Assembly: GCA_026991135.1 (NCBI GenBank)
Contig: JALXCD010000067.1
Location: forward strand, 532-64,531
Direction: 5' to 3'
From: Deltaproteobacteria bacterium
Lineage (GTDB): Bacteria; Desulfobacterota; Dissulfuribacteria; Dissulfuribacterales; QOAL01
Length of the DNA stretch: 64,000 nt
Part shown: positions 1 to 64,000 of the stretch, in pieces
Layout of the letters: each line of letters begins with the position of its first letter
Position numbering within the stretch: position 1 is the first letter of the stretch
The notes under the pieces: generated by a model
The model's input: only the letters and a program-made list of their open reading frames with translations
Databases searched by the model: none
What the model was told of the DNA's origin: nothing
Translations under genes and position numbers: made by a program

Positions 1-1
1 A

Positions 2-787
2 TTTTATATAGCCAAAAGAATCCCCAATAACAGTCCAATACCAAGAAATCAGCAAACTGCTGCACTTCGCTGGGCGGCCATGAGACTTGAAAAGGCTGCA
101 ACTTATAAAAAACTGGCATCGGTATGGAGAAGTTTTCAGGACGGGTCCCGTAGCACATTTTCTAATGCAATGTCAGAGATAATAGTTATGGCAACGGGAT
201 ATTTATCTGATACCAATCGTATTGATTTTGCAAAATCCAGTGGCCTGGAGATATTAACAGGTTTTGCTGATAAATTGGGAGAGACTGCTGGCACTTTAGG
301 TGAAGTAATTAATACCAGCTATATGGGTTATACAATGGCAAAAAATTCTTGGAGCATATTAAAGGGTGCTGAAGGGTCATTGCGCTCGGCTATCTCACAA
401 ACTTATTTACAACAAGCTGCCCAAGCATATGATCTCGATAATAGTCTTGAACAGCTTGCAAGTGCATGTCGTGACGAGGCCATTACATTCTTGAAACTGG
501 TCTATGATAAGGGAGCATCTAATAGCGAATGGGATAATAAATTACATAATGAATTTAATAGGCTTAAAGGGGCTGCTTTGGCTGTATCTTCTGCAAAAAG
601 CGCTGCCCAAAGTAAAATAAACTCCTTACAAAGCCAGATTGGACAGTTCGGTGGTCTGGGACCGTTATCAGGTGCTTTGGGTAATCCTTCACAAGCGATG
701 AATAAGATAAACAAATTTTTACGGTTTACAGAAGACTTAATAAAAAGCGATAAGAATATGTTTTCAAAGGCCTATGGTTGGAACTAA
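2..787 (+). CDS. hypothetical protein, probably 5'-partial (frame open to window start)
   Basis: The frame of ORF 80..787 has no stop back to nt 2 (..FYIAKRIPNNSPIPRNQQTAALRWAAMRLEK..), so the ATG at 80 may be internal. Helix-rich composition; no motif recognised. Confidence 0.4.
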   Translation, partial: FYIAKRIPNNSPIPRNQQTAALRWAAMRLEKAATYKKLASVWRSFQDGSRSTFSNAMSEIIVMATGYLSDTNRIDFAKSSGLEILTGFADKLGETAGTLGEVINTSYMGYTMAKNSWSILKGAEGSLRSAISQTYLQQAAQAYDLDNSLEQLASACRDEAITFLKLVYDKGASNSEWDNKLHNEFNRLKGAALAVSSAKSAAQSKINSLQSQIGQFGGLGPLSGALGNPSQAMNKINKFLRFTEDLIKSDKNMFSKAYGWN

Positions 788-813
788 ATAAATCAAAAAA
801 AGAGCAGAGTTAA

Positions 814-1941
814 ATGAAAATGCTAAGATATAAAATTGAAATAAAAACCAAAGTTTTTATTGACTTGTTTCTTTTATTGGTACTTTGCTTTTCGATTAAT
901 TCCTGGGCGCTTACGCCTCCTCCCTTAAAATGGAGTCAGATCCAGGCAAATGGTTCAAGGGTCACCGTAATTGGTTCAAGGGATATTTCATTCACCATTT
1001 TGAGAAAGGACAAAGGACCTAAAAGGGATATAGAGACCCATGGTTATGCTTATGTGCTGTCCCGTGGAATACCCTTGCCAGAAGATTGGCAAACTATACT
1101 TTTTGAAGGAAATTGGTGGCAAGAACCAGCAAGGAAAAAGAACTATGAAGAGATGACCATATTTCTTTTTGCAAGATATCCTTCGCTTTTACATGGAAAA
1201 TCCCTAGATGGAGTGCGTCTTAAAAATTTTATCAATATTTCCTATGATACATGGAATAAACAACTCAGATTTGAAGATGTCGGAAGTTTGGAGGGACAAA
1301 AAAGGACAAAAAGGATAAACAGAAATATCCCTACCAAGGCAAGACCCTTTAGACTCGTGGTTGAACGGGAACCTGAAACCGGACTCATTTCGTGGGAATT
1401 TTACGAAAAGGAACATGGAAAATGGAAATTAATTTACAGGTGTGATCATTCGAATCTTTTTGAAGAAATAAATAGTAAAAAGATATACCTAAAATTGGGG
1501 GGATGGACAACTTGGGAGTATCCTGTCAGCACAAGGCTTAGATTTAATAGGCTTTCTTATGCCATTTACAATCAGCCCTTTTTAACTGGAAAAGAATCAG
1601 AAAATGAAGAAATCTCTGAATGTTTATGGGAAGTACCCCTTCCACCGGGTGCAAGAAAAGTTAAAGGCACCAATATTTCTTTGAAAAAGACCAATGGTTT
1701 TATGGGAGAAATTAATGGTTCTGTTGTCTTATATTCAATTGGTCAGCCAATAGAAAGGATCATTCGTTTCTATAAAAATATTTCCATAAAGGGATGGGAA
1801 AGGGCCTTAGATCTTACCGCAGTTGAAAATGGCGGACTTATGATATGGGAGAAGGACGATCAGAGTATTCAAATTGTTATAGGAAAGGGAAAAGGTGGTG
1901 AGACAGAGATTATTATAGGTTGCGGGGAAAAGTTAAGGTAA
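814..1941 (+). CDS. hypothetical secreted protein
   Basis: 375-aa ORF starting 27 nt after the previous stop. It has an N-terminal hydrophobic signal-like segment (VFIDLFLLLVLCFSINSWA). No family recognised. Confidence 0.5.
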   Translation: MKMLRYKIEIKTKVFIDLFLLLVLCFSINSWALTPPPLKWSQIQANGSRVTVIGSRDISFTILRKDKGPKRDIETHGYAYVLSRGIPLPEDWQTILFEGNWWQEPARKKNYEEMTIFLFARYPSLLHGKSLDGVRLKNFINISYDTWNKQLRFEDVGSLEGQKRTKRINRNIPTKARPFRLVVEREPETGLISWEFYEKEHGKWKLIYRCDHSNLFEEINSKKIYLKLGGWTTWEYPVSTRLRFNRLSYAIYNQPFLTGKESENEEISECLWEVPLPPGARKVKGTNISLKKTNGFMGEINGSVVLYSIGQPIERIIRFYKNISIKGWERALDLTAVENGGLMIWEKDDQSIQIVIGKGKGGETEIIIGCGEKLR

Positions 1942-3237
1942 TCAGATTGTACTAATTTTTAATGCCTTACCACTGGCAATACCTGTGAAAAGCCAATAAA
2001 GGGATGCTGAAAGATGGACCATTCCATCGGTAAAAAGATTCGTTGTCCAAAACATGATCAAAAAGGTCATTGCAGCAAGAAATAGAACTTTTTCTCTATG
2101 GGTACCGGAAATTCGGTATGCCCTTAAAAAGAGTCTGAATTGAGATATTATTAATAACAGTAAGAATAAAGCACCCTGCACACCAAACTGGAAGGCATAA
2201 TCTATAAATACATTATGGCCATGATATAGCCCTGCCCTTTTTATAAGGTCTTTATGATATATCTTTATTAGTTTTGTTCCTGTACCTTTAGGGATAAAAG
2301 GATTTTTGGCAATCTCCTTTATAAATTCTCTATAGGTAGAAATTCTAAGCGGTATGGAGCCCCCTTCCATTTTGGCTTCTTCTACCTTCCCCTTTAAAAG
2401 AAGATTCCAGTTTTCCCTTACAAAATAGCCCTTTTCCCCAAAGATAAATAATGAAGCCAGCAGGATCAAAAAGGCCCCAAGGGCAAGGGCCAAATATTTT
2501 GCCCTTGCCTTTATAAATAGTGTTGAAAAGCACATGCCTGTCATGATAGCAAGGGCTGCCCCTCTTCTTGTGGTGCTAAAAAGAACAAAAATGTTTAATA
2601 GTAAAAGTGTTAAATAGGGCCATCTCTTTTTTATGTCTGGATAAATCAGGGCAGAAAAAAGGACCGAGATCAAAAACGTGAGAAAAAGGCTTGTGTGTTT
2701 TATCCCGTTATAAAGTTCACAAAGATTTCCATATAGAAAAAAGATACCAAAGGGGTTTTTAACTTGCTGATCTCCGCCAAACATAAAGGGAGAGTCAGGA
2801 AAAAATATCCATTGAAGCATTATTCCAAAATAGAGACCTAGAAAGATCAAATTAATAGGGATTATTACTTCAGGGAATTTGATTTCATTTCCTTTTTTTA
2901 AAAAATAAAATGAAGTGCCTGTGTATAGGAGAATATTTACAAAGAATTCACTAAAGCAGTTTTTCAAGGAAAATACCGGGTCAGGGCTAAAAAAAATTCC
3001 TGATATTGCTGCCAAAAAGATCAAAATGAAAAAGACAAAGGGAGGCCTTGCCAAGATTGCAAGTGCCTCTTTTTTTAAAAAAAGTGAGTGTTCTCTAATT
3101 AGAATTTTAAATGAGATAAGGGCGATTAAAAGAGAAAGTATGTATCTTTCAAGGGGATAGATGTGAAAGGGGATTACTGTCAAATAAAGCGGGATAAGAA
3201 GGGTTAATATGTCCTTTTTTGATTGATTTATTTCCAT
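1942..3237 (-). CDS. O-antigen ligase-like (Wzy_C/WaaL family) polytopic membrane protein
   Basis: 431 aa with about 10 or more hydrophobic helices. A 'STTRRGAALAIMTG' segment resembles the O-antigen ligase signature region. Sits next to a GT4 gene. Confidence 0.6.
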   Translation of the reverse strand: MEINQSKKDILTLLIPLYLTVIPFHIYPLERYILSLLIALISFKILIREHSLFLKKEALAILARPPFVFFILIFLAAISGIFFSPDPVFSLKNCFSEFFVNILLYTGTSFYFLKKGNEIKFPEVIIPINLIFLGLYFGIMLQWIFFPDSPFMFGGDQQVKNPFGIFFLYGNLCELYNGIKHTSLFLTFLISVLFSALIYPDIKKRWPYLTLLLLNIFVLFSTTRRGAALAIMTGMCFSTLFIKARAKYLALALGAFLILLASLFIFGEKGYFVRENWNLLLKGKVEEAKMEGGSIPLRISTYREFIKEIAKNPFIPKGTGTKLIKIYHKDLIKRAGLYHGHNVFIDYAFQFGVQGALFLLLLIISQFRLFLRAYRISGTHREKVLFLAAMTFLIMFWTTNLFTDGMVHLSASLYWLFTGIASGKALKISTI

Positions 3238-4377
3238 TTAAGCGTACAATAAGTCTCTATAAACACTCACGGTCTTTTCAACCATAAGCTCTTTTGAAAA
3301 ATGTCTTTTTACATGCTCTCTGGCAATTTCTCCAACTCTTTTTAGCTCATCTTGGGAAAGGGTTCTAAATTCTAGCATGGCCCTAGAAAGTTCATGGACA
3401 TTTTTGGGGCTTACCATTTTACCTATGCGCTCCTGTCCCCTTTTTTCAAATAGTTTAAAGATATCCTTTATGCCGTCAGCAGATGTCGTTATCACGGGCA
3501 GCTTCGATGCCATTGCCTCTAGAATTGAAACCCCCAGGGCCTCCCTGAATGAGGGATGAACAAAACAGTCAAAGGCTTTCATGGCAAGGGGAACTTCATC
3601 ATATTCAACCCTTCCTGTAAAAAAGACCTTTTGTGAAATTCCAAGTTCATCAGAAAGGACTTTAAGCCCCTTTTCAAGGGGCCCATCACCCACAATGGCA
3701 AGCCTTGTTTTTGGGTATATTCTAGTTACTTCTCGAAAAGCCCTTAAGAGTATGTCATGGCACTTGGCCTTTTTAAGCCGTGCCACAATTCCAAAATAAA
3801 AGCCGTTTTCTGGAATGCCCAGAAACCTTCGGGCCTCCCTTTGGGTAGCCTTAATACAAAATTTTTTAAGGCTTACTCCATTGTGAATAACTATTATCTT
3901 TTTTTCTGGTATAAATTTGGCATTTTCCCTTACATATTCCTTTACGGCATTACTTACACAAATGACCCTCTTAAGATTCTTTTCAATAAGCCTTATGGCA
4001 AGGCGGCGGTTAACCTTCCTGAGGACATTGGTGGCCCTTACGGTATAGATAAGATTGACATCTTTCATCCCAAGGGTTGAAAGTCCACAGTGTACCAGTG
4101 CCCTGTGTCTTTGGCTATGTATTATCTTAAAGCCATGAGACTTTATTATTTGTCTAAGGGCAAGGATTGCCTTAAGGTTGAGACCTCTAAAATCCTTTTT
4201 GCCAAGGCCAAGGCCAAGGGCCTTTATCTTGGGACCTGACATTACGGAATTTTTCGGATCGCCATAGAAATATCCTATGGTGGGCTCAAATCCTGCCGCA
4301 ACCAGGCCATTTAATACATATTTATGTACGTGTTTGTCCTTGCTAGGGTCGTCAAGTAAGTAAAGGATTTTTTTCAT
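3238..4377 (-). CDS. glycosyltransferase family 4 (GT-B)
   Basis: The C-terminal motif 'EALGVSILEAMASKLPVITTSADGIKDI' is typical of the GT4 E-x7-E region. 379 aa. Confidence 0.8.
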   Translation of the reverse strand: MKKILYLLDDPSKDKHVHKYVLNGLVAAGFEPTIGYFYGDPKNSVMSGPKIKALGLGLGKKDFRGLNLKAILALRQIIKSHGFKIIHSQRHRALVHCGLSTLGMKDVNLIYTVRATNVLRKVNRRLAIRLIEKNLKRVICVSNAVKEYVRENAKFIPEKKIIVIHNGVSLKKFCIKATQREARRFLGIPENGFYFGIVARLKKAKCHDILLRAFREVTRIYPKTRLAIVGDGPLEKGLKVLSDELGISQKVFFTGRVEYDEVPLAMKAFDCFVHPSFREALGVSILEAMASKLPVITTSADGIKDIFKLFEKRGQERIGKMVSPKNVHELSRAMLEFRTLSQDELKRVGEIAREHVKRHFSKELMVEKTVSVYRDLLYA

Positions 4378-4378
4378 G

Positions 4379-5209
4379 TCAGGAATTAAGAATATGTCTC
4401 AGGGATTTTTCAATATTCGGATATTTAAAATCGAATCCTTCTTTTAAAAGCCTCTTTGGAAAGACCTTTTTGGAGCTTATGAGGACTGAGGCAGCTTCAC
4501 CATATATAATTTTTAGTGCAAGTGGCGGAACAGGCAGAAAGGCAGGCCGTCCAAGGACCTTGGCTAGGGCCTTTGTAAAATTTTTGTTGGTAACAGGGTT
4601 TGGTGAGACAGCATTTAAAATACCTGTAAGCCCTTTTTTCAAAATAAATTCGTATATATTTAAAAGATCAGATATATCTATCCAACTGGTGTACATATTC
4701 CCTTTTCCAATGGGCCCTCCTAGGCCGAGCTTAAAGGGAAGAAGCATTTTTTTTAAGGCCCCTCCTTCCTTACCTAGGACCACTCCAAATCGCAATATGG
4801 CCAGATTTTTATTGCATTTTTGGGTCTCGGCCTCCCATGCCCTTGAAAGATTGCCCAAAAAATCAGAAGAAAGCGACTTACAGTCTTCATCACATTCTTT
4901 ATCATCAGGGTATATTCCAATGGCAGAGGTTGATATGAGATATTTGACATCTGATTCATTAATGGCCCTTACTACCTTTTTAGTGGTGTTTATTCTGCTG
5001 TCATAAAGTACCTTTTTGTAGTCCTTTGACCACCTTTTGATTATGGGTGCACCTGCCAGATTGATGACCGCATAGCCCCCTTTTAGTTTTTCTATAATTT
5101 CGGTAACTGTATCATCCCTTTTTATTACAACATGGTCCCTAAATCTTTTTTGCACATGTGTTCCAATAAAACCATTGGCACCAGTGATAGCTATTTTTGG
5201 ATTTTTCAT
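4379..5209 (-). CDS. TIGR01777/YfcH-like NAD-dependent epimerase family protein
   Basis: N-terminal Rossmann motif 'IAITGANGFIGTHV'. The C-terminal DUF1731-like tail and the length are consistent with this family. Confidence 0.7.
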   Translation of the reverse strand: MKNPKIAITGANGFIGTHVQKRFRDHVVIKRDDTVTEIIEKLKGGYAVINLAGAPIIKRWSKDYKKVLYDSRINTTKKVVRAINESDVKYLISTSAIGIYPDDKECDEDCKSLSSDFLGNLSRAWEAETQKCNKNLAILRFGVVLGKEGGALKKMLLPFKLGLGGPIGKGNMYTSWIDISDLLNIYEFILKKGLTGILNAVSPNPVTNKNFTKALAKVLGRPAFLPVPPLALKIIYGEAASVLISSKKVFPKRLLKEGFDFKYPNIEKSLRHILNS

Positions 5210-5215
5210 AACCTT

Positions 5216-7315
5216 CTAGTTTTTTGCTGCCTGTATTGCGGTTATTGCGACGGTATTTACTATGTCTTCCACCAGACAGCCCCTGCTAAGGTCATTTACT
5301 GGTTTTTTAAGGCCCTGGATGATGGGGCCAATGGCTATGGCATTTGACGAGCGCTGAACCGCCTTGTAGGTATTGTTTCCGGTATTTAGGTCAGGAAAGA
5401 TAAAAACCGTTGCCCTTACTGCAACCTTGCTCTCAGAGGCCTTTTTCCTTGCCACCTCCATATCAAATGCAGCATCATACTGCATGGGGCCGTCTATAAG
5501 GAGCCCTGGCCTCATCTTCTTTGCAATTTTAACAGCCTCCCTGACCTTTTCTACATCCTTTCCTTTTCCGGAAGTTCCAGTGGAATAGGACAGCATGGCA
5601 ACCCTTGACTCTATTCCAAAGGATGCAGCGGTTTCAGCCGATGTAACGGCAATGGCAGCAAGCTCCCTGGAATCAGGGTCTGGGTTAACGGCGCAGCCTC
5701 CAAATACAAGTACTTTTGTCGGAAGACACATGAAAAAGACACTTGAGGCAATAATTATTCCAGGCCTTGTCTTTATGATCTGAAAGGCCGGCCTTAGGAC
5801 ATCATGAGTGGCATGGGCTCCCCCCGATACCATACCATCTACCACATCCATATAGACCATCATAGCTCCAAAATAGTTTGCATCAAGCATGGCATCCCTT
5901 GCAGCATCAAGGGTGATACCTTTTTTTGTCTTAGTTCAAAAAACCTCTGAATAAAATTGTCAAGAAAGCTCGAATGAGTATGATCAATGATTTCAACACC
6001 GTCAAGATTAACCTCCAAAAGGGCAGCATTATCTAAGACAGTATCCCTATTTCCCAAAAGAACGATATCTGTCACACCTCTGGTTTTTAATATCTCTGCT
6101 GCCCGCAATATCCGTTCATCATTGCTTTCTGGAAGGACGATTTTTTGTTTTTTCTCTTTGCCCATTCAAAGAGCCTGTACTGGAACATCAGGGGAGTTAT
6201 GATGTGTGAGGGTTTTAATGAAAGCCGATTTTTAATCTCATCTATATCAACCCTGGATTCAAAGGCCCCAAGGGCAATGTCAATTTTTTGGGGATAGTTG
6301 GCGGTTATCTGGGGCTTAAGACGGCTTGCAGCCATGGCAGCAGAGAAGGTATCTTCTTTAATTCCTATTATTGGAATGGATACCGACCTCAGGCCGTTTA
6401 TAAGGTGCTCAACCCTTTTCCCAGGTCTAACCTCCAGTCAAAAGGATGCCGGAAATATTGGGAAAGGTCTTTGAAAAAAGGGAGGAAAGGGTTCCGACCA
6501 CTATATCCTCTCTGTCACCTGGTGTTATTACCAAATCTCCGTTTTCAAGGTGTGAAAGGTAATTGTCCAGAGTCATTGCCGCTACCTTAAATTAGAGTGG
6601 CTATTTGGCTAAGGCTCGAAGGTTTCCCATAGATAAGTGTTCCGTTTAACGTTTCCAGTATTTCACCTACAGTTGGGGATGCCAGTTCAGGTATATGGGG
6701 TATAAAATAGAACGGCACATGGTCCTTTGCCTCTTTTTCAAAAAGATCTTCGAGGCTTTTTATCATCTTGGGCTCAACCATGTTGATTATGGTTGCAAGA
6801 TGAAAACAGCCGTGGGAAGAAATGGCCTTTGAAGATATTTTAAACTCCTCCAAAATCTCCCTTGGGCCTTGTTCCTTTGCATTCATTACGCCAAGAATTT
6901 CGGCTCCAAGATTTTGGGTAATCTCTATATTGGCATCTACATCAAATCCTGCACTGATTCCACTTGACTCAAAGCCTCCAATGATAACAAAGTCAAATCT
7001 TTCCTTTATCTTGTCATATCTTTCAATAACTGCCTGAACTATATCCCTAAATTTTCCATCAGCCCCAAGGGCCTGAATCTCATCGACCTTAAAGACATGT
7101 GCATCCTTATAGTCTATATCCAGATCATATCTTTTAAGGATGAGGTCAAGATCGTTGTCTAGCTTCGGGCCTGAACGAATTACAGGTCTAAAAAAGCCGA
7201 GTTTTCCTACAACTCTTGAGGCAAGCTCCATCATGCCTAGGGTAACCATCAATTTACCACTTCCTGGCTCTAAAGAAGTGATATATATGGCATCATGTTC
7301 TTTATTTAAGGGCAT
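5216..7315 (-). pseudogene. pta: phosphate acetyltransferase (long-form Pta), disrupted by at least 4 frameshifts
   Basis: ORF pieces 6587..7315, an untracked piece at about 6430..6590, 6087..6335, 5860..6165 and 5216..5890 together span 2100 nt. My hand translation aligns them colinearly with the E. coli-type 714-aa Pta: P-loop-like N-domain, DRTGG region ('DLVITPGDREDIV'), and PTA domain ('KIVLPESNDERILRAA' ... '[19 protein letters not shown]'). Frame changes lie near 6589-6591, 6425-6433, 6141-6153 and 5921-5927. Confidence 0.8.
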
Positions 7316-7484
7316 TCATCTCCATCCTTTGATATTTTTTGTAAGTGGATTCTAATAGTTGGATATAAAAAAACAAAGGCTAATTTATAGACAGTTGAAG
7401 TGTATCTTGCGTCTTAAAAACGGATATGGAAAACAGCCTTAATTTGTGATAAAAGAAATCAAGTATGTCTTTAGGAAGTAAGCC

Positions 7485-7880
7485 ATGTACTCTTTTCACT
7501 TGATTGCAGAAAAAAGAATTCAAGAGGCCATGAGTCAGGGCCAGTTCGATAATCTTCCAGGAAAGGGCAAACCCCTTAAATTTGAAGACGATTCCATGGT
7601 CCCTGAAGACCTTAGGATGGCATATAAGATATTAAAAAATGCAGGTTTTATCCCGCCAGAATTACAGACCGAAAAGGAGATAAGGCAGGCAGTTGACCTA
7701 TTGGAGTCAATGGAGGATGAAAGGCTTCGTTATAAGCAGGTTATCAAACTAAATGTACTTGTCACAAAGATGAATTTAATGAGGAAAAGACCTGTTAATT
7801 TGGAAGTTAATCAGTTCTATTATAGAAAGATTGTCGAACGAATAAAGATCAATTCAAAAGACCAGAGTAATACTCCCTAG
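7485..7880 (+). CDS. DUF1992 (DnaJ-homology, YhdN-like) protein
   Basis: 'IAEKRIQEAMSQGQFDNLPGKGKPL' matches the conserved N-terminal motif of DUF1992 proteins. Confidence 0.6.
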   Translation: MYSFHLIAEKRIQEAMSQGQFDNLPGKGKPLKFEDDSMVPEDLRMAYKILKNAGFIPPELQTEKEIRQAVDLLESMEDERLRYKQVIKLNVLVTKMNLMRKRPVNLEVNQFYYRKIVERIKINSKDQSNTP

Positions 7881-8832
7881 GCCCTAGCTCCCTTTTGTGA
7901 AGTCCCTTTTTAAATAAAAAGGAGCGTATTTCATTGCAAAGGGTACATTTTGAGCCAAATTGCCTTTTTTCATCCATCTTAAGGTCCAAAGAACAGGCAT
8001 ATTCATAAAGCCCTCTAACTCCCTTTTCGGCAAGGATGTTGATAATCGGGTACCTATCCTTGTCAAATGCCTTGCCAAGATCCGTTGCCTTTAGTTTTAT
8101 TCCTGCACAAAGGCCCGGGATATAATTCCCAAAAAGATCAATATGAAAATGACTGGTGTCAAAAAGCTCCATACAGCCCTTTTTATTTCTATTAATCAAT
8201 TCTTTTAAAGGCTTCCCCATATCAAAAAAGTACTTTAGTGCCCTTCCACCCGGGTGAATCCAATATCTTTTGGGAATGTCTCTTATAAAGCCCTTGCCAA
8301 AGATATCTTCCAGATCTTTAAGTGTATAGCGCTTTTCAGGGTCGAGTTTTAAAAACATATTTAGGTATTCCGATGTCCAGGGAAATATTCCCATACCTAC
8401 CTTTTGGCAGGCCGAGATTACTCCAAGGACCTTTTTAAGTGGGATATATTCCACGTGAAACGGGCTTATGGAGACAAGGATTCTTGAAATGCCCTCCTTT
8501 TTAAGGGTCAGAAGATAATCTATTGCCCGATTTTCATCTGTGAACCATGAAGAGTTTGTCTCTATGTATTCAATGTGTATCCCTATCTCTCCCGCGGCAC
8601 TAACTACTTCAAGGAGCCCCTTTTTGTTTAAAAAGGGTTCCCCTCCGCCTATATGCATTGTGTTGCAACCAAGGCCTTTGGCAATTTTAAAGGTCTTAAT
8701 GGCGGTTTCTTTGTCTATATATTGTTTGGGCCAAAAAGGGCTACAGTTATATAGGCAGTGTTTGCATGAAGATGTGCAATAATAGTTGGTAATTAGTCCA
8801 CCAGAAATAAGGCTACTTATGGTAAAGGACAT
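7849..8832 (-). CDS. radical SAM protein, unknown function
   Basis: CxxxCxxC motif 'CTSSCKHC' near the N-terminus and 'GGGEPFL' (SAM-binding GGE). The 3' end overlaps the convergent DUF1992 gene by 32 nt. Confidence 0.75.
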   Translation of the reverse strand: MSFTISSLISGGLITNYYCTSSCKHCLYNCSPFWPKQYIDKETAIKTFKIAKGLGCNTMHIGGGEPFLNKKGLLEVVSAAGEIGIHIEYIETNSSWFTDENRAIDYLLTLKKEGISRILVSISPFHVEYIPLKKVLGVISACQKVGMGIFPWTSEYLNMFLKLDPEKRYTLKDLEDIFGKGFIRDIPKRYWIHPGGRALKYFFDMGKPLKELINRNKKGCMELFDTSHFHIDLFGNYIPGLCAGIKLKATDLGKAFDKDRYPIINILAEKGVRGLYEYACSLDLKMDEKRQFGSKCTLCNEIRSFLFKKGLHKRELGPREYYSGLLN

Positions 8833-8833
8833 T

Positions 8834-9322
8834 TTAGTTTAATGGGATTCCAGGATTTAGGTCATTAAAATCGAAATTACCCTTTTCCTCAAAGGGGATA
8901 GAAAAGCTTGGCCCCATTCCCGATGTCCGTCCCCAGATGGTTCCTTTCATTTTAAAATCTATCTTTGGTTCTTTTGACAGGGAAGAAAGAAGCCTTAGAA
9001 CGTTAAAGAGGGAACCAGATAGCCTTACATTGACCTTTTTATCTTCATGAGGCCCAATCTTAACATCTACAGAGTCAGCCCCGTCCATGAACTTTGACCC
9101 ATTTAAGTAAAGGGAATATTTTATGGAGTCTATGTGGATGTCGAATTTATTGGGATTATAAATCCCAAGGGTTGCAGTATAGGTGATGTGAGAAAGGCTT
9201 ACACCTTTTATATTTAGCCCCGAAAGCTCAATCTGTGGAGAAATTAAATCCTTTTTAGGGGCACAAGATGAAATAAGGAAGAAGGCTGCAAAGAGAAAAA
9301 AATATATTGCTGCCTTCTTCAT
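8834..9322 (-). CDS. LEA_2 (LEA14/NDR1-like) lipoprotein
   Basis: Lipobox 'LISSC' follows a signal peptide. The beta-rich body ('GIYNPNKFDIHIDSIKYSLYLNG') resembles the LEA type 2 domain. Confidence 0.55.
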   Translation of the reverse strand: MKKAAIYFFLFAAFFLISSCAPKKDLISPQIELSGLNIKGVSLSHITYTATLGIYNPNKFDIHIDSIKYSLYLNGSKFMDGADSVDVKIGPHEDKKVNVRLSGSLFNVLRLLSSLSKEPKIDFKMKGTIWGRTSGMGPSFSIPFEEKGNFDFNDLNPGIPLN

Positions 9323-9337
9323 TTTATACAGGGATAT

Positions 9338-9619
9338 TTAAGAGCTGGTTTCTTTTAAGAGGGCACTAACCTTTTTATATAACCTTGAGACCTTTCTTGA
9401 TGCAGTTCGTCTATGTAATGTGCCTCTTTTGTGCCCAATCTTGTCAATATAGCTTTGAGCCTTTTTTAGACAATCCAGAGCCTTTTCAGGGGCCTTTTCT
9501 GCGATTGCAGCCTCAACAGCCTTTGTAAGATTTTTTATCCTGGTCTTTCGCATCTTGTTGCGAAGCCTTCTTTTCTGATTTTGTCTAGCCCTCTTTAGAG
9601 CTGATTTATGATTAGCCAT
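9338..9619 (-). CDS. rpsT: 30S ribosomal protein S20
   Basis: 'MANHKSALKRARQNQKRRLRNK' is the canonical S20 N-terminus. 93 aa, basic. Confidence 0.9.
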   Translation of the reverse strand: MANHKSALKRARQNQKRRLRNKMRKTRIKNLTKAVEAAIAEKAPEKALDCLKKAQSYIDKIGHKRGTLHRRTASRKVSRLYKKVSALLKETSS

Positions 9620-9698
9620 TTATCCTCCATACTATATTAAGGATTTTTGAGATTGGCGCCTTTTATAATCTCAAATAAAAACCGTGTCAATACAGGCC

Positions 9699-11075
9699 TT
9701 AAAGTTGTTCATTGGTCGAGGCCTTTTTTTCTGTATCTTCACAAGAATGTGATTGTTTTTTTGAAGTTTCTTGCATTTCATTTATCCCATTAAGAGAGAA
9801 TATTTTTGAGATCATCACAAGTGCCTCTTCCTTGTTTTCGGAATTTCCCTTTTTCAAAAAGATTATAGGGTCATGAAGTATTTTGCTTACCAGAGACTGG
9901 GTCAGCTTTTCTATGGCCTTAAGCTCTTTTTCATCAAGGTTTTTAAGGTTTTTTAATGTCTTTGTTAGCTCTTTTTTTCTGATTGATTCTGCCTTTTCCT
10001 GTAAACCTCTTATAACTGGAACAATATCAAGTGAACTTAGCCAGGATTTGAACTTAATTATCTCAGAATCAATTATCCTTTCTGCCTTTACTGCCTCTTT
10101 TTGACGTTCGGCCTTATTTTCTTCAACTACTTCCTTTAGCTCATCAATATCAAACACATAGCAGTTTTCAATGTCATTTATCTCTGGATCCACATCTCGT
10201 GGAACTGCAATGTCAATAAAAAAGAGCAGTCTGTGGCGTCTAGGTCTCATTATTTTTTGAATCTGTTCTTTTTTAACCACAAAGCCTGGGGCACCAGTGG
10301 AACTAATTACAATATCAACGTCTATAAGGGCATCTTCTACCTCAGCCAAAGATATGGCCTCGCCTCCCAGGGTTTTGGATAGCTCTATTGCACGTTCAAG
10401 GGTCCTGTTGGCCACCTTTAGTTCTGAGATGCCATTTGTTATTAGGTGCTGTGCTGCAAGCTCGGCCATCTCACCCGCACCGATAAGCATGGCACTTTTT
10501 CCAGAGAGGTCTCCAAATATCTTTTTGGCAAGTTCAACTGCTGCATAGCTAATGGAAACAGCTTGGCTTGCAATACGGGTTTCTGTGCGGATTTTTTTGG
10601 CCACTGAAAAGGCCTTATGCATGAGTTTGTTTAGTATTTGACCCGAACATCCTAGCTCGTGGGCTGTCCTATATGCACTTTTTAGTTGGCCAAGGATCTG
10701 TGGCTCTCCAACGACCATGGAATCAAGGCTTGATGCAACCCTGAAGACATGCCTTATTGCTTCCTCCCCTTTGTAAGTATAAGTGCTTTTTAAAAAATTT
10801 TCCGTGGGAACCTGTGCCACCTTGGTCCAGATATCAATAATTTCATCCCTAGCACTGGAATAGTCCTTTACACCTGCAATGACCTCTACCCGATTACAGG
10901 TTGAGAGAAATACCACTTCCCTCACAGAGGGTAATTCCCAAAAAAGCTTTATTGGAGGATTCTCCATTTGGTTTAAGGCAAGCCTCTCCCTTACCTCAAC
11001 AGGTGCTGTTTTGTGGTTTACTCCAATAACTAATATCTCTTTTGAAGGCATATCAAGAGGCATAGGAATGTGCAC
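9699..11075 (-). CDS. hemA: glutamyl-tRNA reductase
   Basis: 'VIGVNHKTAPVEVRE', 'LSTCNRVE' (catalytic Cys) and the NADPH site 'LIGAGEMAE'. The start may be an internal Met (11063 or 11051). Has a roughly 40-aa C-terminal extension. Confidence 0.9.
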   Translation of the reverse strand: MHIPMPLDMPSKEILVIGVNHKTAPVEVRERLALNQMENPPIKLFWELPSVREVVFLSTCNRVEVIAGVKDYSSARDEIIDIWTKVAQVPTENFLKSTYTYKGEEAIRHVFRVASSLDSMVVGEPQILGQLKSAYRTAHELGCSGQILNKLMHKAFSVAKKIRTETRIASQAVSISYAAVELAKKIFGDLSGKSAMLIGAGEMAELAAQHLITNGISELKVANRTLERAIELSKTLGGEAISLAEVEDALIDVDIVISSTGAPGFVVKKEQIQKIMRPRRHRLLFFIDIAVPRDVDPEINDIENCYVFDIDELKEVVEENKAERQKEAVKAERIIDSEIIKFKSWLSSLDIVPVIRGLQEKAESIRKKELTKTLKNLKNLDEKELKAIEKLTQSLVSKILHDPIIFLKKGNSENKEEALVMISKIFSLNGINEMQETSKKQSHSCEDTEKKASTNEQL

Positions 11076-11871
11076 CAGGAAGAAAATAGGTTACTCCAAT
11101 AAAGGTAAATAAAAGGGCCAAAAATCCAATTATGGTCATATATGCACTTCTTTTGCCACGCCAACCTACAGTGAGCCGTTGGTGCAAAAGCGCAGCATAA
11201 AGGAGCCATGTGATGAGGGACCAGGTTTCCTTTGGATCCCAACTCCAGTAAGCTCCCCAGGCCTTTTCTGCCCAGATGGAACCTGTAATTATTCCAAGGG
11301 TTAAAAAGGGAAACCCTATCTTAAGACATTTTTCAGCCATGGTGTCAAGGGTTTGAAGAGACGGAAGCCTTTTAAAAATTGCTCCGAGACGCTTTTTCTT
11401 TATTTGCCTCTCCTGAATTAGATACATAATAGATATGCAAAAGGACATGGTCAAAAGGGCGTAGGAAATAAGGCTTATGGAGGCATGAATAGGCAACCAG
11501 TAGCTTTGAAGTACAGGTGGAAGAGGTAATATCTTTTTAGGCTGTATAACTGAAAGTACAGTTACGAGGGTGATAATTGGACTAATAAAGGCCCCAAGGG
11601 CTTTAAGTTTGTGTCCCATCTGAAATAGTAAAAAGGCAAGGCATAGTGCCCAAGCCAAAAAGGAAAAGACCTCATGAAAACTGACTATTGGAGGGTGTCC
11701 TGTTGATATCCATCGAAGTAGAATGCTCAAGGTGTGGATAAAAAGACCTGCCAAGAGGAAGTAGGTTGCAAATCTTTCAACATCCTTTCTAAGGGTTATA
11801 AGATTAACCAGAAAACCAGCAGTAGCCAAAATATAGGCTATCAAGGTCAAGTGGAGCAGAAATTCAGTCAT
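11053..11871 (-). CDS. CcsA/HemX-like haem-handling membrane protein
   Basis: Tryptophan-rich motif 'WGAYWSWDPKETWSLITW' (WWD). 8 predicted TM helices. Placed between hemA and sirC. Confidence 0.75.
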   Translation of the reverse strand: MTEFLLHLTLIAYILATAGFLVNLITLRKDVERFATYFLLAGLFIHTLSILLRWISTGHPPIVSFHEVFSFLAWALCLAFLLFQMGHKLKALGAFISPIITLVTVLSVIQPKKILPLPPVLQSYWLPIHASISLISYALLTMSFCISIMYLIQERQIKKKRLGAIFKRLPSLQTLDTMAEKCLKIGFPFLTLGIITGSIWAEKAWGAYWSWDPKETWSLITWLLYAALLHQRLTVGWRGKRSAYMTIIGFLALLFTFIGVTYFLPGAHSYAS

Positions 11872-12556
11872 TTTCTCCTAAAACGTTTTTCAGATTATTT
11901 ATATCTTCAGCACAAATTTCTTTGGCCCATCTAAGGATTCTGGCCTGATCGTTTTCTTTTATCCATTTTATACAGTCAAAATTTATGAGCCCTTCCAATC
12001 TCTTTTTCTTTTCATCTCCTTTAAATTTTTTGATAATTATTTTTCTTAGGTACCCAATTAACGAAAGATAAGTGCTCCATTCAGGGTCAAATTCATCCTG
12101 AAGCCTTTTTCTTAAGGCCCTTGAAAGACCAGGGCTTTTGCCAGATGTTGATATTGCAATAGAAAGATCCCCTCTTTTTACCACTGATGGGACTATAAAA
12201 CTGCAAAGTTCAGGCCTATCCACTACATTACAAAAACAGTTGTTCTTACATGCCTCTTCATAGACCTTTTTCTGAGTTGAAACATCATCAGTTGCCGCAA
12301 TAACAAGCCATGCCCCTTTTAGATCCCCTGATTCATACCTTCGGGCCCTATAGGAAATGGCCCCTTTTTTAAAAAGTTCATTTAGGTCGCTGGTGATATT
12401 TGGACTTATAAGTTCAATTTTAGCCTTTGATGGCAAAAGGGCCTTGACCTTTCTTTCAGAAACCTTGCCTCCTCCTATTATTACAACCTTTTTGCCTTCA
12501 AGATTGCAAAAAATAGGTACATAAAAGGGTGTCTTATCGTTTTGAATTTGATACAT
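11864..12556 (-). CDS. precorrin-2 dehydrogenase / sirohydrochlorin ferrochelatase (SirC/CysG N-terminal type)
   Basis: Rossmann motif 'VVIIGGGKVSERKVKALL'. About 230 aa, as expected for SirC/Met8-like proteins. Confidence 0.75.
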   Translation of the reverse strand: MYQIQNDKTPFYVPIFCNLEGKKVVIIGGGKVSERKVKALLPSKAKIELISPNITSDLNELFKKGAISYRARRYESGDLKGAWLVIAATDDVSTQKKVYEEACKNNCFCNVVDRPELCSFIVPSVVKRGDLSIAISTSGKSPGLSRALRKRLQDEFDPEWSTYLSLIGYLRKIIIKKFKGDEKKKRLEGLINFDCIKWIKENDQARILRWAKEICAEDINNLKNVLGEND

Positions 12557-12620
12557 GGGACTATGATAGCAACAGGGTTCTTTTGAGGCAATGTCTCAAG
12601 GGGTAATTCATGGATGGATG

Positions 12621-13244
12621 CTACTTGTTGTTTTTCTCCCGAGCCTTCATGATGGCCTTTAGAAAGGGGTTTTCATCACCTTTCATATTGGTGGGGAATT
12701 TGAATATTTGAGGACGTTTTGAATGTTTTTTATCCTTTTTTTTCTTCTTGGAATGAGTGGAAGAAGAATGTGAAATTGCCGATTTTGGCCTTGGAGTTGC
12801 CATAGCAACTGGTCTTGAAGAGCTTCTTTCCTTTTTGTTAGTTCCAAATACCTTCAAAAAAGCCTTTTCCTTGCCACGGAAAAAAAAGACTCCATCATCT
12901 GTGATATCTTCAACCTTCCAGCCATCTACAAGATCTCCTATGCTAACCTTTCTGTATTCCTTATCCTTGGAGCTTAAGGGTTTTAAAAAAGCCTTCTTTT
13001 TAGAGCCTGAAATTATAACCCCATAAATTGCATAATCCTTTTCAAGTTCTGAACTAGATGCGGCTCCATTGGAGTCATCTGCTGTTTTTTCCCCATTTCC
13101 CCTATCAGGGTCAAAGGGATTCTTTTCTATGATGATATTATATCTATAGTTTGCCCCAATGGCCTTGGGATTGAAGTAAAAAAAGCCCAAAAGGGCTAGG
13201 GAAAGTGAAACTACACTAATAGTTACCCATTTCCCCACTTTCAT
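12621..13244 (-). CDS. GspC/PilP-like periplasmic protein (single TM helix + HR-like beta domain, Lys-rich tail)
   Basis: The ORF extends to 13334; I prefer the Met at 13244 ('MKVGKWVTISVVSLSLALLGFF'). 'YGVIISGSKKKAFLKP...VSIGDLVDGWKVEDITDDGVFF' resembles the GspC HR / PilP fold pattern. It is the last gene of the gsp cluster. Confidence 0.4.
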   Translation of the reverse strand: MKVGKWVTISVVSLSLALLGFFYFNPKAIGANYRYNIIIEKNPFDPDRGNGEKTADDSNGAASSSELEKDYAIYGVIISGSKKKAFLKPLSSKDKEYRKVSIGDLVDGWKVEDITDDGVFFFRGKEKAFLKVFGTNKKERSSSRPVAMATPRPKSAISHSSSTHSKKKKKDKKHSKRPQIFKFPTNMKGDENPFLKAIMKAREKNNK

Positions 13245-15267
13245 CTTGGATGGGGTTATTCGATCTTTTTTCATTTTCTCTAAGTATTCTCTTTTCTTCA
13301 AGCATCCTTTTAAGGCTATGGACCTTTGTAGCAAATTCTCTCGTTATGCGGTCCGCCTCAGCTCGTGTGCGAATTACATGAGGAGTTAAGATAAAAATCA
13401 ATTCCTTTTTTTCCTTTTTTGTCCCCTTTGAGCCAAAAAGATAACCAAGAACAGGAATATCTTTAAGGACGGGTATTCCTGAGTGGACCTCAGTATATTG
13501 GGTGCTCATGAGACCGCCCATAAGAATATGCTGTCCATCTCGTGCTATGATATAGGTGGTTGCCTTTCTGTTGGTGATTCTTGGCGATGTAATTCCGGCT
13601 GTGGCCTGATCATTTACCTTGCTGACTTCTTGGGTGACTTCCATTCTTACAAGGCCACTATCGTTTATAAAGGGTTTTACTTGTAGGATAATACCTGTCT
13701 TTCGATATTGTACACCCTGGGTCTTTACTCCTCCTGAGGAGATGGTTGATTCCGATAAGGTAGGTACGTCTTCACCAATCTCAATGCGGGCTTCCTGGTT
13801 GTCAGCGGCAATGATGTTAGGGGCAGAAAGGATGTCAACATCTGTATTTTCAGCAAGAAGATGTATAAGTGCCCTTAGGGTTCCATCTCCATCATAGAGG
13901 GCGTAGGTAAAACCTGGGAAACCCTTTCCAAGGGACGTGTCTTGAGTAATAAATTTTCCAGCATCAAGCATCATGTTGGCATTATAGGGGGATCCGCTGA
14001 TGTTTATCCCTTTATTTTCTATAAACCACTCAACTCCATATTTTACATCATTAGTTAGAGATACCTCTGCAATGAGGACTTCAATGAGAACCTGTCTAGG
14101 AACAATGTCAAGCTTTTTTAAGACATCTCTAATAATTGCATAATCCTTTGGTCTTGCTTTAAAAATCAGGGAGTTATTTGTTTCATCGGCTATGATTTTA
14201 ACCTCTCCAGAAAGCTCGCCAGTTGATACTGATTTTTGGTCTTTCTTTTTGACCTCTTTCCTTACAAGTACACGTCTATTCTTGGAACTTGAAGAAGCTT
14301 CCCCATAAAGTTCATTTAAAATTTCTGCAAGTTCTTTTGCCTTGCCATTTTGCACAAAATAGACATACACTTTGCTTCCGCTTCCAAGTTGCCCCTGGTC
14401 CAGCTCGTGAACCCATCTTGCCACTTGATCCATGACCTTTTTCCATCGTGTAACCACCAAAAGGGCATTCAAGGTCTTTAAGGGTATGATTTTTATTCCT
14501 GTAGTGTCAATTCCAGGTCTTTTATAGAGGATGCGGGCAGAGAATATGCTTTCAAGATCCTTGGCAAGATTTTCTATATCAGCATTTTCCAAGGTGAAAA
14601 GTTTCCAATAGACATTCTTAAATATGTTTTCATCAAGGATTGACAGAACCTTGCTGACCTTGGCCACATTTTCTGCAGTATCGGAAATGATAATGCTGTT
14701 GCTGCTTGTGACTGGGATAAGAACTGCACCTGGGGACACCAGGTTTCTCAGGTTGCTTACAGCATGGACCGCAGAAAGATACTCGAGCTGAATAACCCTT
14801 ATCACATCCCCTGGCCTTTGTGGAGGAACCTTCGTTTCCACATAGCCTCCAAGCTTCGGGCTATTGGCCTTTCTGACCACCTTGTATAATCCATGAACTC
14901 CTGGAGTTATAGCAAGGCCCTGCATTTGAAGTACAGAGTTGATGAGGTCAAGGAGTTCCTTTTTGCTATATCTCCCCTTAATATGAACAGATATAGTTCC
15001 TTTTATGGCAGGTTCTACCACAAAGTTCAGACCAAGAATGTCGCCAAGAAGTTGATCTAGGACAGGGTAAATGTCCATATTATCTAGGGAGATTTCAATA
15101 TCCCTCTTTTCCCCAGGCTTGGCCCCCTTGTATGGAGAAATTATAAGAGGAGGGCCATCTTCCTTATCTTGAGGTCTAGCTGTATTTTGTGAAAAGCCGT
15201 TTCCCACTAGACAAATGGTCAATAATAAAGCTATGCTTCCTATGATTATACTTTTGTTTCCTTTCAT
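13216..15267 (-). CDS. gspD: type II secretion system secretin
   Basis: Signal peptide, N-domains, and a C-terminal secretin core ('GGLMSTQYTEVHSGIPVLKDIPVLGYLFG'). Confidence 0.85.
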   Translation of the reverse strand: MKGNKSIIIGSIALLLTICLVGNGFSQNTARPQDKEDGPPLIISPYKGAKPGEKRDIEISLDNMDIYPVLDQLLGDILGLNFVVEPAIKGTISVHIKGRYSKKELLDLINSVLQMQGLAITPGVHGLYKVVRKANSPKLGGYVETKVPPQRPGDVIRVIQLEYLSAVHAVSNLRNLVSPGAVLIPVTSSNSIIISDTAENVAKVSKVLSILDENIFKNVYWKLFTLENADIENLAKDLESIFSARILYKRPGIDTTGIKIIPLKTLNALLVVTRWKKVMDQVARWVHELDQGQLGSGSKVYVYFVQNGKAKELAEILNELYGEASSSSKNRRVLVRKEVKKKDQKSVSTGELSGEVKIIADETNNSLIFKARPKDYAIIRDVLKKLDIVPRQVLIEVLIAEVSLTNDVKYGVEWFIENKGINISGSPYNANMMLDAGKFITQDTSLGKGFPGFTYALYDGDGTLRALIHLLAENTDVDILSAPNIIAADNQEARIEIGEDVPTLSESTISSGGVKTQGVQYRKTGIILQVKPFINDSGLVRMEVTQEVSKVNDQATAGITSPRITNRKATTYIIARDGQHILMGGLMSTQYTEVHSGIPVLKDIPVLGYLFGSKGTKKEKKELIFILTPHVIRTRAEADRITREFATKVHSLKRMLEEKRILRENEKRSNNPIQDESGEMGNY

Positions 15268-15836
15268 TGGTTTGCCCTATCTCCCAAAAATAGTGCTTCT
15301 ACTTCAAGATTTACTCTAAGTTCTTTTTCCTTACCCCTCATAGTTGATACATTTATGTTGTTTATCCTTTGAAGCCTTTTGTCAGAATAAAAGTCTTCCA
15401 AGAAATGTACCAATTTTACTATATTTGTTTTTAGATTAAAAATTGCCACAGCAAGTTTATAACTTCTCCATTTCCTTGGCCTACCGCTTCTATAGACAAG
15501 GACATTTATGTCATTCTTAGATGCCTTTTTTAAAAACGAATCCTGGATATTTGTAGCAACCATTTGTATAGTGTCTCCTGGTACAAGGCGTCCTTTTAGC
15601 TGTTCCAATTTCTTTTTCTCAAGGGAAAGGGTTTGATCTATATTTTTTAGACGGTTTATTCTCCTTTTTAACCGACCTATTTTTAATTCTTGGGCCTCAA
15701 TAGTAGTCTTTTGAAGCTCAATACGTGATTCTATTGGCGAATACATGAGGGCATACCAGGCAATAAAAAAAATTAAAAGGGCGCCATATCTTACTAGAGG
15801 AGGCTGTCTTTTAAGGTTTAAAAAGGAGAGGTCCAT
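15264..15836 (-). CDS. GspM/PilO-like bitopic inner-membrane protein
   Basis: Single N-terminal TM helix, a coiled coil, then a small C-terminal domain. Positioned between the gspL-like gene and gspD. It overlaps gspD by 4 nt. Confidence 0.45.
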   Translation of the reverse strand: MDLSFLNLKRQPPLVRYGALLIFFIAWYALMYSPIESRIELQKTTIEAQELKIGRLKRRINRLKNIDQTLSLEKKKLEQLKGRLVPGDTIQMVATNIQDSFLKKASKNDINVLVYRSGRPRKWRSYKLAVAIFNLKTNIVKLVHFLEDFYSDKRLQRINNINVSTMRGKEKELRVNLEVEALFLGDRANQ

Positions 15837-15868
15837 AGTCAGTATTATTATTAATAATGATTAATGGT

Positions 15869-17173
15869 TCATTTTAATGTTAATTCTACAGTATATCTCT
15901 CTTGTCCATTCCTGTTTTTTGTGACTGGGGAGGCAAGTTTTACCTGGGAAAAGAGTCTGCTTTTCCGCCATGCCTCCATGGTTTGAACTGCATAACCTCC
16001 TTCTGCAGAGATGCGTAGTTTATTGTCTCTTAAGGTTAAATATTTTATCCATGCATTTTTAGGGGTCTTTTCTGCAAGTTCCTTTAAGACATCAAGGAAA
16101 TTAGGCCTTTCCTTTAAAAATGCCTTGAGATCACCTTGAAGGGCCCTAATCTTTTGAAGTTCTTCATCCTTCGATTTTAGTGGCTTATATTTTTTTTCAA
16201 GAACAGTAATTACTTCTTGATTTTTTTTTGCAGTAAAACCTAGCTTTGTAAGTTTAAAAAGTCTTAGTCCAGAAAAGGCAAAAAGTATAGTTATTAGCCC
16301 TACAAGCAAGATCTGATAGGTATCAATTCTAAGAGATAGAGGCCTTTTCCGTGGCCCTGGTTTAAAGGATATTTGGGGATAGGAGGAAGTTCCAAGGATT
16401 GATGCAGAAAGGCCTAGGGTCCACTTTTTTATACCAAGTATGTCTGAATTTTCAAATTTTGGCAGGCCCTTAAGCAAAAGTTTTTGATCCAATGTGTCAC
16501 CAAGACCTTTTTCAAGGGGTATTACAGGTGTATTTTCTCCGTATTTAGCAGTAATAACGTCAAGGTTATTTAGAAAATGGCTTCCTTCCCAAAAAGAAGG
16601 GCCATGGAGATTTACAACTATTTTTTCCTCTTCCCTTTGAAGGCTTATGCATGGGAAGGACATCTCTGATAGCTTTCTGAGGAGTATGTCTGTACCAAGT
16701 GAACAAGGGCTTATACAGAAAAGGCTCTTTTGATGGCCTGTATTTTTTATTTCTTCTAAAATGGAATCAATAAAGGGTCGTTTACAATAGGCGAGAAGTA
16801 CCCTTGATATGCCATTTCTTTCATAGGAAAAACAGTCATAATATATCTTTTCGGGGGGAATGTGAGAATGGACGTTTATTGATATTTTTACTGCATTTTC
16901 AGCCTCTTCTGGGGTGAGGCCGGGAAATTTTAATTCTCTTAAGTAATATTTGGTCCTTGGAATGGCTATAGTGATTATTCTAGATCGCTTTGGACTGATT
17001 TGTGCTAAAAGCCCCCTAAGCCTTTCTGCATCGTTTTTTCCAGGTACTTTCGTAAATAAAGGGGGGGTTGATCTTTCCCATCCTTTAAAAGACCTTTTTA
17101 GTAATTCATACTCGATCTGGTGTTCACCAAGATAGATGCCTAGAATTTCCTTTTTAAGCACTATGCACCTCAA
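15869..17173 (-). CDS. GspL-like (PilM/PilN-type fusion) assembly protein
   Basis: 434 aa with a cytoplasmic actin-like N-part, one TM helix ('ILLVGLITILFAFSGL') and a periplasmic C-part. Position is as expected for gspL. Confidence 0.45.
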   Translation of the reverse strand: MRCIVLKKEILGIYLGEHQIEYELLKRSFKGWERSTPPLFTKVPGKNDAERLRGLLAQISPKRSRIITIAIPRTKYYLRELKFPGLTPEEAENAVKISINVHSHIPPEKIYYDCFSYERNGISRVLLAYCKRPFIDSILEEIKNTGHQKSLFCISPCSLGTDILLRKLSEMSFPCISLQREEEKIVVNLHGPSFWEGSHFLNNLDVITAKYGENTPVIPLEKGLGDTLDQKLLLKGLPKFENSDILGIKKWTLGLSASILGTSSYPQISFKPGPRKRPLSLRIDTYQILLVGLITILFAFSGLRLFKLTKLGFTAKKNQEVITVLEKKYKPLKSKDEELQKIRALQGDLKAFLKERPNFLDVLKELAEKTPKNAWIKYLTLRDNKLRISAEGGYAVQTMEAWRKSRLFSQVKLASPVTKNRNGQERYTVELTLK

Positions 17174-17186
17174 GTAGGTATTAGGG

Positions 17187-18038
17187 TTAAATTCTTGGTG
17201 CCTGTCCCCAGTAAACCAGCCTGAATCCTAACTTGCTTCCAGTTTCCTTTTTAAAAAATATTTGATAACAGCTTTGATAGGCACAAGCCTTAAAACGCAA
17301 GGTGCCTAATCCATTTGCTTCTTTAAAATATTCTTTTTCTAATATGTCAATAAGTGGCTTGGGAGCTGCCTCTGATATCAATTTGTCAGTGCCATTATAT
17401 ATAGTAAAGAGGTCCTTAATACCACCTGTCCAGGTAGTCATTTCTTTTTCGTCATCTCTTTCCTTCCAATCCAAGGGTCCCCAATAAAGATCTGGGCTTA
17501 CCCCTCTTACTAGAAGAAGTTGATCAAGAAGTATAAATTTACTGTCTGATGGTTCATAAGAAGGCCTTAAAGACAAATAATAGTCCTTTTCAGCTCCATT
17601 TGTCCTTTCATCTTGGTCGTTGTCTTTCCAGTCTAATATTGAATCGGAAAGGATTTCTCCCTCTTCTTTTCCTAAAAGTCCTTGAAGGGCCATTTCAATC
17701 ATTTCATCTGGGGCCTTATTCAGGTCTATTTTCCCCCGTTCATCTTCAATACTAAATTTAAGGTTCTGTCCACCAATGGAAATTTTATAATGGGTTCCAT
17801 CTGGAACAATAAATTGATCCTGATTTTCCTCTTCCTGGCCAAAAGGCTTTATATGTGGAGCAATTACCAAAAGAGCTGAATTTATGGCAAGTTTTGCCCT
17901 TAAGAGGTTCCATGGATTAAAGCCAAGGTTTCTTTTAAGGGTTGTCTCCAGGGTAAAGTAGCCTCCAATCATGGATAAAAATGCAATTACCCAGAGAACA
18001 AGTATTAATACAGCACCTTTTTGTGTCCTTAAGATCAT
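17187..18038 (-). CDS. gspK: type II secretion minor pseudopilin GspK
   Basis: 'RTQKGAVLILVLWVIAFLSMIGG' is a GspK-type N-terminus. The ORF extends to 18065, but the Met at 18038 forms an ATGA overlap with the gspJ stop. Confidence 0.65.
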   Translation of the reverse strand: MILRTQKGAVLILVLWVIAFLSMIGGYFTLETTLKRNLGFNPWNLLRAKLAINSALLVIAPHIKPFGQEEENQDQFIVPDGTHYKISIGGQNLKFSIEDERGKIDLNKAPDEMIEMALQGLLGKEEGEILSDSILDWKDNDQDERTNGAEKDYYLSLRPSYEPSDSKFILLDQLLLVRGVSPDLYWGPLDWKERDDEKEMTTWTGGIKDLFTIYNGTDKLISEAAPKPLIDILEKEYFKEANGLGTLRFKACAYQSCYQIFFKKETGSKLGFRLVYWGQAPRI

Positions 18039-18691
18039 AGTATCCCTACAGGAATCACATGCCAATTTTGTTCAAATTTTTGGTCCTTAAATTTTATCTT
18101 GATGGCGATTTCACTGGGAATCGGGCCAAAACCTGGATGTTCCTTTGGCCAATCGGAAACATCCACATTCTCATCAAGAAGAGGAGGTCTAAAGGCGAAC
18201 TCGAGCTCTTCTATCCCCTTTATCTCATCAATTATCCATCCTTCGTCCAATAATTTTTGGGGGTGTTGGCCTAAGAAATCCTTTGAGATTTTTTGTTTAA
18301 GGTCAAAGGGCTTGGTTAGTATTTTTTGAGCATAAATAATGCCCTTATTTTCATCATCGTAGGCATAGATCACCTGAATAACTCCCCCTTGAGAAAGGCC
18401 TGATGGGGAATAGGTGGTGGTAAAGGAAATCATGTCCGAATCACCAAAGAAATAGGAAAAGCCAGATAGTGCAGAGCCTGTTTTTTCAACAATGTTTTCA
18501 AGTTGTCTATAAAGAAGGCCTTCAATTGCAGCCTCTGGAAAGAAATTTTCGTTTCCAGCCTTTATTCTTGTATAGGCATTTATTCCGCTTCTTAATGCCA
18601 GGGACAGGACAACAATCAAAAGTGCCATGAGTGTGATGGAAACTAGTACTTCAAGGAGTGTAAAGCCTTCTATAGAGCCTTTTTTTTTCAT
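18035..18691 (-). CDS. gspJ: type II secretion minor pseudopilin GspJ
   Basis: Prepilin motif 'G/FTLLEVLVS'. Size and position match gspJ. Confidence 0.65.
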   Translation of the reverse strand: MKKKGSIEGFTLLEVLVSITLMALLIVVLSLALRSGINAYTRIKAGNENFFPEAAIEGLLYRQLENIVEKTGSALSGFSYFFGDSDMISFTTTYSPSGLSQGGVIQVIYAYDDENKGIIYAQKILTKPFDLKQKISKDFLGQHPQKLLDEGWIIDEIKGIEELEFAFRPPLLDENVDVSDWPKEHPGFGPIPSEIAIKIKFKDQKFEQNWHVIPVGIL

Positions 18692-19107
18692 AGCCCCTTT
18701 ATCTTGTTTTTATCTATCCAGAAGTTCAAAACAAACGCTCTTTTTCCACTAGGTGTAAGGAGCTTTAATACAATTTCCCTAGCATTTTCTGCCTTTATTT
18801 GCCTAACTTCTCCAGATGGAAGGGTTATCTTAGTCTCTACATCTCTTGTTTCAACAGAATAAGACCAGCCCTTTGCCCACTCTAGCTCCCCCGATGCTTC
18901 TTGAGGGAAGCTATTTCGTATGTTCCATGTATCGATAAGTCTTGTGGCTATCTGGGCAGCCCTTTGGGCTTCTAGCCCGCGAAAGGCCTGGGAATGTCCT
19001 TGGGCAAAAAGGGCCATGACCACGCCTATTGCTATGGCTGTTATGGCCGTTGCCACCAAGACTTCCATTAAAGTGAAACCACATTGATTAGCCAGATTTG
19101 ATTTCAT
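18688..19107 (-). CDS. gspI: type II secretion minor pseudopilin GspI
   Basis: Prepilin motif 'CG/FTLMEVLVA' follows the Met at 19107. The track ORF's N-terminal extension to 19200 lies inside gspH. Confidence 0.6.
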   Translation of the reverse strand: MKSNLANQCGFTLMEVLVATAITAIAIGVVMALFAQGHSQAFRGLEAQRAAQIATRLIDTWNIRNSFPQEASGELEWAKGWSYSVETRDVETKITLPSGEVRQIKAENAREIVLKLLTPSGKRAFVLNFWIDKNKIKGL

Positions 19108-19543
19108 GGTAGATATAGGCCCAGATGCGTCCAATGGTAAAAAGATCATTTCTTCCATTTTCCCAGTTAAGCTCAAGCTCTCCTCCACTCGAGCTTCCAT
19201 CAGGGTAAAAGGTTATAGCAAAGACACCATCTTCAAGTTCAATGATCTTATCCCCCTTTATCTCCAAAGACTTGGGAATATCCTTTAGTTTTTTTCCTTT
19301 AATTCCAAAGGCCCTTTTTTCCCCATCAATAATAAAATTGACAGGGCGTCCTGTGCCAATGGCCCTGTTTCTTGCATTTAAAAGCCCTTTTCTAAAGTCA
19401 TAAACAAATCTTTTTTCTTTACTCTTAAATATTCCGCTTGAAACCGAAATAAAGACCATTGAACTCATTAGCCCAATTAAAACAAGGACAACTATGAGCT
19501 CAAAAAGGGTGAAACCGGCCTGATTTTTAGAAGGAAACATCAT
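19088..19543 (-). CDS. gspH: type II secretion minor pseudopilin GspH
   Basis: Prepilin motif 'AG/FTLFELIVV'. 151 aa. Confidence 0.6.
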   Translation of the reverse strand: MMFPSKNQAGFTLFELIVVLVLIGLMSSMVFISVSSGIFKSKEKRFVYDFRKGLLNARNRAIGTGRPVNFIIDGEKRAFGIKGKKLKDIPKSLEIKGDKIIELEDGVFAITFYPDGSSSGGELELNWENGRNDLFTIGRIWAYIYHEIKSG

Positions 19544-20732
19544 TTATTCCAAAAATTGCCATGAGCATGGAAAAGATTATCCCACCTATAACAATGCCCA
19601 TTAAGACTATTGTTATAGGTTCTAACATGGATAAAAAGACCTTAGTGTCTGACTGGATTTCTTCTTCAAAGTCGTCTGCTATCTTTAATAACATTTTGGC
19701 CAATGATCCTGTTTCTTCGCCAACAGAAACAAGGTGAATCATAAGAGAAGGGAATATGTTAGAGCGTTTCATCAAGAGGCTTAGGCTCTTGCCTTGCCTC
19801 ACTCCTGTGTAAAGCCTTTTTATTGCATCCTTTATCAGGGTGTTATTTACCACATCAGCGGAAAGGCTTATGCCTTTGAGAATGGGGATGCCACTTTCAA
19901 GAAGGGTTCCAAGAGTTCTTGAGAATCTGGATAGTTCCATCTTTTTTACAAAAGGACCTATCAAGGGAAGGGTTAGCTTCAGTCTATCAACGGTTTGTCT
20001 TCCCTCAGGGCGAGAAAGATAATATTTTAGTCCAAGGAAAAGGACTAGTATTAAGAGGAATCCAAGCCACCACCACTTCTGGAATAAAAGGCTCACGTCC
20101 AGGATCATCCTGGTCATAAAGGGCATTGGCTGATTGAGATCTTCAAAGATCTGTCCAAACTTTGGAACTACGAATATGACCAGTATTAATACGGACAAAA
20201 GGCCAACTGTTGCCAATATGGCAGGATAGATAGAGGAAGAGATAATAAATTTTTTAATTTGCCTTGTCCTTTCCAAAAATTCTCCAAGGCGCCTTAAGAC
20301 TGACGGCAAAACCCCTCCGAGCTCTCCCACCTTGACCATATTCACATAAAGGTTATCAAAAACGTCCCTATGTAAAGAAAGGGCCTCTGAAAGGGTTTTG
20401 CCACCATGGATGGCATCCTTTAATTCCTTTATGAGCGCTTTTAGCTCCTCTTTTTCCGAGGCGTCACAAAGAATTACAAGGCTTCTTTCAAGTGGAACCC
20501 CGGCCTCCAGAAGGTCCGCAAGCTCTGTGGTAAAGTAAAGTAGGTCATCCAGTCTAATGCGCTTTTTTCCAATTTCGAAGATGGCCTCAAATGAGTGCAG
20601 CTTTTTGATATAAATTGGCTGAAGACCCTTAGAGATGAGGTGGTCTATTACTTCCTTTTGGTTTTGAGCGCTTTTTGTCCCCTTAGTGCGCTTTCCCCTT
20701 TGATCAATAGCTTCAAAGGAAAAGTCAGGCAT
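19527..20732 (-). CDS. gspF: type II secretion inner-membrane platform protein GspF
   Basis: 401 aa with two T2SSF repeats ('LLEAGVPLERSL', 'LLESGIPILKGI'). Confidence 0.9.
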   Translation of the reverse strand: MPDFSFEAIDQRGKRTKGTKSAQNQKEVIDHLISKGLQPIYIKKLHSFEAIFEIGKKRIRLDDLLYFTTELADLLEAGVPLERSLVILCDASEKEELKALIKELKDAIHGGKTLSEALSLHRDVFDNLYVNMVKVGELGGVLPSVLRRLGEFLERTRQIKKFIISSSIYPAILATVGLLSVLILVIFVVPKFGQIFEDLNQPMPFMTRMILDVSLLFQKWWWLGFLLILVLFLGLKYYLSRPEGRQTVDRLKLTLPLIGPFVKKMELSRFSRTLGTLLESGIPILKGISLSADVVNNTLIKDAIKRLYTGVRQGKSLSLLMKRSNIFPSLMIHLVSVGEETGSLAKMLLKIADDFEEEIQSDTKVFLSMLEPITIVLMGIVIGGIIFSMLMAIFGINDVSF

Positions 20733-22357
20733 TAATTAGTTACCCTCATTACCTCTTCAAGGGTTGTGATACCGTTTGCCACCTTGAGGAGCCCATCTTG
20801 TCTTAAGGTCTTCATTCCGTTTTCTTGGGCCTTTTTAGAAATGGTGCTTGAATTTTCTCCATTTAAGATAAGGGCAGGTATGCCATCATTTACTTCCAGA
20901 AGTTCATAGATTCCTGTTCTTCCTGAATAGCCTGTATTTGCGCAACTTGGACAACCTTTCCCTCTCCATTGTCTAACCGGTATTTGATCTTTAGAAACTC
21001 CAAGGGCTGAAGCTGTTTCGTCAAGGAGACCTTCTGGGAGTAGATATTCCTCTTTGCAGTTAGGGCAAATTTTTCTAACAAGCCTCTGGGCCATGACCGC
21101 CAGGAGACATGATGAAATAAGATATGGCTCTATCCCCATTTCTTCAAGTCTTGTAATGGCGCTTGCAGCATCATTTGTGTGAAGGGTAGAGAAAACCAAG
21201 TGGCCAGTAAGGGCAGACTGAACTGCAATTTCTGCTGTTTCGCTGTCTCTTATCTCTCCAATAAGTATGATGTCCGGATCCTGTCTTAGGATTGTCCTCA
21301 AGGCAGATGCAAAGGTAAGGCCAATGTTTGATTTTACCTGTATCTGGTTTATTCCCTCAAGCTGGTATTCAACCGGGTCCTCAACGGTCACGATCTTTTT
21401 TTCCGGACTGTTTATGCGGTTCATTACGCTATAAAGCGTAGTGGTTTTACCGCTTCCTGTTGGTCCTGTCACAAGAATCATTCCATAGGGACGTCTTATT
21501 AGATAGTCGAATTTCTCTAAAACCTTTGGTGTTATTCCCAGGGATTCAAGCTCAAGCTTTACTTCTTCCCTGTTTAAAAGTCTTAGGACAATGCTTTCTC
21601 CAAAGATGGTAGGAAGGGATGAGACCCTGATGTCAATCTCCCTTCTCCCATCCTTTACCTTTATCCTTCCGTCTTGAGGTAGCCTCATCTCGGCAATATT
21701 CATCTTTGCCATGAGTTTAAGGCGTGATGTGATGGCAGGCTGAAGCTTTTTTGATACAGTCTCGATGTCGTGAAGGACCCCATCTATCCTGTACCTAATT
21801 TTTAAATGGTCTCTAAAGGGCTCAAAATGGATATCAGAGGCCCTTACCTCAAGGGCCTGGTTTATAACATGATTTACAAGCCTCACAACCGGCGCTTCAG
21901 TAGCAAGGTCTCTTAATTGTTCAGGGTCATCCCAGAGCCCTTCATCCATGGAGGATTCTGTCTCTTCTTCGTTTGCCTCCATGTCAGTTTCTGCCTCGTA
22001 CCATCGATAAATAGTTGACAGTATGTCTTCTTCAGAGGCTCTAAGAGGCTCAACCCTTCTTTGGTAAACATCTTCCAAAAGTTCAACTAGATAGAGGTCT
22101 GAAGGGTCTGACATAGCAACAATTATTTTGTCATCTGCAACCTCAAGGGGTAAAATTTTCCATTGCTGCATCTGTTGAGGTGTAAGACCATTGACTATTG
22201 GGGGTTTTTCAGGAAAATCATGGGCGTCAATGGTCCTGAACTTTGAAAGGATACCATCATTATCCCTGTTTTCAGGGTCATCCTTTGGCTGGTTTTTATT
22301 TTCTTGATTTCCCTTTAAAAAAAGGCCTAGCTTGTTGCTAATATCCAGTAATGGCAT
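20732..22357 (-). CDS. gspE: type II secretion ATPase GspE
   Basis: N-terminal T2SSE_N domain, Walker A 'GPTGSGKTTT', 'ILIGEIRD', a His box, and a tetracysteine motif (CPNC...CPSC). Confidence 0.9.
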   Translation of the reverse strand: MPLLDISNKLGLFLKGNQENKNQPKDDPENRDNDGILSKFRTIDAHDFPEKPPIVNGLTPQQMQQWKILPLEVADDKIIVAMSDPSDLYLVELLEDVYQRRVEPLRASEEDILSTIYRWYEAETDMEANEEETESSMDEGLWDDPEQLRDLATEAPVVRLVNHVINQALEVRASDIHFEPFRDHLKIRYRIDGVLHDIETVSKKLQPAITSRLKLMAKMNIAEMRLPQDGRIKVKDGRREIDIRVSSLPTIFGESIVLRLLNREEVKLELESLGITPKVLEKFDYLIRRPYGMILVTGPTGSGKTTTLYSVMNRINSPEKKIVTVEDPVEYQLEGINQIQVKSNIGLTFASALRTILRQDPDIILIGEIRDSETAEIAVQSALTGHLVFSTLHTNDAASAITRLEEMGIEPYLISSCLLAVMAQRLVRKICPNCKEEYLLPEGLLDETASALGVSKDQIPVRQWRGKGCPSCANTGYSGRTGIYELLEVNDGIPALILNGENSSTISKKAQENGMKTLRQDGLLKVANGITTLEEVMRVTN

Positions 22358-22359
22358 TG

Positions 22360-22797
22360 CTATTTCCAGCTAACAATATCAGCATCCTCTCCTTCTCCGC
22401 CTTCTTGGCCGTCTCTTCCATAACTGTAAAGATCATACTCCCCATGTTCACCTGGACTCTTATAAACATAATCTCTTCCCCAAGGGTCCTTTGGTACAGG
22501 CTTTGGAAGATATGGGCCAGACCAGTTTGGAAGATCATCGGGTTTTTCCCGAAGCGCTTGAAGTCCTTCTTCAGTGGTAGGGTATCGACCGTTATCAAGT
22601 CTAAATTCATCAAGTGCCTGTCCCAAAAGTTCAATTTGGGCTTTGGCAGTTTTTTGTTTGCTTGCGCTCAGTTTTTTGAAAAATTTTGGTGCCACCAAGG
22701 AGGCCAAAAGCCCAATAATTATGACGACTACCAATAATTCTATTAAGGTGAACCCTTTTTTATTTAACACTTTATTCTTTTGTCGCTTCTTAAGCAT
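22360..22797 (-). CDS. gspG: type II secretion major pseudopilin GspG
   Basis: 'KG/FTLIELLVVVIIIGLLA' and the conserved GspG body 'DPWGRDYVYKSPGEHGEYDLYSYGRDG'. Confidence 0.9.
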   Translation of the reverse strand: MLKKRQKNKVLNKKGFTLIELLVVVIIIGLLASLVAPKFFKKLSASKQKTAKAQIELLGQALDEFRLDNGRYPTTEEGLQALREKPDDLPNWSGPYLPKPVPKDPWGRDYVYKSPGEHGEYDLYSYGRDGQEGGEGEDADIVSWK

Positions 22798-22912
22798 TAG
22801 TTTTCTCCAATGTTAGATTTTTCTAAGACTTATAAATTTTAAACAAATATAACATAAATCAAAAATGGTGCATACCCAGATAAAAAATTACCCTTGATGA
22901 ATTTAAAAAATA

Positions 22913-22931
22913 ATTGAATCATCATTCATTT
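22913..22931. promoter_or_regulatory. candidate operator, copy 1 of a perfect 19-bp repeat (ATTGAATCATCATTCATTT) containing the palindrome TGAAT-N4-ATTCA
   Basis: Identical to 23071..23089. It ends 5 bp upstream of a TTGACT -35-like hexamer. Confidence 0.45.
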
Positions 22932-22935
22932 TTTC

Positions 22936-22964
22936 TTGACTTTCCTATTTTAAAGTGATATTTT
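22936..22964 (+). promoter_or_regulatory. candidate sigma70-type promoter for the nuo operon
   Basis: TTGACT (22936-22941), a 17-bp spacer, then TATTTT (22959-22964). Hand-identified in an AT-rich region, so weak. Confidence 0.3.
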
Positions 22965-23070
22965 TCACGTAGCTTAATTTAAAAAACATAATATTTTTCG
23001 CAACTTTTAGGGTTCGTTTTATTTTGCTGCCAAAAATTTTAGTTGATTTGCTGGGCAGTTTGTGATAGAC

Positions 23071-23089
23071 ATTGAATCATCATTCATTT
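23071..23089. promoter_or_regulatory. candidate operator, copy 2 of the 19-bp repeat, in the nuoA leader
   Basis: Identical 19-mer lying 158 bp downstream of copy 1. It is followed by a small hairpin CAGCC-cttc-GGCTG (23090-23103) and the SD GAGGAGG. Confidence 0.45.
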
Positions 23090-23119
23090 CAGCCCTTCGG
23101 CTGAGAGAGGAGGAAGGGC

Positions 23120-23485
23120 ATGATGAGCGGTTTTGAAACCATCGTCATGTATCTTGGGATGTCATTGCTAGTTGTGCTGGCAATGATTGGTGTTTCGGCT
23201 GCCCTCGGTCCATTCAGGCCAAAGCCAAGAAAGGCTACCACCTATGAATGTGGTGTTCCGCTTCTTGATCCTGCAGAAAAAAGATATGATGTAAAATATT
23301 ATCTTGTTGCTGTCCTCTTTCTCGTCTTCGATCTTGAAACAGTTCTTATTTATCCCATAGCTGTCAGGTACAAGGTCCTTGCTTATATAGGATGGGGAGT
23401 GTTTTTTGAGGTTTTTATATTTGTGGCCGTGTTGCTGGCAGGTCTGTTATATGCAATTAAGAAACGCGCCATTGAATGGGAGTAG
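23120..23485 (+). CDS. nuoA: NADH-quinone oxidoreductase subunit A
   Basis: 121 aa, 3 TM helices, 'YECGVP' and 'FLVFDLE' motifs. First gene of the nuo cluster. Confidence 0.9.
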   Translation: MMSGFETIVMYLGMSLLVVLAMIGVSAALGPFRPKPRKATTYECGVPLLDPAEKRYDVKYYLVAVLFLVFDLETVLIYPIAVRYKVLAYIGWGVFFEVFIFVAVLLAGLLYAIKKRAIEWE

Positions 23486-23494
23486 GAGGCATTT

Positions 23495-23995
23495 ATGGGT
23501 CTTCAGGCATATACCGGCCCCGGATGGCTTTTGACTAAAGCTGAACAGCTTATAAATTGGGGAAGGAGTAGATCTCCTTGGCCCCTTCCTTACGGAACAG
23601 CCTGTTGTGGCATTGAGATGATGTGTGCCCTGGCGGCATCCTATGATATGGCACGGTTTGGTGCAGAGCGCCCAAGTTTTTCGCCACGTCAGGCGGATGT
23701 TCTAATTGAAGCCGGAACAATTACAAAAAAAATGGTACCTGTTTTAAGGCGCATTTACGATCAGATGGCAGAGCCCAAGTGGGTAATTGCAATGGGGGCC
23801 TGTGCCTGTACCGGGGGTGTCTTTCGCACTTACTCCACACACCAGGGAATCAGTGACGTGATACCCGTGGATGTTTATATACCTGGCTGTCCACCAAGGC
23901 CTGAGGGCCTTTTGTATGCACTTCTTAAGTTGATGGACAAGATACAAAAAGATCATCCACTGCGTAAGCAGGTGGTTGAGGCATTGGGGGGCTAG
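23495..23995 (+). CDS. nuoB: NADH-quinone oxidoreductase subunit B
   Basis: N2 cluster ligands 'GTACCGIEM', 'GACACTGG' and 'IPGCPPRPE'. Confidence 0.95.
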
Positions 23996-23997
23996 AG

Positions 23998-24567
23998 ATG
24001 GGCCTCAAGGAAAAAGTTCAAGACCTTCTTGGCAACGATATCCTCGATATTGTGGAGTATAGGGGGGACTTAACTATTGAAGTCCCGAAATCCAAAAATG
24101 TTAAAGTTCTTAAGGCTTTGAAGGAGGTAGAGGGTCTTCAATTTGATTTTTTGGTGGATATTGTAGGGGTAGATAATTCTGCCCTCTATGAAAAAAAGAA
24201 GGCCAAGAAGAAAAAGCCAAAGGGGGATGAGGAGGCAGAGGAAAAAGAACCTGTAAAAGAGGGGCCGCCTCCGCCAAGGTTTGAGGTGGTCTATTTGCTT
24301 TTGGCCTTAAGTACTAATGAAAGATTAAGGGTGAAAATAAGGGTTTCAGAGGATGATCTTGAGGTAGATTCAATAACAGGTCTTTGGCGTGGTGCAAACT
24401 GGCCTGAACGTGAGGTCTATGACATGTTCGGTATCAGGTTTAAGGGTCATCCAAATCTCAAGAGACTTCTTATGTGGGAGGGTTTTCCTGCTCATCCTCT
24501 CAGGAAGGATTATCCCCTTGAGGGACAGGGTGAGCAGAGAGACTTTGATGATTGCAGATTCTTCTAA
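23998..24567 (+). CDS. nuoC: NADH-quinone oxidoreductase subunit C (with an internal Lys/Glu-rich insertion)
   Basis: 'ANWPEREVYDMFGIRFKGHP' is the NuoC signature. The insertion 'EKKKAKKKKPKGDEEAEEKEPVKEGPPPP' lies at about 24190-24276. Confidence 0.9.
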   Translation: MGLKEKVQDLLGNDILDIVEYRGDLTIEVPKSKNVKVLKALKEVEGLQFDFLVDIVGVDNSALYEKKKAKKKKPKGDEEAEEKEPVKEGPPPPRFEVVYLLLALSTNERLRVKIRVSEDDLEVDSITGLWRGANWPEREVYDMFGIRFKGHPNLKRLLMWEGFPAHPLRKDYPLEGQGEQRDFDDCRFF

Positions 24568-24621
24568 GTAGGAAATTTCAATAGACCGGTCTTTATTAAA
24601 TGCCACCTGAGGAGGGATGTT

Positions 24622-25752
24622 GTGGCAAAAAATAATAATGCCCCTATTACTGGCGATTATGTAACCATAAACATCGGTCCGTCCCACCCTGCAATGCATG
24701 GTACACTTAGGGTGGTATGTAAAACCGATGGTGAAACCATTGTAGAGGCCATTCCAGAAATCGGCTACCTCCATAGGGGGGTAGAAAAGCTTGGAGAAAA
24801 TCTTACCTATCACCAGTTTATTCCAATTACAGATAGGCTCAACTATTGTAGCGCAATTGCAAATAATGTTGCCTATGAAAAGGCCGTAGAGAAACTTTTA
24901 GGCATTGAAATACCGGAAAAGGCCAAGCTCATTCGAGTTATAATGAAAGAGCTTGCGAGGATCGCTGACCATCAGGTCTGTGTAGGTATCCTTGGGGTGG
25001 ACCTTGGGGCATTTACTCCATTTTTTTATCTTATCATTCAGCGTGAAGAGATATACGACATATTTGAGTGGTACAATGGGGCACGTTTGACCAACACGTT
25101 TGGAAGAATTGGTGGAGTAAACGCTGATTTACCGGAAATTTTTCATACCAAATGGCCAAAACTTAAGGATACTATTCGAAAGGCAAATGACGAGACGGAT
25201 AAGCTCCTTACCCATAATCGCATCTGGATGGATAGGACCATAGGAGTCAATCCCTTTTCTCCTGAAGATGCCCTTGAGTATGGCTTTACAGGCCCGTGTT
25301 TAAGGGCAACTGGCGTTAAAAGAGATCTTAGGAAGGACGAGCCCTATTATTTCTATAATCAGTTTGATTTTGAAGTCCCAGTTGGAAAACATGGGGACGT
25401 ATTCGATAGGTACTATGTCCGCCTCATTGAAATGGAAGAGTCTATTAAGATAATTGATCAGGCCTATACTATGTATAAGGAACTACCGCCAGATGCTCCG
25501 CTTATGGCAAAGGTTCCAAAGATTATAAAGCCACCTGAAGGAGAGATATATTCTGCCATTGAATCCCCCAACGGGGAGCTAGGTTTTTTTATAAAGAGCG
25601 ATGGAACTGATAAGCCCTATAGAATAAAAATTAGACCCCCATGTTATATGGTTTATCAGGCCTTTCCAGAACTCGTCAAAGGGGAGATGATAGCTGACAC
25701 AATTGCCTGTTTGAGCAGCCTTAACATTATTGCGGGCGAGCTTGACAGGTAA
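24622..25752 (+). CDS. nuoD: NADH-quinone oxidoreductase subunit D
   Basis: GTG start after the SD GGAGGG. 'GPSHPAMHGTLR' and 'GYLHRGVEKL' motifs. Confidence 0.95.
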   Translation: MAKNNNAPITGDYVTINIGPSHPAMHGTLRVVCKTDGETIVEAIPEIGYLHRGVEKLGENLTYHQFIPITDRLNYCSAIANNVAYEKAVEKLLGIEIPEKAKLIRVIMKELARIADHQVCVGILGVDLGAFTPFFYLIIQREEIYDIFEWYNGARLTNTFGRIGGVNADLPEIFHTKWPKLKDTIRKANDETDKLLTHNRIWMDRTIGVNPFSPEDALEYGFTGPCLRATGVKRDLRKDEPYYFYNQFDFEVPVGKHGDVFDRYYVRLIEMEESIKIIDQAYTMYKELPPDAPLMAKVPKIIKPPEGEIYSAIESPNGELGFFIKSDGTDKPYRIKIRPPCYMVYQAFPELVKGEMIADTIACLSSLNIIAGELDR

Positions 25753-25764
25753 GGAGGCAACCTT

Positions 25765-26805
25765 ATGGACAATTGGGTTATTGCACTAATAAAGGTTGTA
25801 TTTATTTGGACATGGACACTTTTAATTGCAACCTTGATGACATGGGTTGAACGTAGGGGCTCTGCCATGATGCAAGATAGGCTTGGCCCAAACAGAGCAG
25901 GCCCTTTTGGTCTATTTCAGCCCCTGGCCGATGGTATAAAGCTCTTTACTAAGGAGGATATTATCCCAGAAAAGGCCCATAAGATACTCTTCAGTCTTGG
26001 TCCTATTTTATTTGCGCTTCCAGCCTTTTCTGCCTATGCAGTAATACCCTTTGGCGACAAGCTCGTAGTAAATGGGAAGGAAATAATCCTTCAGGTTGCC
26101 GATGTAAATGTAGGTTTCCTATATGTAGTGGCCCTGGGGGCCATGGCCGTTTATGGCATAGTCCTTGGAGGCTGGGGTTCCAACAATAAATATTCCATCT
26201 TGGGCGGGCTTCGTTCAACTGCCCAGCTTATTTCCTATGAGGTTCCGTTTGGTCTGTCTCTGCTGGCAGTCGTTCTCGTCTACGGCACATTCAGTCTTAG
26301 AGAGATTTCCTTGGCCCAGCAAGGAACCTTCCTTGGCTTTTTGCCCAACTGGGGAATATTCAAGCAGCCTCTAGGGTTTATCCTTTTCATAGTAACTGCT
26401 TATGCTGAAGCCAACAGGGTACCCTTTGACCTTCCCGAGGCAGAAAGTGAAATTGTTGCTGGATATCATACTGAATACGGTTCCATGAGGCTTGGTCTTT
26501 ATCTTTTCGGCGAATATGTGAACATGTACACCTTGGCTGCACTCATGGTCACCCTCTATTTCGGTGCCTGGCATTTGCCATACATCGATATGAGTAAGTT
26601 CCTTGGGCCAGTTTCCTATGGAATAGCAAGTTTCTTGGTCTTTTTTCTAAAGACAGCCTTTTTCCTGTGGCTGTTTGTTTGGGTCCGTTGGACAGTGCCA
26701 AGGTTCAGGTATGATCAGGTTATGGGGTTGGGTTGGAAGGCCCTTATACCCCTGGCTTTGGTGAATCTCTTTATAACTGCCCTTTGTATTCAGTTAACAG
26801 TTTAG
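25765..26805 (+). CDS. nuoH: NADH-quinone oxidoreductase subunit H
   Basis: 'ERRGSAMMQDRLGPNRAGPFGLFQPLADGIKL' and 'NRVPFDLPEAESEIVAGYHTEY'. Confidence 0.95.
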   Translation: MDNWVIALIKVVFIWTWTLLIATLMTWVERRGSAMMQDRLGPNRAGPFGLFQPLADGIKLFTKEDIIPEKAHKILFSLGPILFALPAFSAYAVIPFGDKLVVNGKEIILQVADVNVGFLYVVALGAMAVYGIVLGGWGSNNKYSILGGLRSTAQLISYEVPFGLSLLAVVLVYGTFSLREISLAQQGTFLGFLPNWGIFKQPLGFILFIVTAYAEANRVPFDLPEAESEIVAGYHTEYGSMRLGLYLFGEYVNMYTLAALMVTLYFGAWHLPYIDMSKFLGPVSYGIASFLVFFLKTAFFLWLFVWVRWTVPRFRYDQVMGLGWKALIPLALVNLFITALCIQLTV

Positions 26806-26818
26806 GCTGGAGCAGATT

Positions 26819-27517
26819 ATGGCAAAACCAGTAGTCAAAAAAGAATATACCTTCCTAGAAAGGATTTATCTCTGGGAGATCGTTAAGGGGCTAAAACTTA
26901 CCTTCAAGCATTTTACCTTTAATTTTAAAGAATCCTTGAAAAAGGGTCCTCATACGGTTCCTACTTGTTGGCAATATCCTGAAGACAGGCGACCAATTGC
27001 CCCTGTTTTCAGGGGTGCCCACATGCTTTGCCTAGACGATGAAGGCCGTGAGCTCTGTGTTGGTTGCGGGATGTGTGCCCGTGCTTGCCCTGCAAAGTGC
27101 ATAACAGTAAAGCGTGGTAAACCTGCTGAAGGTGAAGAGGGCAAATACGCTGGAAAGACAATGAGCACTGAATTTACTATAGACATGCTTCGTTGCATCT
27201 TCTGTGGATTTTGTGAAGAGGCCTGTCCAAAGGGTGCAATTCAGCTCGGTCAGGAATACGAGCTTGCTGAATATACAATGGATGCCTGCATTTATGATAA
27301 AGAGCGACTTCTGGCCAATTTTCAAAAGGCCAAGGCAGAAGGAAAGCTCAAACCGCCCAAAAAGCCCGTTCCAGTTGCAGAGGGAGACAAAAAGGCTGCT
27401 GCAAAAAAGGCTGCTCAAAAGCCAGCGGGTAAAGAAGCTACAAAGTCCAAAAAGGCTACTTCAAAGCCACAGGCTGAGGAAAAGAAGGCGTCAGAGTCCA
27501 AAGGGGAAGAAACTTAA
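26819..27517 (+). CDS. nuoI: NADH-quinone oxidoreductase subunit I (with a roughly 60-aa Lys/Ala/Pro-rich C-terminal tail)
   Basis: Two 4Fe-4S motifs, 'CVGCGMCARACP' and 'CIFCGFCEEACP'. The tail lies at about 27329-27514. Confidence 0.9.
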   Translation: MAKPVVKKEYTFLERIYLWEIVKGLKLTFKHFTFNFKESLKKGPHTVPTCWQYPEDRRPIAPVFRGAHMLCLDDEGRELCVGCGMCARACPAKCITVKRGKPAEGEEGKYAGKTMSTEFTIDMLRCIFCGFCEEACPKGAIQLGQEYELAEYTMDACIYDKERLLANFQKAKAEGKLKPPKKPVPVAEGDKKAAAKKAAQKPAGKEATKSKKATSKPQAEEKKASESKGEET

Positions 27518-27555
27518 GGCAACCTAGGAAAGTTAGTTTTACCAGGGAGAGGTCA

Positions 27556-28053
27556 ATGGATATCTATTTTATAATCTTTGCAATAATGGCACTAGGCGGC
27601 GCACTTTTTACCATTACTGCCAAGGACGCACTTCCAAGTGCCCTTGGTCTGTTAACAGTATTTATTGCCCTTTCTGCCCTTTATTTGCACCTACATGCGC
27701 CTCTTATAGCCATTTTTCAGGTGACCATCTATGCAGGTGCCATATTGGTACTGGTGGTTTTTGTGATCATGCTTCTTATGACCCCAGATGAAAAGCTAGA
27801 GGCAGCACAAAAAAATATGGCCTATCGCATTATGGGGGCAGTTCTTGGTGCATATCTTACAGCTCTGACAGTTGTTGGAGTCAAAGGTATAAGCGAGTTA
27901 ATTTCCGCAAATGAGTTGCCAGAAGGCTTTGGCCATCCTGGGCTTTTAGGAGATTTATTTTTCAAAAAATACCTGCTTCATTTTGAGATGGCATCGGTCT
28001 TACTCCTGGTGGCCTTAATAGCAGGTATTTATCTGGCCAAAAAGAGGATTTGA
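27556..28053 (+). CDS. nuoJ: NADH-quinone oxidoreductase subunit J
   Basis: 165 aa, 5 TM helices, between nuoI and nuoK. Confidence 0.85.
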   Translation: MDIYFIIFAIMALGGALFTITAKDALPSALGLLTVFIALSALYLHLHAPLIAIFQVTIYAGAILVLVVFVIMLLMTPDEKLEAAQKNMAYRIMGAVLGAYLTALTVVGVKGISELISANELPEGFGHPGLLGDLFFKKYLLHFEMASVLLLVALIAGIYLAKKRI

Positions 28054-28358
28054 TGGGGGCCATTATGGATCAATATGTGATACTTTCCTGTCTGCTTTTT
28101 GGAATTGGGGCAATAGGTTTTTTAACCCGTCGAAATGCCCTGATTTTATTCATGTCCGTTGAGTTAATGCTAAATGCCATAAATTTGATGCTAGTTAGTT
28201 TCTCCCATCAAAGGGCTGATATGTCCGGGCAGGTAATGGTTCTGTTCATATTTGCCGTTGCCGCCGCGGAAGTAGCGGTTGGTCTGGCTATATTGATTAG
28301 CTTATTTAAGCATATAAAGTCTGTAGATATAAACAAATTCAATCTACTTAAATGGTGA
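28053..28358 (+). CDS. nuoK: NADH-quinone oxidoreductase subunit K
   Basis: About 100 aa, 3 TM helices. 'MSVELMLNAINL' and 'AAAEVAVGLAIL' carry the conserved Glu residues. The ATG overlaps the nuoJ stop (TGATG); the alternative Met is at 28065. Confidence 0.9.
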   Translation: MGAIMDQYVILSCLLFGIGAIGFLTRRNALILFMSVELMLNAINLMLVSFSHQRADMSGQVMVLFIFAVAAAEVAVGLAILISLFKHIKSVDINKFNLLKW

Positions 28359-28385
28359 TTGGGTAAAAGGGAAAAGGGATAAGAC

Positions 28386-30365
28386 ATGGAAAACTATATT
28401 TACCTGATACCGCTTTTTCCATTCCTGGGTTTTCTAATTAACGGGCTTTTTGGAAAAAAACTTGGAAAAGGTATAATATCTTTTATAGGGTGCACGACTA
28501 TAGGTTTTTCCTTTCTAGTTTCGGTTTTCATATGGAAATATCTTTTGTCCCTGGAGCCAGAACACAGGGTTCTCACCCAGGTACTGTGGAAATGGCTTGC
28601 AGTTGGAAAGCTCAATGTGGAGGTTGGCTTTCTCATTGATCCTTTGTCCATGCTAATGATCCTGGTAGTTACAGGAGTAGGTTTTCTCATACATGTCTAT
28701 AGCACTGGTTACATGTGGGATGACGAATCCTACTGGAGGTACTTTGCCTATTTGAACATGTTTGTCTTTTTCATGTCCCTTCTGGTCCTTGGAAGCAACT
28801 ATTTGGTAATGTTTGTAGGCTGGGAGGGAGTAGGCCTTGCCTCATATCTCCTCATCGGATTTTGGTATCAAGGGATAGATAACGCCATAGCAGGAAAAAA
28901 GGCATTTGTTGTCAACAGGATTGGGGACTTTGGATTTGCCCTGGGCATGTTTCTTATGTTCTGGACCTTTGGCTCTTTATCATACTTAGATGTATTCCCA
29001 AAGGCCCTGCACATGTTTGAAAGCGGAGCCCTTGCCTTAAACTCACCTGTAATGGTTGCAATATGTCTCCTTCTATTTATAGGAGCAACCGGAAAATCTG
29101 CACAGATTCCTCTCTATATCTGGCTTCCTGATGCCATGGCAGGTCCAACTCCTGTTTCTGCATTGATCCATGCTGCCACAATGGTTACGGCAGGAGTTTA
29201 TATGGTAGCAAGGACGAATATCCTTTATACCCTCGCTCCAACTGCCCTTCTTGTGGTGGCAGGCATAGCCTGTGCAACTGCCTTTTTTGCTGCTACCATG
29301 GGAGTTTTGCAAAACGACATAAAAAAGGTTCTTGCATATTCAACTGTTAGCCAGCTCGGATATATGTTTATTGGAGTAGGTGTTACTGCTTATTGGGCAG
29401 GTATTTTTCACCTCATGACCCATGCCTTTTTTAAAGCCTGTTTGTTTCTCTGTTCAGGTTCTGTAATTCATGCCATGAGCGGGGATCAGGATATGAGACA
29501 CATGGGTGGTTTGGCCAAAAAGATGCCTATTACATATTTAACCATGCTCATTGCCACCTTGGCCATTTCTGGGCTTCCACCCTTTGCTGGTTTCTTTAGT
29601 AAGGATGAAATCCTTGGAAAGGCCTTTGTTTTTCCCTTCTATCCAAGTGCAGGTAAGGTTATATGGTTCATAGGTACTGTGGCTGCTGGAATCACGGCCT
29701 TTTACATGTTTCGCCTAATCTTTATGACCTTTCACGGTGAGTTTCGTGGCACAGAAGAGCAAAGGCATCACCTGCACGAATCACCTGCAAATATGACCGT
29801 GCCACTTGTCATATTGGCCATTCTCTCAATTGTTGGTGGATGGCTAGGTATTCCACATTTGATAGGAAAGCTCTTTGGCCATGTTCCAAATTTACTTGAA
29901 ACATTTCTAGAGCCAGTATTTGAACACTCTAATAATATTGTGGCCTCGACTGTTGGAATTCACCATGTTCCAGAGGCAGCAGAGTGGAGTCTAATGAGTA
30001 CTTCAGTGGTTGTAGCCATAATAGGTATTTCTCTCGCCTTCTACATCTATATGGTTCACGGCAAAGAGCTACCGAAGAAGCTGGCCGAAAAATATGCCTT
30101 CCATTATCAGGTCATTTACAACAAATATTATGTTGATGAGATTTACGAAGTCCTGTTTGTTCTTCCAATCTATTACCTCAGTATCTTACTCTGGAAGGTA
30201 GTGGATGCCTTTATGATAGATGGGATAGGCGTCAATGGCCCGGCATGGCTCGTTAAGAAGACATCAGCCGGCACGAGATTGGTTCAAAATGGCTATGTCC
30301 AGACCTATGGTGCATTTATGCTAGTTGGTCTGGTCTCAATAGTTTGCTTTTTCCTTTATAGATAG
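28386..30365 (+). CDS. nuoL: NADH-quinone oxidoreductase subunit L
   Basis: 659 aa Mrp-type antiporter-like subunit. 'WEGVGLASYLLIGFW' and 'GKSAQIPLYIWLPDAMAGPTPVSALIHAATMV'. Confidence 0.95.
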   Translation: MENYIYLIPLFPFLGFLINGLFGKKLGKGIISFIGCTTIGFSFLVSVFIWKYLLSLEPEHRVLTQVLWKWLAVGKLNVEVGFLIDPLSMLMILVVTGVGFLIHVYSTGYMWDDESYWRYFAYLNMFVFFMSLLVLGSNYLVMFVGWEGVGLASYLLIGFWYQGIDNAIAGKKAFVVNRIGDFGFALGMFLMFWTFGSLSYLDVFPKALHMFESGALALNSPVMVAICLLLFIGATGKSAQIPLYIWLPDAMAGPTPVSALIHAATMVTAGVYMVARTNILYTLAPTALLVVAGIACATAFFAATMGVLQNDIKKVLAYSTVSQLGYMFIGVGVTAYWAGIFHLMTHAFFKACLFLCSGSVIHAMSGDQDMRHMGGLAKKMPITYLTMLIATLAISGLPPFAGFFSKDEILGKAFVFPFYPSAGKVIWFIGTVAAGITAFYMFRLIFMTFHGEFRGTEEQRHHLHESPANMTVPLVILAILSIVGGWLGIPHLIGKLFGHVPNLLETFLEPVFEHSNNIVASTVGIHHVPEAAEWSLMSTSVVVAIIGISLAFYIYMVHGKELPKKLAEKYAFHYQVIYNKYYVDEIYEVLFVLPIYYLSILLWKVVDAFMIDGIGVNGPAWLVKKTSAGTRLVQNGYVQTYGAFMLVGLVSIVCFFLYR

Positions 30366-30437
30366 GCCATTTGAGGTACAGGAGAATTAAGGACTAAATA
30401 GAGGGCAAAGAAAAATAAAGAGGAGACAGGGGAGTCC

Positions 30438-32012
30438 ATGAACGCGCCCATATTGACATACACAATCTTTTTACCACTTTTAGGAGTTCCATTTATCCTG
30501 GCTGTTCCCCAAAAGGGTGATGTTGGCAAAAACGTAATCAGAGGCATAGCCTTAGTGACAAGTATCCTGGTCTTTTTGGTTTCTCTTAGGATCTATTTTG
30601 ATTTTGATGCCTCAATTGGTGGCTTCCAGTTTCTTGAAGATCATCAGTGGATATCGAGTTACGGTATTCATTATAAGCTGGGGCTTGACGGTCTTTCATT
30701 TTGGCTGGTCCTTCTAACTACATTCTTAACGCCTCTCACTATTCTTTCGACTTGGAGAGCCATTGACAAGAGAGTGAAGGAATTTCAGGTCTCCATGCTG
30801 GTTTTGGAGACTGCTATGTTAGGTACCTTCATGGCTCTTGATCTCTTTCTCTTTTACGTCTTCTGGGAAATAATGTTGATCCCCATGTATTTGATAATCG
30901 GTGTATGGGGAGGTGAAAGAAGGATTTATGCGGCTGTAAAGTTCTTTTTATACACAGCCGTTGGTTCTCTTTTGATGTTGGTGTGTATTATCGGTCTTGT
31001 ATATTTTCACCAGCAGCAGACAGGTGTAATGACATTTGATCTACTGAAACTCTATGGAACAAAGATTCCGCGTCTTTATGAAATACTCTTTTTCGCTGCT
31101 TTTGCGCTGGCCTTTGCCATCAAGGTTCCAATGTTCCCCTTGCACACGTGGTTGCCAGATGCCCACGTCGAGGCCCCTACTGCTGGCTCTGTCATACTTG
31201 CTGGAATACTTCTCAAGATGGGTACATATGGGTTTTTCCGTTTTGCAATGCCACTTTTTCCGCAAGGCTCTGCCTTTTTCACACCATTAATAATTACTCT
31301 ATCTGTTATAGGAATCATTTATGGAGCCCTGGTGGCCATGGTGCAGCCTGATATCAAAAAGCTTGTTGCCTATTCATCGGTATCTCACCTCGGTTATTGT
31401 ATGCTTGGTCTTTATGTCCTCACACGGCAAGGGGTTGAAGGTTCAGTGCTTCAGATGATAAACCATGGTATTTCAACAGGGGCATTGTTCCTTTTAGTAG
31501 GCATTGTCTATGAGAGGAGGCACACCAGGCTTATTAAGGAATATGGCGGAATTGCCAGGATAGTCCCTATTTATTCAACCATTTTTCTTATTGTAACTTT
31601 ATCTTCAATAGGTTTCCCCACAACAAATGGCTTTATAGGTGAGTTTTTAATTCTTCTTGGTGCCTTTAAGGTGAATAAACTTGCTGCTGTTCTTGCTGCA
31701 ACAGGGGTTATCCTTGGTGCAGTCTATATGCTTTGGATGGTCCAAAGGGTTTTTTACGGCGAGGTAACCAATCCGAAAAATCTTACTTTGAAAGATATGA
31801 ATTTTAGGGAAGTAGTATATATGCTTCCATTGATAGTTCTTATATTTTGGATTGGTCTGTTCCCGAACTTCTTCCTGGACAAGATGCATACATCTGTAGA
31901 TAAGTTCATCTCTCAAGTAAAGGTGGAAAGAACAGATTTGAATTCTCACCATCAGATGGCTAGGGCCTTTTTAAAGAACCATGAAACGAAAGTTGTTATT
32001 GCCAAGGAGTAG
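30438..32012 (+). CDS. nuoM: NADH-quinone oxidoreductase subunit M
   Basis: '[32 protein letters not shown]'. 524 aa. Confidence 0.95.
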
Positions 32013-32015
32013 AGC

Positions 32016-33557
32016 ATGAACGCATTAACATTTAGTTTTGATCTAGGGCATCTTTGGCAGGTTTGCGGTGGCCAGTTGATATTGATTCTTGCCGGTATCT
32101 TTTTGATATTTATAGATATTTTTCTCTTAGATAAAGATGAGTCATGTAGGAATAAATGGCTTGGCTGGCTTACGGTGATAATTTTCGCCCTGACCATCGG
32201 ACATCTCGCCAAGAGAGAATGGGGTCTTCACGATACCGTGTTCATGGGGGTTTTTTCGGCAGATAAATTTAGCGTTTTTGTTTCCATAATCATGGTCATT
32301 TCCGGACTTTTGGCAGCCCTAATGAGTATAGGATATCTCAAAAACAACCAGGTAATGAAGGGGGAATATTATATCCTTCTTGTCTTTGCTGTTGCTGGTG
32401 CAGTTGGATTGGTCCAATCAGTGGATTTACTCATGATGTTTATCACCCTGGAGGTAATGTCCCTTGCTGTTTACGCCCTGGCAGCCTTTTTGAAGGGTGA
32501 TAGAACAAGTCAGGAAGGGGCCCTTAAATATTTTCTTTTAGGGGCCTTTGGGTCGGCCATGTTCCTTTTTGGGGTTGCATTGATCTTTGGGATTACAGGA
32601 AGTCTAAATATTTCCAAAATAGCACAGAGCCTTTCTTCAGGACTTTACGCAAAGGCTCCGATCCTTCTTGCCTTTGCCATGATAATGGCGGGTTTATTTT
32701 TTAAAATGGCAATGGTGCCATTTCACATGTGGACTCCTGATGTTTATGAAGGCGCACCTTCAGTGGTAACTGGTTTTATGGCTACCTGTGTCAAAGCAGC
32801 GGCCTTTGGAATCTTTATTAAGGTCCTTTTTGTCACATTCACGCCGATACTTAGCCAAAACGGTCAGCCAGATTTTTATGCCACTGTAAATCTTTCTGCC
32901 CTTGCCCCATACTGGAAACCTGTTATCTGGTGGTTAGCCCTTTTGACCATGTTCTTTGGAAATCTCATTGCTGTATCCCAGTCCAATATTAAGCGAATGC
33001 TGGCCTATTCATCAATTGCTCACGCTGGATATATGGCAGTAGGTATAATTGCTGCAAATGCAGATGGCAGAATGGGTGTCCTTTTTTACCTTTTTTCCTA
33101 TACTCTAATGAATCTAGGTGCCTTTGGCGTGATTTATCTCATAGACGGAAGGGAAAGAGACGCCCAAACCCTGGATGATTACCGGGGAATTGGCTACAGG
33201 TATCCAACCCTAGCATTTTTATTGAGTCTTTTTCTGGTGGCAATGGCTGGCCTTCCCCCAACTGCGGGTTTTATCGCAAAATTCTACGTCTTTTCGGCAG
33301 CTATTAAAGAAGGTTATTATCTCTTGGCCGCCCTTGGTGTTCTAACAAGTGTCATTGGGGCCTACTATTACCTGAGAGTCCTTTATATGATGTACATGAA
33401 AGAAGAAATCAGAGTGGTTACAAGGGGAACAGTTTCTGCCCCTACTGCCATTGCCTTGATTGTGACCGCCTTGGGAGTTCTCTATCTAGGCATTCTTCCA
33501 GAAGGGCTTGCAAATGTGGCTTCTGCCGCACAGCAAAGCCTGGCCATGATTTTCTAA
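32016..33557 (+). CDS. nuoN: NADH-quinone oxidoreductase subunit N
   Basis: 'KMAMVPFHMWTPDVYEGAPSVVTGFM'. 513 aa. Last gene of the operon. Confidence 0.9.
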   Translation: MNALTFSFDLGHLWQVCGGQLILILAGIFLIFIDIFLLDKDESCRNKWLGWLTVIIFALTIGHLAKREWGLHDTVFMGVFSADKFSVFVSIIMVISGLLAALMSIGYLKNNQVMKGEYYILLVFAVAGAVGLVQSVDLLMMFITLEVMSLAVYALAAFLKGDRTSQEGALKYFLLGAFGSAMFLFGVALIFGITGSLNISKIAQSLSSGLYAKAPILLAFAMIMAGLFFKMAMVPFHMWTPDVYEGAPSVVTGFMATCVKAAAFGIFIKVLFVTFTPILSQNGQPDFYATVNLSALAPYWKPVIWWLALLTMFFGNLIAVSQSNIKRMLAYSSIAHAGYMAVGIIAANADGRMGVLFYLFSYTLMNLGAFGVIYLIDGRERDAQTLDDYRGIGYRYPTLAFLLSLFLVAMAGLPPTAGFIAKFYVFSAAIKEGYYLLAALGVLTSVIGAYYYLRVLYMMYMKEEIRVVTRGTVSAPTAIALIVTALGVLYLGILPEGLANVASAAQQSLAMIF

Positions 33558-33622
33558 CCCTAATATCTACTTTACTAGGACTGATTTATAAACCAAGTCA
33601 TAACCCTTTACAATTGAGAGTA

Positions 33623-33654
33623 AAAGGCACCTTAAACGGTGCCTTTTTGTTTTA
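33623..33654 (+). terminator. rho-independent terminator after nuoN
   Basis: Stem AAAGGCACC / GGTGCCTTT with loop TTAAAC, followed by TTTTTGTTTT. Confidence 0.75.
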
Positions 33655-33838
33655 TAGGCTGCCACGATCACAAAAGACAAAAGGTGAAAGGGCGAAAGAT
33701 GATGACAGAGCCTGTTTTTCAATCCTTGATGAATGTCTTTTTCGTGTCTATTTATTAAATTCATGGTCTGCCTCCTTGCGACCATAAAAATTGGGCTCTT
33801 ACTTTTTATATCGGAATTTATTTGCCCACTTGTGAAAT

Positions 33839-36046
33839 ATGAATATAAAAGATTATATATATATTAAAAATGCGAGGCTTCATAATCTAAGGGGAATTGA
33901 TGTTAAGATTCCACTAAATTCCATTACACTCGTTTCTGGTGTTTCGGGCTCAGGGAAATCAAGTTTTGCTCTGGACCTACTGGGTGGATTTCTAAAAAGC
34001 TATTACTTACAGGTCCTTGAGGTTGCGAGTTCCTATGGAAATGAGATAGATTTTCGTGATTACTTCGAGGTGGTGGATTCACTCTACCCAGTAATTCCAC
34101 CAGTTATATTTGAGTCTGCAAGGACCTATCCCCATCACTTATCTACTGTCTCAACTGTCACAGGAATAAGGACTAGGTTAAAGGCGCTTTTAAAGCTAAT
34201 AGGAACTACTGTCTGCCCTTATTGCAAGAATGCACTGGACCAAACAAGTCTTGATCAAATAGTGGAGGATCTCTTTAGCTCTTTTCTTAATGAAAAGGCC
34301 CTTCTTATGGCACAAATTTCCCTAAAAGAACAAGGCCAGGAAGAGAGGGAAAAGCAAATAAAAAGAATAATAAGAGACGGATTTTTGCGGTTTATGGTAG
34401 ATGGCACGGAGCTTTTTGTTGATAATCCGAAGGCATTAAAAGCTCTTATTGAGGCCAACGATATAGCAATCGTTACAGATAGACTTGTTATTCGACCCGG
34501 TCAACGAAATCGCCTTTATGATTCCCTCAGGCTTTCTGAGGAAATTGGAGATGGAATTATAAAGATCGCCATAAAGAAAAAGAGTGGAACAGACGAGCGT
34601 CAATTCTTGACTGCTCCATATTGTATAACATGTAATAAAAAAATCAAAATTCATGGAGTAAAATCACTGGCAATTGCTGGAAAGGGCCTGCTTGAAATTG
34701 AATCTCTAAGTGTAAAGGAGGTCCTATCTTTTTTTAAAAAAGTCCTTAAGGACTTACCAAAAAAGGGTAGGGCATTCTTTTTAATAAAGGATTTAGTCGA
34801 ATTTTTAAGCCTGTTAGAACGGCTTGAGCTCGGTAATTTGTGTCTTGAAGCCCCTATTTCAAAAATTTCAAGCAATGAATTTACGAAGTTAAGGCTTGCC
34901 ACTGTGGTATCTAAAGCCCTTTATGGTGCTCTTTATATTTTCGATGAGCCCTTTGGCAGTCTTCCAAAGGAGGAACGTGGAGAGATTATAAAATTAATTA
35001 ATGATCTCAGGTCAAAGGGCAATACCATAATTATTATTGAAAATTGTTTTGAGGCCCTGGAAGCAAGTAATTACGTTATCGAGTTCGGTCCCGGCCCTGG
35101 AACAAAAGGGGGAGAGGTTATCTTCCAAGGAGATCTCGATGAAACCGTTTCCCAAAAACTGAAAAAGGAGTTTAGTACCATTGAGTTTACCCTGCCTAGA
35201 AGAAAGGGTAGAAAGGATTATATCTCTATAGATACGGCTAAGGGCCCTATAAGGATTTTAAAAAACACACTTAATCTTATTTCTGGTCCAACAGGTTCTG
35301 GAAAATCTCTCCTTCTAGAAGAAATTCTAAATTGTTTAAATAAATTGCTTGATGGCAGTTTTATTTACCTAGTTGATCAGATGCCCATTTTCAGGCAACG
35401 CTATTCTCTTTGCGCAACGGTGCTTGGGGTCTTCGGGCACATTAGAAGGCTTTTTTCAAGGACAAGGGAGGCCCGTGCCTTTGGACTGACTCCGTCCATG
35501 TTTTCTTTATCCAAAAAAGGAGGTCGATGCGAGGCCTGTAAGGGCACAGGTGCGTTTGAGGCCTTAAAAGGAGGTTTGGGACGCTTGCTCTCCCAGCCTT
35601 GTCCGATCTGTCAAGGAACAGGTTTTGGATCAGAGGTTTTAACAATCAAGTATAGGGGATTAAATATTGCTCAAATACTTGGCCTGACAATTACCGAAGC
35701 TGCAGATTTTTTTTCAAATCTAAAAATAATCAGAGAGCCACTGACCTTGGCAGAAAGGATTGGACTTGGTTATATCCTTTTGGGACAAAGGGTTTCCAGC
35801 CTTTCAGCAGGCGAGGGTCAAAGGCTTAAGCTTTCAGGTAAGCTTTCAAAGGCAAAGGCAAAAAAAGGCTTCTTCCTGCTGGATCAGCCCACAAAGGGCC
35901 TTCATCCAAAGGATGTTGAAAGACTTTTAAGGCTTTTTTCAGAAATGCTGGATCATGGGCACACATTGATTGTTGCAGACAATAATGAGCTTCTTCTAAA
36001 GAACTGTCAGAACCGAATAGAATTATCTAGATTGGTGTCTGTTTAA
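33839..36046 (+). CDS. UvrA-like ABC ATPase paralogue (short, divergent motifs)
   Basis: 'NARLHNLRGIDVKIPLNSITLVSGVSGSGKSSFALD' is a UvrA-type N-terminus. Zn modules are present (CPYC, CITC, CEAC..CPIC). Second Walker A is 'GPTGSGKS'. At 735 aa it is about 200 aa shorter than canonical UvrA. The second Walker B reads LLDQPT (Gln in place of the catalytic Glu, codon 35885-35887). Confidence 0.75.
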   Translation: MNIKDYIYIKNARLHNLRGIDVKIPLNSITLVSGVSGSGKSSFALDLLGGFLKSYYLQVLEVASSYGNEIDFRDYFEVVDSLYPVIPPVIFESARTYPHHLSTVSTVTGIRTRLKALLKLIGTTVCPYCKNALDQTSLDQIVEDLFSSFLNEKALLMAQISLKEQGQEEREKQIKRIIRDGFLRFMVDGTELFVDNPKALKALIEANDIAIVTDRLVIRPGQRNRLYDSLRLSEEIGDGIIKIAIKKKSGTDERQFLTAPYCITCNKKIKIHGVKSLAIAGKGLLEIESLSVKEVLSFFKKVLKDLPKKGRAFFLIKDLVEFLSLLERLELGNLCLEAPISKISSNEFTKLRLATVVSKALYGALYIFDEPFGSLPKEERGEIIKLINDLRSKGNTIIIIENCFEALEASNYVIEFGPGPGTKGGEVIFQGDLDETVSQKLKKEFSTIEFTLPRRKGRKDYISIDTAKGPIRILKNTLNLISGPTGSGKSLLLEEILNCLNKLLDGSFIYLVDQMPIFRQRYSLCATVLGVFGHIRRLFSRTREARAFGLTPSMFSLSKKGGRCEACKGTGAFEALKGGLGRLLSQPCPICQGTGFGSEVLTIKYRGLNIAQILGLTITEAADFFSNLKIIREPLTLAERIGLGYILLGQRVSSLSAGEGQRLKLSGKLSKAKAKKGFFLLDQPTKGLHPKDVERLLRLFSEMLDHGHTLIVADNNELLLKNCQNRIELSRLVSV

Positions 36047-36550
36047 TTTTTCATCTAAGGCTTTTTGGGCCATAATGTGGGAAAGGGTCACCATATAAGG
36101 GACTCTGTTTTGGCCATGTAATTTCTCTACTATCTTAGCAGCAGACTTTATCGAAATTCCGGCAGATGTTATAAAAAGAGGTCTTGAGCTTTTCCTTCTA
36201 TAGACCTTAAGGCATTCCCTGTGCCCTTTAAAGAGATTTTTGGCAATGCCAATAACGGGGATTTTTTCATTTTGACTTTTAAAAAGATGTGCTCCAAGCC
36301 CTGGTCTATTTCCAGGAAGCCAAACATATCCGTCAATGAATATGATGTTCAGGTCTTCCTCTACCCTCTCAAGGACACTCAATAAAAGAGGCAACTCCCT
36401 TTCATAGAATTTCCCAGGGATATAGGGTTTTACCTTTAACTTACGGCCTGTTATTACCTTGGCGGGTTTTTGGGAACCAATGGAGTCAAAGATTACACCG
36501 CAGGCCAAGCCAATGGAGGATTCGTAAGCGGCATCAAGACAGATATACAT
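36023..36550 (-). CDS. nfi: endonuclease V-like protein (short form)
   Basis: 'PYIPGKFYERELP', 'IFIDGYVWLPGNRPGLGAHL' and 'VIGIAKN' correspond to EndoV motifs. 175 aa, lacking the first roughly 40 residues of typical Nfi. The 3' end overlaps the uvrA-like gene by 24 nt. Confidence 0.65.
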   Translation of the reverse strand: MYICLDAAYESSIGLACGVIFDSIGSQKPAKVITGRKLKVKPYIPGKFYERELPLLLSVLERVEEDLNIIFIDGYVWLPGNRPGLGAHLFKSQNEKIPVIGIAKNLFKGHRECLKVYRRKSSRPLFITSAGISIKSAAKIVEKLHGQNRVPYMVTLSHIMAQKALDEKLNRHQSR

Positions 36551-36552
36551 AA

Positions 36553-36580
36553 TAAAAAAGGCCGCTTTAAGCGGCCTTTT
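36553..36580 (-). terminator. rho-independent terminator after atpE (hairpin is potentially bidirectional)
   Basis: GGCCGC-TTTAA-GCGGCC stem, flanked by A6 on the plus strand (U6 on the minus strand) and T4. Confidence 0.7.
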
Positions 36581-36606
36581 AATTTACCCAGACTTTTTAC
36601 TATTCA

Positions 36607-37002
<396 letters not shown>

Positions 37003-37038
37003 TCAATTTTTTATATGGCCTTCTTCTTTTTGCCTAAA

Positions 37039-37758
37039 TTAATGTGCCCCCGCCATGGCCTCTACAGAATAAACTATTGAAAGGACATAGAAGATAAAGG
37101 CCTGGAGGAGACAAACCAAAACACCAAGTATCATGATTGGAAGCGGTGCCAAATAGGGCCCGGCAAGCATGAAAAGGAGTCCAAGGAGGATCTCCTTAGA
37201 AACCATGTTTCCAAAAAGTCGGATGGAAAGGCTTAATATCCTTCCAACATGGCTGAATATCTCAATTGGAAACATCATGGGTGCCATTGCCGGAATTGGC
37301 CCCATAAAATGCTTTATATATTTGATGCCATGAAATCTTATACCTAGAATGTGATAGGTTGCAATTGATATTGCAGTACATCCAAGAGTTACATTCAAGT
37401 TGGCAGTAGGCGACATAAATCCTGGAAAAAGGCCAAGATAATTTCCCACCAGGATATAGAACATAAAGGTTGTCATCATGGGGAAGATGATCATGGTCTG
37501 GCGGTGATCATGGGTTTGTTCTTGAATAAAGTTTTCAGACCAGTCAATAAAAATTTCCATGAGATTTTGAAGACCTGAAGGGACCTTCTTGTTGATGTTA
37601 GATGTTGCAGCCCAGGCAATGATAACACAAATAATCATTGCCAAATAACTATATTGCATGTGTGGTGCAAGAATTTGGGCCAATGGACTTGAGCCTCCGT
37701 GTGCAGGTAATCCCAGGGCATCTAACAAAATACTCAAAAACAATAAGGGATGTTCCAT
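37039..37758 (-). CDS. atpB: ATP synthase Fo subunit a
   Basis: 'LSLSIRLFGNMVSKE' contains the essential Arg. 239 aa, polytopic. Confidence 0.9.
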   Translation of the reverse strand: MEHPLLFLSILLDALGLPAHGGSSPLAQILAPHMQYSYLAMIICVIIAWAATSNINKKVPSGLQNLMEIFIDWSENFIQEQTHDHRQTMIIFPMMTTFMFYILVGNYLGLFPGFMSPTANLNVTLGCTAISIATYHILGIRFHGIKYIKHFMGPIPAMAPMMFPIEIFSHVGRILSLSIRLFGNMVSKEILLGLLFMLAGPYLAPLPIMILGVLVCLLQAFIFYVLSIVYSVEAMAGAH

Positions 37759-37760
37759 GA

Positions 37761-38183
37761 CTAAACTGCCTCCTTAAATTTGACTCTATAAACAAGCATT
37801 CCCAAAACTAAGAGAAAAAAGTTAATAACTCCCACCGATAGTCCTAAAACAAGGCCTACAGGCGAGAAATATTCTTTGTAAAATAGCATTGCCACAGTTA
37901 CTGCCAGGGCGATAATCCCCATTCTGACTGCCATTCCTGCATAATAGGCTGCCATGCTTCTCCATCTTACAACCCTTAAACAATCGCGATTGAGTCCAAC
38001 ACAGTTGAGATTTACTAGTAATCCCCCGAGTAATATTCCAAGGGTGAAATTCAATTTAAATAAAAAAATGGACCCAATGACGAGAAGGGACAAAATCACC
38101 CAGTTGATGCCGATATATAATCTGATAAAAGAAAAGTCCAGGTTGCCTGTTAGTATGTCCTTAACTTTTGGACTTATTGTCAC
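37761..38183 (-). CDS. atpI: ATP synthase protein I-like membrane protein
   Basis: 140 aa, 4 TM helices, immediately upstream of atpB. Confidence 0.6.
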   Translation of the reverse strand: MTISPKVKDILTGNLDFSFIRLYIGINWVILSLLVIGSIFLFKLNFTLGILLGGLLVNLNCVGLNRDCLRVVRWRSMAAYYAGMAVRMGIIALAVTVAMLFYKEYFSPVGLVLGLSVGVINFFLLVLGMLVYRVKFKEAV

Positions 38184-38457
38184 CTTGTTCAGACCCCTTC
38201 TCTTCCCCGCTTTTCTTTTCGGCCTCCTTTGAGAACCTCTTTGTCAATATGATGAAGTTCTTTATACCTCCTCCAAGGCCAAAAAAGAAAAATATTATTG
38301 TAAGCCATGGATACGTGCTCCCTTTAAATAGCTTCGTATCCAAATAATAGCCTGTTAGCACTCCGGCAAAGGTAGAAAAGACAACCGCAAGGGCTATGGT
38401 TGTCGCATTTGTAAAATGACGTAGAGCTTGCGCCAGCTCTTGCCTGAAAGTGCCCAT
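38161..38457 (-). CDS. AtpZ/AtpR-type small membrane protein (putative Fo-associated)
   Basis: 98 aa, 2 TM helices. 'FAGVLTGYYLD' ... 'PWLTIIFFFFGLGGGIKNF' resembles the AtpZ family. First gene of the atp cluster. Confidence 0.6.
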   Translation of the reverse strand: MGTFRQELAQALRHFTNATTIALAVVFSTFAGVLTGYYLDTKLFKGSTYPWLTIIFFFFGLGGGIKNFIILTKRFSKEAEKKSGEEKGSEQGDNKSKS

Positions 38458-38549
38458 TATTTTTTAGCTGCCAGGGGCAGAATTATTAGTATTCTCACTA
38501 TCTTTTCTGCCTCCTAGCATTGGTAAAACTGATAGCACATAATTTTGGG

Positions 38550-39851
38550 TTATGCAAGAACTTTGAATGACAATTCATTTACTTCCAATGCCCATTCAAT
38601 ATCATCAATGCTGTGGGCCATGGATACAAAGGCAGCCTCAAACTGTGATGGTGCCAAATAAACGCCATTCTTTAACATCTGTCTGAAATATTTTCCGTAA
38701 AATTCTGTATCTGCATTCATTGCATCTGAAAAATTTGAGATCTTCCCGTTAACCCCAAAAAAACAGGTCATCATGGAGGAGATATTTTGAATGGTGCATT
38801 TGATTCCGTATTTTTTTGCAATGTTGGTGAGTTCACCCACCATATAGTCCATTTTTTCCTTAAGGCTTTCATAGGTGCCTGGCCTTTTAAGAATCTCCAG
38901 TGTTTTAATGCCTGCTGCAGTTGCCAAAGGATTTCCAGATAAAGTTCCTGCCTGATAAACAGGTCCATCAGGTGCGATATGATCCATTATTTCTGCCTTT
39001 CCACCATAGGCCCCAACAGGAAGGCCTCCGCCAATTATCTTTCCAAGGCAGGTTAAATCCGGCATGACGTCAAAATATTCCTGAGCCCCTCCAAGGCTCA
39101 GACGAAAGCCGGTTATTACCTCGTCAAATATGAGTATTATTCCCTTTTCCTGAGTTATTTTTCTGAGATAAGGTAGAAAGTCATCTTCTGGCAGGACAAC
39201 CCCCATATTGGCAGGAACCGGTTCCACAATCACTGCTGCAATGTCCTTTCCTTCCCTGTCTATGGCCTCATCGAGGGCCTTTTTGTCATTAAAGGGGATG
39301 GCGATTGTATTTTGAACTATCTCTTCCGGCACTCCAGGGCTTCCTGGAATTCCTAAGGTGGCAATACCAGAGCCTGCCTTTACAAGAAAGGAATCTGCAT
39401 GGCCATGATAGCAGCCGTCAAATTTCACAATCTTCTTTTTGCCCGTAAAGCCCCTTGCAAGCCTAATTGCGCTCATGGTGGCCTCGGTGCCCGAATTTAC
39501 AAGGCGCACCTTTTCAATGGAAGGAACAAGCTCCACAATCATCTGGGCAAGCTTTACCTCGCGCCAGGTGGGAATGCCAAAGCTTGTACCCCCTTCAAGG
39601 GCCTCCTTGACTGCCGAGACCACCTCAGGGTGGCTGTGTCCCAGTATAAGGGGACCCCAGGAGCAGACAAAATCAAGGTATGAATTTCCGTCAACATCAA
39701 ATATCCAGCTACCCTGTCCAGATTCTACAAAAATTGGGTCACATCCTACTGATTTGCAGGCACGAACAGGGCTGTTAACTCCTCCAGGTATAACTTCCTT
39801 GGCCTTTTTAAAAAAGCTCCCTGAAAGAATATTTTTTTGCATGTCTTTCAA
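38550..39851 (-). CDS. hemL: glutamate-1-semialdehyde 2,1-aminomutase
   Basis: 'GGVNSPVRA', 'VNSGTEATMSAIRLARG', 'FDEVITGFR' and 'LGKIIGGGLPVGAYGG' (PLP Lys). Confidence 0.95.
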   Translation of the reverse strand: MKDMQKNILSGSFFKKAKEVIPGGVNSPVRACKSVGCDPIFVESGQGSWIFDVDGNSYLDFVCSWGPLILGHSHPEVVSAVKEALEGGTSFGIPTWREVKLAQMIVELVPSIEKVRLVNSGTEATMSAIRLARGFTGKKKIVKFDGCYHGHADSFLVKAGSGIATLGIPGSPGVPEEIVQNTIAIPFNDKKALDEAIDREGKDIAAVIVEPVPANMGVVLPEDDFLPYLRKITQEKGIILIFDEVITGFRLSLGGAQEYFDVMPDLTCLGKIIGGGLPVGAYGGKAEIMDHIAPDGPVYQAGTLSGNPLATAAGIKTLEILKRPGTYESLKEKMDYMVGELTNIAKKYGIKCTIQNISSMMTCFFGVNGKISNFSDAMNADTEFYGKYFRQMLKNGVYLAPSQFEAAFVSMAHSIDDIEWALEVNELSFKVLA

Positions 39852-39913
39852 TCTCCCTATTTTGAGTTATTTTGTAAGAAAACTTTGATGAAACAATTTA
39901 CCCTGATAACAAA

Positions 39914-41008
39914 TTGAATTTCAAGAAAAGAATTATCGGCTCTGTCCTTTTGGGTCTTTGCTCCATTTTTTTACTCCCCCTTTTGGGTATCTATCTAAAA
40001 TCAGAGCCCCTTGGGCCTTATCTTGAATTTCCTCCCCTAACCCACCATGTCATCCATGCCAAAAATTCCCTTTTGGCCTTTTGTCTTGGGGCATTGATTA
40101 TATTTTTGTGTCTTTTGCCCTTTTTAAGGGCATTCTACAAAAATCCCTTGAGGATGAAAAAGGGGCATGAAAAAGGAAAATTTCCCATTTGGGCCTATTT
40201 TGGCCTGATGCTCATGTTCTTTTCATGGGTAGTTTCCTGGGGATATTTAAAAAGGCTCAATATCCTTAGGCCCTATTCCTTTACACCACTTTGGCTCGGT
40301 TTTATCCTTTTTATCAATGGCCTTGGAGAATATCTTACAAGAGAAAGCCTTTTTTCAAAAAATTTAAAGGGAGCCCTTTTGCTCTTCCCCCTAAGCGCCC
40401 TTTTTTGGTGGTATTTTGAATATCTGAATAGATTTGTACAAAACTGGTATTATATAGGTGTTGAGGGCTTTTCTCCCCTAAAATACACTATTATTGCCTC
40501 TTTTTCCTTTTCCACAGTGCTTCCTGCAGTTATGTCAGTAAGCCTTGTTCTCTGGAGGCTTTTTGATTTTAAGGGCCCCTTTTCAAAGGGGCCTGTTATT
40601 TCTTTTCCTTATTCAAGGCACATGTCCATGTTTTTCCTCGTCTTTTTTGGTCTTGGCTTTGCGTTAATCGGATATTTCCCGGATTATCTTTTCCCTCTTC
40701 TTTGGGTTTCTCCACTTGTAATTTTTTGTTCTTTCCAAGCTATTGCCGGTCAAAGGACTATATTTCATCCGGTAACCAAAGGGGACTGGTCCAGGATCGT
40801 ATGCTTTGCAATTAGTGGCCTTATTTGTGGTTTTTTTTGGGAGATGTGGAACTTTTATAGTTATCCCAAATGGATATATGAAATACCTTTTGTTGGGCAG
40901 TTCAAGGTCTTTGAAATGCCGATTTTGGGCTATTTCGGATACCTTCCCTTTGGGGTTGAATGTGCCGTAATTGCCCAGTTGGTTCTCGGAAACAATTCTC
41001 TTAAATAA
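39914..41008 (+). CDS. conserved polytopic membrane protein, unknown function
   Basis: TTG start, 364 aa, about 9 TM helices. The C-terminal 'FWEMWNFYSYPKWIYEIPF...FEMPILGYFGYLPFGVE' looks like a conserved motif, but I cannot name the family. Confidence 0.5.
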   Translation: MNFKKRIIGSVLLGLCSIFLLPLLGIYLKSEPLGPYLEFPPLTHHVIHAKNSLLAFCLGALIIFLCLLPFLRAFYKNPLRMKKGHEKGKFPIWAYFGLMLMFFSWVVSWGYLKRLNILRPYSFTPLWLGFILFINGLGEYLTRESLFSKNLKGALLLFPLSALFWWYFEYLNRFVQNWYYIGVEGFSPLKYTIIASFSFSTVLPAVMSVSLVLWRLFDFKGPFSKGPVISFPYSRHMSMFFLVFFGLGFALIGYFPDYLFPLLWVSPLVIFCSFQAIAGQRTIFHPVTKGDWSRIVCFAISGLICGFFWEMWNFYSYPKWIYEIPFVGQFKVFEMPILGYFGYLPFGVECAVIAQLVLGNNSLK

Positions 41009-41021
41009 AAAGGAGGGGGCT

Positions 41022-42047
41022 ATGGGTAAATATCATTTCAAGAACCTGGTATTTGAGGGCGGTGGTGTAAAGGGTATAGGCTATGTAGGAGCACTAGAGG
41101 CCCTTTCTGAAAAAGGCATTTTAAATGACATTATAAGGGTTGGAGGCACCTCTGCCGGAGCCATAACTGCCATATTGGTTGGGTTAAATTATTCCATAGA
41201 TGAAATAAGGGAGATACTTTGGAACCTTGATTTTAGAAGGTTTCTTGATGATAGCAAAGGTTTTTTGAGGGACACGGAAAGGCTACTTACTGAATTTGGC
41301 TGGTATAAAGGGAACTATTTCAGAAACTGGATAGGAAATCTTATAGAAAAAAAGACAGGAAACAGTGAGTCCACATTTTCAGACGTATATCATCTAAAAA
41401 AGAAAAAGGGGTTTAAGGATATCTATCTCATTGGCACAAATCTATCCACTAAGTTTTCAGAGATATTTTCAAACGAACATACGCCCAGAATGTGCATTGC
41501 TGATGCAGCAAGGATTTCCATGTCTATCCCTCTATTTTTCCGTGCAATTAGAAGTACAAGGGGAGACGTCTATGTGGATGGAGGCCTTTTGAGGAATTAC
41601 CCAGTAAAACTCTTTGACAGGAGAAAATACGTGAAGGGTAAAAATGCTAGAAAGACCGACTATTACGAAAGGATAAATAAAAGGCTTTCAAAGATTGAAA
41701 GGCCCATCTCAAAATATGTGTATAACAAGGAAACCCTGGGATTCAGGCTCGATACGAAAGAGGAAATCTCTCTTTTTAGAGATCATGCAGAACCTAAGCA
41801 TCGAGAAATAGGCAACTTTTTTGATTATTGCAAGGCCCTTATCTTTACAGTTATGGACAGCCAGGAAAATTCCCATCTTCACAGTGATGACTGGCAAAGG
41901 ACCATCTACATAGACACCCTGGGCGTAGGAACAACAGATTTTGATATTTCGGATAAACAAAAGAAGGCCCTTGTGGAATCGGGGAAAAAGGGTGTCAAAG
42001 ATTATTTTGATTGGTATGATAATGCTCAGGACGCCCTAAACAAGTAA
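41022..42047 (+). CDS. patatin-like phospholipase
   Basis: 'FEGGGVKG' oxyanion motif, 'GTSAGA' (GxSxG nucleophile) and a 'DGG' Asp motif. ATG at 41022 follows the SD AGGAGGGGG; the track ORF begins at 40971. Confidence 0.85.
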   Translation: MGKYHFKNLVFEGGGVKGIGYVGALEALSEKGILNDIIRVGGTSAGAITAILVGLNYSIDEIREILWNLDFRRFLDDSKGFLRDTERLLTEFGWYKGNYFRNWIGNLIEKKTGNSESTFSDVYHLKKKKGFKDIYLIGTNLSTKFSEIFSNEHTPRMCIADAARISMSIPLFFRAIRSTRGDVYVDGGLLRNYPVKLFDRRKYVKGKNARKTDYYERINKRLSKIERPISKYVYNKETLGFRLDTKEEISLFRDHAEPKHREIGNFFDYCKALIFTVMDSQENSHLHSDDWQRTIYIDTLGVGTTDFDISDKQKKALVESGKKGVKDYFDWYDNAQDALNK

Positions 42048-42084
42048 GTCACTTCTGTTTTTTTAAAAGCTGGTGGAGGTGGAT

Positions 42085-42861
42085 ATGTATAAAAAATATA
42101 CTTTTTTCTTGGCCCTTTTCTTTCTTTGTTTTTTCGTAAATCCAATAGCTTATGCCTCAAATAATGGTTCGGCTAAGGAGTCTTTAATAAAAATGGCCCA
42201 AAAGATAGCCAATTTGAAAAGTTTTTCAGTGTCTCTCAGAATGGGCTACGATGTTTTACAAGATAACGGTGAAAAGATTGAGTTTAATGAGATTAGAGAA
42301 TTAAAGATAAAAAGGCCATCATTTATAAGGGTCTCTGCAACGAGAAGCGATGGAGAACAGGTTGGTCTCTTTTATGACGGTAAGGTCATGACCCAGTTTA
42401 ATTTGAATGAGAAGGTCTATGCCCAGCTTGAGAAGAAAATGGATCTGGATTCTTTTATTCACTATGCAGTTTCAACCTTAAAGATAAGAGTCCCTCTTGC
42501 AAGAATGCTTGTTTCTACCTTTCCTTCAGATTTAAAGAGGCTTTGTAAAAAAGCAGATTTTGTTGAAAGGGATGTGGTTGTGGCAGATGTGCCTACAAAT
42601 CATTATGCAGGCCGCACAGAGGATGTGGATTTCCAAGTCTGGATAGCCGATGATAATTTGCCCAGACGCCTTATAATCACATATAAAAAGGAAGATGGAC
42701 AGCCGCAATTTTGGGCCGATTTTAAAAAATGGGATATTAATCCCAAGTTTTCCAAGAGGGAATTTGTATTTAAGCCCCAAAGAGACATGGAAAAGATTCC
42801 TATTTTGATTCCTGTTGAAGATAAAGGAAAAAGGATGGAGGAAAAAGATCATGTTAAATAG
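42085..42861 (+). CDS. periplasmic LolA-fold-like protein (DUF2092-like)
   Basis: Signal peptide 'FFLALFFLCFFVNPIAYA'. The beta-rich body resembles DUF2092 by my recollection only. ATG at 42085 follows the SD GGAGGTG. Confidence 0.45.
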   Translation: MYKKYTFFLALFFLCFFVNPIAYASNNGSAKESLIKMAQKIANLKSFSVSLRMGYDVLQDNGEKIEFNEIRELKIKRPSFIRVSATRSDGEQVGLFYDGKVMTQFNLNEKVYAQLEKKMDLDSFIHYAVSTLKIRVPLARMLVSTFPSDLKRLCKKADFVERDVVVADVPTNHYAGRTEDVDFQVWIADDNLPRRLIITYKKEDGQPQFWADFKKWDINPKFSKREFVFKPQRDMEKIPILIPVEDKGKRMEEKDHVK

Positions 42862-43663
42862 AAATGGTCTAATTTTTTTGACAATAATGGTCTTTTTGGC
42901 TGTTTCTTTTTGGGATTTATCTTATGGAAGAAGGTTGGGAAGAGGAGGAAGAAGTTTTTCAAGGTCAGGTGTTGCAAGTAGAGGCGGTTTTTCAGGAAGG
43001 CGAGTCCAACGCCCTCGAAGGCAATACAGGGCCCCAGCAAATAGACAGGCCCGTTTTACTCCAAGGAGCCAGAGTAGGCCAGTGGCTCAAAGGCCTCAAA
43101 ATTATCAACGTCCACAAAATGTTCAAAGTCAAAACAGGATTCAGAGAGGCTCAAATAGAATGGCTACAGGCTCACAAAATAGAATAAGCCCTGAAAAAAG
43201 ACAACAGATAGCACAAAATAAAGGGAATCTTGAAGATAGACAGGAATGGAGAGATAAGAACAGGGAAGACATCCAAAATGAAAGAAGAGAGCGCCAGGAA
43301 AAGAGGCAGGAATTTGCAAAGGACAGGCAGGAAGACAGGCAGGATTTTATTGAAGATATCCACGATGATCATCATGACTGGGACGATCACTGGGATGGCG
43401 ATGGTGGAGAGTTTGTGGCAGGTGTAATTGTCGGTGGTGTGGTAGTAGGTGCAGTGGCAGCAGCAAATGCCAATGATCAATATGATCAGCCACAAGTGGT
43501 CTATAATAACACTACTACCTATGTTACTACCTTGCCATGTCACCCTAAAGAGGTAAAAGTAAACGGAGTGACCTATTTCAATTGCGGCAGCGACTGGTAT
43601 CAAAGAACCTATGCAGGAAGCGAGATTACCTTCATTCCCGTAAGCCCACCGCCTGGTTATTAG
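42851..43663 (+). CDS. secreted/membrane-anchored low-complexity Arg/Gln-rich protein with a Cys-containing C-terminal domain
   Basis: N-terminal TM/signal 'LIFLTIMVFLAVSFW', then a roughly 150-aa R/Q/S-rich region, an acidic His/Asp block ('HDDHHDWDDHWDGDGGE'), a Gly/Val/Ala hydrophobic stretch, and finally 'LPCHPKEVKVNGVTYFNCGSDWYQRTY'. Confidence 0.5.
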   Translation: MLNRNGLIFLTIMVFLAVSFWDLSYGRRLGRGGRSFSRSGVASRGGFSGRRVQRPRRQYRAPANRQARFTPRSQSRPVAQRPQNYQRPQNVQSQNRIQRGSNRMATGSQNRISPEKRQQIAQNKGNLEDRQEWRDKNREDIQNERRERQEKRQEFAKDRQEDRQDFIEDIHDDHHDWDDHWDGDGGEFVAGVIVGGVVVGAVAAANANDQYDQPQVVYNNTTTYVTTLPCHPKEVKVNGVTYFNCGSDWYQRTYAGSEITFIPVSPPPGY

Positions 43664-43693
43664 GAATAGTATTCTACATGTTCAATAACAGCG

Positions 43694-45211
43694 TTAAGGT
43701 GAACATTTCTTGACGCTTCCGCCCCTTCTTGGATCCCCTGCCCCTTCTTTGAAGGGCTCAACCGCATGGACACCTCCAAAATATACGTCTATCTCATCCC
43801 ATAAGTTTACTGGGCCAAGGGTCTTTAGGGCATTAATACCTTCGTCTGGGTAGCCAGGCTCAATCTGGAAAATCTGACCGTCCCAATGGATACGAGGGGC
43901 ATAAACGGCCTCCTTGATGGACATGTTGAAATCCAGATAATTTATAAGTACCTGTGTCATGGCAGTCCTTATCCTCTTGCTTCCTCCGCTTCCAAGGACA
44001 AGCCTAACCCTTTCATCTTTTAGAAGAAGAGAAGGGGCCATCATGGAACCTACCCTTACCCCTGGCGGCGAGGAATGAAAGCCTTCGGGATGGAGGTCAT
44101 CTTCTCCCATCATATTATTCAGCATGATGCCAGTATCCGGTGCAAAATAGCCGGAGCCCTCCCCGTTTGAGGTGGTCATGCTGGCAACATTCCCTTCACT
44201 GTCGCAGATGCTTATGTGGGTTGTCCCCTTTGAGAAAAGCCTTTTTATTCTTGAAAGATTTTCCATGGCCCAGAAAAGCTTTCCATCTATATCTGATTTT
44301 AAAAGAAGGGGCCTTGCATCCTCAATGAGCCGGAAAAGACTAGCGAGCCCTCTTGTATAAGGGCCGTCTCCCCATCTGTTTTCTTTAAAGGAGATATTGT
44401 TCAATATGGTAAGGGTGACGGTTAAAAGGGGTCCGCCAAAGGAAGGGTAGCCATTTATAAGTACCCTGTGGCCCTTATAGTCAACAGAAAGAGGTTTTCT
44501 TTCATGGACTTTGTAGGATTTAAGGTCTTCAAGGGTCAAATAGCCGCCGTCCTCTTCCATGTCTTTTACGATTTTTTTGGCTATTTCCCCTTCATAGAAT
44601 AATTTGTCCCCTTCTTTAATAAGCTCCCGTAAAAAAGCCCCCAGTTTTTTGTTAGAGATTTTATCGCCCTTTTTGCAGAATTTTCCACTTACAGAATATA
44701 TGTCTTTCCCGTCCTGGCTGTATGTCATGATTGGTTTTAGAAGTGTCAAGAAATAGGCCTGATGCTCATTAAGCTCCACGCCCTTTTCGCAATAGTTTAT
44801 TGCAGGCTCAAGGACCGTCTTTAAAGGGAGCCTACCAAGCCTTTTGTGGACATGAAGATATCCCTTGAGGGTTCCAGGAACGGCAACAGAGCCCAGACCG
44901 ATATTGAATATTTGGTCAGACCCAGGAAATTTGACGGTGATAGGAAAAAAATGGGGTTCAAGCTCCTTTTTTAGGCCCTTTCCAGGTGTATCAACAAAGA
45001 AATCAAAAAGCGTTGTTTCCCCCGATGCGGTACGGGCCAAGAGAAAGCCCCCTCCGCCAAGGCTTGTAAGGTTTGGCTCGCAAAAGGAACTTGCAAAACC
45101 TGCTGCCACCACTGCATCAAAGGCATTTCCTCCAAGCTCCATTATGTTGCAGGCTGCTATTGAAACAAGTGGATGGCCGGATGCCACTATGGCCTTTTTT
45201 TTCATCGCCAA
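43694..45211 (-). CDS. ggt: gamma-glutamyltranspeptidase family protein
   Basis: Autoprocessing/nucleophile region 'SKGTTHISICDSEGNVASMTTSNG' and 'GSGGSKRI'. Confidence 0.85.
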   Translation of the reverse strand: MAMKKKAIVASGHPLVSIAACNIMELGGNAFDAVVAAGFASSFCEPNLTSLGGGGFLLARTASGETTLFDFFVDTPGKGLKKELEPHFFPITVKFPGSDQIFNIGLGSVAVPGTLKGYLHVHKRLGRLPLKTVLEPAINYCEKGVELNEHQAYFLTLLKPIMTYSQDGKDIYSVSGKFCKKGDKISNKKLGAFLRELIKEGDKLFYEGEIAKKIVKDMEEDGGYLTLEDLKSYKVHERKPLSVDYKGHRVLINGYPSFGGPLLTVTLTILNNISFKENRWGDGPYTRGLASLFRLIEDARPLLLKSDIDGKLFWAMENLSRIKRLFSKGTTHISICDSEGNVASMTTSNGEGSGYFAPDTGIMLNNMMGEDDLHPEGFHSSPPGVRVGSMMAPSLLLKDERVRLVLGSGGSKRIRTAMTQVLINYLDFNMSIKEAVYAPRIHWDGQIFQIEPGYPDEGINALKTLGPVNLWDEIDVYFGGVHAVEPFKEGAGDPRRGGSVKKCSP

Positions 45212-46311
45212 AACTCCTTTGAAATCTTCTTGATCATTTGGGGGAAATCGCTCTCTTGTTCCAGGACCTTTCTTTGAACAGTCGCACTGCAGCCACGTTT
45301 GATCATGTTTTGAATGATGATGAGATAGTCTTCTGCACCGAATTCTATAAAAATACCTTTAAGTTGTTCCAAAAGGTCAAAAAGGGCCTTGCGAATTGTT
45401 TCTTTTTCAAGGTTAAATGGGCTTACAAAGGTGCCGTCAAGCCCGTATCTTACAGCATTCCATTTGTTGTTTAAAAGTATACTTCTATGAACGGCTCTAC
45501 TTATTCCTTTATTACTATAGACGTATCTTACAAGGCAAAGTATGAGTGCAACTGTGGCCATGATCTCATTAAAATTAATAGGCACATCGCATATCCTGAT
45601 TTCAACTGTTCCAAACAAAGGATGAGGTCTAACATCCCACCATATATCCCTTGATGACTTTATTATACCGGCCTGAAAAAGAAGATTTGCAAGTACTTGG
45701 AAGTTTTCCCAGTCAACAAGAGGGTCAGGGATTCCCGATCGGGGAAGGGCATCAAAAAGCTTTGATCTGAAGGAGCAAAGACCAGTATCTTCACCTTCAA
45801 AAAAGGGAGAAGAGGCGGTAAGGCCAAGGAGCAAAGGCAGATAGGTCCTGATCTTATCTACTACTTCTATAGCCCTGTCAGGATCATCAATTCCAATGTG
45901 GCAGTGAAGTCCTTGAGTAATAAGCCTTCTTCCAACTATTTGAAATTCGTCCATCAGTCGATGATATCTTTCATCATTGGAAAGGCGTTGGTCTTTACAC
46001 CTGGAAAAAGGATGAAGGCTTGATGAAAAAAGGATATATCCAAGTTCATGTGCTCTTTTTTCAAGATGCTTTATCCCTTCTTTTAAATCTTTTCGGACCT
46101 CATAAAGTGAGTTACAGGCCCTTGTTGTCACCTCCAGCATGGATTTTATGAATTCAGGTTTTATCCTGTCTTTGTAGTCTTGACTGATGGATTTCAATAT
46201 CTCTGGCCCTGCCGGGGATAAATTCATTGTTTTTGGGTCAAGGATCTGTAGCTCTACCTCTACTCCAATTGTAAAAAGGGGGCTTTTTTTAAAGGAAGGG
46301 TAATACTCCAT
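45202..46311 (-). CDS. carboxylate-amine ligase (YbdK/GCS2 family)
   Basis: 'FTIGVEVELQILD', 'GLHCHIGI' and 'WWDVRPHPLFGTVEIRICD' are typical GCS2 motifs. The stop overlaps the ggt start by 10 nt. Confidence 0.85.
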   Translation of the reverse strand: MEYYPSFKKSPLFTIGVEVELQILDPKTMNLSPAGPEILKSISQDYKDRIKPEFIKSMLEVTTRACNSLYEVRKDLKEGIKHLEKRAHELGYILFSSSLHPFSRCKDQRLSNDERYHRLMDEFQIVGRRLITQGLHCHIGIDDPDRAIEVVDKIRTYLPLLLGLTASSPFFEGEDTGLCSFRSKLFDALPRSGIPDPLVDWENFQVLANLLFQAGIIKSSRDIWWDVRPHPLFGTVEIRICDVPINFNEIMATVALILCLVRYVYSNKGISRAVHRSILLNNKWNAVRYGLDGTFVSPFNLEKETIRKALFDLLEQLKGIFIEFGAEDYLIIIQNMIKRGCSATVQRKVLEQESDFPQMIKKISKEFWR

Positions 46312-46320
46312 AAAGGAAAA

Positions 46321-47511
46321 TTATTTCTTAAGAGCCATTAAAGCAACATTTTTAAAAAAATTCGCTCCTATTTCAAGGACATCTTCATTAAAGTTGAATT
46401 TTGCACTGTGTGCGGGAATATTTTCCTGGCCCTCAATAAGTGCGCCAAATCTCACAAAGCATCCAGGCACCTTTTCCAAATAATAGGAAAAGTCTTCACC
46501 GCCAAGGCTTGGGGGCATGTCTGATACAATCTTTTTTATTCCTGGGGTGGACCTTGCTGCTTCCTTGGCTATCTCTGTGGCTTCCTTGTCATTGATTACC
46601 GGTGGGTAGCTGTCAATAAACTCAAGATTTACCTGGGCATTAAAGGAGCTAACGAATGATTCAACAAGGGTCCTGAATCGTTTTAATACCTTTTTTCGTA
46701 TTTCAGGATGAGTAGTCCTCACCGTCCCGTAAAGGGTTGCACGACCGGCTATGATATTGTTGGCAGAGCCAGCATTTATTTTGCCAATTGATATTACGCT
46801 CGGATATGTAGGGTTAAGCTCCCTTGTTACCAGAGACTGGATGGCAGTCACAAGATGGGCAGAAATTACTATGCTGTCAATGGCCTCGTAGGGTCTGGCC
46901 GCATGTCCATCCTTTCCAAAGATTTCAATCCTAAAAGAATCCGCAAAGGCGCAGATGAGCCCGTCCTGGACAACCACTTCGCCAACCCGGTAGTGCCTGT
47001 CAATGTGGCCTCCAAAGATATAGCTTACATCTTGAAGAGCTCCTTCTTTAATCATATATATAGCCCCACCAAGGCTTTCTTCAGCAGGCTGAAAGATAAA
47101 CCGGACCCTGCCGTCGATTTTATCCTCCATTTGCTTTAATAGGGAACAGGCCCCAAGCGCCATTGCCATGTGCCCATCATGGCCGCAGGCATGCATTAGC
47201 CCAGGATGCCTGGATTTAAAGGGAAGACCGGTCTTTTCTTCAATCTTAAGGGCATCCATATCGGCCCTTATGGCAACACAAGGGCTGCCCTTGCCAATCT
47301 CGGCAATGATTCCAGTCTTGGCCACATTTGCCCTAAAGGAAATTCCAAGTTCCTTAAGGATCTTTTGTATGAATTTTGATGTCTTTTCCTCTTTGAAACC
47401 TGGCTCCGGGATTTTATGAAGGCTTCGCCTAAGTGATACAAGCCAGGCAGAAAAATCCGGGCGGGTTTCTTTTCTTTCGTCTTTCATGGTGGACTGCATT
47501 ATTGTTTTCAA
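46321..47511 (-). CDS. M20D family amidohydrolase (N-acyl-amino-acid/hippurate hydrolase-like)
   Basis: 'MHACGHDGHMAMALG' and 'FIFQPAEE' metal-binding motifs. Confidence 0.85.
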   Translation of the reverse strand: MKTIMQSTMKDERKETRPDFSAWLVSLRRSLHKIPEPGFKEEKTSKFIQKILKELGISFRANVAKTGIIAEIGKGSPCVAIRADMDALKIEEKTGLPFKSRHPGLMHACGHDGHMAMALGACSLLKQMEDKIDGRVRFIFQPAEESLGGAIYMIKEGALQDVSYIFGGHIDRHYRVGEVVVQDGLICAFADSFRIEIFGKDGHAARPYEAIDSIVISAHLVTAIQSLVTRELNPTYPSVISIGKINAGSANNIIAGRATLYGTVRTTHPEIRKKVLKRFRTLVESFVSSFNAQVNLEFIDSYPPVINDKEATEIAKEAARSTPGIKKIVSDMPPSLGGEDFSYYLEKVPGCFVRFGALIEGQENIPAHSAKFNFNEDVLEIGANFFKNVALMALKK

Positions 47512-47728
47512 TGGTTTTTATGTCAATGTGTATTCAGCCTCAATAGAATGAAAAATATAAATGGTTCATGGAGATTACTCTGGTAAATAATTCCGGGTTA
47601 ATTGAACTTTTTATCTAAAAAAGATAAAAATTTTTCACATTAAAATTAATATCATCACTTGCTTTCTTGAACCAGCTACCAAAAGGTGTTAGTTTCGAAC
47701 CAATTAAAATATATTCAGGGGAAAGGAT

Positions 47729-49162
47729 ATGGAGTTTGAGGCAGTTATTGGCCTGGAGGTCCACGTTCAGCTTAAAACAAAGAGCAAGATCTTCTGCTCA
47801 TGCTCCACGGAGTTTGGCGCACCTCCAAACACCCACACATGCCCGGTTTGTCTTGGGATGCCAGGGGTCCTTCCGGTTTTGAACAAAAAGGCCGTGGAAT
47901 ACGCCATGAAGATGGCCCTTGCCACAAATTGCAGGATAAACAGGACAAATGTCTTTGCCAGAAAGCATTACTTTTATCCTGACCTTCCAAAGGGTTATCA
48001 GATATCCCAGTATGAATTGCCCCTTGCAGAAAACGGCTGGATCGATGTGGAGGTTGACGGCAAAAGGAGGCGGATAAGGATAAACAGGATCCACATGGAG
48101 GATGATGCAGGAAAACTCATCCATGACGAGTCAAGGCCCGTAAGTTACGTGGATCTGAACAGAACAGGAACACCCCTTATAGAAATTGTAAGCGAACCAG
48201 ACATAAGGACACCGGAAGAGGCATCGAGCTATCTAAAAAAGATTCGCCAGATAGTCCGCTATTTAAAGATAAGCGACGGGAATATGGAGGAGGGAAGCCT
48301 TAGGTGCGATGCCAATATAAGTCTTAGGCCAAAGGGCCAGGAAGGGTTTGGCACAAAGGCAGAGCTTAAGAACATGAACTCCTTTAAGCACGTACAAAAG
48401 GCCCTTGAATACGAGATAAGGCGCCAGAGCGCCCTTATTCTTGACGGAAAGGAAATTGTCCAGGAAACAAGGCTCTTTGATGTGGCAAAGGGCGTTACCC
48501 ATTCCATGAGGGGAAAGGAAGAGGCCCACGACTACAGATATTTCCCTGATCCGGATCTTGTGCCAATAAGGGTTGATGACGACTGGTTGAAGGATGTTAA
48601 GGCCTCTTTGCCAGAGCTTCCTGATGAAAAAAGGGAGAGATTCGTAAAAGATTATGGAATCCCTGAATACGACGCAGGGGTCCTTACAGAAGGCATTGAC
48701 CTTGCATCCTATTTTGAAAGCTGTGTTGAACTTTATCCAAAGGCCAAAAAGGTCAGCAACTGGATCATGGTTGAGTTACTAAGGCTCCTTAAGCAGGAAA
48801 ACCAGGACATCCTTTCCTGCAAGGTAACTCCCAGGTCCCTGGCCGAGCTTTTGACCCTAATAGATGATGGCGTGATCAGCAATAAGATAGGGAAAAAGAT
48901 ACTCGAAGAGATATTTCATGAGGGCGGAAGCCCAAAAGAGATTGTTGAAAGGGAGGGCCTTTCCCAGGTTAGTGATGTTTCCGAGCTTTTGGCCATTGTT
49001 GAAAAGGTTGTAAGGGAAAACCCCAAGGAGGTTCAAAAATACAGGGCAGGCAAAAAGAAGGTCATGGGCTTTTTTGTAGGACAGGTCATGAGGGAGACCA
49101 GGGGCAAGGCAAACCCCAAGCTTGTAAACGAGCTTTTGCTAAAACTTCTTGAAAGTTCCTAA
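47729..49162 (+). CDS. gatB: Asp-tRNA(Asn)/Glu-tRNA(Gln) amidotransferase subunit B
   Basis: '[12 protein letters not shown]', '[15 protein letters not shown]' and 'HMEDDAGK', plus a C-terminal YqeY-like tail. Confidence 0.95.
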
Positions 49163-49164
49163 AG

Positions 49165-50238
49165 ATGAAAGAGATACTTGAAATATTGAAAGAGGCTGGA
49201 AGCGAGATCGTTCCCTTTAGATGGGAGGATGACGCCTTTTATCTCCTTGACCAGAGAAAGCTTCCCTGGAAGGAGACCTGGCTTTTATGTAAAACCTGGG
49301 AAGATACCTTTTCTGGCATAAAGGACATGGCCGTCCGAGGGGCTCCTGCCATTGGCATAACCGCAGCCTTTGGCATGGTCCTTGGAGCAAGGGAAGTGGA
49401 AAAGAAGGGGGAAGATGCTTTTAGCGAGCTTTTATCCATTGCTAAAAGCCTTAAGGAGGCAAGGCCCACTGCTGTAAATTTAAAGTGGGCAGTTGACAGG
49501 GTCCTTGGGGCCCTTAAAGGTGTTTTCGCGGAAGGGCTATATGAAAGGGCCCTTAAAGAGGCCCTTTCCATCTGGAAGGAGGATTGTAGGGCCAATATCC
49601 TCATGGGGCGTTATGGAGGGAAGCTTTTGCCCCAAGAGGGAGGGGTCCTTACCCATTGTAATGCAGGGGCCCTTGCAACAGGCGGCTATGGCACAGCCCT
49701 TGGAGTGATCAGGGGAGGAATAAGTCTTGGGAAAAAAATAAAAGTATTTTCAGATGAGACAAGGCCCTGGCTTCAAGGCTCAAGGCTTACCTGCTGGGAG
49801 CTTTTAAGGGACGGGATTTCAGTAACATTAAACGTAGATAGCGCTTCAGGCCTTTTGATGAAAAGGGGGCTTATCCAGGCAGCAGTAGTCGGGGCAGACA
49901 GGATTGCAAGTAACGGGGATGTGGCCAATAAGATTGGGACCTACAACGTGGCGGTTCTATGCAAGGAAAATGGGATACCCTTTTATGTGGCAGCCCCTTC
50001 TTCCACCTTTGACAAGGACGCATCCAGCGGGGATGAAATACCCATTGAGGAGAGGGATGAAAGGGAGGTGCTATATTTTTCAGAAAAGAACATGGCCCCC
50101 CAAGGGGTTAAGGCATACAATCCTGTCTTTGATATCACCCCCTCAAGGCTTATAACGGCAATTATCACTGAAAAAGGGGTGCTAGAACCACCCTATGAAA
50201 AGGCCATTTCATCTAAAATCTTTGGAACTTCTCATTAA
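49165..50238 (+). CDS. mtnA: S-methyl-5-thioribose-1-phosphate isomerase (eIF-2B family)
   Basis: 'VRGAPAIGITAAFG', 'THCNAGALATGGYGTALGVIR' and 'VGADRIASNGDVANKIGTY'. Confidence 0.85.
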   Translation: MKEILEILKEAGSEIVPFRWEDDAFYLLDQRKLPWKETWLLCKTWEDTFSGIKDMAVRGAPAIGITAAFGMVLGAREVEKKGEDAFSELLSIAKSLKEARPTAVNLKWAVDRVLGALKGVFAEGLYERALKEALSIWKEDCRANILMGRYGGKLLPQEGGVLTHCNAGALATGGYGTALGVIRGGISLGKKIKVFSDETRPWLQGSRLTCWELLRDGISVTLNVDSASGLLMKRGLIQAAVVGADRIASNGDVANKIGTYNVAVLCKENGIPFYVAAPSSTFDKDASSGDEIPIEERDEREVLYFSEKNMAPQGVKAYNPVFDITPSRLITAIITEKGVLEPPYEKAISSKIFGTSH

Positions 50239-51109
50239 AAATATCTCTGAGACCTTTGATGCCCATACAGTAGCGCTCTTTTTGGCCAGGGGGGAAGAGA
50301 CTTTGGAGCTTTTTGATTTCTGGTCATTCTCAGATGATATTGAAGAAGATACAAATATTTCAAAGGGCCAGGGGCCCATTGGATGGGTATTCAGGGAGAA
50401 AAGGCCCCTTAATATCTCAAGGTTTAGAGAAGGAGAAAGGCTTCTTGGAATTTACAAGAAAAGGCCTGGGATAAAGGCCCTTTTGGCAGTGCCTTTGCCA
50501 GAAGGCCAAGGGGTCCTCATGGTGGACAGCAAGACAAGACTTGCCTTTTCAAAAAAGCAAGAAAAGATACTCTTAAATTTTTCAAGGACTATCTCTCATC
50601 TCCTTGCCCTTGAAAAGGCTATTTCCATACAGCCTGTTTTTAAAGCAATAATTAAGTGGCAATCCATGAAATTTAGTGCCTATGAGGATAATCTTCTTTC
50701 CTTTATGTCAATCTTTTCCTTTGAGCACTGCTTTATCTGCAGGCATATACCTGATCGTCAATTTTTCATGGTAAAAGGTGTGATTTCAAGTGACGAAAAT
50801 GAATATCTTCGATTCTTGAGGGACAGGAGATTTGAGGTTGGAGCAGGGATGGCAGGCTGGATTTTTAAGGAACAGTCTGATTTTTTGAAGGTTCATGGAA
50901 AAAAAGGGCCACGGGGTTTTCTATTTGAAAAGGATGAAGATATACCCTTTAAAGACAACATTCTTGGGTTTTTTTATCCTCCTAAAGAAAATGCCATTTC
51001 GGTGGAACATGTCCTTTTATTTTCAGGCCCAACAGTTACCTATTCCTTCCCCAGAGATGTAATTCTTGAGATAAAAAGGGGGCTTTCAAGGGGGGCACCA
51101 TGGGAATAG
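50195..51109 (+). CDS. GAF-domain protein (probably two GAF-like modules)
   Basis: 'GPIGWVFREKRPL' ... 'ALLAVPLPEGQGVLMVDS' is GAF-like. A second, similar half carries 'GMAGWIFKEQ'. It overlaps the mreB start by 10 nt; the start is uncertain (ATG 50195 or TTG about 50222). Confidence 0.55.
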   Translation: MKRPFHLKSLELLIKNISETFDAHTVALFLARGEETLELFDFWSFSDDIEEDTNISKGQGPIGWVFREKRPLNISRFREGERLLGIYKKRPGIKALLAVPLPEGQGVLMVDSKTRLAFSKKQEKILLNFSRTISHLLALEKAISIQPVFKAIIKWQSMKFSAYEDNLLSFMSIFSFEHCFICRHIPDRQFFMVKGVISSDENEYLRFLRDRRFEVGAGMAGWIFKEQSDFLKVHGKKGPRGFLFEKDEDIPFKDNILGFFYPPKENAISVEHVLLFSGPTVTYSFPRDVILEIKRGLSRGAPWE

Positions 51110-52146
51110 GGGAGACAAGTTCTTTTGGCCGTCTTAAGAACCGAATAAAGCAGGATGTAGCCATTGATCTTGGCACAGCTAATACCCTTGTTTTCTTGGA
51201 GGGAAGGGGAATAGTCCTTTCAGAGCCAACTGTGCTTGCCCTGGATGAATTTGGAAGGCCCTTTGCCCTTGGAGAAAAGGCTAAGGGTTTTCTTGGAAAG
51301 ACACCTCCAAATATAATAGTAAAAAGGCCCATGAAAGGCGGAGTAATTGAAGATCTTGATGCGGTTTCCACTTTTTTAAGAAGCATTGTGGAGTTATCCA
51401 GAGAACATCGTCCCTTTTTGTCCTCAAGGGTTGTAATTTGTATTCCATCAAGGCTTACCCAGATTGAGAAAAAAGCGGTTCTCGATGCTGCAAAGGAGGC
51501 CGGATTTAAAAAGGTTTTCTTGATTGAAGAGGCAATGGCAGCTGCCATTGGCGCAGGTCTTGATATCTCAAGGAAGAGGCCCTTTATGGTGGTGGACATT
51601 GGGGGTGGAACCACCGAGGTAGCGGTAATAAGCCAGATGGCGTATCTTTACTCTGACTCAAAAAGGCTAGGTGGCGATGACGTGGATGAAGCCATCTCAA
51701 GGTGGCTTTTAAGAAACGAGGGGCTTAAGGTTGGGCCGGTAAGTTGTGAAAGGCTCAAGTGGGAGATCGCTTCGGTTTGGCCAGAAGATTTTGAGGAAAT
51801 TCCTAGTGTTGATGTTGCGGGGATAGACGTGAAGGGACTTTCTCCTGTAAAAAGAAAGATCGGGCCAGGAGATATTTACAAGGCAATAATTCCCATCTTT
51901 GAAGAAATCTGCGATTCATTTTTAGAAGCCATAAAAAATATCCCTGAAAGTGCTAGGACTGAGATCGAAAGGAAAGGAATAACCTTGACGGGCGGAACCG
52001 GCCTATTAAAGGGAGCCAGGAAGTTTTTGGAAAAAAGACTTTCTGTACCTGTTAAGTTGACGGTCAACCCCCTTGAAACCATTGTTCTAGGGGCAGGAAA
52101 GACCCTTTCAGACCTTAAATACTACAAGAACGTCTTCATTAATTGA
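51100..52146 (+). CDS. mreB: rod-shape-determining actin homologue MreB
   Basis: 'VAIDLGTANTLVF', 'PMKGGVIED', 'VVDIGGGTTEVAVIS' and 'ITLTGGTGLLKG'. Confidence 0.9.
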   Translation: MGIGETSSFGRLKNRIKQDVAIDLGTANTLVFLEGRGIVLSEPTVLALDEFGRPFALGEKAKGFLGKTPPNIIVKRPMKGGVIEDLDAVSTFLRSIVELSREHRPFLSSRVVICIPSRLTQIEKKAVLDAAKEAGFKKVFLIEEAMAAAIGAGLDISRKRPFMVVDIGGGTTEVAVISQMAYLYSDSKRLGGDDVDEAISRWLLRNEGLKVGPVSCERLKWEIASVWPEDFEEIPSVDVAGIDVKGLSPVKRKIGPGDIYKAIIPIFEEICDSFLEAIKNIPESARTEIERKGITLTGGTGLLKGARKFLEKRLSVPVKLTVNPLETIVLGAGKTLSDLKYYKNVFIN

Positions 52147-52161
52147 TTTTAAGGGTATGTT

Positions 52162-53112
52162 ATGACAAAGGAGCCATATCTTTCAGTAATTATTCCCATT
52201 TATAACGAGGTTGAAAACATAGAGGAGCTTTTAAAAAGGGTCTTTGAGGTCCTTAAGGGCATGGGTGTAAGTTTTGAGGTGATAGCAGTTGATGACGGAA
52301 GCAGTGATGGAAGCACAGAGCTTTTAAAGGGACTAAAGGCAAATTTCAATGAATTAAGGGTGGTGATCTTTAGGAGAAATTTCGGGCAAAGCGCTGCCAT
52401 GACCGCAGGCTTTGACCTTTCCAGGGGAAAGATAGTTGTTACCATGGATGGTGACCTTCAAAATGACCCAAAGGACATACCAAGGCTCGTTAAGGCAATA
52501 GAAGACGGTTATGATGTGGTTACAGGTTGGAGAAAGGACAGGAAGGATGCATTCCTTTCGCGCCTTTTGCCTTCAAGGGTTGCCAACTGGATAATAGGAA
52601 AGGCAACCGGAGTAAGACTCCATGACTATGGCTGTTCCCTTAAGGCATACAGGCAGGAGGTAGCCAAGAATCTTCTTCTATATGGAGACCTCCACAGGTT
52701 CATACCTGTTTTGGCTGAGCTTCAAGGGGCACGGATCAAAGAGGTGGTGGTTACCCACCATCCAAGGACAAGGGGAAAGAGCAAATATGGGATTGGAAGG
52801 ACGTACAGGGTACTTCTAGACCTCATTCTCATGCTCTTTTTTCAAAAGTTTGCCACGCGTCCCCTACAGTTTTTTGGCCTGACTGGTGGAATCATGCTTT
52901 TTTTCGGGTTTTTTATCGAAATTTATCTCACCTATGTAAAGCTTTTCCTGGGAAAGGATATTGGCAATCGCCCCCTCCTTCTTTTGGGCTTACTACTTTT
53001 TCTTTCAGGTCTTATTCTCTTTGGTATAGGGCTTTTGGCTGAGCTCATCATCAGGACCTATTATGAGGCAAGTGGCAAAAGGATCTATGCCATAAGGGAG
53101 ATAGTTGAATAG
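52162..53112 (+). CDS. GT2 polyprenol-phosphate glycosyltransferase (ArnC/GtrB/DPM1-like)
   Basis: 'LSVIIPIYNE', 'IAVDDGSSDGS' and 'VTMDGDLQNDP', plus two C-terminal TM helices. Confidence 0.85.
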   Translation: MTKEPYLSVIIPIYNEVENIEELLKRVFEVLKGMGVSFEVIAVDDGSSDGSTELLKGLKANFNELRVVIFRRNFGQSAAMTAGFDLSRGKIVVTMDGDLQNDPKDIPRLVKAIEDGYDVVTGWRKDRKDAFLSRLLPSRVANWIIGKATGVRLHDYGCSLKAYRQEVAKNLLLYGDLHRFIPVLAELQGARIKEVVVTHHPRTRGKSKYGIGRTYRVLLDLILMLFFQKFATRPLQFFGLTGGIMLFFGFFIEIYLTYVKLFLGKDIGNRPLLLLGLLLFLSGLILFGIGLLAELIIRTYYEASGKRIYAIREIVE

Positions 53113-53118
53113 ACCCCC

Positions 53119-54102
53119 TTGAATAAAATGAAAGGGTTAAGGGGCATAGCAAGGTTTTCCATAAGGGCTGTTGTCAGCGCCCTTTTGCTAATATGGCTTT
53201 TTTCAAGGATAGATGCAAAAAGGGTCCTTCACTCCTTCTCCCTGATACCTTTCGAGGCGTGGGCCCTTGCCTTTTTTCTCTATATCTCATCCCAGGTGAT
53301 AAGCTCACTCAGATGGTATGTAATCGTAAAAACTTTAGGGTTTAAAAGGTCTTTTCTTACGATTTTAAAATACTATTTTGTAGGCATGTATTTTAACCTC
53401 TTTCTCCCAACTGCCATTGGAGGCGATGTTTTAAAGGTATTTTTTCTTGCAAGAGGTGGGGAAAGTAAGCTCAGAGCAGGGTATTCTATCTTTTCCGACA
53501 GGGTCTTTGGCTTCTGGGCCATGTTTATTCTTGGCGGAATAACCTGTCTCATACACCCAGGCCTATTGCCTGGAAAGTGGCAATTTCTCTTGGTTGCCAT
53601 ATTTTTTTCAAGTACGTTTTTGGCAATCTTTGCACCTGTCTTAAGGCGCATTCTTAAGGTCCTTTCACGGGGCCTTGTCAAAAAGAGCGAACTTTTTAAG
53701 GCCATTTTTGAAAAAATAGAGGCCCTTTTAATTTTCTGGAAACATCCGGCCATACTTTTTAAGGCCCTTTTTCTTTCCATAACACTTCAGCTTTGCGGCA
53801 TGTATGGGGCCTATCTTTTGGGAAAGGGGCTTTTGATTCCCCTTGATTTTGATTATTACCTGGCTGTAATCCCCCTTATTTCTGTTCTGACCATTATTCC
53901 CATAAGCGTAAGTGGCATTGGCCTAAGGGAGGGCGGTTTTGCCTTTTTTTTTGGAATAAGGAATGTTCCAATGGAAAAGGCAATAACATTGAGCCTGGGA
54001 GTCTTTGCAATTCAGGCGCTATCAGCACTTTTGGGTGGAATATTTTATATCCTCGGCGCTCACAAAGAGGTGGAAAAAGGTGAAAAGGCCCTTAAAAAAT
54101 AG
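53119..54102 (+). CDS. flippase-like / LPG-synthase-TM (UPF0104) family membrane protein
   Basis: 'YFVGMYFNLFLPTAIGGDVLKVFFL' is the family signature. 8 TM helices. Confidence 0.7.
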   Translation: MNKMKGLRGIARFSIRAVVSALLLIWLFSRIDAKRVLHSFSLIPFEAWALAFFLYISSQVISSLRWYVIVKTLGFKRSFLTILKYYFVGMYFNLFLPTAIGGDVLKVFFLARGGESKLRAGYSIFSDRVFGFWAMFILGGITCLIHPGLLPGKWQFLLVAIFFSSTFLAIFAPVLRRILKVLSRGLVKKSELFKAIFEKIEALLIFWKHPAILFKALFLSITLQLCGMYGAYLLGKGLLIPLDFDYYLAVIPLISVLTIIPISVSGIGLREGGFAFFFGIRNVPMEKAITLSLGVFAIQALSALLGGIFYILGAHKEVEKGEKALKK

Positions 54103-55654
54103 CTATGAAGCGTGGTTCTGGGTCCTTTTTGCAGCCCTTGTGGCAATAAGGTTTTCCTTTCTTTTCCTTGCCCCCTTGGAGCTTTCTCCAGATGAGGCCT
54201 ATTACTGGGACTGGTCAAGGAGGCTTTCCTGGGGCTATTACAGCAAGCCCCCAATGGTTGCCTGGCTGATCGGCCTTTCAACAAAGCTTTTGGGGGCAAA
54301 TGAAATGGCTGTTAGGCTTCCTGCAGTTATCCTTGGGCTTGGAACCGTCCTTGCAATATATCTATTTTTTAAAAAAGAGGTTGGCGAAAGGGCAGGCCTT
54401 TGGGGTGCCCTTATCTATTCTTCAACCATAGGTTCAGCAGTTTCAGGCTATATTATGACCATAGATGCCCCACTTCTCTTTTTCTGGACCCTTGCCCTTA
54501 TGACCATCTGGATTTCTCTAAAAAGGGCCGTAAAAGGCCACGGAGAAGATTATGCCCTTTGGCTTTTTTCCGGAGCCTTTGTAGGTCTAGCACTTCTAAG
54601 CAAGCAGACTGCCATTTTCCTTCCCCTGGCAACGCTTCTTTTTCTCATGGTCCTTTTCCCCCAAAGGAATCTTTTTAAAAAAAAGGGCATTTATCTTTTC
54701 CTCTTGGTCCAGCTTTTACTTTTACTTCCCTTTTTATATTGGAACTATCAGCACAACTGGATAACCTTTGCTCATACTGCCCATCACTTTAAGGGCCTTG
54801 AAGAAAAGGGTCCCCTCTTAAACCTTAAAACCCTTTTTGAGTTTCTTGGAGGTGAGGCAGGGTTAATAACCCCTGTAACATTTTTTTGTCTTTTGGCCTG
54901 CTCCCTTTGCTTTTTTTTCTGGGCAATCAGAACCTTTAAGGGCAAAGGGGATCGTAATGAAAGAGATTATTTTATCTTGTTTCTCCTTTTGACCGGGTTT
55001 TTGCCCCTTTTGGCCTGCCTTTTTTTAAGCCTCAAACAGAGGGTTAATGCAAACTGGCCAGCCCCCTTTTATATCTCTCTTTGCATACTTTTGGGCCTTT
55101 GGGTGGAAAGAGATGAGATTTGTAGCCTTGGCCTTTTAAGGAAAATAAAGGAAAAGGTCCTGCCAGCAGGTGTTATCATTGGGGCCATTTTGGTCCTTTT
55201 TGTCTATTTTTCGCCCTTTTTTTTGGCCAAACTCGGTCTTTTGGGAAGGCCCTTTGACCCAACTGTCCGATTAAGGGGCTGGAAGGAGCTAGCAATAAAG
55301 GTTGAGGAAGTTTTTAATAGGTTACCTTTCCGCCAAAGGACTATACTTATAACGAGGAGGCGGCAGACAGCAAGCGAGCTCACTTTTTATATCAGATGGC
55401 ATCCAACCGTCTATAGGTGGAATGGCCTGCGGAGTGAAGTAAAAAGCCAGTATGAGCTTTGGCCACAGCCTGAGACAAAAAAAGGGCTAAATGCGCTACT
55501 TGTATTTGATGCAGATAAGGGCCTAAACGGGATAGAAAGGTGCTTTAAGGAGCTTAGGCCCTTAGGGACCATCAATATCCCCCTTGGTAATCAAAGGTTT
55601 AGGAAGTTCAAGGTGTTTTGGGGAAAGGGACTTTACAGATGGAAGGGAGACTAG
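54080..55654 (+). CDS. ArnT/PMT-like glycosyltransferase (GT39/GT83)
   Basis: 'SPDEAYYWDWSRRLSWGYYSKPPMVAWL' is a typical first-loop DE/YY motif. The ORF opens at 54005; I prefer the GTG at 54080, which follows GAGGTGG. Confidence 0.8.
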   Translation: MKRPLKNSYEAWFWVLFAALVAIRFSFLFLAPLELSPDEAYYWDWSRRLSWGYYSKPPMVAWLIGLSTKLLGANEMAVRLPAVILGLGTVLAIYLFFKKEVGERAGLWGALIYSSTIGSAVSGYIMTIDAPLLFFWTLALMTIWISLKRAVKGHGEDYALWLFSGAFVGLALLSKQTAIFLPLATLLFLMVLFPQRNLFKKKGIYLFLLVQLLLLLPFLYWNYQHNWITFAHTAHHFKGLEEKGPLLNLKTLFEFLGGEAGLITPVTFFCLLACSLCFFFWAIRTFKGKGDRNERDYFILFLLLTGFLPLLACLFLSLKQRVNANWPAPFYISLCILLGLWVERDEICSLGLLRKIKEKVLPAGVIIGAILVLFVYFSPFFLAKLGLLGRPFDPTVRLRGWKELAIKVEEVFNRLPFRQRTILITRRRQTASELTFYIRWHPTVYRWNGLRSEVKSQYELWPQPETKKGLNALLVFDADKGLNGIERCFKELRPLGTINIPLGNQRFRKFKVFWGKGLYRWKGD

Positions 55655-55657
55655 GGC

Positions 55658-56260
55658 TTGGTTGACTGGATTTTTCAACTGGATAAGGCCCTTTTTTTCA
55701 TGATAAACAGGGCCCATTTTCCATTTTTAAACACCGTAATGATAAAGGTCTCTGATTTTTCCTTCTGGGTCCCCATTATAGCCCTTTTTATAGTCTATAG
55801 ACTCGTAAGGGGAACTAATCGCGAAAGGCTCATGTGGCTTTTGGGTATTTTTCTTGTAGTTACAAGTGATGCCCTTTGTGCAAGGCTCCTTAAGCCCCTT
55901 TTTGGAAGGATAAGGCCCTATGAGGCCCTTGACGGGGTTTATCTTTTTAAGCATTCAAAATGGATAATTACAGATCCCCATTTCAGAAAGGCAATAGCCG
56001 GCACCCTTTCATGGCCCTCGTGCCATGCCACCAACTGCTGGTCAGTCACATTCTATCTTTTGGGAACAAAAAGGCTCCTTGGCCTCTTTTTCGCCCCTAT
56101 TGCCCTTCTGGTCAGCTATTCAAGGATATATCTAGGGGTTCACTATCCCCTTGATTGCCTTGGAGGAGTTTTAGTAGGGGCCATTTGGGGAGGAGTCTTT
56201 GTTATTGTTTATAGAATTATTCTATCAAATCTTGATAAAAGATATTCGGATCTTTTCTAA
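55658..56260 (+). CDS. PAP2 family lipid phosphatase
   Basis: KX6RP ('KPLFGRIRPY'), 'PSCH' and 'SRIYLGVHYPLD' motifs. TTG start. Confidence 0.8.
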   Translation: MVDWIFQLDKALFFMINRAHFPFLNTVMIKVSDFSFWVPIIALFIVYRLVRGTNRERLMWLLGIFLVVTSDALCARLLKPLFGRIRPYEALDGVYLFKHSKWIITDPHFRKAIAGTLSWPSCHATNCWSVTFYLLGTKRLLGLFFAPIALLVSYSRIYLGVHYPLDCLGGVLVGAIWGGVFVIVYRIILSNLDKRYSDLF

Positions 56261-56458
56261 AAAGACAAACCAAAGCCCCACTCAATTTTTGTAGAATTTT
56301 TTGTCATTAAAGGCCCTTTAAAAATGTATGAGAAACGGCCTTAAAAACTTTGCCACCTTTAAAGAGGTGAAAACATGTTTTTAAAAAATCATCGAATTTT
56401 GTTACCCTTATCTCAGAAAAAAGGACCTACCTTCTACCATGTCCAAAATGCCAGGCCT

Positions 56459-57112
56459 TTAAAGATGGGTTTCAGCTTCTTTTGCCATTTGTTTTAAAAC
56501 TTGGATTACTTCCGGCTTTTCTTTCAATTCAGGATAGTCTTCTAATGTTGTTGCTGCCTTGAGATAAAGATCAAAATCCTGACCAAGAAATTTTTTTCTA
56601 AAACCCCTTCTTGCCATATCAAAATCGTAATGGAATTTTCCCCAGAGAAAGGCAAGATCATACGGGTCTTTCCAAAGAACTCGTCGTCCGCAAGCATATA
56701 TCTTGTTTAAAAAAAGATCATAATCGCTGAAGGTGACAATACCGTAAACATCTTCCGTGTCGTTTATTGGTTTGAAAGGAAACGATATAAATGACACCTT
56801 TATTTCCTGGATGAATACATCGAGATTGTCGGCTCCAGGTTGTTGGATGAAACCTTCGATATCAAAATTCTTTTGTATCTTCCCAAGAATTGAGGTAAAT
56901 GTCCTGTCTTCGTTAAAAAAGAAATCTAAATCTAGGCTTTCCCTATGGTTGTGGCGAAACATGATGGCAGTTCCGCTGCCAAGGACAAAGGAAGGAAAAA
57001 TTCTTTGTATTTCATGTGCCAGGTGAAACAGTTTTTTCTGCCGGGTTTTTGGACACAAGGGATTTTCTCCATTCCTTAACTGCTGCCCTACAACCTCGAA
57101 AGACATCGTCAT
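56459..57112 (-). CDS. AbiEii/AbiGii-type nucleotidyltransferase (type IV TA toxin family)
   Basis: 'LGSGTAIMFRHNHRESLDLDFFF' matches the GGTAL..HR.S.D.DFF NTase signature. 217 aa. Confidence 0.6.
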   Translation of the reverse strand: MTMSFEVVGQQLRNGENPLCPKTRQKKLFHLAHEIQRIFPSFVLGSGTAIMFRHNHRESLDLDFFFNEDRTFTSILGKIQKNFDIEGFIQQPGADNLDVFIQEIKVSFISFPFKPINDTEDVYGIVTFSDYDLFLNKIYACGRRVLWKDPYDLAFLWGKFHYDFDMARRGFRKKFLGQDFDLYLKAATTLEDYPELKEKPEVIQVLKQMAKEAETHL

Positions 57113-57329
57113 AGGTATTAATCACATGGCTGCAGACATCAGGCCAGAGTTCAAATGCAAGTCGAAGAGCCTTGTAGTTTGTTGAGTCACACATAATTCT
57201 ATGAACTAAAACTTCCAGCATGATCTTATTGTCAACGGCATCCCATGCCCATTTTTTTAATTCAGCCGGGACAGAAACTATCTGGGTGAATTTCGGCCTG
57301 ATTCGTTTAACGGTGCCTTTGACGTGCAT
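57012..57329 (-). CDS. hypothetical protein upstream of and overlapping the NTase (possible cognate antitoxin)
   Basis: 105-aa ORF whose last 101 nt overlap the NTase ORF in another frame. No SD seen. No family recognised. Confidence 0.35.
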   Translation of the reverse strand: MHVKGTVKRIRPKFTQIVSVPAELKKWAWDAVDNKIMLEVLVHRIMCDSTNYKALRLAFELWPDVCSHVINTYDDVFRGCRAAVKEWRKSLVSKNPAEKTVSPGT

Positions 57330-57413
57330 AACTTATTTTAACACGTTATGATGTCTCTGAAAAAGTAATTATTCTTTAGAGAAAAAGGGAGTCTAGGCTT
57401 TTATCGTCCTCTG

Positions 57414-57456
57414 GGGAAGGAACTTTGAAGGGTTCATTTTTATATGCCTCCAGCAT
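57414..57456 (-). repeat. decayed duplicate of the WYL-stop/DUF2779-start junction
   Basis: 57433-57456 (TTCATTTTTATATGCCTCCAGCAT) equals 60567-60591 apart from one missing C. Similarity is weaker on the flanks. On the minus strand it reads ..EMLEAYKN and ATG-AAC-CCT-TCA-AAG (MNPSK..), against ..EKMLEAYEK* and MNLSK.. in the intact copy. Confidence 0.7.
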
Positions 57457-57728
57457 CTCTTACGGATTGCAGACCTGGTTCCTTAAAAAACATGAACTTG
57501 CTCGCATTAGTCCAAAAGCTTAAGGATCGACTCTGGCATCAATGGGCCTTACACACTCTGGCGAGTAATTGGTGGGCTGTTTACCAAAAGGCTAACCGGC
57601 CAGGCGGTCATCTTGTCTGAAGGTATGGGGCCAAGAAGTGCAACAAGTTCCCTGTCTGGCGTCTTTCTTAAAAGCCATTTTTCATAGCAAGATTTTTTAA
57701 GGGATAACTGGCATATCTTTCCTGTTTT

Positions 57729-58001
57729 TCAGTATCTGGATAATTTTTTGTAAATATCCCGCCTGTGGCCAACCTTTACAATCCAGACAACAAGCTTCCT
57801 ATCCTTTATTGAGTATATTATTCGATAATTGCCTTGACGGATTCTGTATCTTTCTTGCCCTGAGAGCTTTTCACATCCAGGTGGCCGAGGATCATTTGCA
57901 AGGGATTTGATCCGCTTGATGATCTTCTTTAAATCCTTATCAGGGATCTTGTCCAGGTCCTTAAGAACGGATTTCTTTAAAAATATTTTATAGGCGGCCA
58001 T
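57729..58001 (-). CDS. RelE/ParE family type II toxin
   Basis: 'YRIRQGNYRIIYSIKDRKLVVWIVKVGHRRDIY' is the typical RelE/ParE core. 90 aa. Confidence 0.85.
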   Translation of the reverse strand: MAAYKIFLKKSVLKDLDKIPDKDLKKIIKRIKSLANDPRPPGCEKLSGQERYRIRQGNYRIIYSIKDRKLVVWIVKVGHRRDIYKKLSRY

Positions 58002-58221
58002 GCCGTTTAAGCTCTTTTAACACATCCTCAAAGGCAATTAGGGGTTCGTCTGCCCTTTCTTCAAATGCAGCCAAGTCTTCTGCATCTTCTGCAAGGCTTA
58101 GACGTATGGCCTCGTTAATAAGCTCTGACATGGACCGTGATGTGGCAGCTGCCTTTATTTTTAAGGCCCTGTGAATATCAGGATCCAGATATACTGTGGC
58201 CCTTTTGCTAAGCTGTGCCAT
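57988..58221 (-). CDS. ribbon-helix-helix antitoxin
   Basis: 'KRATVYLDPDIHRALKIKAAATSRSMSELINEAIRLSL' is an RHH fold pattern. It overlaps the toxin start by 14 nt. Strong SD AGGAGGTG. Confidence 0.8.
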   Translation of the reverse strand: MAQLSKRATVYLDPDIHRALKIKAAATSRSMSELINEAIRLSLAEDAEDLAAFEERADEPLIAFEDVLKELKRHGRL

Positions 58222-58307
58222 ATTGTCACCTCCTGGTATTAAAGCAGTATAACATCAAAATGTTTTTGTGACTATAGGTTGGTTAGATGAGGATGTATTT
58301 TTTTCTT

Positions 58308-58323
58308 TGCCAGCATTTACCAG
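58308..58323. promoter_or_regulatory. candidate operator upstream of the parA remnant (TGCCAGCATTTACCAG)
   Basis: Nearly the same two-hexamer unit as the first two iterons of the downstream array (TGCCAGCATATTGCCAG at 58996-59012). Confidence 0.45.
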
Positions 58324-58346
58324 AAAAGCACGAGAAGGGGCACGAA

Positions 58347-58739
58347 ATGCTAGTAATTGCCATAGCCAATCAGAAGGGAGGAGTCGGAAAGACCGCAACC
58401 ACCTTTAATCTTGCTCATGCCATTTCAAGGGCTGGGAAAAAGGTCCTCATGGTTGACCTTGATCCCCAGGGGTCGCTTACTGACTATGCGGGCTTTATTC
58501 CTTCAGAGCAGGATGACACCATCTATGAGGTGCTTCACGGCCAAAAATCCATTCTCGACGTCATACTTAAAGAAGAAGGGGAGGGCGCAGGCGACATTAA
58601 GGTCTTTTCTCCCATTATCTACACAGTAAGAATACAGGAATCCCCTGTGGCAAAGCAGGCTATATTTGATTACGCCCCAGAGACCGAGGCAGGAAAAAGA
58701 TTCTTGGAGCTTGGAAGGGAGGTAATAGATGAGTGCTAA
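58347..58739 (+). pseudogene. parA: ParA/Soj-type partition ATPase with a large in-frame internal deletion (probably non-functional)
   Basis: Deviant Walker A 'NQKGGVGKTATT' and A' 'VLMVDLDPQGS' are present. The ORF is only about 130 aa. It jumps to a ParA C-terminal-like end ('ESPVAKQAIFDYAPETEAGKRFLELGREV') with no Walker B region. Confidence 0.6.
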
Positions 58740-58995
58740 AAGGGTTTCCATGAAGGGGGCAAAGGGTCTTTTAGGCGGAATAGCCCCTAGGGACAAAAAG
58801 ACATCATCTGAAGAGGCAGTTAAAACTGCTCAAACTGTGACAAAGACCAAAAAGAAAGACATAAAATGGCGAAAGGCCACAATAAGGTTTGAAGAGGGTT
58901 TCTTTCTAAAAATTAAGGATAAGCTAGCAAGGGAAGGCCGCACCCTTCAGGGATACATTGAGTACTTGATAAGACGGGATATGGAAAAGGACTGA
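58729..58995 (+). CDS. ribbon-helix-helix protein, ParG-like putative centromere-binding protein
   Basis: A Lys-rich flexible N-tail is followed by 'RKATIRFEEGFFLKIKDKLAREGRTLQGYIEYLIRRDM' (beta-alpha-alpha pattern). The start overlaps the parA stop. Confidence 0.6.
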   Translation: MSAKRVSMKGAKGLLGGIAPRDKKTSSEEAVKTAQTVTKTKKKDIKWRKATIRFEEGFFLKIKDKLAREGRTLQGYIEYLIRRDMEKD

Positions 58996-59086
58996 TGCCA
59001 GCATATTGCCAGTAAAAGCTGGTAAATACTGGCAATATACTGGCAATTACCAGCAATATTACAGTAAATGCTGGCATTCGCTGGCA
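58996..59086. repeat. phased iteron array (putative parC/parS-like centromere): 9 hexamers CTGGCA/TGCCAG and variants at 10-11 bp spacing
   Basis: Hexamer starts: 58996 and 59007 (TGCCAG), 59019 (CTGGTA), 59029 and 59040 (CTGGCA), 59050 (CCAGCA), 59061 (ACAGTA), 59071 and 59081 (CTGGCA). The array fills the whole convergent intergenic gap. Confidence 0.7.
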
Positions 59087-59095
59087 CATAAAGAA

Positions 59096-60571
59096 TCAAA
59101 GGCCGGCGACTTTACACAGAAATTCATAAAGCCTTAAAAGGGCCAGGGTATCCAGGCGGCAGTATTCTAGAAGTGCATTCCTTATTTTTTCCCTCTCCTC
59201 CCTGTCTTTTATCAGGTGAAGTGTGGCAAAGGTGTCCATGGCCATTCCCCCATTTCTGATTTCAAGTCCATTGTAATCAAGGGTTTTGTCATCTGGGAAA
59301 ATGGCAGGCAGGACAGACTTTAGCGAAAGGCTGCCGTTAAATTCCGGGTGGTAGTAGCCCCCGTTCCTAAATGGCTCCATAAGGTCCTCAAATCTTTCTA
59401 GAAGGGAGAGAAGCTCATTTTTGCGAAGAGGGTCATAATCTGCAAGCCCTTTTATTATCCCTTCTTCAAAGCCCTTGTTAAAGGCCACAATGCTCCCTTG
59501 GGGCCTTATGTCCTTTAGCATATGTGAAATGACATGATTTCTAGGGTCCTCGTTTTCATCTGCCAGAAACTCCCTGTGTTCAAGGTTTCCGTCTTCGTAA
59601 AGTATGTGGAGGGAGTATTGAAAGGGTATATGCATGTAGGGCCTTTGTCCGTCAAACCTTGGGATTGGCTCATTGAAGGTTTCAAAGTCAAAAAAGTGTA
59701 TGGGATAGGAAAGGCGAGAAAGAAACTGCCTTATCTTTTTCCTGTCAACATGGACGGAACCCGTCTTTTCGGTCTCTATCTGAAGTGCCTGTATGGCATT
59801 GGGCCTAAAGTCTTCCGGGATGTCTGAGATTTTAAGAATGCCTTCCTGGTAAAGCTCAAATTTCTTAGCCTGAGTTAGGCGGTAAAGATTAAAAATAGAG
59901 CGCTCGGGCACATTGCGCCAGCACCATGACATATAGTCGCAATCATAAAAATTAAAACAGTGGGGACCAATATCCACTTGGGGCATATCGCCTTTAAGCA
60001 TCGTAGAAAATTTTTGTCTGTAATCCTCAATTTCTCCCTGCTTGGACACCACCTCATGGGTTACGTCCTTAATGGCAAAAAGCCCCTTGATGTCTAGCTC
60101 TCCCTTGCGGACGTAGCTGTTGTCTATATGAATGATGAAGGCCCTTTTTATCCTAAGGCCAAAGTTTGAAAAAGCCCTATATTGAAAGGCAACATCAAGA
60201 ATGTGATAGTCCTTTACGGACGTAGAGGCCTTTACCTCATATATTTCCCAGCCATCCCCGTCTCTTTTGAGGATGTCTGCCATTGCAAAGTCTCCCCTTG
60301 CGCTTACCGTGGCTTCATAAATCGTATCCACTCCGGCATCAAGCCACTTCCTGGTCTGGCTGATCATGCCTTTAAAGTTTTCAGGGTCAAAGGCCACCTC
60401 TTTTCCGCCAGGAAAAAGCCTTTTAGCCAGATCTCCCACCATGCGTCCAGATTCAAATCTGGCCTCTTGCCCCTGGTCCGGCTCATCCCTTGGAATGTCG
60501 CTATTTTTGTAGAGCCAAAGGGATTTTGCGCACTTGACTCCCCTTACAAAAAGGGACTTAGAAAGATTCAT
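59096..60571 (-). CDS. DUF2779 protein: N-terminal Cas4/RecB-like PD-(D/E)xK nuclease with Cys cluster, plus a C-terminal DEDD-like exonuclease
   Basis: 'MNLSKSLFVRGVKCAKSLW' is a DUF2779-type N-terminus. Also 'DGWEIYEVKAS', 'HCFNFYDCDYMSWC', 'FFDFETF' and 'YCRLDTLAL'. Confidence 0.7.
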   Translation of the reverse strand: MNLSKSLFVRGVKCAKSLWLYKNSDIPRDEPDQGQEARFESGRMVGDLAKRLFPGGKEVAFDPENFKGMISQTRKWLDAGVDTIYEATVSARGDFAMADILKRDGDGWEIYEVKASTSVKDYHILDVAFQYRAFSNFGLRIKRAFIIHIDNSYVRKGELDIKGLFAIKDVTHEVVSKQGEIEDYRQKFSTMLKGDMPQVDIGPHCFNFYDCDYMSWCWRNVPERSIFNLYRLTQAKKFELYQEGILKISDIPEDFRPNAIQALQIETEKTGSVHVDRKKIRQFLSRLSYPIHFFDFETFNEPIPRFDGQRPYMHIPFQYSLHILYEDGNLEHREFLADENEDPRNHVISHMLKDIRPQGSIVAFNKGFEEGIIKGLADYDPLRKNELLSLLERFEDLMEPFRNGGYYHPEFNGSLSLKSVLPAIFPDDKTLDYNGLEIRNGGMAMDTFATLHLIKDREEREKIRNALLEYCRLDTLALLRLYEFLCKVAGL

Positions 60572-61566
60572 TTTTCATATGCCTCCAGCATTTTTTCCAA
60601 GGCATGCCTAATTTCTTCTCTTAGGCCTTCTGGCTCTAGGAGCTTTGCCTCTGGCCCATAGGTCATCACCCACCTTTTTATGTCGTACCAGCCAGAGGTG
60701 ACCATCTCGAGTATGATGGAGCCGTCGGGCTTTTCAGTAATCTTCTGCTTTCTTGCCCATTTGCGCTCCCTTATGTAGCGGGCCTGATCCCTTGAAAACC
60801 AGATCTTTACGGTGAACTCCTCGTCGTAGATGATGCCAAAGGTGGTATTAAGGAACTTTTCTGGGTCAAAGTCCTCGGGATACTCAAAGGTCTCGTCTGT
60901 TATCTTTAGATCCTTTATTCGCTCAACGGCCAGAATCCGTATCTCATCAAATCGACAGATATTAACAAAGCAATATAGCCCACCGTTGTTTTCAAAAAAA
61001 TAAAGGGGAGCGATCCTGAAATTCTTGATCTTGTCGTCTGAAAAGGCATGGTAGGTTACTAGACAGACCTTGCCCTTGAGTATGGAGCTACAAAGGTCCT
61101 CTATCACCTGCTGCTTGTCAGAATAGTCCTTGTTGAACTTAGAAGGCGCAACAAAGAGAGAGCGCACCTTTTCAAGCTGGGGAAAAAGCCCGGAAGGGAC
61201 AAACATCTCTATCTTTTTGAAGGCGGAATCTATCCTCTTTTCTATGTCTGTTCCTCTAAAGGCCGCCTCTCCCTTTTTAAGGAGATAAAGAGAGATGATC
61301 TCGGAAAGTGAAAAACGCACATCCGGTATGGTAAGATTTGGAAGTCTTTTTTGAAACTCATCAATAAAAAACCACCTCTTTTTTCTTCCAAGGGGCTCCT
61401 TTTCATTTGTCAGTGGAAAGCCCAGCTCCTCTATGGTGTTTAGAAGCCGATAGACAGACCTTTTGTCTATCTCCAGGCGTTCTGAAAGCTCGTTGACCGT
61501 TGCCCCGGAGGGCCTACTCAAAAGATCTATGGCCCTTAGAAGTTTTATAAGGTTTGCGCCCCTCAT
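60568..61566 (-). CDS. WYL-domain transcriptional regulator (wHTH-WYL-WCX architecture)
   Basis: wHTH 'LLRAIDLLSRPSGATVNELSERLEIDKRSVYRLLNTIEELGFPL'. WYL-like core 'VCLVTYHAFSDDKIKNFRIAPLYFFENNGGLYCFV'. The ORF is open to a GTG at 61623; I prefer the ATG at 61566. The stop overlaps the DUF2779 ATG (ATGA). Confidence 0.8.
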   Translation of the reverse strand: MRGANLIKLLRAIDLLSRPSGATVNELSERLEIDKRSVYRLLNTIEELGFPLTNEKEPLGRKKRWFFIDEFQKRLPNLTIPDVRFSLSEIISLYLLKKGEAAFRGTDIEKRIDSAFKKIEMFVPSGLFPQLEKVRSLFVAPSKFNKDYSDKQQVIEDLCSSILKGKVCLVTYHAFSDDKIKNFRIAPLYFFENNGGLYCFVNICRFDEIRILAVERIKDLKITDETFEYPEDFDPEKFLNTTFGIIYDEEFTVKIWFSRDQARYIRERKWARKQKITEKPDGSIILEMVTSGWYDIKRWVMTYGPEAKLLEPEGLREEIRHALEKMLEAYEK

Positions 61567-61604
61567 TTTCCCTTTCTTAAAATTTTCTGAAATTTTTTTT
61601 AAAA

Positions 61605-61625
61605 GTGTGACCAGTTTCGTCACAC
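61605..61625. promoter_or_regulatory. perfect inverted repeat GTGTGAC-N7-GTCACAC in the divergent control region (candidate WYL operator)
   Basis: The 7-bp arms are exact reverse complements. Located between the WYL start (61566) and the ClpP-like start (61695). Confidence 0.5.
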
Positions 61626-61694
61626 ATTGCTGTCATGATAGTTCCCGAAGGCAACTTCACCTCAAACTCCAAACTTTATCATTACGGAGGGAAA

Positions 61695-62264
61695 ATGGAA
61701 AAAGAAAATGTGAGGCAGTCATCGGAAACCCTGGGAGACCAGGGGATAATTTTTATTTCAGGGACCATAAACGAAGGCATATCAGAAGATGTATGCAGGC
61801 AGATCCTGGAGATAAACATCAAGGAGAAGGTGGATCACATCCAGATGATTATAAATTCGTCAGGCGGAGCAATGAACGCAGGCTTTGCAATCATAGACAT
61901 GATGGAGTGGTCATCCATTCCCGTATATACCATTGGCATAGGCATAATCGCTTCCATGGGGCTCATGATTTTTATGGCGGGCGAGAAGGGAAGAAGAGTC
62001 ATAACCCCCAGAACATCCATACTTTCCCATAGGTTTTCCTGGGTCAACCTAGGTCACCATAGCCAGCTTGTGGCTGCAAGGAAGGAAGAGGACCTTGCTC
62101 ACGAAAGGATAGTTGCCCACTACCAGCGCTATACCAGGATTAAGGATCGTGGCGAGCTTGAAAGCACGCTCCTTAGGGACGTGGATACATGGCTGTCTCC
62201 AGGAGAGGCGCTGAAATACGGCATTGCAGATATCATAGAGCCTGGAAGAAGGCAGGCCCTTTAA
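61695..62264 (+). CDS. ClpP-fold (S14-like) serine protease paralogue lacking the N-terminal axial-loop region
   Basis: It aligns by eye to E. coli ClpP from 'RVIFLTG': 'GIIFISG', 'INSSGGAMNAG', 'IASMG' (Ser), 'ILSHRF' (His), 'RDVDTWLSPGEALKYGIAD' (Asp). ATG at 61695 follows the SD GGAGGG; the track ORF starts at 61635. Confidence 0.75.
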   Translation: MEKENVRQSSETLGDQGIIFISGTINEGISEDVCRQILEINIKEKVDHIQMIINSSGGAMNAGFAIIDMMEWSSIPVYTIGIGIIASMGLMIFMAGEKGRRVITPRTSILSHRFSWVNLGHHSQLVAARKEEDLAHERIVAHYQRYTRIKDRGELESTLLRDVDTWLSPGEALKYGIADIIEPGRRQAL

Positions 62265-62289
62265 ACAGTCAAAAAAAGGAGGAAAGCAC

Positions 62290-64000
62290 ATGACAGAAAC
62301 AAATTGCATGGCAGCGGGCTTTGCAGCGCCAACATTAAAAATATCTCCGCTTGGGTCTAGATGGCACGTTGGAAAGGGAGAAACGGACAGGGAGTATTTT
62401 AGAACCAATCTTGAGCATCTGGAAATGATAGAGACAATCATGAAGCTTAGGCTCTGTGAAGCCTGTTTGAGGATAAAGGGACTTGAAAGATTAGAAAAGA
62501 CCCCCTTTGCCAGGCTTGCCCGCAAATATCCTGACTTAAAAAGCGTTAGAGAAGGAATACAATTTCTTGAAGGCAAGAGAAAATTAATGGAAAAGAGCTC
62601 TCTTAAAGAGGGAATAGAGCTTAAACTTTTGCGCCTTGCCGAGACATACGGGCTTAACGAATTTGACCAGCTTATTGTTCAGCTTCTTCTTGTATATCAA
62701 ACCAGTGTGGAATTTAAGGCACTTGTCGAGGCTTGCAATGATGAAACCTGGGGCTCTGTTTTTCCTATGCCCTCTACAGGCGCCATACTTTCTATTTTGT
62801 GTCCGGATTACAAAAGCCAGTTAAACCATCTTCCACATTTCAGCATGGAAGGCACCCTCATTGGGGAATCCATTATCAAGGCGGAAGGCTTTATCAGGAA
62901 AAAGCCTGTAATGGATGTCAACATGAGTCTTGACGGGCAGATTGTGCGTTTCCTCATGGGCGATGAAAGGCGCTACAGGTCCGATTTTTCATGTATAGAA
63001 GTTACACGTCCTTCAGCCGGGCTTGAGCAAGTGATAATAGACGAGAAACTAAAGAAAGACATAGTGGAATATGCGGAAAATTTTGTGCGCTCAAAAAACT
63101 GCAGCCCATGCAATGACAATTTCTTTGGATATGGTACAGGGTTAACAATGCTTTTTCATGGACCTTCCGGGACAGGGAAGACCATGATGGCTCATGCCCT
63201 TGCTGATCATCTGGGGAAAAAGCTTCTGAGTCCCATTTCTGATGATATTGATGAGCTCTTTGATATTTCGGATATTTTGCCTCGCCTATTCAGGGAGGCA
63301 AGGCTTAGCGATGGCATAGTGTTTCTGGATGAGTGCGACGACATCATAAGAGCTGATTCGGCTGCAAACCGCGCCTTTCTTATAGAAATTGAGAAAGCTG
63401 GATGCATAACGATTCTTGCCACGAACAAGGTTTCTGACTTGGATCCAGCCCTTGAGAGGCGTATCAACCTAAGGGTCCGATTTCGTTTGCCAGATAGGGA
63501 TGAAAGGGCAAGAATCTGGCAGACTCTTTTGCCGCCGAATGTCAAAATGGCAGATGATGTAACCTTTGAGGAGCTTGCCGAGAGATTCGTTTTCACAGGA
63601 GGATTGATCAAAAATGCCATAGTGATGGCGTTAAATAGCGCTGAAAAAAAGGGAACAAACATCATCCTTTCTAGAAAGGCCCTATTTAAGGCCGCTTCTT
63701 ACCAGGCTCAGACAATGTTTGATACGTCCAGTCCGGAGCATTCCTATAAGCCTGACATTTCCATCCAGTCCCTTCCCATAAGGGCCGCCGAAAAGGCCTT
63801 TCTCGCCCGCCTTCCGGAAGCACAGAGAAGGAGCCTTGAAAAAAGGGAATGCGGCATTCTTTGCTACCTTGGATGCAGGGATCAGGAAACGGCGGTTTCA
63901 TGTGTGGAGGCTGTTGCTGCAGAATGTGATGCAGGCGTAAGCATGTTCAAGCTTTCGGAAATACTTGCTCCACCCTCCAGGGAGCAAATGGTGCTTGACC
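62290..64000 (+). CDS. AAA+ ATPase (classical clade, Afp15-like N-domain architecture), 3'-partial: runs off the window end
   Basis: Not in the ORF track. My hand translation from the ATG at 62290 (SD AGGAGG 7 nt upstream) gives about 570 codons with no stop. Walker A 'GPSGTGKT' (63160-63183), Walker B 'VFLDECD' (63319-63339), then 'ILATNKVSDLDPALERR', 'RIWQTLLP' and 'TGGLIKNA'. Confidence 0.8.
   Translation, partial: MTETNCMAAGFAAPTLKISPLGSRWHVGKGETDREYFRTNLEHLEMIETIMKLRLCEACLRIKGLERLEKTPFARLARKYPDLKSVREGIQFLEGKRKLMEKSSLKEGIELKLLRLAETYGLNEFDQLIVQLLLVYQTSVEFKALVEACNDETWGSVFPMPSTGAILSILCPDYKSQLNHLPHFSMEGTLIGESIIKAEGFIRKKPVMDVNMSLDGQIVRFLMGDERRYRSDFSCIEVTRPSAGLEQVIIDEKLKKDIVEYAENFVRSKNCSPCNDNFFGYGTGLTMLFHGPSGTGKTMMAHALADHLGKKLLSPISDDIDELFDISDILPRLFREARLSDGIVFLDECDDIIRADSAANRAFLIEIEKAGCITILATNKVSDLDPALERRINLRVRFRLPDRDERARIWQTLLPPNVKMADDVTFEELAERFVFTGGLIKNAIVMALNSAEKKGTNIILSRKALFKAASYQAQTMFDTSSPEHSYKPDISIQSLPIRAAEKAFLARLPEAQRRSLEKRECGILCYLGCRDQETAVSCVEAVAAECDAGVSMFKLSEILAPPSREQMVLD

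Follow-up and report, generated by a model that had tools for sequence, protein, structure and literature searches.

A probable relic of a WYL–DUF2779 gene junction beside an AbiE-like cassette in a variable bacterial genomic island

Within the 64,000-nucleotide stretch of DNA analyzed here (the window) lies a short segment that we read as a non-functional relic, i.e. a pseudogene fragment, of the junction between the stop codon of a WYL regulator gene and the start codon of a DUF2779 gene. The relic would once have been part of a second copy of a locus with the composition SRAP, AAA-ATPase/ClpP, WYL–DUF2779. We give this reading a probability of about 0.7. The scar, as we shall call it, probably does nothing today, and the real dead leftover spans about 40–105 bases. 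A decayed second copy of the junction had been proposed in a preliminary description of this DNA, and the proposal is supported both by significant nucleotide similarity and by the broken reading frames of the segment.

The core of the scar is found on the minus strand at 57418–57458. It comprises the last 6–7 codons of the WYL/WCX gene (EMLEAY), a GGAGG ribosome-binding site, and the ATG with the first 6–7 codons of DUF2779 (MNPSKF). On the plus strand, the sequence of 57433–57456 (TTCATTTTTATATGCCTCCAGCAT) is that of 60567–60591 (TTCATTTTTCATATGCCTCCAGCAT) minus one C; the same 24-nt identity had been pointed out in the preliminary description, and direct comparison agrees. A further 12 matches in the 16 positions to the left had been counted by hand. 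This count is reproduced by BLASTN of 57330–57728 against the whole window, in which 57417–57456 pairs with 60551–60591 at 36 of 41 positions (87.8%, E = 7.7e-8). The resident junction is the single non-self match of note for 57330–57728 within the whole window. Smith–Waterman alignment of the same segment with 60300–61623 gave a score of 40, while 200 shuffles gave a mean of 14.1 (sd 2.0) and a maximum of 25.

In the intact resident junction (60551–60591, minus strand) the TGA stop codon of the WYL/WCX regulator (60568–60570) overlaps the ATG of DUF2779 (60569–60571) as ATGA, and the GGAGG ribosome-binding site is included in the string. The repeated string therefore does span a stop codon and an overlapping start codon in the intact locus, as had been claimed for it. 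In the scar this overlap has been lost because one base is deleted in the core. The minus strand now reads ..NP, a stop codon and EMLEAYKN in one frame, and MNPSKFLPQRTIKA followed by a stop codon (14 codons) in another. These translations agree with the readings ..EMLEAYKN and MNPSKF.. given earlier, including the end of the DUF2779-like frame after 14 codons. There are stop codons on both sides of the scar and the reading frames are no longer intact. The 14-codon ORF stops 62 nt short of the next gene, the next ORF downstream of the scar having its start at 57329.

The preliminary description allowed that the similarity might be limited to the core, which would point to a short shared site. 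This holds for protein, since TBLASTN over 57300–57760 gave no significant similarity to WYL or DUF2779 in the flanks beyond the core. It probably does not hold for DNA on the DUF2779 side, where the similarity appears to extend past the 42-nt core. Here the core-anchored extension scores 6–7 over 48–65 nt with p about 0.0015–0.008, such scores being matched by 3–11 of 2000 dinucleotide shuffles and by 9–16 of 2000 random genomic 73-mers. On the WYL side the extension gave p = 0.04 with the junction type of the closest relatives (the L007 type, below) and p = 0.2 with the resident junction, and WYL sequence beyond about 21 nt is not demonstrable.

The flank on the DUF2779 side (57351–57417, minus strand) is a probable, strongly diverged remnant of the 5' end of that gene, corresponding to about codons 8–29 with an identity of about 60%, indels and stop codons. 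Allowing two frameshifts it reads RGR, a stop codon and KPRLPFSLKNNYFFRD, to be compared with RGVKCAKSLWLYKNSDIPRD in DUF2779. TBLASTN of DUF2779 against the same flank is not significant (E = 3.5). There is thus modest evidence, at the nucleotide level, that about 29 DUF2779 codons may survive in the scar, up to the boundary with the following cassette.

That boundary lies at 57344/57345, and what follows is an AbiE-like two-gene cassette of 887 nt (56458–57344, minus strand). It contains an ORF of 105 amino acids (57012–57329) and an AbiEii nucleotidyltransferase (56459–56962, or 56459–57112 from a longer start). The AbiEii domain is recognized by Pfam (PF08843, 32.6 bits vs a cut-off of 22.5, E = 1e-7) and by PADLOC (AbiEii, E = 6e-5). 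The 105-aa ORF upstream of it has no match to AbiEi or to any other Pfam or PADLOC family; it has only five homologues, and is conserved together with the toxin in five relatives. The whole 887-nt cassette is 86% identical to a unit that lies beside an FBA aldolase gene in related MAGs, i.e. at a different chromosomal locus, and one of these is the MAG of the relative L014 discussed below. The homology starts at 57344, which is 15 nt ahead of the first ATG, and ends with the toxin stop codon (56458/9). Since it begins at 57344, the sequence from 57345 upward is not part of the cassette. This edge is in keeping with the earlier observation that the AbiEii module begins directly after the truncated DUF2779 start. 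In the GC profile the cassette is lower in GC, and there is otherwise no sharp island signature. Two origins had been suggested for the arrangement. The overwriting of a second module by cassette insertion is favored by the way in which the cassette cuts off the DUF2779 side and sits elsewhere in relatives; recombination between two modules is disfavored, as the order of the repeats in the island is unlike that of a tandem duplication.

On the other side of the core the preliminary description had seen a WYL-like frame broken by stops. Instead we find a spacer of 58 nt (57459–57516) and, beyond it, the 3' part of an SRAP (SOS-response-associated peptidase) gene, frameshifted and on the minus strand (57517–57714). 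TBLASTN of WYL against the upstream region, for which 57457–57728 had been singled out, gave a best E of 0.65, and the seven residues EMLEAYK are the sole resemblance to WYL. A decayed WYL gene upstream of the scar was rejected, given this null result and the identity of the sequence as SRAP. Compared with every fetched locus on both strands, the spacer gave no alignment above shuffle level. Because neither the WYL-side flank nor the spacer has detectable homology, the end-points of a deletion on this side cannot be mapped.

The SRAP fragment corresponds to about the last 55–65 codons of the gene. One nucleotide is deleted near 57576, and the native tail ECVRPIDARVDP and stop codon are preserved. 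The translation of the fragment (KTGKICQLSLKKSCYEKWLLRKTPDRELVALLGPIPSDKMTAWPVSLLVNSP..) aligns with the C-terminal 45 positions of the Pfam SRAP model (170–214 of 214, E = 3.9e-4). The SRAP protein of a relative finds the fragment by TBLASTN with E = 1.4e-16, plus a second frame with E = 3.7e-4 past the 1-nt deletion. At the nucleotide level, 57549–57714 of the window is 88.6% identical over 167 nt to a second SRAP copy, at 299–464 of the ENA scaffold L001.

The scar is surrounded by toxin–antitoxin and other accessory genes. Reading along the minus strand, a ribbon-helix-helix antitoxin gene (57988–58221) and a ParE toxin gene (57729–58001), both assigned by Pfam, are followed by the SRAP fragment, the spacer, the core, the diverged stretch, the cassette and then a PAP2 phosphatase gene (55658–56260). 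The latter is on the plus strand and is convergent, so that its 3' end faces the cassette; beyond it are conserved cell-envelope genes and mreB. An Rfam scan and a tRNA/tmRNA scan of the window were empty, and among the ORFs between 55658 and the L001 end none showed an integrase or recombinase domain. A scan for promoters and terminators round the scar gave counts at or below shuffle expectation.

The resident module is intact. The DUF2779 gene (59096–60571, minus strand) encodes 491 amino acids, with Pfam matches to DUF2779 (E = 1.5e-42) and RNase_H_2 and a PADLOC match to Cas4. The protein has a Cas4-like PD-(D/E)XK nuclease region and an RNase H-like exonuclease region, in line with the description of DUF2779 as an uncharacterised protein in which a Cas4-like nuclease is fused to an RNase H-like 3'-5' exonuclease (PMC13621843, PMC3985635). 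The HTH-WYL-WCX regulator (60568–61623, minus strand) has 351 amino acids from a GTG start, or 332 from 61566 according to gene callers, with Pfam matches to WCX (E = 1.6e-20), WYL and HTH. On the plus strand a ClpP-like protease (61635–62264) and an AAA+/WHD ATPase (from 62290, cut by the window end at 64000), also assigned by Pfam, are transcribed divergently from WYL–DUF2779. Together these make up a conserved four-gene module, the same four genes being present in the relatives L007–L010. The ATPase of the module resembles PADLOC IetA (E = 5.5e-19). On an Aliarcobacter plasmid a DUF2779 gene adjoins a WYL gene in the opposite gene order. These intact partner genes have some interest of their own, and have no bearing on the function of the scar.

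The island extends past the end of the window. ENA scaffold_16956 (L001) is identical to the window over 58662–64000 and continues for a further 3.8 kb, which hold the rest of the ATPase (740 amino acids in all), Nmad2, Nmad3, PIN, a Phd-type antitoxin and the second SRAP copy. This copy has the catalytic N-terminus ..CGRF.. and has lost about 63 codons by internal deletion. Comparison of the island with itself revealed exactly three direct-repeat pairs: the SRAP 3' ends, 9.8 kb apart; two 76-nt arrays built from 11-nt units resembling TGCCAGCATAT, 5.6 kb apart; and the WYL/DUF2779 junctions, 3.1 kb apart. Their order is c1 a1 b1 c2 b2 a2 and their spacings are unequal, which excludes a simple tandem duplication, and that model was rejected.

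The local context of the scar is well supported by the assembly. ENA scaffold_254 and a Logan contig from run SRR14510437 reproduce 55945–58555, including the scar, at 100% identity. In the window itself two ENA scaffolds meet within a truncated parA gene, where they overlap by 55 nt (58662–58716), and ENA leaves this join open; a search for an independent contig across it found none. The distance of 3.1 kb from the scar to the intact junction depends on this join, while the context within 55945–58555 does not.

The WYL protein has 608 homologues, of which only three share the C-terminal sequence ..KMLEAYEK, and a C-terminal MLEAY is confined to the closest WYL subfamily (P0001–P0003). L007–L010 carry a 90%-identical variant of WYL and their DNA is about 85% identical to the resident module; L009 comes from the same sample. 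In L007–L009 the SRAP gene comes first, AAA and ClpP follow in the opposite orientation, and WYL and DUF2779 come last; these two share the strand of SRAP. In order and orientation the SRAP fragment and the scar agree with these intact loci, and so look like a collapsed second copy. The core matches the junction of L007, L008 and L010 at 39 of 42 positions (92.9%, E = 4e-11), compared with 36 of 41 for the resident junction, and agrees with the L007 type at all three of the sites that separate the two. It is thus unlikely to be a recent copy of the resident junction, although this argument is suggestive rather than strong. From every known junction the core differs by one deletion and two substitutions. 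Among the intact relatives the junction is not a peak of conservation, as 39 of 42 is reached by 18.5% of 42-nt windows. No intact tandem pair of modules was found among the relatives examined, and none of the genomes retrieved shows the ancestral arrangement that the relic reading predicts on the PAP2 side. Exact-pattern scans for the core returned one intact relative in the JGI metagenomes and none in viral contigs, and no WYL relatives were found in viral contigs either. The distant DUF2779 homologues in GTDB genomes (36–47% identity) have no WYL gene immediately upstream and shed no light on the junction.

Other relatives show that the site itself is unstable. L011, with a WYL protein 89% identical to that of the resident module, has DUF2779 homology that ends 8 nt after the ATG, a truncated ClpP and a replaced ATPase. 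It is therefore another decayed module, and decay of the module has occurred repeatedly in the lineage. In L014 (PAP2 87% identical) a ParE homologue follows about 45 nt after PAP2 and there is no equivalent of 56267–57712. Homology to L014 spans 57713–57962 of the window, and its limit at 57713 coincides with the start of the SRAP fragment at 57714. In L016 (PAP2 78% identical) PAP2 is followed by a 3'-truncated SRAP. Every genome examined has a different content at this site, which makes the interval between PAP2 and SRAP, themselves convergent, a hot spot.

We can propose a history for the scar on this basis. The source would have been a second copy of the SRAP, AAA-ATPase/ClpP, WYL–DUF2779 locus, of which relatives carry a single intact unit. 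One or more deletions may have taken out about 4–7 kb in all, with AAA, ClpP and almost the whole of WYL, between a point just past SRAP and a point about 21 nt short of the WYL stop, and from about codon 30 on DUF2779 would have given way to the AbiE-like cassette. Two routes could have brought the collapsed unit into tandem with the intact module. A second island may have been added at the convergent PAP2/SRAP hot spot. Alternatively, a foreign segment comprising the SRAP fragment, the scar and the cassette may have been imported beside PAP2, with homology anchoring it on one side and an illegitimate join on the other. The coincidence of the L014 limit (57713) with the start of the SRAP fragment (57714) would fit such a join. 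The scheme builds on what can be read from the sequences themselves: the homology of the core, the order and orientation of the SRAP fragment, the abutting of an independently mobile cassette, and the instability of the site in relatives.

One feature fits this history poorly. The core is about 93% identical to its best match and the adjoining flank about 60%, and uniform neutral decay would not yield such a contrast. The source module could have been more distant than L007, the flank could have drifted under new constraints upstream of the cassette, or the similarity of the flank could be spurious, with only the 42 nt surviving.

The same contrast is one point in favor of an explanation in which the 42-nt core serves as a short functional site common to both loci, either a preferred site of recombination or cassette exchange at the WYL/DUF2779 boundary or an element for binding or translation initiation that selection has maintained. 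The core lies between flanks at about 60% identity or unalignable; it contains GGAGG and ATG, and a second lineage (L011) breaks 8 nt after the DUF2779 ATG. Yet the sequence occurs just twice in the window plus the 3.8-kb extension, and the JGI metagenome and viral contig scans gave only the intact junction of one relative. It contains no inverted repeat or palindrome and has no stable fold (z-scores: scar 0.27, intact junction –0.84). The island has no integrase or recombinase, there is no Rfam match, and neither copy lies in the promoter of a module. The 14-codon ORF that it would initiate ends 62 nt before the next gene, and there is probable residual homology in the DUF2779-side flank. We therefore consider a functional site to be unlikely. 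A related idea is that modular exchange within the hot spot makes use of the WYL/DUF2779 boundary, either as a favored point of breakage or as a short site that is maintained. Two independent lineages, the scar and L011, break within about 21 nt of this boundary, and the 42-nt patch at about 93% has neighbors at about 60% or unalignable; we regard the idea as distinctly unlikely.

The scar might also be the product of a recent event within the genome, through duplication or gene conversion from the resident junction or through unequal crossing of two modules resident in the genome. Both copies are on the same strand as direct repeats, 3.1 kb apart, with 24 identical bases. Nevertheless all three informative sites place the scar with the L007 type (39/42 vs 36/41), the flanks are much too diverged for a recent copy, and the repeat pairs have neither the order nor the regular spacings expected of a tandem duplication. 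Such an origin is very unlikely.

Direct repeats in the island could in principle be of the att type, left by site-specific integration of a mobile element. The SRAP 3' pair (88.6% over 167 nt, 9.8 kb apart) does resemble displaced gene ends, and in one copy the homology ends exactly at the gene end. The copies of the WYL/DUF2779 junction are not identical, however, differing by an indel and substitutions; they bound no coherent element, one of them is internal to an operon, and neither an integrase gene nor a tRNA or tmRNA is present. This reading suits the SRAP repeats at best and not the scar, for which it is highly improbable. Lastly, an assembly artefact, in which a metagenomic contig switched between co-occurring strains at a shared k-mer, is suggested by the 90%-identical module of a second strain in the same sample (L009) and by the joining of two scaffolds with a 55-nt overlap, but is extremely unlikely, since a k-mer jump would leave WYL or DUF2779 intact and neither flank is, the core is one deletion and two substitutions from every known junction, and scaffold_254 and the Logan contig both carry 55945–58555 unchanged.

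The relic of a WYL/DUF2779 junction thus remains our preferred reading. It is a small fossil of a WYL–DUF2779 module, probably with its ClpP and AAA partners, that formerly stood beside SRAP and has been lost, with an AbiE-like cassette in its place. The SRAP fragments and the varied arrangements in three relatives mark the gap between PAP2 and SRAP as a site of rapid turnover of defense and toxin–antitoxin genes. For annotation, the 14-codon ORF, a 58-aa ORF on the plus strand (57444–57620) and the 'SRAP' ORF should not be called genes. The scar aids the reconstruction of the history of the island and reveals no new mechanism. Short gene relics are commonplace in variable islands, and the scar is another example, the product of ordinary genome decay.

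Some features of the locus can be compared with known systems. WYL-domain regulators are paired with nuclease or defense genes, for example those of the BrxR/CapW type, and the operators on which known WYL regulators act lie within promoters. The intact locus is similar in coupling an HTH-WYL-WCX regulator translationally, through ATGA, to the Cas4-like and RNase H-like DUF2779. The repeated string differs from a WYL operator in its position, at the 3' end of the WYL gene, and in lacking an inverted repeat. The cassette has the AbiEii nucleotidyltransferase domain and the small conserved upstream partner ORF of an AbiE type IV toxin–antitoxin or abortive infection system, but the partner has no AbiEi match and the toxin is short (167–217 amino acids).

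The SRAP 3' fragment and its copy about 9.8 kb away are direct repeats enclosing accessory genes, and in this they resemble the displaced 3' gene ends of attL/attR-type integration. They differ in that no integrase or recombinase was found and that the repeats are 88.6% rather than fully identical; moreover the WYL/DUF2779 scar lies outside the SRAP-bounded block and not at its border. Gene remnants in variable hot spots and defense islands offer a further comparison. The scar departs from these in straddling a gene boundary and in having a 42-nt core that is much better kept than its flank. Like such remnants, it is a short stretch with broken frames whose homologue is an intact gene pair, lying among other relics (the SRAP 3' fragment, the truncated parA and the internally deleted SRAP) and with toxin–antitoxin and defense-type neighbors, between conserved convergent core genes, PAP2 and SRAP, where the occupants vary from one relative to the next.

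The four-gene unit occupies positions 59096-64000 of the window and continues at 3309-5531 of L001, the ENA scaffold_16956 that runs 3.8 kb past the window end. Two of its genes, for an AAA+/WHD ATPase and a ClpP-like protease, are transcribed divergently from the other two, which encode an HTH-WYL-WCX regulator and a DUF2779 nuclease. At least four further contigs from metagenomes (L007-L010 among them) also carry the unit, with a DNA identity of about 85%, the ATPase gene being less similar at about 74%. PADLOC classes the ATPase as IetA-like (E = 5.5e-19) and matches some of the unit's proteins singly; we found no described system combining these four genes. We regard the unit as a candidate defence module.

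The module is not kept entire in L011, a contig from another relative. DUF2779 is missing there (2230-2603), the WYL gene being 89% identical, and homology to DUF2779 ends 8 nt past its ATG, the break falling between ATGAATCT and AAAGGCC... In addition the ClpP, at 131 aa, is truncated, and the place of the ATPase is taken by a PDDEXK_4 nuclease. This makes a second, independent breakpoint at the WYL/DUF2779 gene boundary.

The AAA-ClpP-WYL-DUF2779 module is bracketed by two arrays of 11-nt units, ATACTGGCAAT and TGCCAGCATAT, in direct and inverted orientation. The arrays (window 58985-59086 and L001 3105-3240) are 84% identical across a 76-nt stretch and form direct repeats 5.6 kb apart. The modules of the relatives lack such arrays. 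One array sits just downstream of a truncated parA and an 88-aa ORF, and for this reason may represent a partition or iteron site of plasmid type. The ParA/AAA_31 match of the parA ORF (58287-58739) is confined to the first ~100 residues. Within this ORF also falls a 55-nt overlap (58662-58716) between two ENA scaffolds, the window being identical to scaffold_254 up to 58716 and to scaffold_16956 from 58662. Overlaps of this length are what a break in a k = 55 assembly graph typically leaves. Just past the window end, and still within the island, scaffold_16956 carries a gene pair for the nucleotide-modification-associated domains Nmad2 and Nmad3 (L001 1492-2948), adjoining a Phd/PIN toxin-antitoxin pair.

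We compared window 56261-57730 with the corresponding regions of two relatives, L014 (10604-11027) and L016 (8292-8700). In L014 a ParE homologue follows about 45 nt after PAP2, so that the 1,446 nt holding the AbiE-like cassette, the decayed WYL/DUF2779 junction and the SRAP 3' fragment in the window are absent. In L016 PAP2 is followed directly by a 3'-truncated SRAP, beyond which lie a 90-aa ORF and a PIN gene. The gap between the convergent PAP2 and SRAP is an insertion/deletion hot spot.

The AbiE-like cassette (window 56458-57344) is found in related MAGs (L017-L020) at another locus, beside FBA aldolase. Downstream of the window cassette (56290-56392) there are short similarities to the flanks of that locus in circularly permuted order: 56358-56390 is similar to the downstream flank (82% over 33 nt), and 56301-56360 to the upstream flank (75% over 60 nt). 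The similarities, which are weak, could stem from a circular intermediate or from a tandem copy that has decayed. At its left edge the cassette has the conserved sequence GTGTTAAAATAAGTTATG (57327-57344, minus strand), which includes an extended −10-like element, TGnTAAAAT, by consensus match only. The element ends 5 nt ahead of the ATG with which the 105-aa ORF begins, a spacing that would point to a leaderless transcript. The putative −35 region would then come from the DUF2779 remnant.

The SRAP peptidase gene is represented twice, by the frameshifted 3' fragment at 57517-57714 (minus strand) and by a distal copy at L001 1-475 (about 67346-67820 in extended window coordinates). Over 167 nt the two 3' ends share 88.6% identity; they are direct repeats and lie about 9.8 kb apart. 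The native tail (ECVRPI..) is still present in the window fragment. In the distal copy the CGRF N-terminus is preserved but about 63 codons are deleted internally, and its homology ends right after ..ECVK. No integrase is visible for a reading of the pair as island borders; in form the two SRAP 3' ends are similar to the displaced gene ends found at such borders.

Follow-up and report, generated by a model that had tools for sequence, protein, structure and literature searches.

The window analysed here, a stretch of 64,000 nucleotides, holds between positions 58,222 and 59,095 what looks like a DNA partition locus with an ATPase gene of about half the usual length. This raises the question of whether the locus is a working partition cassette, the leftover of a plasmid or integrative element, or a resident gene pair that has lately decayed. 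A reading of the sequence alone had seen in it a crippled type Ib-like cassette. Intact relatives support that reading, since the deleted ParA, the probable ribbon-helix-helix (RHH) partner, the phased repeat array and the operator copy all have their counterparts there. We conclude that the locus is most probably (at a probability of about 0.82) a type Ib-like DNA partition cassette that resides on the chromosome and, in this copy, was recently inactivated.

The parA remnant occupies positions 58347–58739 of the plus strand (130 codons and a stop, within an open reading frame spanning 58287–58739), the ATG at 58347 being its likely start. As had been claimed for it, the 130-aa product retains both the Walker A motif (KGGVGKT, residues 10–16) and the A′ motif (DLDPQ). 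The deviant form of Walker A and the lack of an N-terminal extension are as expected of a type Ib ATPase; the ATPase core, which also belongs to that type, is incomplete in the window copy, where Walker B is missing. Pfam AAA_31 accordingly covers the remnant at model positions 3–79 of 177 only. Alignment to orthologues with an intact 253-aa ParA, which are 82–85% identical to the remnant, left a single 123-residue gap, and the proposed in-frame join with loss of the Walker B region was thereby upheld: residues ~82–204 of the 253-aa ancestor have been lost in frame, Walker B (FILLD, residues 121–125) among them. The ends of the 369-bp deletion lie at two copies of a 10-bp direct repeat, GGAGGGCGCA. 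This repeat is present twice in intact parA genes at a spacing of exactly 369 bp (1263–1272 and 1632–1641 in the intact locus L005; a repeat search detected the pair in both L005 and L018), and a single copy remains at the deletion junction in the window (58580–58589, plus strand). Slippage or recombination between the two copies took these 369 bp out of parA and left the frame open. Judged by this junction, the deletion is a microhomology-mediated, in-frame event of the kind seen in ordinary gene decay. Lacking Walker B and some half of its fold, the ATPase of the window copy cannot work and, on its sequence, this parA copy is a relic and not a working partition member.

Overlapping the end of parA by 11 nt, and preceded by a GGGAGG Shine-Dalgarno sequence, lies a gene for an 88-aa protein (58729–58995, plus strand), hereafter the partner, which is the candidate centromere-binding protein and repressor. 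It comprises an N-terminal basic-aliphatic peptide, MSAKRVSMKGAKGLLG, a Lys-rich disordered linker (the N-terminal half has 12 Lys in 49 residues) and a C-terminal domain. Searches of Pfam, NCBIfam and PADLOC returned nothing at threshold for the partner, and neither ParG nor a ParB/Srx or HTH domain was matched in Pfam. The N-terminal peptide had no match in the PDB, a profile of the partner (A2) run against the PDB gave acyl carrier protein noise only, and a full-length AF2 model was uninformative (pLDDT 65, a single long helix). The C-terminal 44 residues were modelled, as a monomer, with an extended-helix-helix (strand-helix-helix) order at pLDDT 87, and the top four Foldseek matches of this domain model (TM 0.63–0.78, E>1) were Arc, the PutA DNA-binding domain, DinJ and RelB, all of them RHH folds. 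A wider profile (A3) run against the PDB placed TP228 ParG at the top, over the RHH domain, with a sub-threshold E of 0.007, and MatP second; the matched stretch of MatP is RHH as well. When the partner family was compared with ParG by hhalign, a probability of 50% was obtained at 21% identity. Residues ~46–88 are thus a probable RHH domain. Of the translationally coupled, ParG-like RHH protein proposed at the outset, the length and an overlap with parA, of 11 nt, were confirmed; the likeness to ParG is remote, and the fold is probable but not proven. By analogy, the partner may be ParG-like in its working while lying outside the ParG sequence family, and an apparent resemblance of its N-terminal peptide to the ParB N-terminal motif is a lead from the literature.

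Directly after the partner gene comes a centromere-like array (58996–59086) of nine 8-bp boxes, TRCYRGYA, separated by A/T-rich spacers of 2–3 bp. The boxes start at 58996, 59007, 59017, 59027, 59038, 59048, 59059, 59069 and 59079, at spacings of 11, 10, 10, 11, 10, 11, 10 and 10 bp (mean period 10.4 bp). Eight of the nine are within one mismatch of TRCYRGYA, whereas none of 200 shuffles had more than 6 in 100 bp (mean 3.9); the box at 59059 is degenerate. Of the 46 exact copies of CTGGCA/TGCCAG in the whole window, six fall in the 100-bp gap at 58996–59095, and TRF reported a period-11 array at 59026–59059. Over 54 boxes from six loci, the weight matrix was T78 R91 C89 Y98 R98 G98 Y96 A91 (in %) and the spacing was 10 or 11 bp throughout. 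The array is kept in register directly after the partner stop codon in L001, L003, L005, L009, L010 and L013, and the boxes of the window equal those of intact loci in quality. It had earlier been described as nine hexamers with at most one mismatch, the first two inverted relative to the rest. The array itself stands, but CCAGCA (59050) and ACAGTA (59061), read in the orientation given for them, depart from CTGGCA at two and four positions, and an 8-bp pseudo-palindrome describes the repeat unit better than hexamer iterons do. The inversion had to be given up: the central dinucleotide of the box switches orientation between orthologous boxes, so that the direction of the first two has no conserved meaning. 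The boxes form a repeat cluster beside the operon and are putative binding sites of the partner protein.

The same boxes are found upstream of parA at all intact loci. What had been taken for a promoter copy of the first repeat pair (TGCCAGCATTTACCAG, 58308–58323) is real, but it is the proximal part left over from a larger operator, half of which has been lost. This remnant (58308–58325) consists of the boxes TGCCAGCA (58308–58315) and TACCAGAA (58318–58325), 10 bp apart, at a position conserved in L001, L003, L005, L006 and L009, and another box, TGCTAGTA (58348–58355), overlaps the parA start codon. At intact loci, a distal operator follows the pattern of two boxes, CTGGCAAYATGCCRG, with an AT-rich core, TTTGCTGTAATAATGATGTAATA. 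The window copy has neither these distal boxes nor the AT-rich core of the promoter, the expected distal half (58222–58307) being absent or degenerate. Homology by blastn to all intact loci starts at 58307, and a MAFFT alignment (A4) showed a 10-bp gap and just weak similarity upstream of that position. The segment 58222–58307 also acts as promoter region for a divergent ParE/RHH toxin-antitoxin operon, with a minus-strand sigma-70-like site at 58274–58246. By scan, no plus-strand sigma-70-like site was detected upstream of parA in the window or in L005, and since the scan is silent even in this intact locus it is unable to prove promoter loss; the probable loss in the window rests on the alignment and on an extended -10-like element, TGTAATAAT, read by eye.

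Could the ~130-aa protein be a member of a genuine, conserved family of short ParA-like proteins and no deletion product at all? Its frame is open with Walker A and A′ unbroken, and other short ParA-like proteins of 148–164 aa exist in the database (P0009, P0015 and P0043), but these have different, unrelated breakpoints and are just 33–37% identical. The junction is otherwise found solely in P0001, a 99%-identical strain variant, and its ends coincide with the repeat GGAGGGCGCA. All eight listed cluster representatives at ≥59% identity to the full-length query are 251–264 aa long, and members of the subfamily without a visible deletion, IS insertion or truncation all measure 250–264 aa. A conserved short family is thus extremely unlikely, and as far as sequence data go it is already refuted. 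An assembly or binning artefact might also be suspected behind the internal deletion, the source of the window being evidently a metagenome-assembled genome; contig L017, retrieved by exact sequence look-up of its proteins, derives from an ENA metagenome assembly. We give this hardly any credence, as the identical junction was assembled independently from a different sample (contig L012, ERZ23491340, encoding P0001; 99.9% identical to the window over 872 bp) and a 10-bp repeat is too short to cause an assembly to collapse. The array, for its part, might belong elsewhere, as sites of a WYL regulator, as replication iterons or as a terminator region between convergent genes: it abuts the 3′ end of a convergent DUF2779 gene (stop at 59096) and, in L005, the last boxes coincide in part with a terminator-like hairpin. 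Yet the array accompanies the partner gene at loci that have no DUF2779/WYL (L001–L004), the boxes recur upstream of parA and, in L021, inside the partner gene itself, and replication genes are absent nearby, all of which makes such an assignment very improbable.

We therefore return to the reading of a recently inactivated, resident cassette, and to its relatives. The search of related genomes and plasmids advised by the sequence-only reading yielded intact loci, with a 253-aa ParA at the identity of 82–85% given above, and no plasmid homologues: PLSDB, INPHARED and IMG/VR contain none of the partner protein. Out of billions of proteins, the partner family makes up about a dozen clusters, and one locus was found in GTDB species representatives and three in JGI metagenomes. 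In every lineage still having parA the partner gene lies downstream of it, mostly overlapping its end, and this order holds in 33–36%-identical relatives too; among the distant relatives, L021 adjoins an integrase and L014 a T4SS coupling protein. Among solved structures, the intact ParA is best matched by Soj/ParA proteins (Thermus Soj, E=6e-47), to whose structures the 253-aa orthologues align from residue 3, with 42–46% identity to Soj. These loci appear to constitute an undescribed, very rare type Ib-like par family that pairs a Soj-like ATPase with a probable RHH protein.

Derivation from a plasmid or ICE had been proposed for the locus; it is plausible at most in the remote past. The codon composition of the cassette matches the host, its dS (~0.6–0.7) is about equal to that of its flanks, and the remnant and partner gene have an omega of 0.06–0.15 compared with 0.13–0.16 for flanking genes; between the window and L013, the partner gene differs by 9 synonymous and 3 non-synonymous changes (omega 0.08). 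The cassette thus co-diverged with its flanks under purifying selection, which makes the deletion recent, and in the window lineage it is a chromosomal resident of long standing. Such retention over a dS of ~0.6 would be unexpected for a mere plasmid relic. The window also contains what we take to be gatB, mreB, hemL and atpB (translations read by eye), and its cassette is chromosomal and not borne by a plasmid or other extrachromosomal element. An argument for foreign origin from GC content was withdrawn: in L001 and L005 the GC content of the cassette seemed high for the contig, but the low contig GC reflects AT-rich toxin-antitoxin inserts, and the GC3 of single genes matches that of residents in every genome.

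Loss of parA has occurred repeatedly. Independent disruptions were found in at least three other lineages, by IS insertion (L006/L007), 5′ replacement (L019) and complete loss (L011), several of the examples being short, low-coverage metagenome contigs that are possibly chimeric; circularity of L019 was not supported. The notion that the DNA-binding half persists after the ATPase has decayed fits the window, where partner gene and array are intact, but it is no rule. The partner gene and array might then be a working module in their own right after loss of ParA, and persist for that reason in a toxin-antitoxin/defence island whose neighbouring genes are AbiEii, ParE/RHH and a DUF2779-WYL pair. 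Possible roles would be those of a stand-alone repressor, a nucleoid-organising site or a decoy centromere on the chromosome, exerting partition incompatibility against incoming relatives. In keeping with this, the 88-aa frame is unbroken, with an omega of 0.08 against L013, the array boxes match those of intact loci in quality, and L019 has kept the partner gene in full, L011 for the most part, despite the loss of parA. However, the L013 contig starts 6 nt before the junction position, so that the low omega may predate the deletion. The ancestral promoter region is gone from the window and a plus-strand promoter was not detected, a further deletion of ~270 bp in the sister contig L012 (99.9% identical) has removed most of the partner gene, and the native start of the partner gene has been lost in L011. 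In addition, parA is three times longer and so a larger mutational target. We judge a self-sufficient module unlikely; partner gene and array are still intact most likely because the deletion is recent, rather than because they are separately needed.

For the intact cassette we infer the following mode of action. A 253-aa Soj-like Walker ATPase would be bound to the nucleoid as an ATP dimer, while a small dimeric RHH protein would coat the array of 8-bp pseudo-palindromic boxes, whose spacing of one helical turn would set the dimers on one face of the DNA. The flexible N-terminal basic-aliphatic peptide of the partner would stimulate the ATPase, and the partner would also bind the boxes that flank and overlap the promoter, thereby repressing the operon. 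A bolder proposal, which we consider rather doubtful, is that the intact cassette, far from being a plasmid leftover, serves as a ParA-RHH positioning module of the chromosome, inherited vertically and kept by selection, and so is the bacterial equivalent of archaeal SegAB. Its partner would then join a ParA-activating peptide like that of ParB to an RHH domain like that of ParG, and the boxes could lie even within the coding sequence of its own disordered linker, as in L021. If this were true, the window would be a natural knock-out of a positioning module, and its RHH gene and array might act as a regulator or an incompatibility decoy. In itself, the window is a case of textbook gene decay that leaves the understanding of partition systems unchanged. 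Its value lies in the way it opens into an undescribed, rare par family with a Soj-like ATPase, a probable RHH protein and 8-bp boxes at helical-turn spacing, a family retained on chromosomes under purifying selection and yet repeatedly lost, whose intact and broken natural alleles offer a comparison for testing the role of a chromosomal type Ib-like system.

Among known systems, the chromosomal ParABS system (Soj-Spo0J-parS) shares the type of ATPase, the cassette ATPase being closest to Soj, but the 88-aa partner is without a ParB/Srx or HTH domain and its sites are not parS; parS-like sites elsewhere in the window have 2–3 mismatches and occur at a frequency compatible with chance. Sulfolobus SegAB likewise unites a chromosomal Soj-like ParA with a small RHH protein, which binds DNA at specific sites and stimulates the ATPase through its unstructured N-terminus; these sites lie at and upstream of the ATPase start codon. 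It differs in being archaeal, in the extra helices of SegB and in having two 23-bp imperfect palindromes in place of a phased array, and sequence similarity to the cassette was not found. In the type II ParR-parC systems of R1 and pSK41, an RHH protein also binds tandem repeats with a 10–11-bp period, its dimers following the helical repeat; there, however, the motor is the actin-like ParM and not a Walker ATPase, and ParR contacts it through its C-terminus, as opposed to the N-terminal peptide predicted to do so here. The par2 locus of pB171 (parC1-parA-parB-parC2) has the same layout, in which a two-gene Walker-ATPase operon stands between an upstream repeat cluster (promoter/operator) and a downstream one, but is plasmid-borne and has no detectable sequence relationship to the cassette. 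A further parallel is offered by ParF-ParG-parH of TP228, a plasmid system of type Ib. ParG, as reviewed, is a small partner whose disordered N-terminal tail activates the ATPase and whose C-terminal part is an RHH domain, as is predicted for the partner here; it binds short boxes in either orientation with A/T-rich spacers and is also the repressor of its operon. The similarity of the partner to ParG is only remote (the 21% identity and 50% hhalign probability given above, outside the Pfam ParG family), and where TP228 has a ParF-like ATPase and 4-bp boxes, the present cassette has a Soj-like ATPase of 253 aa and 8-bp pseudo-palindromes with a 10.4-bp period. In contrast to the TP228 system, it is chromosomal, with its main array downstream of the operon.

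In order to define the damage to the partition-like cassette at 58287-59095, the ParA remnant was aligned with its intact relatives. The remnant is encoded on the plus strand, with a sensible start at ATG 58347 that gives 130 aa, and keeps KGGVGKT and DLDPQ; it matched the Pfam ParA-type model AAA_31 at positions 3-79 of 177 only, and scored far under every cut-off in the NCBIfam scan. On the contigs of relatives of the adjacent 88-aa partner protein, a 253-aa ParA is encoded directly upstream of, and overlapping, the partner gene. Alignment with three intact 253-aa ParAs showed 82-85% identity, with one 123-residue gap as the difference, through which Walker B (FILLD, residues 121-125 of intact ParA) and roughly half of the fold are lost. 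In intact parA genes GGAGGGCGCA occurs in two copies, at a distance of exactly 369 bp (1263-1272 and 1632-1641 in L005); a repeat search recovered this pair unaided in L005 and also in L018, and one copy is left in the window, at 58580-58589. Such a pattern is characteristic of slippage or recombination between short direct repeats, here by chance in frame. Assembly error was ruled out because L012, a contig from a different sample that is 99.9% identical to the window over 872 bp, carries the identical deletion junction.

The sequence-only reading of a truncated ParA with Walker B deleted was thus borne out by the single gap and its repeat-flanked junction. Had ParA-like proteins of about 130 aa been a conserved, full-length family, the truncation would have been only apparent. 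This reading was refuted: a database search with full-length ParA retrieved a distinct subfamily at 91, 71, 70, 69, 65, 65, 64 and 59% identity, all 251-264 aa long, below which identity falls to 50% or less, the level of ordinary Soj-like proteins. Other short ParA-like database proteins were few, with breakpoints differing from that of the window and 33-37% identity. Several Soj-like proteins of 148-164 aa (such as P0009, P0015 and P0043), each without the Walker B region, may be real deletion alleles or gene-model artefacts.

The partner ORF (58729-58995, plus strand) starts with an ATG 11 nt ahead of the stop codon of the remnant, preceded by GGGAGG. Its product had no match in Pfam, NCBIfam or PADLOC and belongs to a very small family: of 5.8 billion clustered proteins only eight were related to it, HMMER run over all 1.84 billion representatives returned four family members, and homologues were absent from PLSDB, INPHARED and IMG/VR. 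A ParA gene precedes every family member, even at 33-36% identity, except where parA has been lost. Members consist of a conserved N-terminal peptide (MSAKRxSMKGAKGLLG), a low-complexity linker that varies between them and about 44 conserved C-terminal residues, KWRKATIRFEEGFFLKIKDKLAREGRTLQGYIEYLIRRD. Searched against all PDB sequences, a ten-member profile matched TP228 ParG best (E=0.007), aligned across its RHH domain, and MatP second, over a stretch that we take to be its RHH domain; hhalign of the family with ParG gave 50% probability, and weak sub-threshold Pfam matches to RHH_4, RHH_10 and Omega_Repress occurred among members. The full-length monomer model was poor. The 44-residue domain was modelled with a pLDDT of 87 as an extended segment then two helices, and its four best Foldseek matches were Arc, the PutA DNA-binding domain, DinJ and RelB (TM 0.63-0.78, with E-values above 1 to be read against the very small domain size), all of which have RHH folds. 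Profile and model together make an RHH fold probable for the C-terminal part. The proposed ParG-like RHH protein is thus probable by fold and best PDB match, but lies outside the ParG sequence family.

The 100-bp gap after the partner gene, which runs up to the stop codon of a convergent gene (491 aa), holds six of the 46 exact CTGGCA/TGCCAG copies in the window and a period-11 array detected by TRF. An 8-bp box, TRCYRGYA, describes the repeat unit better; written in IUPAC code, this box equals its own reverse complement. It has 18 exact matches in the window, six of them in 58996-59076 and two more at 58308 and 58348. The nine array boxes start 11, 10, 10, 11, 10, 11, 10 and 10 bp apart, and eight differ from the consensus at no more than one position, against a maximum of six per 100 bp in shuffled sequence. 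Nine phased hexamers had been claimed: the array and its phasing of about one turn hold, but the hexamers at 59050 and 59061 carry more than one mismatch in the orientation assigned. The array lies in the same place, directly 3' of the stop codon, in L001, L003, L005, L009, L010 and L013, always with 10- or 11-bp spacing, and 54 boxes pooled from six loci (the window, L001, L003, L005, L009 and L010) gave position weights of T78 R91 C89 Y98 R98 G98 Y96 A91 %, then A/T. Because the central dinucleotide varies among CA, TG and CG from one orthologous box to another, orientation is not a conserved property, and the inversion of the first two repeats carries no functional weight. One pseudo-palindromic box per helical turn would suit one two-fold-symmetric RHH dimer each, and by this inferred geometry all dimers would sit on one DNA face.

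Some relatives carry unusual arrays. L021 (JGI Ga0374083_1150360) has TRCYRGYA boxes at 3210-3268, upstream, and at 4081-4138, inside the partner gene (TACCAGCA CGCCAGCA AACTGGCA TACCAGCA TGCCAGTA GACCAGCA), and none in an array after the partner stop codon. The in-gene array encodes the disordered linker IPARQQKTGKYQQYASNDQQN, and the part of the partner gene that codes for this linker thus doubles as a set of predicted binding sites for the partner itself; L022 and L023 show a weaker version. In L005 and L018 a PIN toxin-antitoxin module lies within the downstream array, flanked by direct duplications of the array of 70 nt (L005:2090-2159 and 2948-3017, 89% identical) and 41 nt (L018:10310-10350 and 11146-11186, 100% identical); the array of L009 is uninterrupted. 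Toxin-antitoxin cassettes seem to insert or recombine preferentially at these centromere-like repeats.

In the intact loci the operator lies upstream of parA, with all features in 10-11-bp phase: a pair of strong boxes (CTGGCAAYATGCCRG) spaced by 11 bp, an AT-rich segment (TTTGCTGTAATAATGATGTAATA) with an extended -10-like TGTAATAAT by eye, a third box and a box over the parA start codon. In the more distant L022 the region reads, by eye, TTGATT-16-TATAAT, and a box overlaps its -10 element. The window keeps the proximal boxes only (58308, 58318 and 58348); its homology to every other locus starts at 58307, upstream of which the alignment shows a gap and merely weak similarity. The promoter copy noted earlier is thus present, but as a remnant of a larger operator. 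A promoter scan detected no plus-strand site upstream of parA in the window. Loss of the ancestral par promoter is likely, short of proof because the identical scan also misses the promoter of L005. The divergent ParE/RHH toxin-antitoxin operon now also makes use of the former operator stretch; a promoter-like site of this pair, 58274..58246, occupies former par operator space.

The window is chromosomal, and from reading translations we take its genes to include gatB, mtnA, mreB, hemL and atpB. The cassette lies in an accessory stretch, with two toxin-antitoxin-like pairs directly upstream on the minus strand (AbiEii with an overlapping 105-aa ORF, 56459-57329; ParE with an RHH antitoxin, 57729-58221) and, convergent with it, genes for the 491-aa DUF2779 protein and a WYL/WCX/HTH regulator, overlapping by 4 nt (59096-61623, minus). 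The DUF2779 protein has an N-terminal Cas4-like nuclease region and an RNase H-like C-terminus; this pair, 84% identical at the DNA level in L005 and identical in L017, may form a regulated unit for defence or repair. The 400 bp at 57330-57728 hold no convincing gene and, around 57417-57461, a 25-nt copy (88% identical; EMLEAYKNE in minus-strand translation) of the WYL gene 3' end (60572-60596), and appear to be what is left of another WYL gene or of a rearrangement. Two parS-like sites with two mismatches each (TATTCCACGTGAAACG and TGTGCCAGGTGAAACA, 8447-8462 and 57015-57030) were also seen; the five matches with up to three mismatches in the window are compatible with chance (4 of 100 shuffles reached this count).

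An extrachromosomal or integrative origin had been suggested. L005 carries an intact cassette at the orthologous site, next to DUF2779, WYL and NfeD genes with 84% DNA identity to those of the window. Between the two, the three flanking genes had a dS of 0.59-0.68 and the N-terminal part of parA one of 0.69, with omega 0.06-0.16 throughout; the cassette was therefore inherited with the chromosome, under purifying selection since the lineages split. A GC-rich cassette relative to its host was considered and withdrawn, as per-gene GC3 equals that of resident genes in both genomes. A mobile origin is plausible only at greater depth: in L021 a 64%-identical ParA and partner adjoin a tyrosine integrase (1946-2836), and a VirD4/TraG-like coupling protein lies 1 kb away in the distant relative L014.

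The deletion in the window is too recent for raised omega, and box quality is undiminished. The partner gene gave an omega of 0.08 against L013, which may or may not carry the parA deletion. Three further independent parA disruptions were found, several on short contigs: an IS3-type insertion after codon 66 (L006:5001-5527, L007:178-704) in a second cassette copy of a 'Deltaproteobacteria bacterium' MAG that also holds an intact copy; replacement of the first ~580 bp (L019:3691-4147); and complete loss of parA, up to the third partner codon (L011:2960-3217, compared with L016). Together with a second deletion in L012, these disruptions indicate that the cassette is dispensable in some backgrounds, and also that a partner gene and array surviving in the window are no sign of a separate function. 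The DNA-binding half and its sites do persist in the window, as had been proposed, but in the sister L012 this second deletion, of ~270 bp (L012:860-955, window 58685-58956 missing), removed the last part of the remnant together with about 76 of the 88 partner codons.

On sequence grounds, we would file the cassette as an inactivated copy of a type Ib-like partition system, which upholds the original observation and, with these corrections, its reading; the family is of more interest than this copy. The type Ib plan comprises a small Walker ATPase, an RHH partner and repeats doubling as centromere and operator, and the intact cassette likewise combines, by function and layout, such an ATPase, a partner of probable RHH fold with a putative activating tail, and repeats predicted to fill both roles. 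It is not plasmid-borne, its partner falls outside the sequence family of TP228 ParG, and the window copy lacks the complete ATPase of a type Ib system. A ParA-binding, ATPase-stimulating motif has been described in ParB, ParG and SegB; the N-terminal partner peptide, which alone had no PDB match, resembles it in character, as a lead only. The cassette further shares its two-site layout with pB171 par2 and its one-turn repeat period with type II ParR-parC; like archaeal SegAB, it combines a Soj-like ATPase and a chromosomally encoded partner, here of probable RHH fold.

Follow-up and report, generated by a model that had tools for sequence, protein, structure and literature searches.

In the window, by which we mean the whole analysed stretch of 64,000 nucleotides, two divergent operons bring together a WYL-type regulator, a two-domain nuclease, a ClpP-like protease and an AAA ATPase, which raises the question whether the four genes work as one unit and what such a unit might do. 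A sequence-only reading had seen here a candidate for an undescribed conflict or defence system. The anatomy of the locus, the co-occurrence of its genes and the lack of a named counterpart bear this out, whereas the defence role itself is suggested by genomic context. As set out below, the genes most likely form a discrete, horizontally transferred four-gene module that serves in anti-phage or anti-mobile-element defence. The features are:

58992-59077: double-hairpin repeat cluster just past the DUF2779 stop, units CCAGCATATTGCCAG / CTGGCAATATGCTGG
59096-60571, minus strand: DUF2779 dual nuclease, 491 aa
60568-61566, minus strand: wHTH-WYL-WCX transcription regulator, 332 aa
61567-61694, no strand: divergent control region, 128 bp
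61695-62264, plus strand: ClpP-fold serine protease paralogue, 189 aa
62290-64000, plus strand: WHD-AAA ATPase, first 570 of its 740 aa in the window

Organization of the locus

All four genes and their proposed domains are recovered by translation of the open reading frames and Pfam profile search. The mechanical reading frame of the WYL gene (60568-61623, minus strand) opens at a GTG at 61623; homologues favour the ATG at 61566, which yields 332 aa as in the related loci L003, L005 and L090. Likewise, the mechanical frame of the ClpP-like gene covers 61635-62264 on the plus strand, and homologue alignment favours the ATG at 61695, giving 189 aa. With these homologue-backed starts the intergenic region measures 128 bp, so that the earlier estimate of about 128 bp is exact. 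The ATPase frame is open from the ATG at 62290 to past the window end and begins 25 nt after the ClpP-like stop, as had been noted. A second assembly of the same DNA (L001/P0121) completes it to 740 aa, with its end at window-equivalent position 64512. On the minus strand, the WYL stop overlaps the DUF2779 start (gaa aaa TGA, with ATG A at 60571-60568), which verifies the ATGA overlap.

The WYL regulator and the control region

In Pfam the regulator matches WCX (1.6e-20), WYL (1.4e-6) and HTH_IclR/HTH_11. It had been likened to the BrxR/CapW class that lies beside phage-defence operons. The divergent placement agrees with this analogy, but by sequence the protein is nearer to DriD and PafC: these are its best matches among solved chains (for DriD 8tp8 and 7u02, E about 2e-9), a likeness confined to the WCX part, and the RWHVR motif of CapW/BrxR (PMC11662680) is missing from the window's protein. 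The characterised wHTH-WYL-WCX members all bind ssDNA (PMC11662680, PMC10693628). A perfect palindrome, TGTGAC-N7-GTCACA, lies within the control region at 61606-61624, where it is the only match in the window (0.04 expected), and the same palindrome is found upstream of the ClpP-like gene in loci L044 and L058. It is a candidate WYL operator. No sigma-70 consensus was found in the divergent control region.

The protease and the ATPase

The ClpP-like protein is assigned to CLP_protease in Pfam (1.5e-34) and has 540 homologues, the best 120 of which are 60-84% identical and 186-209 aa long, mostly 186-192. S87, H112 and D164 are invariant in their alignment and line up with the catalytic residues of solved ClpPs. 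Since the alignment to these structures opens only at ClpP residue about 22-26, the axial-loop segment is absent, and both the intact Ser/His/Asp and the missing axial-loop N-terminus had been rightly predicted. The NCBIfam ClpP equivalog and subfamily models all score far under their cut-offs, and structure prediction of the monomer gave a poor model.

The ATPase matches PF22977 WHD (2.4e-20) and AAA (8e-16) in Pfam. The helical PF22977 N-domain, at residues 33-229, corresponds to the long helical N-domain seen earlier on a large classical AAA+ protein; it is followed by an active AAA domain D1 (280-480), a degenerate D2 (about 520-730) and a C-terminal LFG tail. The AF2 model (pLDDT 81.7) finds its top Foldseek matches in the tandem AAA proteins p97, Cdc48, Rix7 and NVL. 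Walker A, Walker B and the Arg fingers are invariant, and the pore-loop-1 region is variable and acidic and forms no canonical, aromatic pore loop. The protein is thus a tandem-domain ATPase with one active ring and a dead second domain, and the dead D2 together with the missing canonical pore loop leaves the simple picture of an unfoldase feeding ClpP unsupported. The tail, [PK]-x-L-F-G, is invariant in 30 homologues and lies in a segment with pLDDT <50. Pairwise identity is 33-36% for the N-domain and D2, 53% for D1 and 70% for the protease.

The DUF2779 nuclease

The third component matches DUF2779 (1.5e-42), RNase_H_2 (2e-6) and, weakly, Cas4 in Pfam, and Cas4 also in PADLOC (2.5e-5). Its N-terminal part is a Cas4/RecB-like PD-(D/E)xK domain with a 4-Cys cluster, in which C14, D99, E112-x-K114, Q130 and C205/C211/C217 are kept among 14 homologues. 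The C-terminal part is an RNase H-like exonuclease domain of the DEDDy type, with D295-x-E297, E369 and Y470-x3-D474 kept in the same set. The combination of nuclease motif, Cys cluster and DEDD-like exonuclease that had been read from the window is confirmed.

Distribution and boundaries of the module

A survey of 185,579 species genomes returned 74 loci, which are patchily spread over many phyla. Downstream sequence of 1 kb or more is available for 68 loci, and in 64 of these the WHD-AAA gene comes next after the ClpP-like gene; the 23 long-flank loci contain the AAA gene in every case, WYL in 20 and DUF2779 in 12. These linkage counts identify WYL, ClpP-like protein and AAA ATPase as the core, whereas DUF2779 is the most frequent among many downstream genes that can replace one another; roughly half of the loci lack it, so that no obligatory functional link ties it to the core. 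Of the four-gene unit proposed earlier, the core thus stands and DUF2779 holds for only about half of the loci. The gene set itself is more than a chance arrangement, as it is found again in dozens of unrelated genomes. The complete four-gene set also occurs in Syntrophomonas, Geobacter, Geomobilimonas and metagenome contigs, with differing gene orders, and the nearest relatives (ClpP 84%, AAA 71% identical) keep the window's layout exactly. At least four assemblies carry two loci (L016/L027, L026/L054, L024/L043, L075/L076), and integrases are present in 5 of the 23 long-flank loci.

The cargo genes are hypervariable, co-directional and tightly spaced. Those exchanged for DUF2779 encode mostly nucleases (ERCC4, PD-(D/E)xK, REase, HD, and MBL, the MBL type in two relatives), plus SIR2; further cargo comprises UDG-like, DprA-like and Cas4-like exonuclease genes and a DUF4062-STAND-TPR protein. 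PADLOC matches among the cargo are ShosA, AbiE, PDC-S26 and PDC-S01.

The hairpin cluster past the DUF2779 stop has a near-identical counterpart just past the AAA stop, at window-equivalent 64645-64719 (L001 3102-3176). By repeat search the clusters share a 29-nt copy at 97% identity and several inverted pairs, and RNA folding gave z = -5.8 and -7.6. Elsewhere in the 64-kb window the motif has only four three-mismatch matches, which is chance level, and a search of Rfam gave no match. The clusters may be operon-end hairpins or cassette boundaries. In the second assembly, beyond nt 64000, the ATPase is followed by the hairpins, Nmad2, Nmad3, PIN/Phd and an SRAP fragment. The Nmad2-Nmad3 pair, which is found on its own in other genomes, is not part of the module; this, together with the like double hairpin at both operon ends, supports the module boundaries. 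The SRAP gene near the locus, of an abasic-site crosslinking family, is disrupted. Upstream, Pfam identifies ParE/RHH, a ParA fragment and AbiEii, which is homologous to an abortive-infection toxin, in line with the accessory island with toxin-antitoxin (TA) and partition remnants described before.

Possible functions

With modest confidence we favour a new conflict module in which a protease and an ATPase are joined by a nuclease effector, and which is probably induced by ssDNA through the WYL protein. The regulator would bind the palindrome of the 128-bp region and govern both divergent operons, and its signal would be ssDNA from infection or DNA damage, by analogy with every characterised member. 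Comparative genomics shows the ClpP-fold protease and the Afp15-related tandem ATPase to be the conserved core. These two proteins probably associate in a complex, with the invariant, disordered LFG tail as a candidate docking motif, and the fast-evolving N-domain and D2 may recognise targets or partners. Since the ATPase has a single active ring without an aromatic pore loop, a threading unfoldase is less likely than a nucleotide-driven switch or regulator that acts on the protease, as IetA does on IetS. The Cas4-like and DEDD dual nuclease would be the DNA-degrading effector of the window locus, and proteolysis might license or limit it, in that the protease either activates the nuclease or takes away an inhibitor or a target protein.

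The conflict reading is favoured by the patchy spread, the paired loci per assembly, the integrases and the TA/AbiEii flanks, by hypervariable cargo with nucleases, SIR2 and PADLOC matches, and by an ATPase N-domain and D2 that diverge faster than D1 or the protease, and likewise by the conservation of the protease triad, of Walker A/B with the Arg fingers and of the motifs in both nuclease domains. Precedents exist in ssDNA-sensing WYL proteins, IetAS and protease-activated pro-nucleases. Against it stand the failure to find the module in IMG/VR viral contigs or GenBank phages, the lack of DUF2779 in about half of the loci, and the question how an ATPase with a dead D2 and no canonical pore loop would serve a ClpP-type chamber. 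In addition, the WYL sequence is nearer to the DNA-damage activators DriD/PafC than to the defence repressors BrxR/CapW, and the ERCC4, UDG-like, Cas4-like exonuclease, DprA-like and MBL cargo is equally typical of DNA repair.

The main alternative, which we regard as unlikely though serious, is a repair module inducible by DNA damage, such as one acting on DNA-protein crosslinks or blocked DNA ends. An activator like DriD/PafBC would sense ssDNA, the ATPase-protease pair would strip proteins from DNA, and the nucleases (DUF2779, ERCC4, MBL, UDG-like) would process the DNA. The Cdc48/p97-like fold of the ATPase suits this, as ATPases of this type are used in eukaryotic DNA-protein crosslink repair, and so do the regulator's nearest solved relatives, the many repair-type cargo enzymes and the disrupted SRAP gene nearby. 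PafBC is moreover encoded at the proteasome locus, and recovery from DNA damage requires proteasomal degradation (PMC10693628). However, several features fit a conflict system better than a repair pathway: a distribution as patchy as 74 loci among 185,579 species genomes, several genomes with a pair of loci in one assembly, hypervariable cargo including SIR2 and the DUF4062-STAND-TPR protein, TA and abortive-infection-type neighbours, and integrases near some loci.

A TA-like addiction pair, with a protease toxin and an ATPase antidote that stabilise integrative elements and nucleases as unrelated island cargo, appears distinctly less probable still. [quoted passage not shown] Yet the protease is of the ClpP fold and not a subtilase, and only 5 of 23 long loci have an integrase; WYL linkage in 20 of 23 loci, the tight, co-directional spacing of the cargo and the four-gene layout of the nearest relatives indicate that the nucleases are part of the unit. 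Addiction and defence are not mutually exclusive.

That the ATPase loads a contractile injection system in the manner of Afp15, or that the ClpP-like protein is a prohead maturation protease, is highly improbable and is refuted for the window locus by the extended contig: Serratia Afp15, the best plasmid match, does have PF22977 WHD and AAA, and the ClpP-like protein reaches 93 bits with phrog_94, a head-maturation protease family of PHROG, but the domain order is unlike Afp15 and its pore loop is lost, the ATPase is not followed by genes for sheath, tube, baseplate, portal or capsid, no structural genes appear in Pfam-annotated relatives or among the 25 listed of 82 matched cargo families, and no viral contig in IMG/VR or GenBank phages has the ClpP-like/AAA pair.

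Relation to known systems

Profile searches (PADLOC, NCBIfam) and the literature provide no named system for the conflict module favoured here, as the sequence-only reading had surmised, and its parts resemble several known systems. With BrxR/CapW and DriD/PafBC/SiwR the regulator shares the three-domain architecture, the divergent placement by a regulated operon and the intergenic palindrome; unlike in those systems, its gene is translationally coupled to a nuclease gene. The DUF2779 protein belongs to the Pfam family of MMSYN1_0389/UU173, in which DUF2779 has already been read as a two-domain nuclease (PMC13621843), and has the same organisation. It retains all four Cys of the cluster, as against two in MMSYN1_0389 (PMC13621843), reaches 77.6 bits against the NCBIfam UU173 cut-off of 225 bits, and is embedded in a regulated four-gene module, unlike DUF2779/solo Cas4-like proteins.

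Housekeeping ClpP, which works with ClpX/ClpA/ClpC, has in common with the window's protein the fold family, the aligned Ser-His-Asp triad, a handle region of equal length and an adjacent AAA+ partner gene. It possesses N-terminal axial loops that the window's protein lacks, and the partner here is a classical-clade, Cdc48-like AAA protein, not an HCLR-clade Clp ATPase. In the Clp ATPases the IGF loop is internal, whereas the window's ATPase has its LFG at the C-terminal tail.

The association with Afp15 holds for the domain make-up but not for domain order and pore loop. Afp15/Pvc15 of extracellular contractile injection systems likewise combine PF22977 WHD with PF00004 AAA, and Afp15 has two AAA domains, a similar size and 34% identity across the AAA domain. 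In Afp15 the AAA domain at the C-terminus is the active one and retains the KYIGE pore loop, whereas in the window's ATPase the active domain directly follows the WHD and has lost this loop, and it is the C-terminal domain that has degenerated. The window's ATPase also has a protease partner and no injection-system genes nearby.

IetAS (Gao_Iet) is, like the window's pair, a two-gene combination of ATPase (IetA) and serine protease (subtilisin-like IetS) in an accessory, mobile context; the earliest description, on pTiC58, was of a TA pair for plasmid stability, and IetAS counts both as a TA system and as a defence system (PMC13069673). Among the PADLOC and NCBIfam models, those of IetA match D1 best, but the NCBIfam score is 64.7 bits against a cut-off of 510 bits. 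The window module differs in its ClpP-fold protease in place of a subtilase, its 740-aa ATPase with WHD N-domain and degenerate second AAA domain, its reversed gene order and the attached WYL regulator and nuclease cargo.

Finally, pro-nucleases are switched on by proteases in Hachiman, AVAST and canu (Tuck et al., PMC12799240), and the ClpP-like protein might similarly cleave the DUF2779 protein. HamMAB, AVAST and canu repeatedly pair a protease with swappable nucleases in immune loci, and the window module and its relatives, two of them with MBL-type cargo, show a like pairing and exchange; the named systems use trypsin-like or caspase proteases with an MBL nuclease, whereas the window module uses a protease of the ClpP fold.

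Organization of the module and its flanks

At the right end of the window, a DUF2779 nuclease gene and a WYL-type regulator gene diverge from the genes of a ClpP-like protease and a WHD-AAA ATPase. The anatomy that the sequence-only reading had assigned to these four genes was recovered in full from the ORF list, the strand reading and the starts of homologues.

Genes of the module
59096-60571, minus strand: DUF2779 gene, 491-aa ORF (ORF list)
60568-61623, minus strand: WYL-type ORF (ORF list)
61635-62264, plus strand: ClpP-like ORF (ORF list)
from ATG 62290 past the window end, plus strand: ATPase open frame (translation)

On the minus strand, gaa-aaa-TGA is read together with ATG-A across 60571-60568, and thus the WYL stop overlaps the DUF2779 start. 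The WYL protein starts at ATG 61566 (332 aa in proteins from related loci) and the ClpP-like protein at ATG 61695, the MEKEN position, as in its subfamily; these homologue-supported starts leave an intergenic region of 128 bp. The ATPase gene follows the ClpP-like gene after 25 nt, and the four genes together span 5.6 kb. Pfam assigns DUF2779 (1.5e-42), RNase_H_2 and a weak Cas4 match to the nuclease, HTH, WYL and WCX domains to the regulator, and PF22977 "WHD variant" (2.4e-20) and AAA (8e-16) to the ATPase.

An exact look-up of the DUF2779 protein led to L001 (9159 bp), in which the same DNA is assembled a second time; L001 is 100% identical to the window across the final 5000 bases of the latter and gives the full ATPase length of 740 aa. 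A gap of 360 bp separates the ATPase gene from Nmad2 and Nmad3, which are followed by a PIN/Phd pair and then by an SRAP gene with a disrupted frame (abasic-site crosslinking, YedK-like; L001 3-475, plus strand). The SRAP gene is broken up into overlapping frames of 77 aa and 90 aa, probably because a frameshift made it a pseudogene or because the assembly is wrong at this point. Structural genes past nt 64000 had been named beforehand as a finding that would speak against the sequence-only reading, and the extension in L001 contains no sheath, tube, baseplate, portal or capsid genes. On the other side, the module borders on an accessory island with TA and partition remnants, as had been described, namely an AbiEii homologue, a ParE/RHH pair and a truncated ParA; no tRNA was found near the island.

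Features left of the module
56459-57112: AbiEii-like nucleotidyltransferase
57012-57329: unannotated 105-aa gene, upstream of the AbiEii-like gene
57729-58221: ParE/RHH pair
58287-58739: ParA fragment of 150 aa, Pfam alignment to the N-terminal portion only
58729-58995: 88-aa ORF, no family

Conserved core and distribution

At E <= 1e-10, 540 homologues of the ClpP-like protein were found, and the best 120 of these are 60-84% identical and 186-209 aa long, mostly 186-192 aa. Pfam-annotated contigs show all four genes together in Geobacter sp. OR-1, Syntrophomonas, Geomobilimonas luticola and several metagenomes in varying order, the commonest being WYL in one direction and ClpP, AAA and DUF2779 in the other. 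A survey of 185,579 genomes, one per species, returned 74 loci, the majority of them from Desulfobacterota and the remainder from Nitrospiraceae, Planctomycetota, Terriglobia, Gemmatimonadaceae, Latescibacterota, Rokuibacteriota, Dependentiae, Bacteroidia and Bacillales MAGs; one locus stems from a MAG labelled as an archaeon.

Linkage was counted on six-frame ORFs with phmmer and jackhmmer. The WHD-AAA gene directly follows the ClpP-like gene in 64 of the 68 loci that extend at least 1 kb past the latter. In the 23 long loci, with at least 5 kb upstream and at least 7 kb downstream, AAA is always present (23/23), WYL nearly always (20/23, divergently upstream in 14 of the 20) and DUF2779 in about half (12/23). 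From these counts, the conserved core consists of WYL, the ClpP-like protease and AAA. The co-occurrence expected for a four-gene system is thereby confirmed, whereas the place of DUF2779 in the core had to be given up; it is a fixed fourth member in the lineage of the window, where the four genes form a discrete unit. Indeed, the closest relatives (ClpP 84%, AAA 71% identical) have the same layout as the window, with DUF2779 behind WYL on one side and ClpP before AAA on the other. In view of this layout and the recurrence across loci, a chance adjacency of the four genes was rejected, and we consider it very probable that they form a real co-functioning module.

A tyrosine recombinase occurs in 5/23 long loci, and Geobacter sp. 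OR-1 and three MAGs carry two separate ClpP-like/AAA loci per assembly (L016/L027, L026/L054, L024/L043, L075/L076). Across the loci, regulator, protease and ATPase form a core that is conserved and mobile, and the nuclease-type partners are interchangeable. In Geomobilimonas luticola (L009/L017), a BrxL-like Lon/ATPase gene (17893-19308, minus strand) lies about 1 kb past the module, and an integrase is found on the opposite side.

Flanking hairpins and the Nmad2-Nmad3 pair

In the window's locus, the palindromic repeat CCAGCATATTGCCAG / CTGGCAATATGCTGG forms double hairpins on both sides of the four genes, with one 29-nt repeat copy 97% identical between the two sites and folds far more stable than those of shuffled sequence (z = -5.8 and -7.6).

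Features bordering the module
window 58992-59077: double hairpin directly past the DUF2779 stop
L001 3102-3176 (window-equivalent 64645-64719): second double hairpin of the same repeat, directly past the AAA stop
L001 1492-2948 (window-equivalent 64873-66329), strand (-): overlapping Nmad2-Nmad3 pair, Pfam 1.4e-64 (Nmad2) and 1.5e-85 (Nmad3)

The repeat matches no Rfam family, occurs elsewhere in the 64 kb only as four three-mismatch matches, i.e. at chance level, and was not found in the closest relative, L090. The hairpins may be terminators, the boundary of a mobile cassette or protein-binding sites. Lying at both ends, they bracket the four genes as one unit and leave Nmad2-Nmad3 outside. 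As members of the operon, Nmad2 and Nmad3 were rejected because the hairpin-containing gap separates them from the AAA gene, because they are missing from the closest relatives and all related loci (0/74), and because elsewhere they form an autonomous overlapping pair without ClpP or AAA, for example in a Nitrospira MAG and beside a transposase (L084-L086); Nmad3 is also found alone, in Halomonas. The pair is a neighbour of the module and not a member. Nmad3 gave no match in a viral scan with a single sequence, PADLOC holds no model for the Nmad proteins, and literature searches for Nmad2 and Nmad3 returned only unrelated papers; DefensePredictor lists the NMAD domain as a predicted, unvalidated defence domain (PMC13092281).

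The ClpP-like protease

ClpP-fold proteases are familiar from the degradation chambers of housekeeping proteolysis and as prohead proteases of phages. The protein of the module shares with housekeeping ClpP the CLP_protease domain (119.9 bits, cut-off 20.2, 1.5e-34) and the Ser-His-Asp triad, as S87, H112 and D164 do not vary among the homologues and match the catalytic positions when aligned to solved ClpPs. It differs from them in lacking the axial-loop segment, as had been read from the sequence, and in scoring far below the cut-offs of all NCBIfam ClpP models (best PRK12553, 108.8 vs 228; TIGR00493 clpP, 76.3 vs 308.6). Alignments to solved ClpPs take up the query only at residue 11-16 and the chain only near residue 22-26, so that the first ~22-26 ClpP residues, which make up the axial-loop part, have no counterpart, and the homologues all begin at the same short N-terminus. 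The AF2 monomer was poor (pLDDT 53.7, 26-sequence alignment) and was left out of the fold search.

PADLOC gave no match to the protease, and no subtilase match was obtained. The PHROG family phrog_94 (head maturation protease) matches it with 93 bits. Neither the subfamily nor the ClpP-AAA pair was found in any viral contig or phage record, where the best viral match is 47% identical, and portal, capsid and scaffold genes are absent from L001 and the Pfam-annotated relatives; a prohead protease was therefore rejected.

The WHD-AAA ATPase

Tandem-AAA proteins, namely p97, Cdc48, Rix7 and NVL, align with the AF2 model of the ATPase (pLDDT 81.7) over ~560-600 columns, the lowest E being 2e-18, and the model shares the tandem D1-D2 fold of Cdc48/p97; the family-level sequence membership (NCBIfam CDC48, 38.6 vs cut-off 802) and the aromatic pore loop in the hydrolysing ring are lacking. 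In D1, the Walker A motif GPSGTGKT (291-298), the Walker B residues D347-E348 and R390-R391 are invariant, while D2 has no P-loop. Classical AAA proteins carry a K-[YFW]-x-G pore loop. In the ATPase, the pore-loop-1 stretch (residues 316-325, window 63235-63264) is variable and acidic in 30/30 homologues, and the sole hydrolysing ring hence has no usual substrate-gripping aromatic residue. The mean pairwise identity is 0.36 for the N-domain, 0.53 for D1 and 0.33 for D2, compared with 0.70 for the protease.

At the extreme C-terminus, the motif [PK]-x-L-F-G is invariant in 30/30 aligned homologues and followed by 0-25 variable residues. This LFG tail (ATPase residues 729-740, L001 3309-3344) lies outside the window and is disordered in the model; it could be a short linear motif through which the ClpP-like partner is docked.

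The best match among 72,556 plasmids is Afp15, the AAA ATPase of the Serratia entomophila injection system, whose gene adjoins tape-measure and DUF4255 genes. Both proteins combine PF22977 with AAA, with 34% identity over the AAA domain (BLASTP, E = 5e-30), and the Afp15-like type proposed earlier is upheld for the domain make-up. In Afp15, however, the active AAA domain is C-terminal and the pore loop KYIGE is kept, whereas here D1 is active, D2 is degenerate and ISDDIDELF stands at the aligned position. L001 and the Pfam-annotated relatives contain no sheath, tube or baseplate genes, and the ATPase as an eCIS component was rejected.

Control region and WYL regulator

The intergenic region contains the perfect palindrome TGTGAC-N7-GTCACA (61606-61624; 0.04 expected by chance), which L044 and L058 likewise carry upstream of their ClpP-like genes. 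A different, A/T-rich motif, approximately ATTTTTTTCAAAATGnCCAAAAAT, lies between the WYL and ClpP-like genes in six other related loci (L045, L046, L049, L055, L059 and L063). This suggests that the two motifs are operator sub-types that track regulator lineages. Sigma-70 promoter scans found none in the control region or the AAA-Nmad2 gap, and a terminator scan gave one in-gene match at chance level (61729-61744) and none in that gap.

The regulator had been likened to BrxR and CapW, with which it shares the wHTH-WYL-WCX architecture and the divergent placement. The subtype did not hold, since the closest solved chains in a PDB search are DriD and PafC and not BrxR or CapW, and since the RWHVR motif defined for CapW/BrxR (PMC11662680) is absent; its position reads GLYCF by eye against the WYL consensus, with no computed alignment. 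Judged from sequence, the regulator appears to lie outside the BrxR/CapW subtype. A response to ssDNA is described for CapW, DriD, SiwR and PafBC (PMC11662680, PMC10693628).

The DUF2779 nuclease and variable cargo

In the DUF2779 (PF11074) protein, both nuclease motif sets (PD-(D/E)xK and RNase H-like exonuclease) and all four cysteines of the Cys cluster are conserved, which bears out the dual nuclease with Cys cluster seen earlier and matches the description of the family as Cas4-like plus exonuclease in a 2026 paper (PMC13621843). By sequence conservation, the catalytic residues are intact in the protease, in D1 and in both nuclease domains.

The same-strand genes after the ATPase are hypervariable, with any gene cluster in at most six loci. 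The Pfam searches covered representatives of the clusters as well as 101 cargo genes in the same direction as the ATPase gene.

Pfam domains among the 101 co-directional cargo genes
DUF2779: 6
ERCC4: 5
REase-ARP: 4
HD: 4
PDDEXK_4: 2
MBL: 2
SIR2: 2
DUF6915: 2

Cluster representatives also include PDDEXK_1, weak UDG-like matches, a DnaA-like ATPase and a DUF4062-STAND-TPR protein, and one cargo gene has the DprA family domain (DNA_processg_A). PADLOC matched the cargo set to PDC-S26, PDC-S01, ShosA, AbiEi/AbiEii and PsyrA models. In one metagenomic lineage (L005-L008), genes for DUF6915, RtcB and an RF-1 family (PrfH-like) protein follow the module, e.g. at L005 14857-16966, a cluster of the RNA-repair and ribosome-rescue type. 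The cargo of L044 and L058 also includes DUF6915.

Proposed working and comparison with known systems

The interpretation from sequence was largely right, with a re-scoping of the core, the effector, the ATPase and the regulator subtype. We think that a conflict or defence role of the module is somewhat favoured; how it would work in detail is more doubtful, and the mechanism that follows is tentative. The WYL protein would bind the TGTGAC-N7-GTCACA palindrome and respond to ssDNA as CapW, DriD, SiwR and PafBC do. Protease and ATPase would work as a pair with the LFG tail as the likely contact, and the ATPase would probably be a switch or regulator and not a threading motor, by analogy with IetA, which acts in this way for the IetS protease (PMC13069673). 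We infer that the nuclease is the effector, with DUF2779 as the locus-specific choice among many alternatives, and that proteolysis may license it, as Tuck et al. describe for pro-nuclease systems (PMC12799240). Taken further, the ClpP-fold protease and the Afp15-related ATPase could form a new, LFG-docked ATP-dependent protease complex at the core of an ssDNA/WYL-induced immune family that licenses a downstream nuclease or NADase, a proposal that we regard as possible and not as probable.

Alternatively, the genes could be a DNA-damage repair module under a DriD/PafBC-like activator. The nearest relatives of the regulator and the repair-like cargo agree with this, but the patchy distribution, the multi-copy genomes, the SIR2 and STAND cargo and the TA neighbours fit less well, and we consider it unlikely. 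The module would then be a bacterial counterpart of DNA repair assisted by Cdc48 and a protease, with a WYL protein in control. Less likely still is an IetAS-like addiction pair, which would be compatible with defence; PADLOC matches the ATPase to IetA (66.8 bits), TRIP13 and mad8 at the level of the AAA domain only, and the NCBIfam model IteA_antiphage gives 64.7 bits, where its cut-off is 510. An eCIS or prohead role is highly improbable, and the extended contig refutes it for the window's locus.

Should the module prove to be immune, ATPase-protease-nuclease defence circuits would gain a third protease fold besides subtilase and trypsin/caspase, the working of IetAS-type pairs would have a tractable model, and the widespread DUF2779 dual nuclease would receive its first biological context. 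The view that no named system has this composition stands: PADLOC has no model for the protease, no NCBIfam family passes its cut-off for the module proteins, and full-text searches of a limited literature found no description of a ClpP, WYL, DUF2779 and AAA+ gene set. Nor did literature searches find a report of a ClpP-fold protease as a dedicated conflict-system component or paired with a classical-clade, Afp15-like AAA ATPase. In known Clp complexes, docking relies on IGF loops, whereas a C-terminal LFG tail is proposed here. Among the closest known systems, IetAS differs in that the ATPase scores far under the cut-off for the IetA family and in that the partner of IetA is the subtilisin-like IetS, whereas the partner here is a CLP_protease. 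By its gene content, the module is a candidate for a new form of the ATPase-protease conflict theme.
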